A stretch of DNA of 64,000 nucleotides. Source: TPA_inf: Saccharomyces (taxonomy: Eukaryota). Numbering within the stretch: position 1 is the first letter of the stretch; each line of letters begins with the position of its first letter. Made by a program: the position numbers and the translations under genes. Of the stretch, positions 1-64,000 are shown piece after piece. A model generated the notes under the pieces. It did not search any database, was not told the origin of the DNA, and saw only the letters and a program-made list of their open reading frames with translations. The DNA lies in assembly GCA_000146045.2 (NCBI GenBank), contig BK006938.2, forward strand, positions 704,001 to 768,000, in the 5' to 3' direction.

Positions 1-1
1 G

Positions 2-244
2 AGAGAAGGAAAACTGGTGAGATCATTGGATGATGATTGCCCATCTTGGTTTTTCAAATGCACAGAACAAAAAGATGACGCTGCTGAACCACTCCAAGAT
101 CAACATGTTACGTTTTATAGCACGAATGCCTACGACCATAAGCACTACAACCTTACACACTACATCACGATTAAAGACGCGTCCGAAATTCCCAATATAT
201 ATGACAAAGGTACCTTCCTGGCCAATCTCACAGATTTAATATAG
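2..244 (+). CDS. SWF1: 3' end of upstream CDS running in from the left edge. Likely the C-terminus of the palmitoyltransferase Swf1 (YDR126W).
   Basis: An open frame runs from position 2 to TAG at 242-244, 81 codons with no stop. The tail ...NLTHYITIKDASEIPNIYDKGTFLANLTDLI fits the end of the gene immediately upstream of ARO1. Confidence 0.6.
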   Translation, partial: REGKLVRSLDDDCPSWFFKCTEQKDDAAEPLQDQHVTFYSTNAYDHKHYNLTHYITIKDASEIPNIYDKGTFLANLTDLI

Positions 245-259
245 TAAATTGTCATGCAT

Positions 260-268
260 ATGACTCAT
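260..268. promoter_or_regulatory. Gcn4 response element ATGACTCAT (general amino-acid control), about 215 bp upstream of the ARO1 ATG.
   Basis: Exact ATGACTCAT at 260-268. ARO1 is a known Gcn4 target. Confidence 0.6.
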
Positions 269-471
269 CCCGAACATGAAATTTTTTTTCACTCGGTTTT
301 TTCTCACCGCCATAGATTCTAACCGCAAATGTCGAACAAATTCATTATACAAGCGGTTTATTAATATAGAAGGTAGGACGCCGACTCGTAACCATTAGTA
401 ACAGATCACAGCTATACTCGGTCGTTCAAGTTTATATAATCTCCTAGTTGAGAAATCCCTACGTAAGATAA

Positions 472-5250
<4,779 letters not shown>

Positions 5251-5548
5251 ACAATAATATATCTATCCTTTTTTATATTTTACAATGCTTCTATGATATC
5301 TTTACTAAGTATGAGTTGCCAAATAGTCAGTGTGACTGCTTACATACGTTGAATTTCTGTATATTTTTACTAAGTTGCAACAGTTAGATAATTACAAGTT
5401 ACCCTTACATTCTGTGGGATGTAGTCGAAGAACATCTCAGAGTAGGTCATCAAAAGATGCAAATCAGCTGAGCACCCCACTTTCAAAAACATTGTAAGAT
5501 ATTTGAGGGAAATCGCCTCTGGCCCGTTTATTCACTGAAGAATTAATT

Positions 5549-8500
5549 ATGTGCAGTAGTATAAATGAAGGTCCGTATAATTCGCCCACTTTTGGAAAAT
5601 CATTATCGTTGAAAGTAGATGGTGGGTTCAATGCCGTATCTATCAATCCCTCTGGTAGGGATATTGTTTTGGCCAGTCGGCAAGGTCTTTATATTATCGA
5701 CCTGGATGATCCGTTTACACCTCCAAGGTGGTTGCATCATATTACGCCCTGGCAAGTTGCTGATGTACAATGGTCGCCACATCCCGCAAAACCATATTGG
5801 ATAGTCTCGACATCGAATCAAAAGGCAATCATATGGAACTTAGCAAAATCTTCATCAAATGCCATTGAGTTTGTACTTCATGGGCACTCAAGAGCAATTA
5901 CAGATATAAACTTCAATCCGCAACATCCGGATGTTTTAGCTACCTGTTCAGTCGATACGTATGTACATGCTTGGGATATGAGAAGTCCACATAGACCATT
6001 TTATTCGACAAGTTCATGGAGATCTGCTGCTTCTCAAGTGAAGTGGAATTACAAGGATCCTAACGTCTTGGCATCTTCACATGGAAATGATATATTTGTG
6101 TGGGATTTGAGAAAAGGCTCCACTCCCCTCTGTTCTTTGAAAGGCCATGTAAGCTCCGTAAATAGCATAGATTTTAACCGGTTCAAATATTCTGAAATTA
6201 TGTCGAGTTCGAACGATGGGACGGTGAAGTTTTGGGATTATTCAAAAAGTACGACAGAATCAAAGAGAACTGTAACAACAAATTTTCCAATCTGGAGAGG
6301 ACGTTACCTTCCTTTTGGAGAAGGTTATTGTATTATGCCAATGGTTGGAGGCAATAACGCAGTTTATCTGATTAATCTATGCGACGATGATGACAGTGAA
6401 CAAAATAAGAAGACGAAACTCCAGCCAATATATGCATTTAAAGGGCATAGTGACCGAGTAATTGACTTTCTTTGGAGATCAAGACATACGTGCGATGGGG
6501 ATTACGACGATCGTGAATTTCAATTGGTTACTTGGTCCAAAGACTGCGATTTAAAACTATGGCCAATTTCTGATAGTATTTATGGGAAAGTTAACTTTGA
6601 CAGAGGCAAGAGACTTGAGGAGAAACTACCAGATTATGATTATTGCTCATACAATAAGGAACCTGAAAATAGGGAAAATGTTCAAAAGAATGAGTTTAGG
6701 CGTTTACGAGAAAACTTTGTGACAACTTCTGGATTGAAGAAAAACAAGACAAACCACATAACATGGCTCTCAGGAATTAGAATGAATAGCGCAACTTCAC
6801 AAGAGGATTTATTCAATGAGACAAAAATCCAAAATTTAGGAGAGGAAGTAAGCGCCATTGGTCACAAGTTCCCAAAAGTCGTTTTTGAAAAGATATCCGT
6901 GTCCACAAGGGAATTGTGCCTGACGCTTAATGGCCCCTGGTCAGAGGAAAATCCTGATGATTATATATTCTTACGAATAAGTATTAATTTCCCTCTCAAC
7001 TATCCAAACAAAGGGGACCCCCCCAAATTCACAATTGAAGAGAATTCAAATTTAACCATGAGTAAGAGACAAGAAATACTTTCCAATTTAGCAACAATTG
7101 GTCAAAAGTATACTGACTCAAATCTTTACTGCCTGGAGCCATGTATACGATTTGTTTTAGGTGAGAAGGTTAGCCTGGAGGACATCGAAGAAGGGCAAGA
7201 ACCCTTATTAAATTTTGATATTGCAGATCACATAGATTTTGAAGAATTATCGTCACTGGATAGTTCATATTCCGATTCTCAAAACCCGGAAAACCTTTCT
7301 TCGCAATCAGATATAGAGTCATACAAGGAAGCACTGGTATTCCCAGATACTTCGAATCAAGGTTTGGATTTTGGAAGAAATTTAGCTCTTGATACGACAC
7401 CTGTTCCAAATGGGTGTGGATCTTGTTGGACTGCAACAGGTGAACTCTTCTGCTTCTTTGCAAATGAGAAAAAACCCGAGAAAAAGCAAAATGCAATAAT
7501 TAAACTCTCTCAAAAAGAAGCAGGGGTAGAGAAGCATCCTTTTAAAATTGAGCCTCAAGTTTTATATGATAAGGAAGTTGACAGCAGTGTAATCACCGCT
7601 GCTGATGAATTGAAAGCTCGCCCTAAGCGGTACGTGGACACCTTGGGGCTGGGAGGCGGTACTAATGGGGATTCAAGAACATACTTTGACGACGAGACAT
7701 CTTCCGACGATTCATTTGATAGTGTCGCGGACGATTGGGACGATATATTGAGAAATGATATAATAGTGAGAACAAAAATTCCAATACTAAGAGGTAATTT
7801 TAAAGCTTTCAGCTCAGTACATTCGGAATCCGGGAAAACAGTAGAATCTACCAAAAAAAATAAGAATTTAGTGATTTCCAAAAATTTCAGCAGTTTATTA
7901 AGCGACCGCAAAGAACTAGCATTAGAATACTTATTTATGGATGCCACACCGGAAGGATTTGCTAGAAATAACGCTTTGGTGGCAGAAAAGTTTGACCTTG
8001 ATGAAATTAGTCATTGTTGGCAAATATTATCTGATATGTTGATAGACCAAAGTGATTACGATCCTTATACTACTATATGGAATAACCATCCCATGGGGAT
8101 AAAGTGGTTCATAAAGGAAGCGATTGTCTACTTTGAGAGGCAACAAAATTTACAGATGCTGGCCATGTTATGCTGTGTCATATTAAGCGCCAGGAGAAAA
8201 AAGATTCCAGCCAGATATTATGGGCAAGAATTAGAGAATATGGAAGGAACCATTGTGTTTAATGACAACGAAAGTCAAAACACATCATTTTGGAAAGGAT
8301 CTGATGCTTTTTCCACCAGGTCTAGGAGTAGCACTGTTACACCAAATTTTTATGGTAATCATTTGAGAGGAAAAAACATTCATGGAGGAGACAACTCCTC
8401 AATAAGGTCCGACGACCACCACGCTAGGTTAAGGACGCACAACACTCTTAATGGTAGTAGTAAATTTACGGAGCCGGCCCAAAAGCAGGGCAGCCGTGCC

Positions 8501-8995
8501 ATTTCATCCAGCCCTTTTCATAGTAGAATGCCTGACATCAAAGTCGAGCTTTTACATGACGATATTATAGAAGCTTATGAACAAGAAGACCTCTTACATT
8601 TAGAGGTATCAGACATACCAAAGTTCCAAACTTATATTTATCAATATTCAAAGTTACTTTTTAGATGGGGACTGCCTTTAGAAAGGGTCAAAATTCTAAA
8701 AGTTAGTACTGATTTCAGAAGTTCTTATAGTTCCCAAGGCATCCCCCCTAACAATAACAAGAAAAGTCCTTACAATGGTGTACTTACGCACTGGATCGAG
8801 AACAACGAGTTTGGAGAAGAAAAATTCCTAGCCCGAAATTGTAATTACTGTGATTTAAGAGTGACAAGAAGTAGCTTCATATGTGGAAATTGTCAACATG
8901 TTTTACACTCTTCGTGCGCGAGGATATGGTGGGAGATTGGTGATGAGTGCCCATCTGGATGTGGGTGCAATTGTCCGGAAATGTTCGATGCCTAA
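5549..8995 (+). CDS. MTC5: SEA/GATOR-complex WD40 protein with a C-terminal RING-like Cys cluster, 1148 aa.
   Basis: N-terminal WD repeats and a C-terminal CxxC...H...C cluster (CGNCQHVLHSSCARIWWEIGDECPSGCGC). Lies downstream of ARO1 as YDR128W does. Confidence 0.9.
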   Translation: MCSSINEGPYNSPTFGKSLSLKVDGGFNAVSINPSGRDIVLASRQGLYIIDLDDPFTPPRWLHHITPWQVADVQWSPHPAKPYWIVSTSNQKAIIWNLAKSSSNAIEFVLHGHSRAITDINFNPQHPDVLATCSVDTYVHAWDMRSPHRPFYSTSSWRSAASQVKWNYKDPNVLASSHGNDIFVWDLRKGSTPLCSLKGHVSSVNSIDFNRFKYSEIMSSSNDGTVKFWDYSKSTTESKRTVTTNFPIWRGRYLPFGEGYCIMPMVGGNNAVYLINLCDDDDSEQNKKTKLQPIYAFKGHSDRVIDFLWRSRHTCDGDYDDREFQLVTWSKDCDLKLWPISDSIYGKVNFDRGKRLEEKLPDYDYCSYNKEPENRENVQKNEFRRLRENFVTTSGLKKNKTNHITWLSGIRMNSATSQEDLFNETKIQNLGEEVSAIGHKFPKVVFEKISVSTRELCLTLNGPWSEENPDDYIFLRISINFPLNYPNKGDPPKFTIEENSNLTMSKRQEILSNLATIGQKYTDSNLYCLEPCIRFVLGEKVSLEDIEEGQEPLLNFDIADHIDFEELSSLDSSYSDSQNPENLSSQSDIESYKEALVFPDTSNQGLDFGRNLALDTTPVPNGCGSCWTATGELFCFFANEKKPEKKQNAIIKLSQKEAGVEKHPFKIEPQVLYDKEVDSSVITAADELKARPKRYVDTLGLGGGTNGDSRTYFDDETSSDDSFDSVADDWDDILRNDIIVRTKIPILRGNFKAFSSVHSESGKTVESTKKNKNLVISKNFSSLLSDRKELALEYLFMDATPEGFARNNALVAEKFDLDEISHCWQILSDMLIDQSDYDPYTTIWNNHPMGIKWFIKEAIVYFERQQNLQMLAMLCCVILSARRKKIPARYYGQELENMEGTIVFNDNESQNTSFWKGSDAFSTRSRSSTVTPNFYGNHLRGKNIHGGDNSSIRSDDHHARLRTHNTLNGSSKFTEPAQKQGSRAISSSPFHSRMPDIKVELLHDDIIEAYEQEDLLHLEVSDIPKFQTYIYQYSKLLFRWGLPLERVKILKVSTDFRSSYSSQGIPPNNNKKSPYNGVLTHWIENNEFGEEKFLARNCNYCDLRVTRSSFICGNCQHVLHSSCARIWWEIGDECPSGCGCNCPEMFDA

Positions 8996-9339
8996 AAGCT
9001 TAACTATCACGTACATTTTCTGCATATTTCAAAGAACCTTGGATGTATATGAAAAAAAGTTCACAGGATATATGGCTTAATAAGTAGTTTATTTACGATT
9101 TTTTAATCCAGTAGAGGCATGATAGAAGACGACAACGGAATCATTGAGCGTTGGAGGCATTTTTACAATGGCTCAGTAATCACGAATAAAAGTAGGTGGA
9201 AGTTGAAATCTATTATTACATATTAAAAACTTCAGAAATACTTGAGGCTATATATTGTTGTACACTTAACCAATCGTATAACGGAGCATTGGAACAAGAA
9301 AGCTGAGTAGAAAACAGGTTACGAAAGTTGTTTGTTGGC

Positions 9340-11247
9340 TCATTTGTTCAAAGTCATTAACGAAGCGATAAAAGTAATAATTAATCTTGCACGAACTTCG
9401 TTGATATCTTCTGGCACCAACCAAATCAAAGCACCCAACTTTCTAGCAATAGAAATAGCCAATCTTGCGTTTGCGTACCTTTCTTCCTCGGTGTTACCAG
9501 GGGTGACTAGATCATAATCAACATAGCCCGGCGCGATACCATTCAGAACATCCAATAAGAAGTGGGCGTTTGATAAAGCTTGGTCCTTAAATGATCTAAT
9601 GGTAGAGTTTTTACCACCTTTAGTTACCTGGTCTTGGGCCCACTTTAATATTTGAGAATCACTCATGTCTCTACCACTTGAGGATAATGTCTTCATGGTT
9701 ATCGAAATATTTCTACGCATCAATTGCCACACTAACCCTAAGGTCAGTAATTTGTTACCATCTACAATATCAGATCCTTCGATACCAACCAAAGAAAATC
9801 CTTTGGCTCTGCCCAAGTCGACTGCATAGTTGGTGTTTTCTAAGGCTTTGAATCTGGATATCTCTGCACCCGAGGCCGGTCTTTTGTTGACATGTTTAAA
9901 ATCAACAGCACCGGGCATCACCTTTTCGTAAGCTTGCAATAATATCAAACCATCCTTCAAATCATCAAACAGCGAAATGACAGGTGGATCAACGTCAAGA
10001 GAGTTCAACCATAAGGTAAAGACTCTTGCCTCTCTCTCACCTTCGGCGTCAAATTCTTCAATTTCAGGCTTTTCCTCTTCCTGAATAGGCTCTAATCCAG
10101 GATGTGTATTGAATAGATGTGCCACGAAAGCCAGGTTTAATTTAGGGTTCCCCGCAACTAATGAACTTGGGGTTAAATACTTTCTACAATCTAGCTTTTC
10201 AGCATTTTGTAAAACTTGCTCAGCTCTCTCCATTAAATCTGTGGTTTGTAATGGTGCCTTAGAACACAAGGCGGGGTCCAACTGGTTCAACAAGATAGTA
10301 TAGTTTTCACCATCAGACACGTCTTTTGAAAAATTGGTAACCCTTCTGTTCCAGTTTGCTTGCTTCAAATGGTAGTTAAACCAACGTAGTAGAATTTGCT
10401 CCGGAGGCAACCTCAAAAATTGCTCCAACGTTTCATCATCCTCCAATAGACGGTATAACTCAGGATGCAGCTTAATATCAATTTTACTTAACAAACCTCT
10501 CCTAATAATTTGCCAAATCAAACCCAGGATCAAATGCTCTCTACCTTCAATAATGTCCTCGGAATGAACATTAACAACGACACAACCAATGGCTTTTGCA
10601 GAATTAATAACAATATTAGCATTTTCACTAGCCTGAAAATTATTCAATTCCTTACCCTTCTTAGGCCAATTCAAAACTCTTGTATCGATAGTATCAGGAA
10701 CAGAGTCGTTGATCAACTTAGATAGCACCAACCCATCCCTACATTCATCAAATAATTGGAAAGTATCAGTAGGAAATGGAAGCAAATCACCTATATCTTG
10801 GTCTCCCGCCAAGACGCTATTGATATGTTTAGTAAATTCACGTCTTTCTTCTTCATTGATGGTATGTGTAGTACCTGTTTGGGAGCCAGCAACAATAATC
10901 TTGGCTTGAGTACCCTTACCCTTGTGCTGTAGTCCTGTGGCAGCAGTGGAAACAATAGGGGTTGAGTTAGGTGCTACGTTGAAAGTGGTCTGTGGAGCAG
11001 CTCCTGTTTTAGATTCTCTTAATTTTGCAACCAACCCGACGTAATCGTCCAGTTCAACACGGCCTGACGCATCCACACCCACATGCTTCAGGGTTTCTCT
11101 TGCTTCGTCATAAGTAGCATCACCATCTTTGGACACCGCTTCTAGAGCTTGCTGTTTTTCAACCCATCCTTTATCATCTAAGTCAATGGCTCTGAACTTT
11201 TCAATTGTGGAAAAAAGATCCTCTTGAGTCAAAATTGGAAATTTTCT
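9340..11247 (-). CDS. SAC6: Fimbrin (actin-bundling protein), exon 2 of 2. Total 642 aa.
   Basis: Exon 2 begins AGA AAA TTT CCA (RKFPILTQEDLF) immediately after a TAG acceptor at 11248-11250. An EF-hand and calponin-homology domains are present. TGA stop at 9340-9342. Confidence 0.95.
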   Translation of the reverse strand, partial: RKFPILTQEDLFSTIEKFRAIDLDDKGWVEKQQALEAVSKDGDATYDEARETLKHVGVDASGRVELDDYVGLVAKLRESKTGAAPQTTFNVAPNSTPIVSTAATGLQHKGKGTQAKIIVAGSQTGTTHTINEEERREFTKHINSVLAGDQDIGDLLPFPTDTFQLFDECRDGLVLSKLINDSVPDTIDTRVLNWPKKGKELNNFQASENANIVINSAKAIGCVVVNVHSEDIIEGREHLILGLIWQIIRRGLLSKIDIKLHPELYRLLEDDETLEQFLRLPPEQILLRWFNYHLKQANWNRRVTNFSKDVSDGENYTILLNQLDPALCSKAPLQTTDLMERAEQVLQNAEKLDCRKYLTPSSLVAGNPKLNLAFVAHLFNTHPGLEPIQEEEKPEIEEFDAEGEREARVFTLWLNSLDVDPPVISLFDDLKDGLILLQAYEKVMPGAVDFKHVNKRPASGAEISRFKALENTNYAVDLGRAKGFSLVGIEGSDIVDGNKLLTLGLVWQLMRRNISITMKTLSSSGRDMSDSQILKWAQDQVTKGGKNSTIRSFKDQALSNAHFLLDVLNGIAPGYVDYDLVTPGNTEEERYANARLAISIARKLGALIWLVPEDINEVRARLIITFIASLMTLNK

Positions 11248-11358
11248 CTAATCGCAGAAGAGTTTGTTAGTATATGAAACGTTTATTACAACCTAAAAGG
11301 TAGAAAAAACTTTTTCACTGTGCTCAGCAGTGTGGGAATTCGAGAAAGGCATACATAC
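11248..11358 (-). other. SAC6: SAC6 intron (111 nt).
   Basis: Donor GTATGT at 11358-11353 (minus strand). TACTAAC branchpoint at 11272-11266. TAG acceptor at 11250-11248. Confidence 0.93.
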
Positions 11359-11379
11359 TTGTAATTTGACAATATTCAT
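11359..11379 (-). CDS. SAC6: SAC6 exon 1, a 21-nt micro-exon encoding MNIVKLQ.
   Basis: ATGAATATTGTCAAATTACAA is followed directly by GTATGT. The six-frame track cannot see it. Confidence 0.93.
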
Positions 11380-11746
11380 TGTGTTTTGGTGTACTCCTTA
11401 GGGCTAATATATCAGCTTCTTCTCTGATAATTTTAGTGTAAAGAGCTTTCTTGTTCTCCTGAAATAACCAAAATTTATATCGATAAATCTTCATTATAAA
11501 CTTCGCCCCGTACTTTTGATATTTTTCCGCCTCCCGAGGAGTGCTTTTTCACATGAAGGCCATCGGGAACAAGAAGAAAAGCCGTTCACGTAAGAAAATA
11601 GGACCCTATATCCGGTCAGGATCACTCAAGCTGTATGTAAATGTAATATAGACAAAGCACCTTTAACTGCTAAGAATTAATTATAGTGTCGGAAATATAA
11701 CATAACTTGCTTACTTCCTGTGTAAAAAATGTGAGAAGGGATATGA

Positions 11747-12622
11747 TTACTTATGTTTCGGTATTTCCGTGAGTTGAAGTTCGATATTGGATAATCTTGA
11801 TTCAATCTCTCGCTGTCTTCTCAACATTTGTAGTAGCAAGTCCTTTATTTCTTTAAGTTCCACGGTTTCTTCAGTCACTATATTATCAGGTAGTTTAAAT
11901 TTTACACTTTTCTGGAAACTAGCTTTGTGTATCTTACCTTCGTTCGCCAGCATGGAATTCAGTTTAGTGTTCGATTTAGTAAGGGATTCTATGCCATTTC
12001 CCACGTCTTCCTCTTCTTTCTTGAGTTCAACTAATAAATTCTTCCCTTTCAATTTAGCTCGAGGAAGGTCATTCTCAAATGGGGCGTCCTTGAGCTCAGT
12101 ATTAGAACAGAGGTCAGTGTTGCTTTTGGCATCCGATGGGAGAATATGTTGCTGCTGTTGCTGCTGTATCCTTTCAGGTGACATGAGTCCATTCTTAAAC
12201 CGGGCCCGTATTCTCGTTAACGAACCATCACCCCCGATTTTATTTTCATTACTGAATGTCAGTTTGGTTGGTGATGTAGGGAATATTATATTAGTTATAT
12301 GATCTGAGTTTTGGATCTTCACATTTTTATTCGAATTTTTGAACTGAGGCCTATCCAGGCTTTGAGTTTCCTTAGAGACATAGCCCTTCAGACATTCCGG
12401 CGACATAATCCTTCTTGGTGTTACTTGTATACTATGCTTCATTCCATCTGTCTTGTTAGGTGATATCCTCATAGGTGGTTTCAAAAACTCTTTTTGGCTT
12501 GTCGTCCTCAAAGGGGACATACTCAATCTCACAAAGACATTGTCCTTGTCACTTGGTATATTATTTCGACCAATCGTATTCCCTATGTCACGTAAACTCC
12601 TGCGGTTGCTTTTATTGCTCAT
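11747..12622 (-). CDS. FIN1: Spindle-associated, PP1-binding filament protein, 291 aa.
   Basis: ATG at 12622-12620. Length and position (YDR130C) match. C-terminal coiled-coil segment, Ser/Asn-rich N-terminus. Confidence 0.9.
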   Translation of the reverse strand: MSNKSNRRSLRDIGNTIGRNNIPSDKDNVFVRLSMSPLRTTSQKEFLKPPMRISPNKTDGMKHSIQVTPRRIMSPECLKGYVSKETQSLDRPQFKNSNKNVKIQNSDHITNIIFPTSPTKLTFSNENKIGGDGSLTRIRARFKNGLMSPERIQQQQQQHILPSDAKSNTDLCSNTELKDAPFENDLPRAKLKGKNLLVELKKEEEDVGNGIESLTKSNTKLNSMLANEGKIHKASFQKSVKFKLPDNIVTEETVELKEIKDLLLQMLRRQREIESRLSNIELQLTEIPKHK

Positions 12623-12789
12623 AATTTGTTTTATTGAACTATGTCACATCACTGCAATCCAGTGAGAACACTGAGAAAGCTCTAACTAGACTATACAATC
12701 CATTTGTTTTGATTTCCTCTTGTTGACAATTTGCAGTATTTAGAGTATATATCATTATGTACGTGTTATAACCGCCATGTCTCACAGTA

Positions 12790-14460
12790 TCAACTAAATA
12801 GAGCTTCTGCGTCCACCAATTCATAAACAGAGTTGCTTTTATAGCCATTATTATAGAAGAGGGGAACCGCGCATCGTTGTAACTCGTCCACTTGTATTAT
12901 TTTTGTAGGTATACCGTTGATGGTTAGATATTCTAAGTTCGGCAAACTTTGCTCAAAAACTTTAAATACGTCTTTTAGATAATGAAGGTATAAGTGGTAC
13001 AAACTAATGGCATCTTCTCTAGTAATTTTATTCACTGTAATATTCTCAGTATTTTCTATGGTGCTTTGCAGATTTTCATTGAACTTTCGTACAAACGTTT
13101 CAATAGGTACAGAATCCCATCCCATCGCAGGTGATTCGTTGTCAATAATGTTTGTATAGGGCATGATCTTGTTCTCGAAAAACATTTGGTAAAAGAAATT
13201 ATGGGCTTGGAACTTATTTGGGTTCTTTAAAAGTTTTGACCGGGTTTCAGGAAAGATTTTTTTTAGAATGACCTCGTGAATTGTATTTTTGCAAGTTGAA
13301 CAAGGGCAGAAACCATCGAAATTCAAGCGAGTTAGTGGGTTATCTGTCATGGGAAAAAAAAGCCTGTGATTTAGTTGGCAGTGTATGTCAAAACGCTGTA
13401 ATTTTTTGCCACACACTTGTTTAGATAAGAAGTTAATCAACGACACATCGAAGTCAAATTTACCCATGTAATCAAGTTTCAGTATCTTTAAATTGTGAAA
13501 CACAGCCAAACAATTCATTAGAAAAAATTCGCTGTAAACCAATGACGCTAATGATAGTTTCTCAATGTTCGGAAATTTCCAAAATCCTTCTAGCCCCCAT
13601 TTGACATATAACCTGTCAAAACCACCTTCTTCGCCAGAGGGAAAATCGTCGCGACTGTACCAAGACAAAATCTCTAGCTGCCTTAAGGTGGAAGCATCAA
13701 ATATGTCGATGTATTCTAGCTCTTTTAAGAAGTCATCGGAAGCGTCGTACTCCGCAAGGTTAAGTGTGTCGGGTCGCAAATTTAATACCAATGCTTTGAT
13801 CTTCATAGGAGACCCGGTATTTTTGAAGTACTTCAATGCGTTTATATGAATGGAAAGTTTTTCTAATCGAGATAGATCGCACTTCAAGAGCAACCGATCA
13901 ATTTTATTCAAATAAGAACCGCTTACACTGTTATGGGTGGGCATTAACGTTGGTGGCGTTAATGTTAGAGTTTTTAATTGCTTTGATAAAGGTTCTAGCC
14001 CCTTGTTAACTGATGAGCGAACAAATTGATCGACAAATTTCAAATTGGATCCATACTCGGATAGCAATTTAAGTACATTTGTCATCACATCTTCATTTAA
14101 ATGCCATGTACAACGTATTCGATTAATTAAGGGACATAATCTTTTCGGTGACTCTGCTAATGTTCTTTCGAAATAACTAAATTTCACTTTAGCTAGTCTT
14201 CTATTCGACATGTCGTTTTTAGTATTGGAATCATCTTCATCTATGTAGTGAAAGTTTAGGACAGACCAATAACAGGTTCCAAATGAGTTATCATAGTCAC
14301 CATTGATGTGATAGGTTTCATTAAGAAATAAATTCTGGTAGATGAAAGGTATAATTGATTCATAGGATCTTTTGCATACATATGTTAACGAAATTTTATC
14401 TTCCTGCGGAATTCTCCAGGCAATTTGTTTAAAAATCTCATAAGGTAACTTATCAAACAT
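12790..14460 (-). CDS. F-box protein of unknown function (YDR131C), 556 aa.
   Basis: N-terminal F-box-like LPYEIFKQIAWRIPQEDKISLTYVCKRSYESIIPFIY. Length and synteny match. Confidence 0.88.
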   Translation of the reverse strand: MFDKLPYEIFKQIAWRIPQEDKISLTYVCKRSYESIIPFIYQNLFLNETYHINGDYDNSFGTCYWSVLNFHYIDEDDSNTKNDMSNRRLAKVKFSYFERTLAESPKRLCPLINRIRCTWHLNEDVMTNVLKLLSEYGSNLKFVDQFVRSSVNKGLEPLSKQLKTLTLTPPTLMPTHNSVSGSYLNKIDRLLLKCDLSRLEKLSIHINALKYFKNTGSPMKIKALVLNLRPDTLNLAEYDASDDFLKELEYIDIFDASTLRQLEILSWYSRDDFPSGEEGGFDRLYVKWGLEGFWKFPNIEKLSLASLVYSEFFLMNCLAVFHNLKILKLDYMGKFDFDVSLINFLSKQVCGKKLQRFDIHCQLNHRLFFPMTDNPLTRLNFDGFCPCSTCKNTIHEVILKKIFPETRSKLLKNPNKFQAHNFFYQMFFENKIMPYTNIIDNESPAMGWDSVPIETFVRKFNENLQSTIENTENITVNKITREDAISLYHLYLHYLKDVFKVFEQSLPNLEYLTINGIPTKIIQVDELQRCAVPLFYNNGYKSNSVYELVDAEALFS

Positions 14461-14815
14461 TTTTCGGGCCCTTTCAAATTGGCAGTAGGGTTATTTTTAT
14501 CTATTTTAAGACACCAAAGTTTCTTCTTTTTGCACACATTATCCTACTATTTTCTCTACGTTACTTTATCTCTGGTTTTAAGAGGTGTCTGTATCCTAAT
14601 TCCCGAAGTCGATTTTTTTCTTACATATTAACTGATAAATAACAAGAGAAAAGAGACAAGAGCCTACAAAAAGTAAGAAAAGAAGCTACTACAGGAATGT
14701 GAGTTACAATGGGTTTCCGTTATACTTCAAGTACTATAATGGCATATAAAAAATACAACGGAGAGCATACATATACTTAAAAGCTTGGCAGAAGAGTAAT
14801 TTTATCAAGCTAATC

Positions 14816-16303
14816 CTACAGATATTCATATCCCTTGTAGTATTCCTTAGTTCCGTTAAATGCTATAGCTTTAATAGCTATCAGCATAATATTGCCATCT
14901 TTCACGGCCAGTTTCCAGAGAGACTTTCTTAAGTAAAGCTTTAAACCAGAACAAAATCTAAGGTCAAGTGGATCAGACACGTCAATGACCCTGTCATTGA
15001 ATTTATTTTTATCAGTTAGCAAAGTTTGAACTTGAGAAATCTTAATGCCGTTTATGTCCAAATCACAGAGATATATGCATGCTGGAAGTAAATAATGAGT
15101 TTCAATTTTCGTCTGCGTACTATCGGATGGGAACCGATACTGGTAATTTTTCAACTTAGGCGCACCAGAGGGTGTATTTGGCAAATGACTTCCAAATAAG
15201 GCCTCAAACTTATAGGCGGATTCTCCAGTTATGTCTACATGGATACTTTGGCTTTCCTTATTGAGGATTATCGTACAATCAGTCGAATTTATTTGAAATA
15301 TCAACTCTCTCGGATGCTTATCTAAAAAAGGTCTCTTATAACAAAGCATATTCCAGGAATCGTTATATTTTTCAGTCATGTCAAGTTTAATCTTTTTATT
15401 TGCTGGCTGTTCACGGGTTTTTGATAGCGAGTCGCATTCATTTATGCTACAGAAATCGTCTTCAAAGTAGGGCGAGGTTGAAAATGCAGAAGAAGCTGGA
15501 AAAGTGATGCCTTTTTTTGACAAATCCTTCAATAGGAGGCAAATCTCTTCTTTCCTTGTTATTGGGTTATAGCTAATATGAGATTTGATTAGCCGCTGTT
15601 CGAGATTTAAAAGCCTGTAATAACGGCACTCTTTTATCAAGGCATTTCTTTTATTATCATCTAGATCGATGGATGCTCCTCCCAGTAACGTCAGCAAATC
15701 TTTGAAGTACTCAGAAGATCTTGGAATGTAAGGAGCAGAATGAGATGGAGGCCTTAATAGTTTTTTAGATATTATCAGCTCTTCCACATCGATATAAACT
15801 GTAGCCGCATATATTTCGAAATAATTTGGGGAATCTCCTTCTCTTCTAAATAAATTTTTCGCTATCTTGAATGATTGTCCACCAATGTTGGTAAAATAAT
15901 AGTCCGTTTCTTTCAGTAAAGATCGCAATCGCGGTAAATTGTAGTACATCGCATCTGCGAAAAGCATGGTATATTGTACTTCATCCTTAATCTCAATTAT
16001 ATATCCTTGCAAATGTTGATAGATCCATTCAAAAACTTCGGCTGATCTGTCTATGAATAGAACCTCATTTTTATTAGATTCCATGGTATCGTTATTACTG
16101 TCATCGTTATTGGAAGGAGAGCGCTTCTTAGAAAAATATTCGGTGAAGAAACTAGGACCATCCGAGCTTAAAGAAGCACCGCTGATTTTGAATAATGATT
16201 TCCCCACCTGAATCTTATACATTTTCTCGTGTGGGAGTATTTGAGGAATATTCGGATCGAAATATTCTTGTGACAAAGTTGCTACTGTTGGAGAATTTGA
16301 CAT
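14816..16303 (-). CDS. Protein of unknown function (YDR132C), 495 aa.
   Basis: Uninterrupted 495-aa ORF with ATG at 16303-16301. Position and length match YDR132C. Confidence 0.85.
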   Translation of the reverse strand: MSNSPTVATLSQEYFDPNIPQILPHEKMYKIQVGKSLFKISGASLSSDGPSFFTEYFSKKRSPSNNDDSNNDTMESNKNEVLFIDRSAEVFEWIYQHLQGYIIEIKDEVQYTMLFADAMYYNLPRLRSLLKETDYYFTNIGGQSFKIAKNLFRREGDSPNYFEIYAATVYIDVEELIISKKLLRPPSHSAPYIPRSSEYFKDLLTLLGGASIDLDDNKRNALIKECRYYRLLNLEQRLIKSHISYNPITRKEEICLLLKDLSKKGITFPASSAFSTSPYFEDDFCSINECDSLSKTREQPANKKIKLDMTEKYNDSWNMLCYKRPFLDKHPRELIFQINSTDCTIILNKESQSIHVDITGESAYKFEALFGSHLPNTPSGAPKLKNYQYRFPSDSTQTKIETHYLLPACIYLCDLDINGIKISQVQTLLTDKNKFNDRVIDVSDPLDLRFCSGLKLYLRKSLWKLAVKDGNIMLIAIKAIAFNGTKEYYKGYEYL

Positions 16304-16961
16304 TTTCTATATGATTATATTGGGAACTTTCTTTGTTGGTAATATTTACGAGTGCCACAGACCGGTCTTTAATTCGCTATCTTTCGTTAGATTATGGTAT
16401 ATAACATTCACACATAAGATATACATTTTTTTCACTGCTCAGACTATTCAATTTTATTCGAGAGGAGAATCCATTAGAATTTTGACTTAGTAAGCAATTG
16501 CGGCTTACATGATTTTCCAAGAAGTTCAGTCGCCCGTGCAACAAAGACAAAAGCAAGCTAAGAAAAATGCCAGCTCAGTGGTCCGGATAAAATCTTAAAA
16601 GGATACGTTTGTAAAAGAAGCAATGATAAGCCGGCCAGATCGTAATAATGAATCACTAATATAAAACTATTATATTTCAGAAAAGAGGAAACCGAGATAG
16701 ACTCATCGTCCGCTTATTATGTAAGATATTGAATCCATGTTCTTGATTAGCGTAAACCGACTGGGCAAACAAAAAAACATTATTTTTGAATTAACGAACC
16801 TTAAACAACCTATATTAAGATATATGATAAAAATACAATGCAACCAGTATATATAAAAAAAGTTTAGTTGCGTGTAACCTAAGAGATATTAACTTTATAT
16901 TAATATTATTATAATAAACATTTAGTTATGGAGTGTTGCCTCCTAGAATTAGAATAAGAAA

Positions 16962-17297
16962 TTACCAGAATATCTTATTAATTGAAATAAAACGATTTTG
17001 TGGAAGCTGTATTGACGGAAAAGTACTTAACCATTTTTCTAAAAATATATTAAAGAAAAGGTTGAGTAAATTACAACAATAAAGCGGCAGCACCAGCCAA
17101 CAAAGCACCGGCAGCTGGCAAAGCCTTAACAGCGGCACCAGTGTAGGAGGTAACAGTTTGAGTGCTAGAACCTTGTTGGGTTGGCTTTTCAGTTGGCTTT
17201 TCGGTTGGCTTTTCAGTTGGAGCTGGAGAAGTGGTATTCTTTGGTGCTTCAGTGGTTGGCAATGGACACCAGGTGGTGTATTAAGTGATAACGTCAT
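16962..17297 (-). other. Dubious ORF (YDR133C, 111 aa) overlapping the YDR134C pseudogene in another frame.
   Basis: Low-complexity translation (PKSQLKSQPKSQLKSQ) produced by reading the Thr/Pro/Lys repeat DNA of YDR134C out of frame. Confidence 0.6.
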
Positions 17298-17481
17298 TTA
17301 CGGTGACGGTAGCAGTGGAAACCAAAGCTGGGGAAACTGTTTCAGAACAAACGTGGTCCTCACAAGAAGTGATAGTGACCAAAGTGGTAGATTCTTCTGT
17401 GACAGTAGCAGTGGTAATGTTAGAAGCGGCGGAGGCAACAGCGGCAATAGCAGCGATAGAAGCGACGGTAGAGAATTGCAT
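17071..17481 (-). pseudogene. CCW12-paralogous GPI cell-wall protein gene interrupted by an in-frame TAA (YDR134C).
   Basis: One frame reads MQFSTVASIAAIAAVASAASNITTATVTEE...DVIT, then TAA at 17283-17281, then YTTWCPLPTTEAPKNTTSPAPTEKPTEKPTEKPTQQGSS...GAAVKALPAAGALLAGAAALLL, then stop. It has a signal peptide, a Ser/Thr-rich body and a C-terminal GPI-type hydrophobic tail, like Ccw12. Codons are strongly biased. Confidence 0.85.
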
Positions 17482-17824
17482 TTTTAATTTGTAGTTATTT
17501 TGAAGCGAACGAAAGAAGATGTTTGTTATCCTTGGTTTTTTATTCTATGAAAAAATTTTAAAAAAGAGAGTCTAGCAGAGAGAAGTCGATGAAGAACAAC
17601 CACGATCCAGCAACGGTTTATATACTTCGAGAGATGACTAAACCATCCTATATGTTGTGGAAAGTGTACACAAAAAAATTGCAAAAAAAATAGTTAGAAA
17701 AAGAAAAGTGAGATAAGTACAAGGAAAAAAAAATAACAAACACCAGAAAAATTCCTGCGCGGTTTCTGTGAAGGGGCCGTTGATTCACCCTCTGCACTGG
17801 TCCCTGAAAGGGACTACCGACCAT

Positions 17825-17878
17825 ACGCGTAGCCCCTTTTCTCACTGGAAACCATCCGAACGCCGATGGAACACGCGT
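17825..17878. promoter_or_regulatory. Pair of perfect ACGCGT (MCB/MluI) motifs 48 bp apart, inside a GC-rich block.
   Basis: acgcgt at 17825-17830 and 17873-17878. They lie about 345-400 bp upstream of the YDR134C ATG. Confidence 0.35.
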
Positions 17879-19003
17879 CTAAAAGTGAGCACGGACCGGA
17901 CTCGCGGATTTAAAAGGGCTTCCCCACTGCAGCGTGTCCTGCAGCTCAAACCCAGCCATCAATTCGAAATAGGAAAACTCCTTCCTTTTTGAGCGATCGT
18001 GTTGTAGCAGCACTTCAAAACGGATGACTTTCTCCGCACTGAAACGCATGGGCAGTCCGGCAAGAGAAAACACCGCGTCGAAGCACGGTTATTCATGTTG
18101 GAGCAGTTCGCACCATGCTATTGTTTTGAAATGGCTGCCAAAAATATTCATGTTGCACGTTTCAATGCTTGACAGAAAGGCAATATGGCGGAGAACCAGT
18201 GTGAGTTGACCCCAACAAATGAAAAAAAAAAATATAATAAAAATAAAAATAAAAAAACAAACAAAAAGTAAGTCTCCTTCAAGGACAACTGAATAGGAAG
18301 TTTGAGCCGGTTTCCTATGCCTATAGCCTTGGATGAGTGAGGAGAAAACGTGCAGTTAATAAAATTAGCATACTTTAGGTTTTAGGATGAAACTTTTTCT
18401 CCCACAATCCTTATTTGTTATGACACCAGAGTGCCTAATTCAATCGAAAAACAGATAAGGGGAATTTCTGGAATTAGGGTGACAGAATGAGCTACGTAAA
18501 ATTAACGGCAATGCGAAGGGCATCTTCATATTATTTTTCTCACCTTGCTGCTATTCTAATTGCATTTCCGTTATTAAGGTTTGCCCCTTCTCCGAAGGTA
18601 AGCTGCGGAATTTCCTGATAAGTGCATTACCCCGCATAAGGTTCCCCTTACGATACCAGAAAAGGAATCAGTGTCGATCGTATTTTCGGCATGTGGATTA
18701 TCCTTGCACCTGTTCTCCGGAGAAATGTTGGTTTTTTTCTGTAAGGGGTATGTGGTGAGGAGGTAAGCCATTATCATCGTTGCCTTCATTATATCTTTTT
18801 ATTGCTGGCCGATCTCTGATATTATGATGAATATTATGAAAAGTGTTCCTTTTTTCTTGCCTAAGTGACGTGACGTCTCCTTTCTAGGCAAGCTATGCAG
18901 CCAGTATCTCGTTGAAAATTAAAGTACTTTTCTTATTTACTTATTTATTTTATCCATCCTACGTACCAGATTGTGCGGGACAGGTTTTTATTAGTTTCAC
19001 AGT

Positions 19004-22000
19004 TTAATTTTCATTGACCAAACCAGCCTCCATGCACAGTGAATAGAACAATGATTTGTTATCACTTAATAACTGGCCCGGAGAGTCAAACTCGGCTACT
19101 TTACCATTGTCCAACACTATGATTCTATCACTGTCCATTATCGTGTTCAGTCTATGCGCGATGGTCAAGATAGTTCTGTCCTTGAAAGCAGTACGAATCG
19201 TCTCTTGGACGACTTTATCTGTCTCCACGTCGACTGCGGCCGTGGCTTCATCAAGCACCAAAATCTTTGATGGAACCAACATTGCTCTTGCAAGACATAA
19301 TAATTGTCTTTGTCCAACACTTAAGTTGCCACCACCTTCGGTTAGTTGGGCATCTAATCCGTCATTGCTCATTGATAGCACGTGTTCTTTCAAATGAGAA
19401 AGTTCCAATGCCCTCCAAATAGCTTCATCAGTGTATTGGTTAATGGGATCAATGTTCTCACGAACAGTGCCCTCAAAAACTTGAGAATCCTGAGGTATGA
19501 TTGACAATTTATGTCTCAAATCATATAACCCAATCTCGTTGATGGCAATGTTGTCGATTACGATGTTTCCCTCGCTAGCCTCAATCATCCTGAATAATGC
19601 TAGCGTTAATGAGGATTTTCCCGCACCCGTTCTACCCACGATACCAACTTTTTCATTTGGTTTAATGTGTATATTAATGTGCTTCAGAACAAGATCAAGC
19701 TCCGGCCTATAACGAGTGGAATAATTATTAAACTTTATATCACCCTGGCTCGGCCATTCTTTGGGTGGTCTGTGGCCTTCAACTATTAAAGGTGCCTCGC
19801 TCTTCAAATCAGCATATTCCTTTATTCTTTCCACTGAAACAATATTCGTTTCAACTTCCACAGTCATTCTAACAATCCAATTTAACGTTTGAGTGATTTG
19901 TAAAGCATAGCTTAATGATAAACCCACCATACCTGCCGTTAATGTGCCTTGTTTTAGTCTAAAAACGGATAAAGTTGCAGCACCTAGAATGATAATTGAA
20001 CCAATAAGTTCCAACCTATATGCTAGCCAACGGTTAGCATTGATAGAGGGATAGAACGCACTCATGTTATTATCAATGCGGCATTGATTAATGTGGGAAA
20101 ACCTTTTCTGTTGAGAATAACCTCTAACCGTTGCAAGGCCACCCAAAGTCTCTTGGAAATGAGAGTAGATTGGAGACCTAGTAATAGAGTCTAAACGACG
20201 CAACTCCCTTGATGTTCTCAGGTAATACTGCTGGTAGTAGATGTAAAACACACTTAGTGGAATGATAATGAAGATAAATTGCCATGTCGTCGCACAGATA
20301 ACCGTAATAGTGAATGTGACTTTCACTGCATTGACGAAAAACTGAGAAAATGTTCTTCCTAATAAAGCATCCACTTTGTATATGTCATTTGAGAATCTGT
20401 TTAGAATTCTACCGATTGGTGTTGTTTCAAAAAACGTCATTGGGGCTCTCAACACAGAGTTTGTCATCAAGTTGTGTAAATATTTGGAGGCATGAATGGT
20501 ACAAAAAACCCAGAGAACGATTGTCTGGATTAATGTTGCCAGTGCTGAACCAATACCAAGTGCAAAATAAATGGCCAAGTAACGCGCGGCATTTGGATTA
20601 GATCCATAGCGGCTATTAACTTCAGACCAATGTTTCAACCAAACGTTACCCATAACAGAGAGGAACATCGATATAACAATAAACAATATGAATACACAAA
20701 CGCTTTTCGGGTTGCAAGCTTTAGCGTACTCTAGGTAAATGTTCCACTTTACTTTTCCCTGTTCACGATGCTCTCTTTTAGCAATATTTTCATCGTCACC
20801 AAAATCGATGCTTCCCAAAGTTGCATCACTGGCCCTCCTTAAACTTATGGCGTCAGAGTTGCCAAAATCCAAATCATTTAATTTCTGCAGTTGTTCCAGC
20901 TCTCCTTCTACAGGTATACTACTTTCTCGAACTGAGCTTTCAGAGGAGTCACCGAATTCATTCGACTTACCGTTATTTTTTTTACCATAGTTGTTGAGCA
21001 ATTTCCATAATGGCGAATCAGCGTCCTTCGTAATCTCATCATATGTACCCTGCTGTGTGATTTCTCCATTATCTAATAATGCAATAGAATCTGCGATGGA
21101 TAACGCGCTCACCTTATTAGTGGCTAATACCTTCGTTTTTGTATGTAATAAACCATTTGGACCCAACACATGTTCGATCAAGTGCCTGGCAACGTGTTCA
21201 TCAACAGCTGCCAAAGGATCATCAAGTAAATAAGTGTCAGCTCTCGCATAAACTGCTCTTGCTAAAGACAAACGAGCTTTTTGTCCTCCAGATAAGGAGA
21301 TCCCTTTCTCGCCAACTAATGTCTTATCTCCATCCATCAAAATTGCAAGATCAATAGTTAACGCACAGGCCTTGATCGTTTTTTCGTAAAATTCCGCGTC
21401 GTATCTATGCCCAAATAAAATGTTTTCCTTTACAGTACCATTCATTATCCATGGAACTTGTGAAACATAAGCAACAGAACCATGAACGGTGGCGAAACCT
21501 TTAACCCTGAATAGATCACCTAACATGCATGACAATAGAGCTGTTTTACCACTGCCAACTTTACCAACAATACAGGTCAAATTTCCTTTTTTAGCTTGGA
21601 AATTAATATTCTTTAAGGCTACTTTGTATTCCGGTTTCCGTTGCCATAAAAAGGTAGCATCATCTCCAATGTTAATGGCTACATCGCCAATATTTTTTAC
21701 TTTTGGTAAACGCTGAACCGAATCTGGTTGTAGCTCTTCATTGGTAAAGAATGTAAATAATCTACCAATAGAAACAGAAGCTTCGATAAAAGAATTTAAA
21801 ACCATAGGAATAATCATTAGTGGGAATGAGAGCAGGTTGAACAGAGTCAAAGCAGGGAAAACTAAGTCAGTAGTCAATGCTCTATCCTCAGTATAAACAA
21901 ATACAGCAAAGGTACAACATGAAACAAGGAATGGTACTATATTGAACTGAAAACTTGTCACAGCCATATAACATCCTAGTTTTGTAAGATTTTTTAACTC

Positions 22001-23551
22001 TTTGTTATTTCTTACTTCTTCTAGCTTTTCCCTATAAGGCTTCTCCCATGCATATAACTTCAAAGATTTAATATTGTTTAGTATTTCACTTATAACACGG
22101 GTCCTTTCATCTTTGTACTTCATCTGGGATTTTTGCAACTTCTTTTGTATCCTCATCAAAAATGAGTTCAATGGCATCATAATAACTAGTATAATCACGC
22201 CAACCCACATGGAATTTCCCAACAACTTATACAGAGAATATAAGCAAATAATGATTTGAAAAGGCCCTGACCATATTAAATTTAGCCATTGTGTTAAATC
22301 TTGTAATTTTTGAACATCCACACTCATGAGATTGACAATGTCACCGGTAGAGGAAAGTCCAGAAGCCTCATTAGATAGCACTAAGGATTTTTGATATATT
22401 AAAGCCGTTAGGGCGCTCTTAATATACATGCCTGTGTTGAAGACATTCAGGAAATATTGATGCAGGACAGATGTCTGAGTAAAGCCCACCAGAAACATAG
22501 CAAACGCAATCAAAAACCCTCTTACAATGGGTAATTTTTGTGGGTGGTTATTTTCAAACCCTTGAAGAGAAGAATGGTCATCCTGTCTCTCACTGTTATA
22601 GTCTGTGACGAACTTGATTAAAATCCTTAGTAGTTGTGGTTGAGTAAATGCTAGAACATCATGAATTGCTTTAAAGAATGCGGCTAAAAGCATTTTAGAT
22701 CCAAAAGTTCTGCATATAGCCCATGATAATGAAGGATTTGATTTTTGCTTCAACTCATTTTCCCAGTTTTTCTCCAATTTTTGAGAGAGTTCTTCACTAC
22801 TAAAGTTCCTCGGTAATTTATATAAATCTGCTTCCACTAAGTATTTTTCATAGCCAGTTTTCATCAAACCTGACATCCAAGAGAAGGTAATCCTGGAAAA
22901 TATGTTTGCGCTATCGTATGGATTTGGTTTTCTTCTTGTTAAAGTTTGATGTATGTGTTGATGTGGCATTAGCGGCTTCTTTGGAAGAGCTTCAAGTAAC
23001 AGGATACTGGCACATGTTATTACTTGGAATAACGTTAGTATGAAACCCGTTTGTCCGGAATACCAAATGCCTTCGTAGGTGTGTCTAATTAGAATATTTA
23101 TTAGTTTAGCAAAATTACCGAATGTTTCAAAAAGCCAATAGAATAAAAGTACCGTATTGGCTACAACTGATCTATCGTATTCTATCCAGTGTAAGGCTAA
23201 AGCAACAAATAAAGATAACATTGTAGAAGCATATTGACTTACAATGGTAAAGTTTTCCGCTTCTTCTTTAGAAATATTTAAAGACGCAAGTGAAACAAAC
23301 GCTATCTCCAACAGAACTAGTGCCATCCTAGAGACAATAATCCAATTCCGCCTATATTTGATGCCAGAGTGTTTTTTCTTGCAAAGGTTAACTAAATCTC
23401 TGATACCGAAGGTTATCATGAAAATTGCTGATAGATTTAGGATCACACCGTCGATGAAGCATTGAGTAAAGTCACCGTAAAAGGATATAGGTCCAAACCC
23501 TTCAGGAGATCTACAGAGCTTGCAGGCCCATGAAACAAGATTACCAGCCAT
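19004..23551 (-). CDS. YCF1: Vacuolar glutathione S-conjugate ABC transporter (ABCC/MRP family), 1515 aa.
   Basis: Two Walker A motifs (GKVGSGKT, GRTGAGKSS) and two ABC signatures (LSGGQKARLSLARA, LSVGQRQLLCLARA). Two membrane-spanning domains plus an N-terminal extension. Length matches. Confidence 0.96.
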   Translation of the reverse strand: MAGNLVSWACKLCRSPEGFGPISFYGDFTQCFIDGVILNLSAIFMITFGIRDLVNLCKKKHSGIKYRRNWIIVSRMALVLLEIAFVSLASLNISKEEAENFTIVSQYASTMLSLFVALALHWIEYDRSVVANTVLLFYWLFETFGNFAKLINILIRHTYEGIWYSGQTGFILTLFQVITCASILLLEALPKKPLMPHQHIHQTLTRRKPNPYDSANIFSRITFSWMSGLMKTGYEKYLVEADLYKLPRNFSSEELSQKLEKNWENELKQKSNPSLSWAICRTFGSKMLLAAFFKAIHDVLAFTQPQLLRILIKFVTDYNSERQDDHSSLQGFENNHPQKLPIVRGFLIAFAMFLVGFTQTSVLHQYFLNVFNTGMYIKSALTALIYQKSLVLSNEASGLSSTGDIVNLMSVDVQKLQDLTQWLNLIWSGPFQIIICLYSLYKLLGNSMWVGVIILVIMMPLNSFLMRIQKKLQKSQMKYKDERTRVISEILNNIKSLKLYAWEKPYREKLEEVRNNKELKNLTKLGCYMAVTSFQFNIVPFLVSCCTFAVFVYTEDRALTTDLVFPALTLFNLLSFPLMIIPMVLNSFIEASVSIGRLFTFFTNEELQPDSVQRLPKVKNIGDVAINIGDDATFLWQRKPEYKVALKNINFQAKKGNLTCIVGKVGSGKTALLSCMLGDLFRVKGFATVHGSVAYVSQVPWIMNGTVKENILFGHRYDAEFYEKTIKACALTIDLAILMDGDKTLVGEKGISLSGGQKARLSLARAVYARADTYLLDDPLAAVDEHVARHLIEHVLGPNGLLHTKTKVLATNKVSALSIADSIALLDNGEITQQGTYDEITKDADSPLWKLLNNYGKKNNGKSNEFGDSSESSVRESSIPVEGELEQLQKLNDLDFGNSDAISLRRASDATLGSIDFGDDENIAKREHREQGKVKWNIYLEYAKACNPKSVCVFILFIVISMFLSVMGNVWLKHWSEVNSRYGSNPNAARYLAIYFALGIGSALATLIQTIVLWVFCTIHASKYLHNLMTNSVLRAPMTFFETTPIGRILNRFSNDIYKVDALLGRTFSQFFVNAVKVTFTITVICATTWQFIFIIIPLSVFYIYYQQYYLRTSRELRRLDSITRSPIYSHFQETLGGLATVRGYSQQKRFSHINQCRIDNNMSAFYPSINANRWLAYRLELIGSIIILGAATLSVFRLKQGTLTAGMVGLSLSYALQITQTLNWIVRMTVEVETNIVSVERIKEYADLKSEAPLIVEGHRPPKEWPSQGDIKFNNYSTRYRPELDLVLKHINIHIKPNEKVGIVGRTGAGKSSLTLALFRMIEASEGNIVIDNIAINEIGLYDLRHKLSIIPQDSQVFEGTVRENIDPINQYTDEAIWRALELSHLKEHVLSMSNDGLDAQLTEGGGNLSVGQRQLLCLARAMLVPSKILVLDEATAAVDVETDKVVQETIRTAFKDRTILTIAHRLNTIMDSDRIIVLDNGKVAEFDSPGQLLSDNKSLFYSLCMEAGLVNEN

Positions 23552-23707
23552 TTTCTTGTTCTTTACGGTAGTACGATACCCCTAATTTATTCTCAAACTG
23601 TTAATTGAAAAATTGTAGGTTGTAAACCAGCTTCCACATAGCAGATGATCACAAGAGGTTATCGCACCTTTTATAGCAGCTGCTAACTTTTTTCATCAAT
23701 TTCGTAA

Positions 23708-23714
23708 TTACTAA
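23708..23714. promoter_or_regulatory. Yap1 response element TTACTAA, about 157 bp upstream of the YCF1 ATG.
   Basis: Exact TTACTAA read by eye. YCF1 is a known Yap1 target with a promoter Yap1 site. Confidence 0.5.
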
Positions 23715-24283
23715 GCCGTAACCTTCCACCGCCCAAGCATCACACCAGGAGTTACATATTTTTGTATTATCATAAAGAAACACACGCCAAGATATCTACA
23801 GAAACCAGATGTTAGCATTAGATATATATATTCGTATTGATGCAGCATAACAAGCGTACTATGGATTGCAAAGTAATGTAGATTCCTGACCAGTAGATCT
23901 GCTCGCGCAAGAGAAACATTCATGAACTCTAACGACAATAACAGTAAATCCACCTCACGGAGAACGATAAAAGTCTTCATTTCTCCATGAGGTGGAAACG
24001 TTGTTTGAATATTAAACATAATACTTGAACTTCTTGTGTAATTTTTATTTTTTAATCGAAGTCTACTCCGAAGTCTCCTATAAAGCGTAAGGCGCGTCTC
24101 CAAAGTGCTATTTTTCAAGATCAATTCAGCTTCAAAGAAGCTTTGATACCTACGGGGCAATGCAAAGGCTGCCAGTCGAAACAAACAGCGAAAGCTAGCC
24201 CATAATTTCTTGAGCTGTTGATTTTGATTGTGATATTTTTCATACTTTAGAAGAAGATATGCGTGCGCACAGAATCGATACAT
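23711..24283 (-). other. VPS61: Dubious ORF (YDR136C/VPS61, 190 aa) spanning the YCF1-RGP1 divergent promoter and the first codons of RGP1.
   Basis: 190-aa ORF on the minus strand overlapping the RGP1 start at 24259. It has no recognisable domains. Confidence 0.6.
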
Positions 24284-35997: not shown

Positions 35998-36472
35998 TTT
36001 TTGTCGATCCTCTCAGAAAAAGCTGCTCTGTCGGCTTTTTATTTCACCGTTATAAACATAATTGGGAGGCTTGAGTTTTATATTAGGTATTGCTATTGTT
36101 CCTTTTCCAGTGAGATCGAAGCTTAGCCTTTGAAAAAACCAAAATCACTTTTGATCACGTGCCTCGGGTGGAACGCCCAGCAAATATATAAGTATGTCGT
36201 TTATTAATAAAACGGTAATCGGACTCTAAATATTCCTTCTTTCAGCACTCGCTTATGTCGTTATAAAAACTTGATTAATTTGAGTAATTAGCAGTTTTTG
36301 CCGTAGGTATGTTTTTAGAATGTTCTTTTGCACAGTCAGAAGCGTTGTTACCCATAATTTCGTGTTGAGAATATTAAATAATTACGTAAATGATCTGCCA
36401 AATGCTGACAATGATTGAAAAATAATTTTAAAGTTTAAATAATGCAAAAAATTTGTGTAAAAAGAATATGTG

Positions 36473-37600
36473 TCAACCTAAGCCGTTCCATACAAATAAA
36501 TTTCCATCCCATGCAGTTGAAGCCACATATCCTGGCTTTCCCCACAAGCTCCAGTCAGCTCCAAATACGAATTCTGAATGCTGTGTGAAATTGAAAATGG
36601 AACCTTTAGTAGCATCCGTAGAGTTAGTTTTATATGTTTCTTTTGCACCATCGTTGCTGAGATCTCTCCATATTCGACAGGTCATATCATATGAAGCTGA
36701 CATTAAAATATTGGAATGATGAGGGGACCAGGTAACTTTTCTGATTGCCAGCCCGTGCGCATTAGGGATTTCATTGATGCATGATGAATTGTGAAGTTGG
36801 CCGGGCACAGTCCTCTTGATAGTCGCTGATTCATTTTTATTTAGCATCCTAATGTCCCAGATTCTAATGGCATTATCTACACCTCCTGTGGCAACTACAT
36901 AAGGTCTGTATTTGTTGAAATCGCAAGTCAATGCTTCTAGTCCTGAATGCACTAAAAAATTATTCTGATTTTTGCCGGAAGGTAGTCTAATGTCAAATAA
37001 GCTTGCATAAGAATTCCCTGAACAGGATAATACGAGATTTTGGTCGTGGGGCGAGAACTGTGCTTGGTATACACAGTTCCTGTTTTTTGAAATACCTGTA
37101 AAGCTTTTCTTTTTCAATATAATGGCGTTTAATGGATCCACCATTTTGGTAATCTCTAAAGGTCGTGGAGTAAGGGTCATTAAACTTTGCTTTCTTAGAG
37201 GGGACCATATTTTTATAGATCCATCCCATGAACTACTTAAGAAATTCTGCCTGTTGACTAAGTTCCAATTACAACTGAATACTTCTCGTTCATGCTCTTT
37301 AAATATAGCAATAGGAAACTCTTTAAAGGTTGTATCAAACAAGCGTAATGTACCATCGCCCTGTGCAACCAACACTTGGTTTTCATGACTTTCGTTCCAT
37401 GCAAGATCAAATAAACAATCCTGTGTTAAAAAGGAATTAACTTCCACTATTCTACCTGAACGATCAATCTCAAGGATGAACAATTTTCCATTCCCAACCA
37501 GGCCAAAGTTTGAACCAGCAGCTACCGCGAGCCTGTTATCGAAAAAGGGAGAATACTGGACACCGTACCCACTAAAACCTTGCATATGATATCTGAGCAT
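36473..37600 (-). CDS. PEX7: Peroxisomal PTS2 receptor (WD40 protein), 375 aa.
   Basis: ATG at 37600-37598 gives MLRYHMQGFSGYGVQ. The track ORF begins at GTG 37771, 57 codons upstream. WD repeats present (GSWDGSIKIW, SYDMTCRIW, TAWDGNLFVW). Confidence 0.93.
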   Translation of the reverse strand: MLRYHMQGFSGYGVQYSPFFDNRLAVAAGSNFGLVGNGKLFILEIDRSGRIVEVNSFLTQDCLFDLAWNESHENQVLVAQGDGTLRLFDTTFKEFPIAIFKEHEREVFSCNWNLVNRQNFLSSSWDGSIKIWSPLRKQSLMTLTPRPLEITKMVDPLNAIILKKKSFTGISKNRNCVYQAQFSPHDQNLVLSCSGNSYASLFDIRLPSGKNQNNFLVHSGLEALTCDFNKYRPYVVATGGVDNAIRIWDIRMLNKNESATIKRTVPGQLHNSSCINEIPNAHGLAIRKVTWSPHHSNILMSASYDMTCRIWRDLSNDGAKETYKTNSTDATKGSIFNFTQHSEFVFGADWSLWGKPGYVASTAWDGNLFVWNGLG

Positions 37601-38041
37601 GTTGTATAAATTATGCAAAAAGTTAGATGATAGTCCGTTAACAATATGAGATCTCTGCACTTTTCGAGCGTCGAATTCCAAATCAGAAAGAAAACGATTT
37701 CGACCTCCGGTAAAAGATTTTATGGTAAGAAAACACAGTTTGTGTTCCACAGTTCTTAAAAGTGTTTTCACCTTTTACTGTTTTGCGAAACGACTTTTCA
37801 GAGGAGGTTATGTCGGTGGTTTAATTTCTCGGCCTTCATATTTACTTGCTGGAGACATGCAAATTTCTGATTAACAATGATTATAGAACTTTAAGTAGAA
37901 GTAAAGAAAAATAAGTATATGATATATATATATAAAGATGCAGATAAAAAAAAGGTAAAAGGAGTAGAAAATAATGTCTGAAAATGGATGACTGCCAATA
38001 GGACATATTTTCATATTAACATACTTCAGAAGCGGTATTGT

Positions 38042-39874
38042 TTATTGTGATGATCGTTGCTCATTGTTATCATTAGGGACGTCGTTATGAATGGTGGTGT
38101 CCGAACTGCTTGAACCTTGGCCTTGAGAGGGATTTTCGTCTGTAGGAGGAAAGGCAGCAGAATTGTTGTTGCGTAGTTCGACGGTAGTAACATCACCATT
38201 TTGATTTCTATAACTGGCAACACCGGAGGAAAACAAGTTATTTCTGTTGTTCTCACCAGTACTTCCACCTCGTTGTTGATCATTGCTATGGTTATTGTCG
38301 TTATTGTTGTCTCTTGAGCCATTCGTAAAATGGCCTGTTAATCGTGAAATATTTTCCAAAAAGGAACTTCCTTGCGTTGTATCAGAGGACGATGAGTCAT
38401 TACGTCCTTGGTTGTGAACAGTTTGTGCTCCGGGTGCTGTTGTTGCAGAGGTATCAGAAGTTCCCCTCTGAGCAACGTTGAATATGTGATCCAAAACGGC
38501 TCTTAGTCTGTTGTGGTGAGGGTCTGTAGCGTCACTACTAGTGTTATTTGAGTTTGGACCGTTCGCTGCTGATGGGCTTGCCGAAGAATCAGAAGCGGAA
38601 GGATTCGGATTTGGACTGTGGAATTGGAACAAAGTCAAAGGGATGGGAACCCAGCGCGGACTTTGATTGTTATTCGAACCACCAGAATTAGAGGGTGGAT
38701 TTTGAGTAGTTGAGCTCGGCCCGTTGACACCGTTTCTATCGCTATCATTAGGCGGTAAACGGACTGGATTGTGTAAAGGTTGGCCGTTTTGAGGCACTAA
38801 AAAAAAGCCTGTTCTTGATAACATCTGTTCGCCAGAACTTGCATTTCCGATAGTGGGAACCGTTGTATTGGACGTGTTTTCGGATGGGGCGGAACTATTT
38901 TCGTTAGTGCTATTCACTGCAGTTGGGTCGTATAAAACTCGTCTAATACGTTCAAAAGCAGCTTCGTTAGCTGCTACTTCATCCGTATCTTGTTGGGCTG
39001 CACGTTGAACACCTACAGATTCGCTGATCTTTTGTCTACAAAGGGGACAAGAATTTTCTAATCTTGACCATTTGTAGATACATTCCCTCCCAAAAATGTG
39101 GCCACAAGGTAACTTGATTGGTGAGTGTTTGTAGCTTGGATTTGTTTCTTCATCATTGAGAGTGCGTTGTTGTTCAGTGAGAGGAATAGAAGGCGGTTCA
39201 ACAACCGTAGCATTTGTAATCGATGGGTTACTGTCATTATCGGCGGTTGTGCGTAGGGGCGCACCTTCATTATCCTTCCTTTTTTTTGTTCCTTCAGATT
39301 CCTCCTCATTTTCAGAATCCCTTTTTCTTTTTGCTTTAGTTGAATCAACTTCATCTTCATATTCGTCATAACATATACTACATAAGGGCCCTTCGGCCTT
39401 GGGTAGATCAGAAACTTGCAGAACGGGGAGCTTATCAAACTCATCCTTTGATATTCCTTTTGGTCTATTTAATAGTCTGTTGAATCTCTCCATTGCAAGC
39501 TGAGCAGCAACAGATATGAAGCTGTTCAAACGGTCTTGTGGAGTAGACGCAGGAACATCACGAAAAGATAAAACAAGAGCACCGTCGGGTTGATGGCCCC
39601 CATTTCCGATGCCAAAGCTGGGCCCAGTACCGTTGGCAATCGTGCTACCGGATGCTGCGCTGTTGTTTTCGTTATTATCATTATTAGATATATTGCTCAA
39701 ATGTGCTAATCTCTCCGGAGTGAAATAGGAATACTGAATGGAAACGGTTATGTTTCTTGTTTGCTCAGCACCACCATTGAGTGGACCGGAAGCTGCATTT
39801 GAATTATTATTATTTTCAGCATTATTTGGTGATGTATTTGTGCCTCTGTTTTGTTCTTGACCACTTTCACTCAT
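38042..39874 (-). CDS. SAN1: Nuclear quality-control RING-H2 ubiquitin ligase, 610 aa.
   Basis: ATG at 39874. The track starts at TTG, three codons upstream. RING motif CSICYDEY...CGHIFGRECIYKW...CPLCR. Disordered Asn/Ser-rich flanks. Confidence 0.93.
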   Translation of the reverse strand: MSESGQEQNRGTNTSPNNAENNNNSNAASGPLNGGAEQTRNITVSIQYSYFTPERLAHLSNISNNDNNENNSAASGSTIANGTGPSFGIGNGGHQPDGALVLSFRDVPASTPQDRLNSFISVAAQLAMERFNRLLNRPKGISKDEFDKLPVLQVSDLPKAEGPLCSICYDEYEDEVDSTKAKRKRDSENEEESEGTKKRKDNEGAPLRTTADNDSNPSITNATVVEPPSIPLTEQQRTLNDEETNPSYKHSPIKLPCGHIFGRECIYKWSRLENSCPLCRQKISESVGVQRAAQQDTDEVAANEAAFERIRRVLYDPTAVNSTNENSSAPSENTSNTTVPTIGNASSGEQMLSRTGFFLVPQNGQPLHNPVRLPPNDSDRNGVNGPSSTTQNPPSNSGGSNNNQSPRWVPIPLTLFQFHSPNPNPSASDSSASPSAANGPNSNNTSSDATDPHHNRLRAVLDHIFNVAQRGTSDTSATTAPGAQTVHNQGRNDSSSSDTTQGSSFLENISRLTGHFTNGSRDNNNDNNHSNDQQRGGSTGENNRNNLFSSGVASYRNQNGDVTTVELRNNNSAAFPPTDENPSQGQGSSSSDTTIHNDVPNDNNEQRSSQ

Positions 39875-40310
39875 AATGAACAAAAGCTGAGGTTACAAGA
39901 CTATGAGAGAAAACAAAGGGGAAAAAAGGGAGAAACGAACTATCCTGAAATGCTAAATAATTTCTATCTATAGTAGCTTCACTAGAGGATATATATGATA
40001 AACTATATTTCCTTCAATATATAGTTTTTAGCTATTATTTCATTATTGATTTGGTGATACTAATGCAATGTAGTTATATGTAAAAAATTCTTTCATATTT
40101 TTTGACAATGGCAGATAGAATGTTTTACCCGGCTTTTTGCGTCGAAGTATATAATTGTTGATTAAGAAGCCAGTAACAATAAAAAAGAACAGTATTATTT
40201 ATTTTACGTTAAAAGACGCTTTTCTTTCAAGTAATGTACAATGTTATACCTCCAGATATACATTGCAACTTTTAAAGTCTAGTAAATGCTTATATGGAGG
40301 GAGGGATTTA

Positions 40311-42101
40311 TCAAATGTGATGAAAAATAGCTGTAATGAACCTGGCGAAAAATGGAGGATTCAGATTGTGTCCTCCGTTTTCTTTTCTCGTAGATGAACT
40401 TGAGGTGGGAGATAACATTCCTGTTGAGGAAGTACTTGAGGTAGATTTTGAAATAGAGAGAGCTGTCGTACTTGTTTGGGTTTTTTGGCCTTTGGAGCTG
40501 GAAGAACTTGTTGCCGAATGAGACGTGGAAGCAAAGTACGATATACTGGAGTTAGCTGCCGTGGAAAACATGTTGCCGCCGGAGACAATACTTTCATATG
40601 TAGACCAAGTGCTTGAGTAACCAGGTGCTTTAAGAGCACTTGGAACCGCGCTCTCTATAATCTCAATGTATTCACCGTCGTCGCTGAAGTTAGCCTGAGC
40701 CATTGATATCTCCATATTGTCCAGATCATATACCACGTAAGTATTAGCTAAGAAGTTATCACCCAAAATAATGGTCGGATCTGACTGCGGTGCAATACCT
40801 AGTATACAAATGTTTGAACGACTATCTGTGACTAGCTGAAAATCGCTTAACCAATTAGAAAGATAGAATCCACCAAAATCAAAGATGATGCTACTCTCTT
40901 CTTCCATCTCTTTGATACAATCCATTATGTAGTAACCATATGCAGAAGAGTAAGTAGCTCCGACCTGGTCGGCAAGCATTTTTACCAGCTCAGTTGGCAT
41001 ATACGATATGGTCGTACCTGAATCTAGCAGGACTGGGATCTTTGTAGTGGTTAGGGTTGTCAGATTGTCTTCTTTATCCCCTTTCGACGTACCTAATCCT
41101 TGTAAAGTGACTTGGAATTGAATTGGATCCTTGTAGCCGCGATGCTGCAAAGTATTAATGATGGGAATTGTGTATAGGTCGCCCGCATATTTTCCATGAT
41201 CCACAGCGCCAAACAAAATGGTACCATGTTTCGAATCAGAATCATTTGCGAATAAAGAATAAGCTGTTGATTTTATTACACCCGAATTCTTTAGCACCAT
41301 CGGAAAGTTATTGTAAGTGTAGCTTTTTTGTACAGAGCTGAGAGAAACACCAGAATAAGTTGACTCCAAGCCAGGCAAACCAATACCCAAGACACCAACT
41401 GTTGAGTTTGTTTCGTTTGCTACAGCAAATGATAAACCCGTAATGTTCAAATCGTTCAAGCTCAATTGATCATGGCCCCAGGTACCAGATGCAAAAGTCG
41501 TATCACCATAGGCGATCGAAAATTCTGTATTATTGGAGTTGAATGTAGACGACTTAGAGGTATTAAATGTCCCGTATGTAGCGCAGTCAATTAACTGTGA
41601 TGTAGAAGCTGTACTATCAAAAGTAGCAGTGGCTTCGCTGGTAACTATAGTGGTGTCGTAGCTAATTTCAGTAAACACACTCTCAACCACGCTAGCCAAA
41701 GCATCCTTGTTTACTTGTTTAAAGGATGAGCCAGTGGTATCCTTCTTTTTAGTGGAACAGTATGGGTTGTCTGAACCCGTGACCCATAGATCAGAAGAAC
41801 CAGTGTCGACAAGCACAGTAACTTTTTGAGGAGGGGTGCCAATATCTAATTCCACCGAATAAAAACTGTTTTGATTAGTCAGTTCCACCAGCTCGTAATC
41901 ATCATCTCTTGTCATCAAACGCGTTCTACCTTTTGTATCATCCAAAGCGTTTTCAAATGAACTGCCGTATTTCTTCTGAAAATTCATTTTGACATAGACT
42001 TCATTACTTGGTAAGGATGGAAAATCTGTAACACCGGCATCTACTATTGAGCTGCAGACAAGTAATGCATCTACGACAAATGTGAGGACAGATAATTTCA
42101 T
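40311..42101 (-). CDS. MKC7: GPI-anchored aspartyl protease (yapsin 2), 596 aa.
   Basis: ATG at 42101 gives MKLSVLTFVVDALLVCSS, a signal peptide. The track starts at TTG 42206. Active-site motifs DTGSSD and DSGTT. Ser/Thr-rich stalk and hydrophobic C-terminus. Confidence 0.94.
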   Translation of the reverse strand: MKLSVLTFVVDALLVCSSIVDAGVTDFPSLPSNEVYVKMNFQKKYGSSFENALDDTKGRTRLMTRDDDYELVELTNQNSFYSVELDIGTPPQKVTVLVDTGSSDLWVTGSDNPYCSTKKKDTTGSSFKQVNKDALASVVESVFTEISYDTTIVTSEATATFDSTASTSQLIDCATYGTFNTSKSSTFNSNNTEFSIAYGDTTFASGTWGHDQLSLNDLNITGLSFAVANETNSTVGVLGIGLPGLESTYSGVSLSSVQKSYTYNNFPMVLKNSGVIKSTAYSLFANDSDSKHGTILFGAVDHGKYAGDLYTIPIINTLQHRGYKDPIQFQVTLQGLGTSKGDKEDNLTTLTTTKIPVLLDSGTTISYMPTELVKMLADQVGATYSSAYGYYIMDCIKEMEEESSIIFDFGGFYLSNWLSDFQLVTDSRSNICILGIAPQSDPTIILGDNFLANTYVVYDLDNMEISMAQANFSDDGEYIEIIESAVPSALKAPGYSSTWSTYESIVSGGNMFSTAANSSISYFASTSHSATSSSSSKGQKTQTSTTALSISKSTSSTSSTGMLSPTSSSSTRKENGGHNLNPPFFARFITAIFHHI

Positions 42102-42737
42102 AGAGCTCTTTCTTTTTCGTTTATTTTTGACGTATTTGCTCAAGCGAATAACGACAAAAGCTTGTTCTCTCGTTGATACTTTTAGCCAATTACAATTTCT
42201 TAGCAAGAACGAGTGACGCCAACCAAATTTCTCCCAAAAGTGATTATCTGAATAATGAAAGATGGTAGGAAATAAGGTATTGAAACAGGTTCAAAACTTT
42301 AAAAGAAAACTGCCAAATAAACTTTCTCGATGCGTAGCTGAAATTTCAACTTCAAAAAAAAAAAAACGCGTGTAACTTTCTACGTGCAAAACGATGTGTA
42401 TGAATCCCGTCTTAATTAGTAAATAGGGTCTAGTAAGCGTAGCGAGGATGAATTAAATGCATTGTTGAATATGAAGAGCACCTTATGGTATATAAATGTA
42501 CAATCTTGATTCATGACAGCTTTGCAAGTAAACGTATCAAATGAATATCACGATTTTGGCTGTATTACCCGGGCAGTATACGCGGCGAATTTTGTTAAAA
42601 AATGTGTTAGACTTAAGTCGGAGCAAATGAATAATGGGCATATATAGCGCATAGGTTCGCTAGTGTAAGACAGGAGACTGTCCAATAGCATTCGAATCAT
42701 AACCGAATCTTTGCCAGTGTGTGTATAAAATACGACA

Positions 42738-43526
42738 ATGTCTTCCAATCCAGAAAATTCTGGTGTTAATGCGAATAATAATACGGGCACTGGTAACGCT
42801 GATGCGATCACAGGAGCTCAGCAAAATATGGTACTGCAACCGAGACAGTTGCAAGAAATGGCCGCTAAGTTCAGGACATTACTGACTGAAGCAAGAAATG
42901 TAGGTGAAACTACTCCTAGGGGCAAGGAATTGATGTTCCAAGCCGCAAAGATCAAACAGGTATATGATGCCCTTACACTGAATAGGAGAAGACAACAGGC
43001 TGCGCAAGCCTACAATAATACTTCAAATTCAAATTCAAGCAATCCAGCTTCTATTCCTACTGAAAATGTCCCTAATTCATCACAGCAACAACAACAACAA
43101 CAACAACAGACAAGAAACAACAGTAACAAATTTAGCAATATGATAAAACAGGTTCTCACCCCGGAAGAGAACCAAGAATATGAAAAGCTATGGCAGAATT
43201 TCCAAGTCCGTCATACGAGTATAAAGGAGAAAGAGACCTACTTGAAACAAAATATTGATAGGTTAGAACAAGAAATAAATAAACAGACGGACGAAGGGCC
43301 CAAGCAGCAGCTACAAGAAAAGAAAATTGAACTGCTTAACGATTGGAAGGTGCTAAAAATTGAGTATACCAAGCTGTTCAATAATTATCAAAACAGTAAA
43401 AAAACATTCTATGTAGAGTGTGCAAGACACAATCCGGCTTTACATAAATTCTTGCAAGAAAGCACTCAACAGCAACGAGTGCAGCAACAAAGGGTACAAC
43501 AACAACAACAACAACAGCAGCAGCAG

Positions 43527-43566
<40 letters not shown>

Positions 43567-44357
43567 GCCAGGGTCAAAACCAAAGAAAGATTTCTAGTTC
43601 TAATTCTACTGAAATACCCTCTGTAACCGGCCCTGATGCACTGAAATCGCAGCAGCAGCAGCAGAATACAATAACTGCCACCAATAATCCCAGGGGCAAT
43701 GTTAACACTTCACAGACTGAACAATCGAAAGCTAAGGTAACCAATGTAAATGCAACGGCATCTATGTTGAATAATATAAGTTCGAGCAAATCGGCAATAT
43801 TCAAACAAACAGAGCCTGCCATACCCATATCGGAAAATATATCTACCAAAACACCAGCACCGGTAGCTTATAGATCCAACAGACCTACAATAACTGGAGG
43901 TTCTGCTATGAATGCCAGTGCTTTGAATACACCAGCAACAACTAAATTACCACCCTATGAAATGGATACTCAGAGAGTTATGTCAAAGCGTAAATTAAGA
44001 GAGTTAGTGAAGACTGTCGGAATTGATGAGGGTGACGGTGAAACTGTCATTGACGGTGATGTTGAGGAATTACTATTGGATCTTGCCGACGATTTTGTTA
44101 CTAATGTTACAGCTTTTTCTTGTAGATTGGCAAAACACAGAAAATCGGACAATTTGGAGGCAAGAGACATTCAGTTACATTTGGAGAGAAATTGGAATAT
44201 TAGGATTCCTGGTTATTCCGCAGACGAAATAAGAAGTACAAGAAAATGGAATCCCTCTCAAAATTATAACCAGAAATTGCAGAGTATCACATCAGATAAG
44301 GTAGCAGCTGCAAAAAACAATGGAAACAATGTTGCAAGCTTGAATACAAAAAAATAA
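42738..44357 (+). CDS. TAF12: TFIID and SAGA subunit with a C-terminal histone fold, 539 aa.
   Basis: PolyQ tracts, a histone-fold C-terminus (LLDLADDFVTNVTAFSCRLAKHRKSDNLEARDIQLHLERNWNI), and matching length. Confidence 0.93.
43497..43565 (+). repeat. TAF12: Pure (CAA/CAG)23 trinucleotide run encoding polyQ in TAF12. A second CAG(CAA)7CAG run of 9 Gln lies at 43083-43109.
   Basis: Counted directly from the sequence. Confidence 0.95.
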
Positions 44358-44612
44358 TTATGTTACCCACATTCTCCACTCTTCCACAGAAAAAATTCCT
44401 AAAGTTATAGTTCACATTGTTATATATGTATCTATAAAGCGAAATTTTTTAAAATTAATTGATTAATTAATATTTTGTATCTAAAGTGTTCATACTATAT
44501 TATTTACTTAGATTATACATAATTAAAAAAAAAAAAAACTTTTTTTCCTTGTTTTCATTTTGTTTTTATTATTAAATATTAAAAAAAGTGTCCATAACAT
44601 CAATGTTTTTTT

Positions 44613-46742
44613 TTACCTTTGATTAGTTTTCATTGGCGAAACCATAATCCCCGTTCCATTCCCATCATAACTACGCTCTCTTCTGAGTTGATCTTCAAGC
44701 TTGAACATCAACTGTCCATTATGATCCTTGTTAATATTTTCTTTGATTGGACTACTAGAAACACTTGAAGTTCCATCTTTTCTTGGTCTTCCTCTTTTTC
44801 TTGGAGACCTTTTAATTACCACGTTTTCATACTTTTTACCACCGCTGCAAATCATTCTACTTCTGTGCACAACCAAAGCGTCTTCTCTATTGAATTTCTT
44901 ACCACAGGGACATGCATACGCCTTTTCTTGGTGCGATTTTTTGTGTCTTATCAAGTCATGATTTCGTACAAATGCCTTATCACATCCAGGGTGATCACAG
45001 GAATATGGCCGATCTTCCAAATGTGTTTGAATATGAGATCTGATGTTATACCTTCTCTTGAATGTTTTTGTACATCCAGGAAATAAACATTCAAATGTTT
45101 TATCAGGCATTTCCTTCACATATTTATCGATTGAACCTCTGGGCAGTGTTGTGAGTTTTCTTGTGATTTTTGAGGGACTATTTGTGGTATATGTGTTGAT
45201 TTCCTTAATGTGTGTGCCGAATTGAGGAGATCTTCCTTCGTACTTACTTTGTGACTTAAGAACGGGAGAAGGCGTTTCGGAAATAACAAATCTACTTTCA
45301 GGCTCATTTTCCTCATTATCATCTCCTTCATTGTCTGTATTTTTCGTAAGTACATTAGGGTCTAAATCATTGAAAACGCCTTCCCGATGTCGTGCTTGCT
45401 GGCTCGGCGGCTTTAGATGTGGTGTCGCAGCATTGATACCCAATGCATTCTCACTGATAGAGCTAAAGTGTAACTGCTTACCTCTTGGTGTATATTGGTC
45501 TATATAACTGGAGGAAAGGGATACTTTATTGACTGATGGAGTATTATTTACAGACCCAGGAATTGTAGGCATAATATCCACAGAAGCACTCTTTAAAGAC
45601 ACTGATTTTGTAGGAGAAGGACCTGGTTTTCCAAGAAGTTCAATACCCAGGCCCAAAGGTTTCTCTGAATATTCGCTTTCCTGATCTTCAACATTAATCT
45701 TGAAATCTAACCTTAAGTTATTAGGGGTAATGTTAGCAGAGTTGGACGTAGCTGAACTAACTCTACTCTTTGGAGTGAAGGGCGTAATAAATTTGGTTTT
45801 TGAACTGAGGTTTTCATTTGGATTCGAGCGAATTTTCTTTGGTGAAATGAGGGAGTCATTGAAACCTTCGTTCAATTCCTGGAAACATAGTGGTCCTACA
45901 GTACCACTAGAGTTTTTTCTCTGCAGGCAGTACTTTTGTCTATTGTTTCTCCTAGAAGGTGACCCAGTGAACGAAGTATTAGACATTGGTGGGGAAATCA
46001 TTGGTGAAAGGCTATTTGCGTATACATCCTCCACATTTTCTGAAGCAGGAGAGATCTTCCTTTTGGGAGATAAAAACTGTGGACCATCAGAGTTCTCTAA
46101 GGTAGCCTGTAGTTGTTGTTGCTTGTATTGTGTTTGTTTGAGTTCTAACTCTAACTTCTTATTAGCCTCTTGTTGTGCTCTCAATTGCTCGCGCAACTCT
46201 TGTTGTTGCTGTAACAGTAATTCCCCGAGGTTTCTATCGAAGCCTTTATTAATTTCACTTTTGTTTATAGTCGACAATAAATTATCCGCCATGGAAATCT
46301 TCTTTTCATCGTGGGGCTTATCACTCATTGTTTTTTGATAAACAGTCATACCACTGTCTTGATTTAATCTATTTTCATTCAACAAGCTAGTTGCATTTAG
46401 AGTCACTTCTCTTGAATTATTTTCTAAGTCAAAGTTCATACTTTGCCAATCATTTCCTATTAACTCGGAGAAAGTAGAAACCTTGACAGATTTTTCATCA
46501 GAAAGTGGTCCCAGCGGAAGGTTTAAGTCATTTATTTCATTCATTATAACTTCGTTGGTTTCACCATAGTTTAGGTTCAATATATTGCCTAAATCATCTG
46601 TTGCTAGTGTTTTATATTCGCCTTCTATTGCATAACTCGAAGGGTCACTGCCTCTAGCATTTGAGTAATAAGAGTTGGTTTGTAGGTCAAAATTTAGGCT
46701 TTGTACTTTTGAGGCATCAAACCAAGAGTTTGATGTATCCAT
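44613..46742 (-). CDS. SWI5: C2H2 zinc-finger transcription factor for M/G1 genes, 709 aa.
   Basis: Three C-terminal C2H2 fingers (FECLFPGCTKTFKRRYNIRSHIQTH, YSCDHPGCDKAFVRNHDLIRHKKSH, YACPCGKKFNREDALVVH). Length matches. Confidence 0.95.
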   Translation of the reverse strand: MDTSNSWFDASKVQSLNFDLQTNSYYSNARGSDPSSYAIEGEYKTLATDDLGNILNLNYGETNEVIMNEINDLNLPLGPLSDEKSVKVSTFSELIGNDWQSMNFDLENNSREVTLNATSLLNENRLNQDSGMTVYQKTMSDKPHDEKKISMADNLLSTINKSEINKGFDRNLGELLLQQQQELREQLRAQQEANKKLELELKQTQYKQQQLQATLENSDGPQFLSPKRKISPASENVEDVYANSLSPMISPPMSNTSFTGSPSRRNNRQKYCLQRKNSSGTVGPLCFQELNEGFNDSLISPKKIRSNPNENLSSKTKFITPFTPKSRVSSATSNSANITPNNLRLDFKINVEDQESEYSEKPLGLGIELLGKPGPSPTKSVSLKSASVDIMPTIPGSVNNTPSVNKVSLSSSYIDQYTPRGKQLHFSSISENALGINAATPHLKPPSQQARHREGVFNDLDPNVLTKNTDNEGDDNEENEPESRFVISETPSPVLKSQSKYEGRSPQFGTHIKEINTYTTNSPSKITRKLTTLPRGSIDKYVKEMPDKTFECLFPGCTKTFKRRYNIRSHIQTHLEDRPYSCDHPGCDKAFVRNHDLIRHKKSHQEKAYACPCGKKFNREDALVVHRSRMICSGGKKYENVVIKRSPRKRGRPRKDGTSSVSSSPIKENINKDHNGQLMFKLEDQLRRERSYDGNGTGIMVSPMKTNQR

Positions 46743-47035
46743 CTTTTTCGAAAAAACAATGACGTTAATATTTTATTTGATTGCGCTTTAATTATATCGC
46801 AGATGTTAAACACGTTCTCAGGATCTATTTACCTAGCTCCAAGAACGAGTTATATGGTGGTATCTATATTGTCGTTCTCAAATCTTTCTTCCAACGATGC
46901 CTTTTTGTCTTCCGTGCCAATACATAAATAGTGAATAAAATTGCAGACGATCCTCTATAGTACTCAATCATTGTTTATAGAGCAGATCTATAGGGAGAAA
47001 GAAAGATAATTAGTCGCTAATGGTAGGTATTGTTA

Positions 47036-47059
47036 TTGTTTACCTTTTTCCTAAACAGG
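47036..47059. promoter_or_regulatory. Composite forkhead site (TTGTTTACC, which is GGTAAACAA on the other strand) beside an Mcm1-like CC(N6)GG box (CCTAAACAGG), about 300 bp upstream of SWI5.
   Basis: Motifs read directly. This is the CLB2-cluster architecture expected for SWI5 (Mcm1 plus SFF/Fkh2). Confidence 0.5.
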
Positions 47060-47630
47060 TTAAAGTACGAAAGTGAAAATTTCATCCTCTCTACTTGCCC
47101 GGATTGGGATTCAGACCAAGATATTTCCAACAATGCTGCTATGAATTGGAACAGAGATGTTCTAATGAATATTTAACAAGGTGTGAGCGGAGTGTACCAC
47201 TCCTATCGGCTTTCAGATAATCATACTACCTTTCAGAATATCTAACAATAACACTCCGATATTTGATTCGCTCTCCTTTAAGACAGAAATAACATTGGCC
47301 CTAGAATCCAATGCCGTAAATATCTACTTGACACCATTTAATGAAAGAACTGTCTGACTGCCGAAGTTTTATAAGTAGTTTGACTATGTTTCATAAGTTA
47401 GGCCACTAGACAGCATGTGAAAACGGTGATGATAGTAAAAAAATATCGTTTGGGTTTTGGCTACCCGGAGGTCGTTTGCAAAAGAAAGTGTATGCAAATC
47501 TACAAAACAATAGATGTCGTTGTTGAGATAACAGATTGGCACAAAATTACTAAATTGTTGTGGTACGCAGCTATAGTTTGTACGAAAGTAGTAGCAGAAA
47601 TTAACAGATACAGATCTGCAATTTGGCATA

Positions 47631-49235
47631 ATGTACACCAATTATTCACTTACAAGCAGTGACGCAATGCCCCGAACTTACTTGGTCGGCACAGCCTCAC
47701 CAGAAATGTCTAAGAAAAAGCGCCAGTCTGCAAATTGTGACAAGCCAACGAGGAGGGTGATCCACATCATCGATACTAATGAGCACTCAGAAGTCGACTT
47801 GAAAAATGAACTGCCAATAACATGCACGAATGAAGACGGTGAGATGACATCAAGCTCATGGACTTCACAAACCGCTAATGATTTTCTCAAACTGGCATAC
47901 GTAAACGCGAAATTAGACCCGTCTTTGCCATCTCAATATTTCAAACAAGATATCATAAATGTTTTACAAAGCTTGGAGATTCCTGGATGGTCTGTGCCCG
48001 GCTCTAAAGAATCCTCGTTGAATAAGAATTTATTAACTTTGACACAAATCAAGGGGGCCCTTACAAATGTTATTTATAAGATTCACTATCCAAACTTACC
48101 CCCTTTACTGATGAGAATTTTTGGTGATAGCATAGATTCTGTAATTGATAGAGAGTATGAATTAAAGGTTATTGCGAGATTATCATTTTATGATTTAGGA
48201 CCCAAACTAGAAGGGTTTTTTGAAAATGGCAGATTTGAAAAATACATTGAGGGTTCGAGGACATCTACTCAAGCCGACTTTATAGATCGGGATACTTCAA
48301 TAAAAATTGCTAAAAAATTGAAAGAGTTGCATTGTACTGTTCCATTAACGCATAAAGAAATAACGGATCAACCGTCATGCTGGACAACCTTTGATCAGTG
48401 GATCAAATTAATAGACTCGCATAAAGAGTGGGTTTCCAATAATGTAAATATAAGTGAAAATTTACGCTGTTCAAGTTGGAATTTTTTTTTAAAGAGTTTC
48501 AAAAATTATAAGCGTTGGTTGTATAATGATTCTGCTTTTACCTCAAAATTATTAAGAGAGGATGATAAAGATAGTATGATAAATTCTGGGCTAAAAATGG
48601 TATTTTGCCATAACGACTTACAGCATGGTAATTTACTTTTTAAAAGTAAGGGTAAGGATGACATCTCAGTGGGCGATTTAACAATTATTGACTTTGAGTA
48701 CGCAGGCCCTAACCCCGTTGTATTTGATTTATCAAATCATTTGAATGAATGGATGCAAGACTATAATGATGTGCAGTCTTTCAAGTCTCATATTGATAAG
48801 TATCCAAAAGAAGAAGATATTTTAGTTTTTGCACAAAGTTATATAAATCACATGAATGAGAACCATGTCAAAATTGCTTCTCAAGAGGTTAGGATTCTTT
48901 ACAATCTAATCATCGAATGGAGGCCTTGTACACAATTATTCTGGTGCCTTTGGGCTCTTTTGCAAAGCGGAAGGCTACCACAACGACCACTGATAGAAGG
49001 TGAAAAACTAATGAGCGAAAAGGCTGGACTAGGTGATGAAACGCACCTTATGGAGCACAAAAATAAAGAGAATGGAAAATACGATTGTTCTGAAGATGAT
49101 TCGTTCAACTATTTAGGATTTTGTAAAGAAAAAATGTCTGTCTTTTGGGGCGATTTAATTACATTGGGAGTTATCGACAAAGACTGCCCAGATATTGGAA
49201 AAACAGATTACTTAGACACTAAACTTATTTTTTAA
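47631..49235 (+). CDS. EKI1: Ethanolamine kinase, 534 aa.
   Basis: Choline/ethanolamine kinase motifs HNDLQHGNLL and IIDFEYAGPN. Length matches YDR147W. Confidence 0.93.
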   Translation: MYTNYSLTSSDAMPRTYLVGTASPEMSKKKRQSANCDKPTRRVIHIIDTNEHSEVDLKNELPITCTNEDGEMTSSSWTSQTANDFLKLAYVNAKLDPSLPSQYFKQDIINVLQSLEIPGWSVPGSKESSLNKNLLTLTQIKGALTNVIYKIHYPNLPPLLMRIFGDSIDSVIDREYELKVIARLSFYDLGPKLEGFFENGRFEKYIEGSRTSTQADFIDRDTSIKIAKKLKELHCTVPLTHKEITDQPSCWTTFDQWIKLIDSHKEWVSNNVNISENLRCSSWNFFLKSFKNYKRWLYNDSAFTSKLLREDDKDSMINSGLKMVFCHNDLQHGNLLFKSKGKDDISVGDLTIIDFEYAGPNPVVFDLSNHLNEWMQDYNDVQSFKSHIDKYPKEEDILVFAQSYINHMNENHVKIASQEVRILYNLIIEWRPCTQLFWCLWALLQSGRLPQRPLIEGEKLMSEKAGLGDETHLMEHKNKENGKYDCSEDDSFNYLGFCKEKMSVFWGDLITLGVIDKDCPDIGKTDYLDTKLIF

Positions 49236-49674
49236 GCTGTATACACAATCAAGTATTTTTCTATTCACTGCGATAAAATTGTGTTTTTCAACATGTTAGG
49301 TCAATGGAAAGTCATTATTTTGAAGCAAAATGTAAAAAAAGAATATTATTAAGAGAATAAATTCTTTCAAAAATGTAGAGCAAGTTATGTGGAAATCAAA
49401 AGAATATTAGTTGATTCTATTATATAATAAATAGTTATAATCATTGTATTTTGATGATGAAAATTCAGTATCTAAGAGTTATAGCCAAGAGAGTAATTTT
49501 TAATACTTTTTTGCGCTTTTCCATATCTCATTATAAAAAGAAAACATTAATTCATAGTTCCATTTATCATCATAGCATATCTTTAAATATCATACTTAAA
49601 TAGAAGAGATTCACACAGTAATAGCGGACAAGAATAATCATGAAATCAGATTGGTATGGGCTGCAAATTTCAAA

Positions 49675-51066
49675 TCACCATAACAACATTTTTCTAGGGT
49701 CTTCAATCAACTCTTTAACAGTCTTCAAGAAGGTAACAGCTTCTCTACCATCTAGCAATCTATGATCATAAGTCAAAGCCAAGTACATCATTGGTCTTGA
49801 GACAATTTGTCCATTAACAGTGACAGGTCTCTCTTTGACACCATGCAAGCCTAGGACGGCTGTTTGTGGTGAATTGATGATAGGAGTACCGTATAATGAA
49901 CCAAAAACACCACCATTAGATATGGTGAAAGTACCACCCGTCATATCTTCTAGGGTTAATTTGCCATCACGCGCTTTATGACTCAAGCGAACAATTTCGT
50001 TCTCAATATCTAAAACACTCAATGACTCTGCATTACGAACGACGGGGGTAACCAAACCCTTTGGAGTGGCCACAGCAACAGAAATATCTGTGTAATCACG
50101 ATAAACAATCTGGTCACCTTCAATGGCACCATTGACGGCTGGAATATCCTTGGCGGCCAAGGTACATGCTTTGGAGAAAAGACCCATGAATCCGAATTTA
50201 GTACCGGTCTTCTTAATAATCTCATCTTTATACAGTTTCCTCATTTCCATCAAAGCTGACATGTCAACTTCGTTGAATGTGGTTAAGGAAGCAGCAGTGT
50301 TTTGAGACTCTTTTAATCTTTCGGCAATCCTCAATCTCATACGGTTCATTTTGACCCTGGTTTCTGTACGTGGAAATGGTGTGAAAGAGTTAGAGGCTAC
50401 TGGGGGTTCCTGCGCCTTAGAGACGGTCTTCTTTGGTTGATCAGCCTTTTTTGGTTCTGTAACTTCTTTCTTTGGAGCGGCTTCTTTCTTTGGAGCAGCT
50501 TCTTTCTTTGAAGCCGTTTCCTCACTTGAGTTTTCCCTTGCGGCGACACCTTGCGATGGCTCCGCTTGTTCGGTAGGCTCTGGCTTAGATTCTCCAGAAC
50601 CCTCAGCAGGTGCTTCACCAGGCTCGACCTGAGCTAACTCCTCACCAACAGTGACAGTGTCCTCTGGTTTGAAATTTAGCTTCGTAACAGTACCTGATAC
50701 TGGCGAATTGACCTCAATATCAATTTTATCGGTCTCAATAGTGGCCAACAGCTCGTCCTCCTTAATAAAATCACCAACGTTTTTAGTATATTCCTTTAAA
50801 GAGCCTTCAGTCAGGGACTCTGCCATCGGAGGAACTTCAATAGAGGTAGATTTAAAACGATTGCTAGTTATGGAGAACGGATTCGCCGCAACTGAAATTT
50901 TCTTGCCGGATAAATATATTGAACCTAAGGATTCGACCTTGTTAGCTTGTTTGAACAAACTTGTAGAAGCATGTCTCTTGACGAAAGAAGCAGCCATAAC
51001 ATTTCTAGCCACTTTAGATTTTACTAAGGATTTGGCAGCTGCAGTACGCGTCGCTCTGGAAAGCAT
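49675..51066 (-). CDS. KGD2: Dihydrolipoyl transsuccinylase (E2 of 2-oxoglutarate dehydrogenase), 463 aa.
   Basis: Lipoyl domain (ETDKIDIEV), Ala/Pro/Lys-rich linker, and catalytic DHRLLDG motif. Confidence 0.95.
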
Positions 51067-51393
51067 TGTTTAAATAATTATCTGAAGTTGTGTCTTTGGT
51101 TGTAACAAATGTGGTAGTGAAGTTTATAACAATATATCTATTCACTGATATATACCGTTAAAGATAGCTGCCTAATTTTTTATTTCGGATTTTTCTTTTT
51201 TTTACGTTAGATATTTCCTCCCCTGAAGCTCAAAAAGAGATTATATATGAAAAGTAGGCCTAGTTGAGGGAAAAAGGATTTGCATTTGCTGATAGACCAA
51301 GTGTGGATCCGAGCCCTGTAGTAGAATGGTGCTAATGTAGAATAAGAATAAGCTTTAGGAACCATAGATTCCTGCGTAATTTGTGGCCGCTTT

Positions 51394-51431
51394 ATTGGCT
51401 CACTCCGGGCAGGACCTTAGTTTTGATTGGC
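51394..51431. promoter_or_regulatory. Two CCAAT (HAP2/3/4/5) boxes about 330-365 bp upstream of KGD2. On the KGD2 strand they read AGCCAATAAAG and GCCAATCAAAA.
   Basis: ATTGG at 51394-51398 and TGATTGGC at 51424-51431. KGD2 is a known HAP-regulated respiratory gene. Confidence 0.5.
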
Positions 51432-51554
51432 TGCAAAAAAAGGGTTGTTAATATCGTCTTTGACGGAGATGCGGGTGGCTGGAATTGTTTTGTTTATTAT
51501 TCCCCAAGAGAGAAGAGACAAGAAGTAGTAATGACGATGGAACAAAGATCGGTT

Positions 51555-52262
51555 CTAATAGGACCACAGGGTTGAATAGAGACGAGTAAAGACGCAACGG
51601 TCAAGGCTTTCCACGAGACGTTCGAATATGTCCCACAACAACAGGCATAAAAAGAATAACGATAAAGACAGCTCAGCAGGGCAGTATGCAAATAGCATTG
51701 ACAATTCATTAAGCCAGGAAAGCGTCTCAACGAACGGCGTAACAAGGATGGCTAACTTAAAGGCTGATGAATGCGGCAGTGGTGATGAAGGAGATAAAAC
51801 AAAGCGGTTTTCGATTTCAAGTATTTTGAGTAAAAGAGAGACAAAAGACGTGCTTCCGGAATTTGCAGGCAGTAGTTCCCACAATGGAGTACTCACGGCG
51901 AATTCATCAAAGGATATGAACTTTACTTTGGAACTAAGCGAGAATTTGTTGGTTGAGTGTAGGAAATTGCAATCCTCTAATGAAGCTAAAAATGAGCAAA
52001 TCAAGTCTCTCAAGCAAATTAAAGAGTCATTAAGTGACAAGATTGAGGAGCTCACTAACCAAAAAAAGTCCTTCATGAAAGAGTTGGATTCAACTAAAGA
52101 TTTAAACTGGGATTTAGAATCTAAATTAACAAACTTGAGCATGGAATGTAGGCAATTAAAAGAATTGAAGAAAAAGACTGAAAAATCTTGGAATGATGAA
52201 AAAGAAAGCCTGAAACTTCTGAAAACAGATTTGGAAATTTTAACATTAACAAAAAATGGCAT
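51555..52262 (-). other. Dubious ORF (YDR149C, 235 aa) antisense to the NUM1 5' region.
   Basis: Lies entirely within the NUM1 coding sequence on the opposite strand. Low-complexity translation. Confidence 0.55.
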
Positions 52263-55200
52263 GGAAAATGATCTTAGCTCTCAAAAACTTCATTACGATA
52301 AAGAGATTAGTGAATTAAAGGAAAGGATTTTAGACTTAAATAATGAAAACGACAGATTACTTATTAGTGTTTCTGATCTAACAAGTGAAATTAATTCCTT
52401 ACAGAGCAATAGAACTGAAAGAATAAAAATTCAAAAGCAACTTGATGACGCCAAAGCATCTATTTCTTCGTTAAAAAGAAAAGTACAAAAGAAGTATTAT
52501 CAAAAACAGCATACTTCCGATACTACAGTAACATCTGATCCTGATTCTGAGGGGACCACTAGTGAAGAAGACATTTTTGATATAGTGATCGAAATTGACC
52601 ACATGATTGAAACAGGCCCCTCTGTCGAGGACATTTCTGAAGATCTTGTCAAGAAATACTCAGAAAAAAACAATATGATATTGTTATCGAATGATTCATA
52701 TAAAAACTTACTACAAAAAAGTGAAAGTGCATCCAAACCAAAAGACGATGAATTAATGACCAAAGAGGTGGCTGAAAACCTGAATATGATCGCGTTACCA
52801 AATGATGACAATTACAGCAAAAAAGAGTTTTCGTTAGAATCTCATATTAAATATTTAGAAGCTTCTGGCTATAAAGTTCTTCCTCTAGAGGAGTTTGAGA
52901 ACCTAAACGAATCCCTATCAAATCCATCATATAACTATCTCAAGGAAAAACTTCAGGCTTTGAAAAAGATACCCATCGATCAAAGTACGTTTAACTTGTT
53001 AAAAGAGCCTACTATTGATTTTTTACTGCCTTTAACATCCAAAATTGATTGCCTGATAATACCTACCAAAGATTATAATGACCTTTTTGAGAGTGTCAAG
53101 AATCCATCAATTGAACAAATGAAAAAATGCCTGGAAGCAAAGAACGACTTACAATCGAATATTTGTAAATGGCTGGAGGAGAGAAACGGCTGTAAATGGC
53201 TAAGTAATGATCTGTATTTTTCAATGGTTAATAAGATAGAAACACCTTCGAAACAATACCTGTCAGATAAGGCAAAAGAATACGACCAAGTGCTGATTGA
53301 TACTAAAGCCTTAGAAGGTTTAAAGAACCCAACGATAGACTTTCTAAGAGAAAAAGCTTCTGCATCAGATTATTTATTACTCAAAAAAGAAGACTACGTG
53401 AGCCCATCACTGGAATACCTAGTTGAACATGCCAAGGCCACCAATCACCATTTACTATCGGATAGTGCATACGAAGACCTAGTCAAGTGCAAGGAGAATC
53501 CTGATATGGAATTCTTGAAGGAGAAGTCTGCCAAACTAGGCCACACTGTGGTATCCAACGAGGCATATTCTGAATTGGAAAAGAAACTAGAACAACCATC
53601 ACTGGAATACCTAGTTGAACATGCCAAGGCGACCAATCACCATTTACTATCGGATAGTGCATACGAAGACCTAGTCAAGTGCAAGGAGAATCCTGATATG
53701 GAATTCTTGAAGGAGAAGTCTGCCAAACTAGGCCATACTGTGGTATCCAACGAGGCATATTCTGAATTGCAACGCAAATACTCAGAATTGGAGAAGGAAG
53801 TAGAACAACCATCTCTAGCATACTTAGTTGAACACGCCAAGGCTACCGATCACCATTTACTATCGGATAGTGCATACGAAGACCTAGTCAAGTGCAAGGA
53901 GAATCCTGATGTGGAATTCTTGAAGGAGAAGTCTGCTAAACTAGGCCATACTGTGGTATCTAGCGAGGAATATTCTGAATTGCAACGCAAATACTCAGAA
54001 TTGGAGAAGGAAGTAGAACAACCATCACTAGCATACCTAGTCGAACACGCCAAGGCTACCGATCACCATTTACTATCGGATAGTGCATACGAAGAACTAG
54101 TCAAGTGCAAGGAGAATCCTGATATGGAATTCTTGAAGGAGAAGTCTGCCAAACTAGGCCACACTGTGGTATCCAACGAGGCATATTCTGAATTGGAAAA
54201 GAAACTAGAACAACCATCACTAGCATACCTAGTCGAACATGCCAAGGCTACCGATCACCATCTGCTATCGGATAGTGCATACGAAGACCTAGTCAAGTGC
54301 AAGGAAAATTCTGATGTAGAATTCTTGAAGGAGAAGTCTGCTAAACTAGGCCATACTGTGGTATCCAACGAAGCATATTCTGAATTGGAAAAGAAACTAG
54401 AACAACCATCACTAGCATACCTAGTCGAACATGCCAAGGCTACCGATCACCATCTGCTATCGGATAGTGCATACGAAGACCTAGTCAAGTGCAAGGAGAA
54501 TCCTGATATGGAATTCTTGAAGGAGAAGTCTGCCAAACTAGGCCACACTGTGGTATCCAACGAGGCATATTCTGAATTGGAAAAGAAACTAGAACAACCA
54601 TCACTGGAATACCTAGTTGAACATGCCAAGGCCACCAATCACCATTTACTATCGGATAGTGCATACGAAGACCTAGTCAAGTGCAAGGAGAATCCTGATA
54701 TGGAATTCTTGAAGGAGAAGTCTGCCAAACTAGGCCACACTGTGGTATCCAACGAGGCATATTCTGAATTGGAAAAGAAACTAGAACAACCATCACTGGA
54801 ATACCTAGTTGAACATGCCAAGGCCACCAATCACCATCTGCTATCGGATAGTGCATACGAAGAACTAGTCAAGTGCAAGGAAAATCCTGATGTAGAATTC
54901 TTGAAGGAGAAGTCTGCTAAACTAGGCCATACTGTGGTATCCAACGAAGCATATTCTGAATTGGAAAAGAAACTAGAACAACCATCACTGGAATACCTAG
55001 TTGAACATGCCAAGGCCACCAATCACCATCTGCTATCGGATAGTGCATACGAAGAACTAGTCAAGTGCAAGGAAAATCCTGATGTAGAATTCTTGAAGGA
55101 GAAGTCTGCTAAACTAGGCCATACTGTGGTATCCAACGAAGCATATTCTGAATTGGAAAAGAAACTAGAACAACCATCACTAGCATACCTAGTCGAACAT

Positions 55201-58200
55201 GCCAAGGCTACCGATCACCATCTGCTATCGGATAGTGCATACGAAGACCTAGTCAAGTGCAAGGAAAATCCTGATGTAGAATTCTTGAAGGAGAAGTCTG
55301 CTAAACTAGGCCATACTGTGGTATCCAACGAAGCATATTCTGAATTGGAAAAGAAACTAGAACAACCATCACTAGCATACCTAGTCGAACATGCCAAGGC
55401 TACCGATCACCATCTGCTATCGGATAGTGCATACGAAGACCTAGTCAAGTGCAAGGAGAATCCTGATATGGAATTCTTGAAGGAGAAGTCTGCCAAACTA
55501 GGCCACACTGTGGTATCCAACGAGGCATATTCTGAATTGGAAAAGAAACTAGAACAACCATCACTGGAATACCTAGTTGAACATGCCAAGGCCACCAATC
55601 ACCATCTGCTATCGGATAGTGCATACGAAGACCTAGTCAAGTGCAAGGAGAATCCTGATATGGAATTCTTGAAGGAGAAGTCTGCTAAACTGGGCCATAC
55701 TGTGGTATCCAACAAGGAATATTCTGAATTGGAAAAGAAACTAGAACAACCATCACTGGAATACTTAGTCAAACATGCCGAACAAATACAATCAAAAATT
55801 ATATCGATCTCGGACTTCAACACCTTAGCTAATCCATCTATGGAAGATATGGCTTCAAAATTGCAAAAGTTAGAATACCAGATTGTTTCGAACGATGAGT
55901 ACATTGCATTGAAAAATACGATGGAAAAGCCGGACGTTGAGTTACTAAGATCCAAGTTGAAAGGTTACCATATAATTGATACAACAACGTACAATGAGCT
56001 AGTCAGCAATTTCAATTCTCCTACGTTGAAGTTTATTGAAGAGAAAGCCAAAAGCAAAGGTTATAGATTAATAGAACCTAATGAATACCTTGACTTGAAT
56101 AGGATAGCCACTACACCTTCTAAAGAAGAGATTGATAACTTCTGCAAACAAATTGGGTGTTACGCTTTGGACTCTAAAGAATATGAAAGACTAAAAAATT
56201 CTCTGGAGAATCCCTCCAAGAAATTTATAGAAGAAAATGCCGCATTACTTGATCTTGTGCTAGTGGACAAAACGGAGTACCAAGCAATGAAAGATAATGC
56301 AAGCAACAAGAAATCACTTATTCCTTCAACCAAGGCACTTGATTTCGTTACAATGCCTGCCCCACAGCTTGCTTCTGCAGAGAAGTCATCACTACAAAAA
56401 AGAACTTTATCTGATATTGAAAATGAGTTAAAGGCCTTAGGCTACGTCGCAATTCGTAAAGAAAACCTGCCAAACCTAGAGAAACCAATTGTTGACAATG
56501 CCTCCAAAAATGATGTCTTGAACCTATGTTCGAAATTCAGTTTAGTACCATTGTCTACTGAAGAATATGATAATATGAGAAAGGAACACACTAAAATCTT
56601 AAATATTCTCGGTGATCCATCTATTGATTTCCTGAAGGAAAAATGTGAAAAATATCAAATGCTCATAATTAGTAAACATGATTACGAAGAAAAGCAAGAA
56701 GCCATTGAAAATCCAGGCTACGAATTTATTTTAGAAAAAGCATCAGCACTGGGATATGAATTAGTTAGCGAGGTTGAGCTGGATCGCATGAAACAAATGA
56801 TTGATTCACCAGATATTGACTACATGCAAGAAAAGGCTGCCCGCAATGAAATGGTGTTGTTGAGGAACGAGGAGAAGGAAGCATTGCAAAAGAAAATAGA
56901 ATATCCCTCTTTAACATTTTTAATCGAAAAGGCTGCTGGAATGAACAAAATACTTGTTGACCAAATCGAGTATGATGAAACTATAAGAAAATGCAATCAT
57001 CCCACTCGGATGGAGCTAGAGGAATCCTGTCATCACTTGAACTTGGTTTTGCTCGACCAAAACGAGTACTCAACTCTAAGAGAACCTTTGGAAAATCGAA
57101 ATGTTGAAGACTTAATTAACACCTTGAGCAAACTAAACTACATTGCAATTCCTAATACTATCTACCAAGATTTAATTGGAAAGTATGAGAATCCAAACTT
57201 TGATTATCTAAAGGATTCTTTGAACAAAATGGATTACGTCGCAATCTCTAGACAAGATTATGAATTGATGGTTGCTAAATACGAAAAGCCACAACTGGAT
57301 TATTTGAAAATTTCTTCAGAGAAAATCGACCACATTGTAGTGCCTCTGTCTGAGTACAATTTAATGGTTACAAATTATAGAAATCCCAGCTTGAGCTACT
57401 TAAAAGAGAAAGCCGTTTTGAATAATCATATTTTAATAAAAGAAGATGACTATAAAAACATTTTAGCAGTATCAGAACATCCGACAGTGATCCACCTCTC
57501 CGAAAAGGCATCTTTATTAAATAAAGTCTTGGTAGACAAGGATGATTTTGCGACCATGTCACGCTCGATTGAGAAACCAACTATCGATTTCTTATCCACT
57601 AAGGCGCTATCAATGGGGAAAATACTAGTTAATGAATCTACGCATAAAAGAAACGAGAAACTATTATCTGAACCAGATTCTGAATTTTTGACAATGAAAG
57701 CCAAGGAGCAAGGGCTAATTATCATTTCAGAAAAGGAATATTCTGAACTGCGGGATCAAATAGATCGTCCTAGCCTAGATGTTTTGAAAGAAAAGGCCGC
57801 CATTTTTGATAGCATCATAGTAGAAAACATAGAATACCAACAACTGGTAAACACTACAAGTCCCTGCCCTCCCATTACTTATGAAGATTTGAAAGTATAT
57901 GCCCACCAATTCGGTATGGAATTATGCCTCCAAAAACCCAACAAACTTTCTGGAGCTGAGCGTGCAGAGCGCATTGATGAACAATCAATAAATACGACCA
58001 GCAGTAACTCGACCACAACATCGAGCATGTTTACAGATGCACTAGATGATAATATCGAAGAGCTTAATCGTGTCGAATTGCAGAATAATGAAGATTATAC
58101 TGACATAATCTCGAAATCATCCACAGTGAAAGATGCTACCATTTTCATTCCCGCCTATGAAAACATCAAGAATTCTGCTGAAAAATTAGGCTACAAATTA

Positions 58201-59874
58201 GTTCCGTTCGAAAAATCAAATATCAATCTGAAAAACATTGAAGCTCCATTATTTTCGAAGGACAACGATGACACTAGCGTTGCCAGTAGCATAGATCTTG
58301 ATCACTTATCTAGAAAAGCAGAAAAATATGGTATGACCCTCATTTCTGATCAGGAATTTGAAGAATATCATATACTAAAAGATAACGCGGTTAATCTGAA
58401 TGGTGGCATGGAAGAAATGAATAATCCCTTGTCAGAAAATCAAAACTTAGCAGCAAAAACCACAAACACAGCGCAAGAAGGTGCCTTCCAAAACACCGTT
58501 CCCCACAATGATATGGACAACGAAGAAGTCGAATATGGGCCGGATGATCCAACATTCACAGTAAGGCAACTCAAGAAACCCGCTGGCGATCGTAATTTGA
58601 TTTTGACTAGTAGGGAGAAAACACTGTTATCAAGAGATGATAATATAATGAGTCAAAATGAGGCGGTTTATGGTGACGATATATCTGATAGCTTTGTAGA
58701 TGAAAGCCAAGAAATCAAAAATGATGTAGACATTATTAAAACTCAAGCTATGAAATATGGTATGTTGTGTATTCCTGAAAGTAATTTTGTGGGTGCATCA
58801 TATGCAAGTGCTCAAGATATGAGCGATATAGTTGTGCTTTCCGCGTCCTATTACCATAATCTAATGTCACCTGAAGACATGAAATGGAACTGTGTTAGTA
58901 ATGAAGAATTACAAGCGGAAGTTAAAAAGCGTGGGCTCCAGATTGCACTAACAACAAAGGAAGATAAGAAAGGTCAAGCCACGGCATCCAAACATGAGTA
59001 TGTGTCGCATAAGCTAAACAATAAAACATCTACTGTGTCCACAAAGTCTGGAGCAAAAAAGGGACTTGCAGAAGCAGCAGCAACAACTGCTTATGAAGAT
59101 TCCGAAAGTCATCCACAAATAGAAGAGCAGTCTCATCGTACTAATCATCATAAGCACCATAAACGTCAACAGAGTCTGAATTCTAATTCAACCTCAAAAA
59201 CCACACATTCATCGAGGAATACGCCAGCATCTAGACGAGATATAGTAGCATCATTTATGTCACGTGCAGGATCTGCCAGTAGGACGGCATCTTTACAAAC
59301 TTTAGCATCATTGAACGAACCAAGCATAATACCCGCGTTAACCCAAACCGTCATTGGGGAATATTTGTTTAAGTATTATCCACGCTTGGGACCTTTTGGA
59401 TTCGAATCACGTCATGAAAGATTCTTCTGGGTTCATCCATATACCTTAACTTTGTACTGGTCCGCTTCTAATCCCATCCTAGAGAATCCTGCCAATACCA
59501 AAACAAAAGGTGTTGCCATTCTAGGAGTAGAAAGTGTCACAGACCCAAACCCATATCCAACAGGATTGTATCACAAAAGTATTGTTGTTACCACAGAAAC
59601 TAGGACTATTAAGTTTACTTGTCCTACAAGGCAAAGACACAATATTTGGTATAATTCATTACGTTATTTACTTCAAAGGAACATGCAAGGGATAAGTTTA
59701 GAGGACATCGCTGATGATCCAACAGATAATATGTATTCAGGAAAGATTTTCCCATTGCCCGGCGAAAATACAAAGAGCTCCAGTAAAAGACTTAGCGCAT
59801 CGAGAAGGTCCGTATCTACAAGGTCTCTAAGACATAGAGTACCACAAAGCCGATCATTTGGCAATTTACGATAG
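51628..59874 (+). CDS. NUM1: Cortical anchor for dynein and mitochondria. N-terminal coiled coil, 12 tandem 64-aa repeats, C-terminal PH domain. 2748 aa.
   Basis: Length 2748 aa. Repeat array present. C-terminal PH domain (VIGEYLFKYYPRLGPFGFESRHERFFWVHPYTLTLYW...). Confidence 0.97.
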   Translation: MSHNNRHKKNNDKDSSAGQYANSIDNSLSQESVSTNGVTRMANLKADECGSGDEGDKTKRFSISSILSKRETKDVLPEFAGSSSHNGVLTANSSKDMNFTLELSENLLVECRKLQSSNEAKNEQIKSLKQIKESLSDKIEELTNQKKSFMKELDSTKDLNWDLESKLTNLSMECRQLKELKKKTEKSWNDEKESLKLLKTDLEILTLTKNGMENDLSSQKLHYDKEISELKERILDLNNENDRLLISVSDLTSEINSLQSNRTERIKIQKQLDDAKASISSLKRKVQKKYYQKQHTSDTTVTSDPDSEGTTSEEDIFDIVIEIDHMIETGPSVEDISEDLVKKYSEKNNMILLSNDSYKNLLQKSESASKPKDDELMTKEVAENLNMIALPNDDNYSKKEFSLESHIKYLEASGYKVLPLEEFENLNESLSNPSYNYLKEKLQALKKIPIDQSTFNLLKEPTIDFLLPLTSKIDCLIIPTKDYNDLFESVKNPSIEQMKKCLEAKNDLQSNICKWLEERNGCKWLSNDLYFSMVNKIETPSKQYLSDKAKEYDQVLIDTKALEGLKNPTIDFLREKASASDYLLLKKEDYVSPSLEYLVEHAKATNHHLLSDSAYEDLVKCKENPDMEFLKEKSAKLGHTVVSNEAYSELEKKLEQPSLEYLVEHAKATNHHLLSDSAYEDLVKCKENPDMEFLKEKSAKLGHTVVSNEAYSELQRKYSELEKEVEQPSLAYLVEHAKATDHHLLSDSAYEDLVKCKENPDVEFLKEKSAKLGHTVVSSEEYSELQRKYSELEKEVEQPSLAYLVEHAKATDHHLLSDSAYEELVKCKENPDMEFLKEKSAKLGHTVVSNEAYSELEKKLEQPSLAYLVEHAKATDHHLLSDSAYEDLVKCKENSDVEFLKEKSAKLGHTVVSNEAYSELEKKLEQPSLAYLVEHAKATDHHLLSDSAYEDLVKCKENPDMEFLKEKSAKLGHTVVSNEAYSELEKKLEQPSLEYLVEHAKATNHHLLSDSAYEDLVKCKENPDMEFLKEKSAKLGHTVVSNEAYSELEKKLEQPSLEYLVEHAKATNHHLLSDSAYEELVKCKENPDVEFLKEKSAKLGHTVVSNEAYSELEKKLEQPSLEYLVEHAKATNHHLLSDSAYEELVKCKENPDVEFLKEKSAKLGHTVVSNEAYSELEKKLEQPSLAYLVEHAKATDHHLLSDSAYEDLVKCKENPDVEFLKEKSAKLGHTVVSNEAYSELEKKLEQPSLAYLVEHAKATDHHLLSDSAYEDLVKCKENPDMEFLKEKSAKLGHTVVSNEAYSELEKKLEQPSLEYLVEHAKATNHHLLSDSAYEDLVKCKENPDMEFLKEKSAKLGHTVVSNKEYSELEKKLEQPSLEYLVKHAEQIQSKIISISDFNTLANPSMEDMASKLQKLEYQIVSNDEYIALKNTMEKPDVELLRSKLKGYHIIDTTTYNELVSNFNSPTLKFIEEKAKSKGYRLIEPNEYLDLNRIATTPSKEEIDNFCKQIGCYALDSKEYERLKNSLENPSKKFIEENAALLDLVLVDKTEYQAMKDNASNKKSLIPSTKALDFVTMPAPQLASAEKSSLQKRTLSDIENELKALGYVAIRKENLPNLEKPIVDNASKNDVLNLCSKFSLVPLSTEEYDNMRKEHTKILNILGDPSIDFLKEKCEKYQMLIISKHDYEEKQEAIENPGYEFILEKASALGYELVSEVELDRMKQMIDSPDIDYMQEKAARNEMVLLRNEEKEALQKKIEYPSLTFLIEKAAGMNKILVDQIEYDETIRKCNHPTRMELEESCHHLNLVLLDQNEYSTLREPLENRNVEDLINTLSKLNYIAIPNTIYQDLIGKYENPNFDYLKDSLNKMDYVAISRQDYELMVAKYEKPQLDYLKISSEKIDHIVVPLSEYNLMVTNYRNPSLSYLKEKAVLNNHILIKEDDYKNILAVSEHPTVIHLSEKASLLNKVLVDKDDFATMSRSIEKPTIDFLSTKALSMGKILVNESTHKRNEKLLSEPDSEFLTMKAKEQGLIIISEKEYSELRDQIDRPSLDVLKEKAAIFDSIIVENIEYQQLVNTTSPCPPITYEDLKVYAHQFGMELCLQKPNKLSGAERAERIDEQSINTTSSNSTTTSSMFTDALDDNIEELNRVELQNNEDYTDIISKSSTVKDATIFIPAYENIKNSAEKLGYKLVPFEKSNINLKNIEAPLFSKDNDDTSVASSIDLDHLSRKAEKYGMTLISDQEFEEYHILKDNAVNLNGGMEEMNNPLSENQNLAAKTTNTAQEGAFQNTVPHNDMDNEEVEYGPDDPTFTVRQLKKPAGDRNLILTSREKTLLSRDDNIMSQNEAVYGDDISDSFVDESQEIKNDVDIIKTQAMKYGMLCIPESNFVGASYASAQDMSDIVVLSASYYHNLMSPEDMKWNCVSNEELQAEVKKRGLQIALTTKEDKKGQATASKHEYVSHKLNNKTSTVSTKSGAKKGLAEAAATTAYEDSESHPQIEEQSHRTNHHKHHKRQQSLNSNSTSKTTHSSRNTPASRRDIVASFMSRAGSASRTASLQTLASLNEPSIIPALTQTVIGEYLFKYYPRLGPFGFESRHERFFWVHPYTLTLYWSASNPILENPANTKTKGVAILGVESVTDPNPYPTGLYHKSIVVTTETRTIKFTCPTRQRHNIWYNSLRYLLQRNMQGISLEDIADDPTDNMYSGKIFPLPGENTKSSSKRLSASRRSVSTRSLRHRVPQSRSFGNLR
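53404..55749 (+). repeat. NUM1: NUM1 tandem array of 12 near-identical units. Ten are 192 bp and two are 213 bp. A diverged 13th unit starts at 55750.
   Basis: Unit starts were read at 53404, 53596, 53809 and 54022, then every 192 bp. Units 2 and 3 carry a 21-bp in-frame insertion encoding QRKYSEL. Units differ only at a few positions (E/A, N/D, D/E, M/V, P/S). Confidence 0.95.
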
Positions 59875-60177
59875 TTAAAAAAACTAAATAACTCTAAGTA
59901 AATTAAGAACAATAATAATCATTATTTCGATTTTTAGTCCTGTAAACACGTTTGCCACCGATGAGTAACACTGAAAGATCAGAGAAAGAAAAAAAAATTC
60001 TACCTAATGAAATAAATAAACTAAAAAGATTAAATTAACTAATTCTCATGTTAGTAGGTCACGAATTCTTTAATTTTGTTTTGTGACTGAAATAAATATG
60101 AAAACGATAATGAATAAATAAATAAGGAGAGGCAGCAGAAATACGCCAAATATTCAAAGGGCTTTGTTGTTGACCGA

Positions 60178-61155
60178 CTACCAAGTCATCCTTTGCAATG
60201 CTTTAACACTAGTATGTAAGTTCCTAGGCTTACTCAAATTAGTGATATTATCGTTGTTGCTTGGGGCTAGGGAAGTAGGAAGTGGAGTCAACGCCGTATC
60301 CTTACTTCTTCCATCGTTAGCATTTTGATATATTTCAACGTCCTTATCATCACCGTGTTTGAAACAGCAACGCTTACCGTACGGACAGTAGCCTAACTTC
60401 GACCAATTTATGCAAGGTTTAGTTCTATAATTGTTTGATTTTTTCTTGAATTTCAGTTCATTAAGACCATGAGCAAATTGGCATTTATTTCCATACTTAC
60501 AATAGCCTTTAATAGTAAAAGATTCACAGAGCTCAGTTTTGTATAAGGTCTTATTGACTAATTGAGGAAGCTGCAAAGGTGCCCTTCTACAAGGTTCCAG
60601 TTTTGTTGTTTTCTGAATTGGAAGTGTGTATGGAAGTCCAGTAGACTGAGAATCCACCTGAGATAGTTTTTGTAAATTCTCCGCTGTCAGGGGTAATGAA
60701 AATGCACTTGTCGTGTAAGTAGGGTTAATCTCAACTTCGAGTGACCTTTTCTTACGTTTTTTCTCAGTTGTAGCAAGTGTTGAGATGTTATTATTGCCTG
60801 CGAAAGGGTTATTAATAGGTAATGTATTTGTAGGTCTGGAATCTGATATGATCAAGTCTTTAAAATCTCCCAACGGATGATAACAGTTTGGTTTGGATGG
60901 TAACCAAGGAGAAGGCCTTGGTGAGTATTCACTTAAAATGTCCGTTTCATTTATATTATGCCCCTCGGAGCTGCTGCTGTCATCATTATCGGTATTTTCA
61001 TTGAGCAGTGTCTTTATATAATATTCTTCGATTTCTTTAATCTTTGACTCGTACTCCTTGTTGAGATCAGAAAAGATCGAGGACGTAGTCGTTGAGGTCG
61101 AATTGGCATTCGGTATGTTTAAATAGTAGCTGTTTGGAGCAACATTCGGCATCAT
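60178..61155 (-). CDS. CTH1: Tandem CCCH zinc-finger mRNA-decay factor (TTP family), 325 aa.
   Basis: Two CCCH fingers, [26 protein letters not shown] and [26 protein letters not shown]. Length matches YDR151C. Confidence 0.93.
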
Positions 61156-61705
61156 GGCTAGTGTTAATCCTTAATAGTTCTTATTGGTTGAGTTGCCGAA
61201 GAGACTGTGATATAGGGTTCTACGGCTTTACAATCAACTTATGGGTGAAGAGGCTAAATAAGATGTGACTTGTTAAGAGAGCAAGCGCAACAAGAGTGCA
61301 AAACCGTCACACTATGTCCAATGATCTACACTATCAACCTTTGAGTTAATGTTCTCTGATCCAGTATATTAGTAACTGCTCACACTGATCAAGAGCGTGA
61401 GAGAATACGAGCGAAAAAGAAAGAAGAAAAATTTGGGTGCCATTGGCACAGACCCTAAAAGAGATGTGAGAGAAGTGGGCCATATATGTATATTTTTCCC
61501 GAATGTCCTAATAAGTAATGATTGGAAATCCTAGGTCTATAAACTCGGGTAACAGAAGGTGGAAAATGAAAATTTTCTATTTTCCAATTGTAAAATCAGC
61601 AGGCATCGTTAGATTGGCTTTAAAGAGCTGAGTTTCCCATGCTGTCGGTTGGTATAATTTAAGGAAAAGCCCTCCCTCCATATCCAGAAGGCACTTGTTA
61701 ATACT

Positions 61706-62503
61706 ATGGATTATAAGGAAGAACAGAAGCAGGAACTAGAAGTTTTAGAGTCCATTTATCCTGATGAACTGAGGATCATAAACGATGAATACCCAAAGAT
61801 TAAATTTGAAGTAGCCATTAAATTAGAGCTGGATACAGGTGATTCTACTTCTGTTTTAACCAAAGAGCACACTATAATCGCCGAATTCAAGTTACCAGAA
61901 AACTACCCTGACGAACCATGCCTGATTTCATTGGAAGCTCAAGAAGTAGCCCTCAATGACAACGAAGAAGATAACGAGGAAGATGAAGACGAGGTTGAAT
62001 ATGACGACCATGGTAATAAAGTACTGAAAAAGTTTGAAAACCTGCCAGATTTAATAAGCTTTAAGGGGTACTTGCCTGAATTAACCGTACAATTAGAATC
62101 GCAAATCGAAACCGATATGTTATTGGGTATGCAAATGTGTTTTGCATTGATTTCATCCATAAAAGAAAGATGTGAGCAATGGTATAGTGAACAATTGAAT
62201 AAGCTCGAGAAGCAGTACGAGCTGGAAGCACAAGAACGTGAAAAGAAGGAACAGGCCAAGTTCCATGGTACTAAAGTCACAAGAGAATCGTACTTGGAAT
62301 GGAGGTCTAAATTTCGCCAAGAACTGAAACTGGATGAAAGAGACCAGGTGAGAAGGATGAAGGCTCATCATGGGAAGCTAACCGGTAAGCAAATGTTTGA
62401 ACAAGGCGTGGTGGGCACAGGCGACGAGTATATGGAAGAGGATGACGCGAGTGTAGATGACGTAGCCAAGGGACTTGCCAAGACCGAAATAGCAAATCAA
62501 TAA
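61706..62503 (+). CDS. GIR2: RWD-domain acidic protein (Rbg2 partner), 265 aa.
   Basis: N-terminal RWD-like region and acidic stretch NDNEEDNEEDEDEVEYDD. Length matches YDR152W. Confidence 0.9.
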   Translation: MDYKEEQKQELEVLESIYPDELRIINDEYPKIKFEVAIKLELDTGDSTSVLTKEHTIIAEFKLPENYPDEPCLISLEAQEVALNDNEEDNEEDEDEVEYDDHGNKVLKKFENLPDLISFKGYLPELTVQLESQIETDMLLGMQMCFALISSIKERCEQWYSEQLNKLEKQYELEAQEREKKEQAKFHGTKVTRESYLEWRSKFRQELKLDERDQVRRMKAHHGKLTGKQMFEQGVVGTGDEYMEEDDASVDDVAKGLAKTEIANQ

Positions 62504-62735
62504 ATACTTGTGTACTTAAGTATTTAAGTATTTTCTTCTGCATGGATAATGACATATACAAATGTATCTATATAATATTTTTTTGATATTCAATAAAAAG
62601 AAAACTGACATTTGAAGAAGGAAATAGACAAGTTTTTAGTAAGATATTATTAGTGTATATATGGATACATATATCTGAGAATGAAAATTTGTTGACTGTA
62701 TTGAATGTATTGGGAGATGAAGGGGTATTTGGTGA

Positions 62736-63971
62736 TTAGACCAACGACTTGGAGTAAGAGAATAAGTCGGAAAATGCATCATTTCCCTTCGACTTGTCCT
62801 TTGTAGCCTGAGGACGGGCTTTTTGCTGTTTTTTCTCCGCAAAGGGCAATGATGTTTGCGCAGCAGCGGTGGTATCTGTGTCTGACTTTGGGCCATCCCA
62901 GTCAAGCAAATCATCTATTTTACTATTGGAAGTTTTAGGTGCTGTTGTGTCGGGACTCGTTTCGCTTTGGAAGTCGCCAAACTCATCATCATCATCATCA
63001 CTATTGCTGTTGATATTATTGTTTTTGTTGTCATTATTACCATTGTCTATTGTTATATTATTCGTGGTGCTAGTACTATCGTCAAGATCGATTAAGTCAG
63101 GGATGCTATCTTGTTGTTGCTTTCTTTTCCTCTGCTGTTCTTTATTTTTGATCTGCTCTCTTAATATCTCCCTTCTTTGTCTTCTTTGTTCTTCCATATG
63201 AGAACGCCTGCGAGTATTCGAATTTGCTTCTGTTTCCACAGGAACATTGAAGTTGGTCACATTATTAGCATCCATTTCACTGTCAAAGCCATCTGCATCT
63301 GCATCAAATTCATCGTCGTCGATGTTATCGTAACTTGCAGACGTTGAAATCTGGTTGGCATTATAAATGGAGGATTCTCCTTGCTGTCGAATTTTCAAGG
63401 CATTCTTCTTATTCTTGGCTCTTTCCTTTTTCAAAAATTGTGAGTCTTCCAAGTATTGCAAGATAAGTTCTCCCTTTTTCCTAATACCTCTCTCATGAAT
63501 CTCCATTTTACCATCATTGGAGAATTTTACCTTGAATTGGGCAATCTCCCTGGTTAAAATATGCTTATGAGTGAGCAAACATGATCTAATCTGATTCAGT
63601 TCGTCACCTGTGTCGACGTTCAATAATAGGAATTCAATGACTACTAGACATTTTAAGACCACCCTCCATTCGGACCCATAATTAACGTAGTCCTTTCTTG
63701 CCTTTTCGTATAGGTTCTTGGGCCTGGTAGCGATATGGTCGACTAATCTTTTCAACGTGTATTCTGTCATCAAGTAGAGCGGCACTTGGTATCTGTTCCT
63801 TAAAACCTTGGCGAGGTGCTTCGGTGTGGGGCCCCAAGCATCGGTATTTGTAGCACGACGGATATCTATCTGATAAGGCTCATATTGGACTATCACGTTT
63901 TGGGCAAACCTTGCGGCATTTCTAATATCATGGATACCTAAATTTTGAATCTTTTTTGATAATGAGTCCAT
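62736..63971 (-). CDS. ENT5: ENTH/ANTH-domain clathrin adaptor-associated protein, 411 aa.
   Basis: ATG at 63971-63969. The N-terminal ENTH-like domain is followed by an Asn/Asp-rich, low-complexity C-terminus. Length matches YDR153C. Confidence 0.9.
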
Positions 63972-64000
63972 TTTGTATGGTGTTGGTATTTATGCAATTG

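What the first reader, a model, noticed from the sequence alone, without database searches (positions are those of the whole stretch)
17071..17481. YDR134C: a CCW12-like GPI cell-wall gene disabled by a single in-frame TAA, still carrying highly biased codons
One reading frame encodes a signal peptide, a Thr/Ser-rich mature region, a (TEKP)3 15-bp tandem repeat and a C-terminal GPI-type hydrophobic tail. The only defect is one TAA at 17283-17281, between ...DVIT and YTTWCPLPTT....

Codon usage on both sides is strongly biased toward preferred yeast codons (GCT, GGT, TTG, CCA, AAG, ACC, ACT, GTT). That argues the gene was highly expressed until recently, or is still expressed. Some strains may carry an intact allele, or rely on stop-codon readthrough. 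The 1.5-kb promoter region upstream is also atypical; see the next finding.
Basis: partly seen in the sequence, partly recalled or inferred. Interest (0 to 1): 0.5.

Follow-up and report, generated by a model that had tools for sequence, protein, structure and literature searches.

The report
Lab-strain nonsense allele of CCW22
This is the yeast cell-wall gene CCW22 (YDR134C), intact in other strains and sister species but cut short in the laboratory reference lineage by one C-to-T change that makes a stop codon; this is real, but it is already known and ordinary.

Summary
Window 17071-17481 (- strand) encodes a 136-codon CCW12-like protein interrupted only by TAA at 17283-17281. One detail is wrong: the TEKP repeat unit is 12 bp, not 15 bp.

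Every other sequence examined has CAA (Gln) at codon 67. This covers 12 S. cerevisiae sequences, S. kudriavzevii, S. eubayanus, S. uvarum and the paralog CCW12; S. paradoxus has Gln at the protein level. One metagenome contig carries a coding sequence identical to the window except for that single base. The TAA is therefore one C-to-T transition on an otherwise intact allele.

It is not a sequencing error. Three independent assemblies read here carry it on DNA 100% identical to the window.

The extreme codon bias (93% preferred codons, against 34-60% for other long ORFs in the window) is inherited from a strongly selected, highly expressed gene. Orthologs show dN/dS of 0.12-0.15. In strain SK1, CCW22 is reported as the most abundant meiotic mRNA.

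In laboratory strains the transcript is still made and is reported as a nonsense-mediated decay substrate. The 66-residue product lacks Cys72, the repeats and the GPI signal.

I found no support for programmed readthrough. The finding is already known and of low interest.

The parts
17071..17481 (-). CCW22 / YDR134C reading frame: 136 codons plus the terminal TAA, interrupted at codon 67
   Evidence: Translation. Pfam PF13928 at E=6e-16. 97-99% identical to intact S. cerevisiae proteins P0001, P0004 and P0065. Syntenic with YCF1 and YDR132C in other strains and species.
17281..17283 (-). TAA nonsense codon 67. It is CAA (Gln) in all other alleles, in the orthologs and in CCW12.
   Evidence: DNA alignments A2 and A5. 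Ortholog codons. L020 differs from the window coding sequence only here, T199C.
17284..17481 (-). The 66-codon open frame that remains. It would give a signal peptide plus 46 mature residues, with no Cys72, no repeats and no GPI signal.
   Evidence: The same 66-aa product is deposited as CAA88216.1 'unknown [Saccharomyces cerevisiae]' and is called in 42 blocks of assemblies.
17422..17481 (-). Signal peptide, about codons 1-20
   Evidence: Hydrophobic N-terminus. It aligns with the Ccw12 signal sequence. The CCW22 signal peptide drove alpha-amylase secretion experimentally (PMC9839866).
17257..17388 (-). Flocculin type 3 repeat (residues 32-75), the three-beta-strand core holding C40, C45 and C72. 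The stop cuts it at residue 67.
   Evidence: The structural description of Ccw12/Ccw22 is in PMC11583750.
17180..17220 (-). 12-bp minisatellite encoding TEKP, 3.4 copies. Copy number varies between strains and species.
   Evidence: TRF. By protein length, the 128-aa alleles (including EC1118) lack two units relative to the window, the common 132-aa allele has 2 units, the window and L020 have 3, and S. paradoxus has 4.
17071..17139 (-). C-terminal GPI-attachment signal (residues 115-136, GAAVKALPAAGALLAGAAALLL) plus the natural stop
   Evidence: It differs at one residue from the Ccw12 C-terminus. Ccw12 residues 104-133 are sufficient for covalent wall anchoring (PMC11583750). Hydrophobicity.
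17617..17624 (-). TATA box TATATAAA, about 136 nt upstream of the ATG
   Evidence: It sits in a block (AGTATATAAACCGT) that is invariant in S. cerevisiae, S. kudriavzevii, S. eubayanus and S. uvarum.
17484..17498 (-). 5'-UTR mini-uORF AUA ACU ACA AAU UAA, starting at -17
   Evidence: Read directly from the sequence. It matches the near-cognate AUA at -17 and the uORF described for CCW22 in preprint 10.64898/2026.01.15.699792. The AUA is conserved in 4 species, but the uORF stop is not.
16770..17000 (-). Conserved non-coding block 70-300 nt downstream of the stop. It may be part of a long 3' UTR isoform; this is inferred.
   Evidence: 64-80% of columns are invariant across 4 species, as high as in the coding sequence, with poorly conserved DNA beyond it. 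Two transcript 3' ends are reported (PMC11649920). A functional 3' UTR is reported.

Best explanation
This is a recent nonsense (potential null) allele of the functional gene CCW22. CCW22 is the whole-genome-duplication paralog of CCW12 and encodes a small, glycosylated, GPI-anchored cell-wall protein. The null allele is specific to the reference laboratory lineage.

Shown here: one C-to-T transition turned codon 67 from CAA (Gln) into TAA, and nothing else in the coding sequence is damaged.

Taken from the literature: the strong promoter still drives transcription, and because the stop comes early the mRNA is a nonsense-mediated decay substrate.

Inferred: translation ends after 66 residues. 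That product keeps the signal peptide but loses the end of the flocculin type 3 fold (including Cys72), the TEKP repeats and the GPI signal. It therefore cannot be attached to the wall. The extreme codon bias on both sides of the stop is left over from strong translational selection on the intact gene, because too little time has passed for it to decay.
For: - **CAA everywhere else.** CAA is found at codon 67 in 10 S. cerevisiae genome assemblies including YJM789 and in 2 metagenome contigs. It is also found in S. kudriavzevii, S. eubayanus and S. uvarum and in CCW12. S. paradoxus and EC1118 have Gln at the protein level.
- **A single-base difference.** The L020 coding sequence equals the window coding sequence except for T199C.
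- **Not a sequencing error.** The truncated 66-aa ORF is called in 42 blocks of independent assemblies. Three of these were read and are 100% identical to the window over 6.2 kb, whereas strains with the intact allele are 98.6-99.2% identical.
- **Purifying selection.** dN/dS is 0.12-0.15 against three sister species, and orthologs have 0.87-0.94 preferred codons.
- **Conserved gene order.** Synteny is kept across strains and species.
- **Expression.** In SK1, CCW22 is the most abundant meiotic mRNA, its protein is detected, and it takes up to 4.2% of ribosome occupancy (preprint 10.64898/2026.01.15.699792). [quoted passage not shown]
Against: No population-wide genotype frequencies could be computed, so 'confined to the S288C lineage' rests on the assemblies read here: 3 truncated-allele loci, all identical to the window. 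No ribosome-profiling or proteomic data for the stop-containing allele were examined, so low-level readthrough is not excluded. Wall anchoring of Ccw22 itself is inferred from its near-identity to the Ccw12 tether, not shown.
Confidence: 0.93

Rival explanations
1. The TAA is read through, either as a programmed event or by suppression (for example in [PSI+] cells). The laboratory strain would then still make useful amounts of full-length Ccw22, and the codon bias would still be under selection.
For: The frame is perfectly intact downstream, with preferred-codon fraction 0.94. The transcript is still produced in laboratory strains. Stop-codon suppression does occur in yeast and is noted as a general caveat for potential null alleles (PMC12157680).
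Against: The stop is not conserved: every other allele and ortholog examined has CAA or Gln. It is therefore not an evolved recoding site. The intact downstream frame is explained simply by the single-base distance from an intact allele. From general knowledge, UAA is the least leaky stop codon in yeast, and the downstream UAC ACC does not match the CAR-YYA readthrough motif. The mRNA behaves as an NMD substrate, which implies efficient termination. None of the 19 held papers that mention YDR134C or CCW22 was retrieved as a readthrough study; 10 of them were opened at the passages naming the gene.
Confidence: 0.04
2. This is an old, decaying pseudogene or gene remnant that has been dispensable across the species since the duplication because CCW12 covers its function.
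For: The highly expressed paralog CCW12 is 81% identical (PMC11583750). The reference genome tolerates the loss.
Against: There is only one lesion, one nucleotide away from an intact allele. Intact alleles occur in all other strains and in 4 sister species, at a conserved syntenic position. dN/dS is 0.12-0.15 and codon bias is retained in all orthologs. In SK1 the gene is abundantly expressed and its protein is detected.
Confidence: 0.02
3. The TAA is a sequencing or assembly error in this copy.
For: It is a single-base difference from the other alleles.
Against: The same 66-aa ORF is called in 42 blocks of independently assembled sequencing runs. Three loci were read and are identical to the window. 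It is also in two separate NCBI protein records. An experimental paper uses the early stop as a property of the transcript.
Confidence: 0.01

Closest known systems
CCW22 (YDR134C) intact alleles in other S. cerevisiae strains (YJM789, EC1118, SK1) and orthologs in S. paradoxus, S. kudriavzevii, S. eubayanus and S. uvarum
   Same: Same locus and the same neighbours (YCF1 upstream, YDR132C downstream). Protein identity is 97-99% within the species. The signal peptide, flocculin type 3 core, TEKP repeats and GPI tail are the same.
   Different: The window has TAA instead of CAA at codon 67. It has 3 TEKP units, whereas the 128-aa alleles such as EC1118 lack two units relative to the window, most strains read here have 2, and S. 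paradoxus has 4.
CCW12 (YLR110C), an abundant GPI-anchored cell-wall mannoprotein and the whole-genome-duplication paralog
   Same: It has a PF13928 core with cysteines in the same places, a nearly identical signal peptide and GPI tail, CAA at the equivalent codon, and very high codon bias (PMC11583750).
   Different: The repeat region differs: CCW12 has repeats R1/R2 with a third N-glycosylation site, whereas CCW22 has TEKP units. CCW12 sits at a different locus and is intact in the reference strain. CCW22 has a reported meiosis-linked translation programme.
Naturally occurring 'potential null alleles' in S288C, as defined in 'Core gene set of the species Saccharomyces cerevisiae' (PMC12157680)
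   Same: A single stop codon in a gene that sits at its normal location and is intact in other strains. By that paper's definition it is revertible and is an allele rather than a pseudogene.
   Different: Nothing in kind. This case stands out only because the affected gene has exceptionally high codon bias and expression.

Membership tests
Ccw12 family / Flocculin type 3 repeat (Pfam PF13928) | Significant match to the PF13928 profile above the gathering threshold | tested here: met
   59 bits against a cut-off of 21.9 bits, E=6e-16, residues 32-75, covering profile positions 1-45 of 45. All 62 homologs carry PF13928.
Ccw12 family / Flocculin type 3 repeat (Pfam PF13928) | Three conserved cysteines (C40, C45, C72) in the three-beta-strand core | tested here: met
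   The conceptual full-length frame has Cys at 40, 45 and 72, aligned with Ccw12. The 66-residue product actually encoded lacks C72.
CCW22 ortholog group (the YDR134C locus) | Conserved position between YCF1 and YDR132C | tested here: met
   The same flanking genes are found in 10 S. cerevisiae assemblies, S. kudriavzevii, S. eubayanus and S. uvarum.
GPI-anchored cell-wall protein | Cleavable N-terminal signal peptide | tested here: met
   Hydrophobic residues 1-18, aligned to the Ccw12 signal sequence. The CCW22 signal peptide supported alpha-amylase secretion (PMC9839866).
GPI-anchored cell-wall protein | C-terminal omega site with small residues, a spacer and a hydrophobic tail | tested here: met
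   The tail YTGAAVKALPAAGALLAGAAALLL differs at one residue from Ccw12. The Ccw12 tail, residues 104-133, is sufficient for anchoring (PMC11583750). No dedicated GPI predictor was available. In the window allele this signal lies downstream of the stop.
GPI-anchored cell-wall protein | Actual covalent attachment of the protein to beta-1,6-glucan | not testable with these tools
   This needs cell-wall fractionation and mass spectrometry in a strain carrying the CAA allele.
Pseudogene / gene remnant (decayed former gene) | Several disabling lesions, relaxed constraint, and no intact allele in the species | tested here: not met
   There is one lesion only, T199 against C in L020. Intact alleles are common. 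dN/dS is 0.12-0.15.
Programmed stop-codon readthrough gene | The stop codon is conserved in orthologs, with coding constraint downstream of it | tested here: not met
   No ortholog or other allele has a stop at codon 67; all have CAA or Gln.
Nonsense-mediated decay substrate | An early termination codon followed by a long downstream region, with Upf1 association or dependence | tested here: inconclusive
   The sequence feature is present: the stop is at codon 67 of 136. Upf1 association comes only from the literature (PMC11649920) and could not be tested with these tools.

The most novel reading that the evidence does not exclude
Loss of CCW22 may be a phenotypically relevant lesion of the S288C laboratory lineage. 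In SK1, CCW22 is reported as the most abundant meiotic mRNA and engages up to 4.2% of ribosomes at meiotic exit. The TAA allele, with its NMD-depleted transcript, could therefore contribute to the reference strain's differences in meiotic progression, spore-wall quality, cell-wall properties or secretory load. A less likely variant is that low-level readthrough or the secreted 46-residue fragment keeps some function.
Probability: 0.15. Interest if true: 0.35.

Novelty: already known. Interest (0 to 1): 0.12.

Why it matters
The practical value is a caution for annotation and for experiments. The reference genome carries a null allele of a gene that is intact, strongly selected and very highly expressed in other strains. 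Work in S288C-derived strains therefore cannot see Ccw22 protein function, such as a possible partnership with Ccw12 or a role in late meiosis and spore formation. Proteomic searches against the S288C reference may also miss its peptides. It is a clean textbook case in which codon bias, a single-base distance to an intact allele and ortholog constraint together date a lesion as very recent. It opens no new biological question.

Tried and rejected
1. **5'UTR-3'UTR pairing.** I tried to reproduce by thermodynamics the pairing reported for CCW22. The best RNAduplex between the 64-nt 5' leader and 310 nt of 3' flank was about -12 kcal/mol. 96% of shuffled leaders did at least as well, and the predicted partners differed between species. 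This gives no computational support either way. A whole-mRNA fold gave z=-2.5 from only 20 shuffles and did not show the interaction.
2. **Structure in the conserved 3' block.** RNAalifold found only 1 compensatory pair among 51 and a positive covariation term. The block is too conserved to test.
3. **Known RNA genes in the flanks.** Rfam at E<=1 and ARAGORN over 16200-19100 found no credible RNA gene.
4. **Literature dead ends.** The held text of the 2001 re-annotation paper does not contain its YDR134C passage, and no supplements are held. No supplements are held for the core-gene-set preprint, so I could not check whether it lists this allele. One literature query was malformed.
5. **Rejected readings.** Sequencing error, old pseudogene and programmed readthrough were considered and rejected; see the rival explanations.
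6. **Block counts are not allele frequencies.** The counts of 146 blocks for the 132-aa allele and 42 for the 66-aa ORF reflect what has been sequenced, and laboratory strains are over-represented.

Full report
**1. What is in the sequence**

On the - strand, 17481-17071 reads as ATG, 65 further sense codons, TAA (17283-17281), 69 sense codons, then TAA. With codon 67 read as a sense codon, the 136-residue product has these features:
- a hydrophobic N-terminus (residues 1-18, mean Kyte-Doolittle 1.56);
- N-glycosylation sequons at N21 and N82;
- cysteines at 40, 45 and 72;
- a mature region that is 38% Ser+Thr;
- three TEKP units;
- a hydrophobic C-terminal tail, ALPAAGALLAGAAALLL (mean 2.05).

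Residues 32-75 match the Pfam flocculin type 3 repeat PF13928 at 59 bits (cut-off 21.9 bits, E=6e-16). The stop therefore falls inside the only folded domain.

Tandem Repeats Finder gives the repeat a 12-bp period with 3.4 copies at 17180-17220. A published minisatellite table also lists '3 x 12' for CCW12/YDR134c (PMC2566889).

Preferred codons make up 0.93 of the frame: 0.92 upstream of the stop and 0.94 downstream. The 26 other ORFs of at least 150 aa in the window score 0.34-0.60. The list of 23 preferred yeast codons is from my own knowledge of the standard set.

**2. Identity and context**

A search of 5.8 billion proteins returned 62 homologs, all carrying PF13928. They include:
- intact S. 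cerevisiae proteins of 132 aa (P0001) and 128 aa (P0004);
- orthologs named 'covalently bound cell wall protein 22' or 'YDR134C-like' in S. kudriavzevii, S. eubayanus and S. uvarum;
- the paralog Ccw12 (P0011).

S. paradoxus (140 aa) and the wine strain EC1118 (128 aa) were added through the cluster look-up.

In ten S. cerevisiae genome assemblies, including YJM789, and in three sister species, the gene lies between YCF1 (window 19004-23551) and the BTB-domain gene at window 14816-16303. The locus is therefore CCW22/YDR134C, described in the literature as the whole-genome-duplication paralog of CCW12 with 81% identity (PMC11583750).

**3. Which codon the TAA replaces, and how old the lesion is**

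At the DNA level, all ten assemblies have CAA where the window has TAA. So do two metagenome contigs, S. kudriavzevii, S. eubayanus and S. uvarum, and CCW12. S. paradoxus and EC1118 have Gln at the protein level. More distant yeasts have Glu or Lys at this position.

Against the common 132-aa allele, the window differs by four changes: C199T, one extra 12-bp unit, and two synonymous changes. Metagenome contig L020 (OCVT010001867.1) is 99.58% identical to the window over 9.1 kb. It carries the three-unit allele with both synonymous variants, and its coding sequence differs from the window at position 199 only. The window allele is thus exactly one C-to-T transition away from an intact allele that exists in an independent sample.

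The stop is not a sequencing error:
- The 66-aa ORF is called in 42 blocks of independently assembled sequencing runs.
- The three loci read are 100% identical to the window over 6.2 kb, whereas strains with the intact allele are 98.6-99.2% identical.
- The same 66-aa product is in NCBI as CAA88216.1 and CAI6411235.1.

**4. Why the codons are still biased**

The gene is under purifying selection. dN/dS is 0.12-0.15 between S. cerevisiae and each of three sister species, and the orthologs have 0.87-0.94 preferred codons.

Published data explain that selection. [quoted passage not shown] Ccw22-FLAG protein is detected, and ribosome occupancy rises to 4.2% at meiotic exit (preprint 10.64898/2026.01.15.699792). 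The K. phaffii homolog is likewise among that yeast's most highly differentially expressed co-translationally translocated proteins.

A lesion one base old has had no time to erode codon usage. The equal bias on both sides of the stop is expected and needs no continuing translation of the downstream half.

**5. How the window allele most likely behaves**

- **Shown by sequence.** The promoter core is intact. The TATATAAA at 17624-17617 sits in a block that is invariant in four species. The 5' leader contains AUA ACU ACA AAU UAA at -17 to -3 (17498-17484), which matches the near-cognate uORF described in the preprint.
- **From the literature.** In laboratory strains the CCW22 transcript is present, associates with Upf1 and Pab1, has two 3' ends, and is described as a good NMD substrate because of its early stop codon (PMC11649920).
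- **Inferred.** Termination at codon 67 yields a signal peptide plus 46 residues. This product lacks the last strand region of the fold with Cys72, which is proposed to form interchain disulfides. It also lacks all TEKP units and the GPI signal. That signal differs at one residue from the Ccw12 tail, which has been shown to be sufficient for wall anchoring. The product cannot be wall-anchored, so the allele is functionally null for a wall protein. There is no in-frame ATG downstream of the stop, so the C-terminal half cannot be made on its own from an AUG.

**6. Rival explanations**

- **Programmed readthrough is not supported.** The stop is not conserved in any relative. From general knowledge, the UAA U context is unfavourable. 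The mRNA behaves as an NMD target.
- **An old pseudogene is excluded.** There is a single lesion, intact alleles are common, and the orthologs are under constraint.
- **Terminology.** By the definitions of PMC12157680, this is a 'potential null allele', not a pseudogene.
- **Recollection, not a tool result.** My recollection is that the Saccharomyces Genome Database already states that S288C has an in-frame stop at codon 67 that encodes glutamine in other strains.

**7. Verdict**

Interest is low. The only open angle is whether this lineage-specific loss matters for the laboratory strain's meiotic, spore-wall or cell-wall phenotypes. That question needs allele-swap experiments.

Noticed in passing
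window 16770-17000 (- strand), 70-300 nt downstream of the CCW22 stop: This non-coding block is 64-80% invariant across S. cerevisiae, S. kudriavzevii, S. eubayanus and S. uvarum. That is as conserved as the coding sequence, while the next 150 nt (16604-16753) are only 12-20% invariant. There is no Rfam or tRNA hit and no usable covariation. It may be a functional long 3' UTR of CCW22 or an upstream element of YDR132C.
   Followed up: partly
P0030 (S. cerevisiae strain 'ANL' gene model); its N-terminus corresponds to window ~17760-17860 (- strand): The N-terminus of this gene model is translated from the CCW22 promoter region. Its mature part mixes CCW12-type residues (D63, no Pro before TTEAP, AAAK) with CCW22-type TEKP repeats. 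It could be a CCW12/CCW22 gene-conversion chimera combined with an annotation artefact.
   Followed up: no
window 16962-17297 (- strand): A 111-aa ATG ORF overlaps the C-terminal half and 3' flank of CCW22 in another frame. It is almost certainly a by-product of the CCW22 sequence. From memory, it is the dubious ORF YDR133C.
   Followed up: no
window 17180-17220 and the equivalent positions in L001-L010, L019, L020, P0064 and P0065: The TEKP 12-bp minisatellite varies in copy number. The 128-aa alleles (P0004; EC1118 P0065) lack two units relative to the window, most S. cerevisiae assemblies read have 2 units, the window and L020 have 3, and S. paradoxus has 4.
   Followed up: yes
window ~17750-18130 (- strand), CCW22 upstream region: A G+C-rich stretch holds two ACGCGT (MluI-box-like) sites, near 17877 and 17825. 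It shows moderate conservation peaks of 40-58% invariant columns in an otherwise weakly conserved 1.5-kb intergenic region, whose length is kept at 1.5-1.65 kb in sister species.
   Followed up: partly
window 17484-17498 (- strand): The near-cognate AUA at -17 is conserved in four species. The downstream uORF stop is not: in S. kudriavzevii the AUA is in frame with the main ATG, and in S. eubayanus the frame runs past it.
   Followed up: partly
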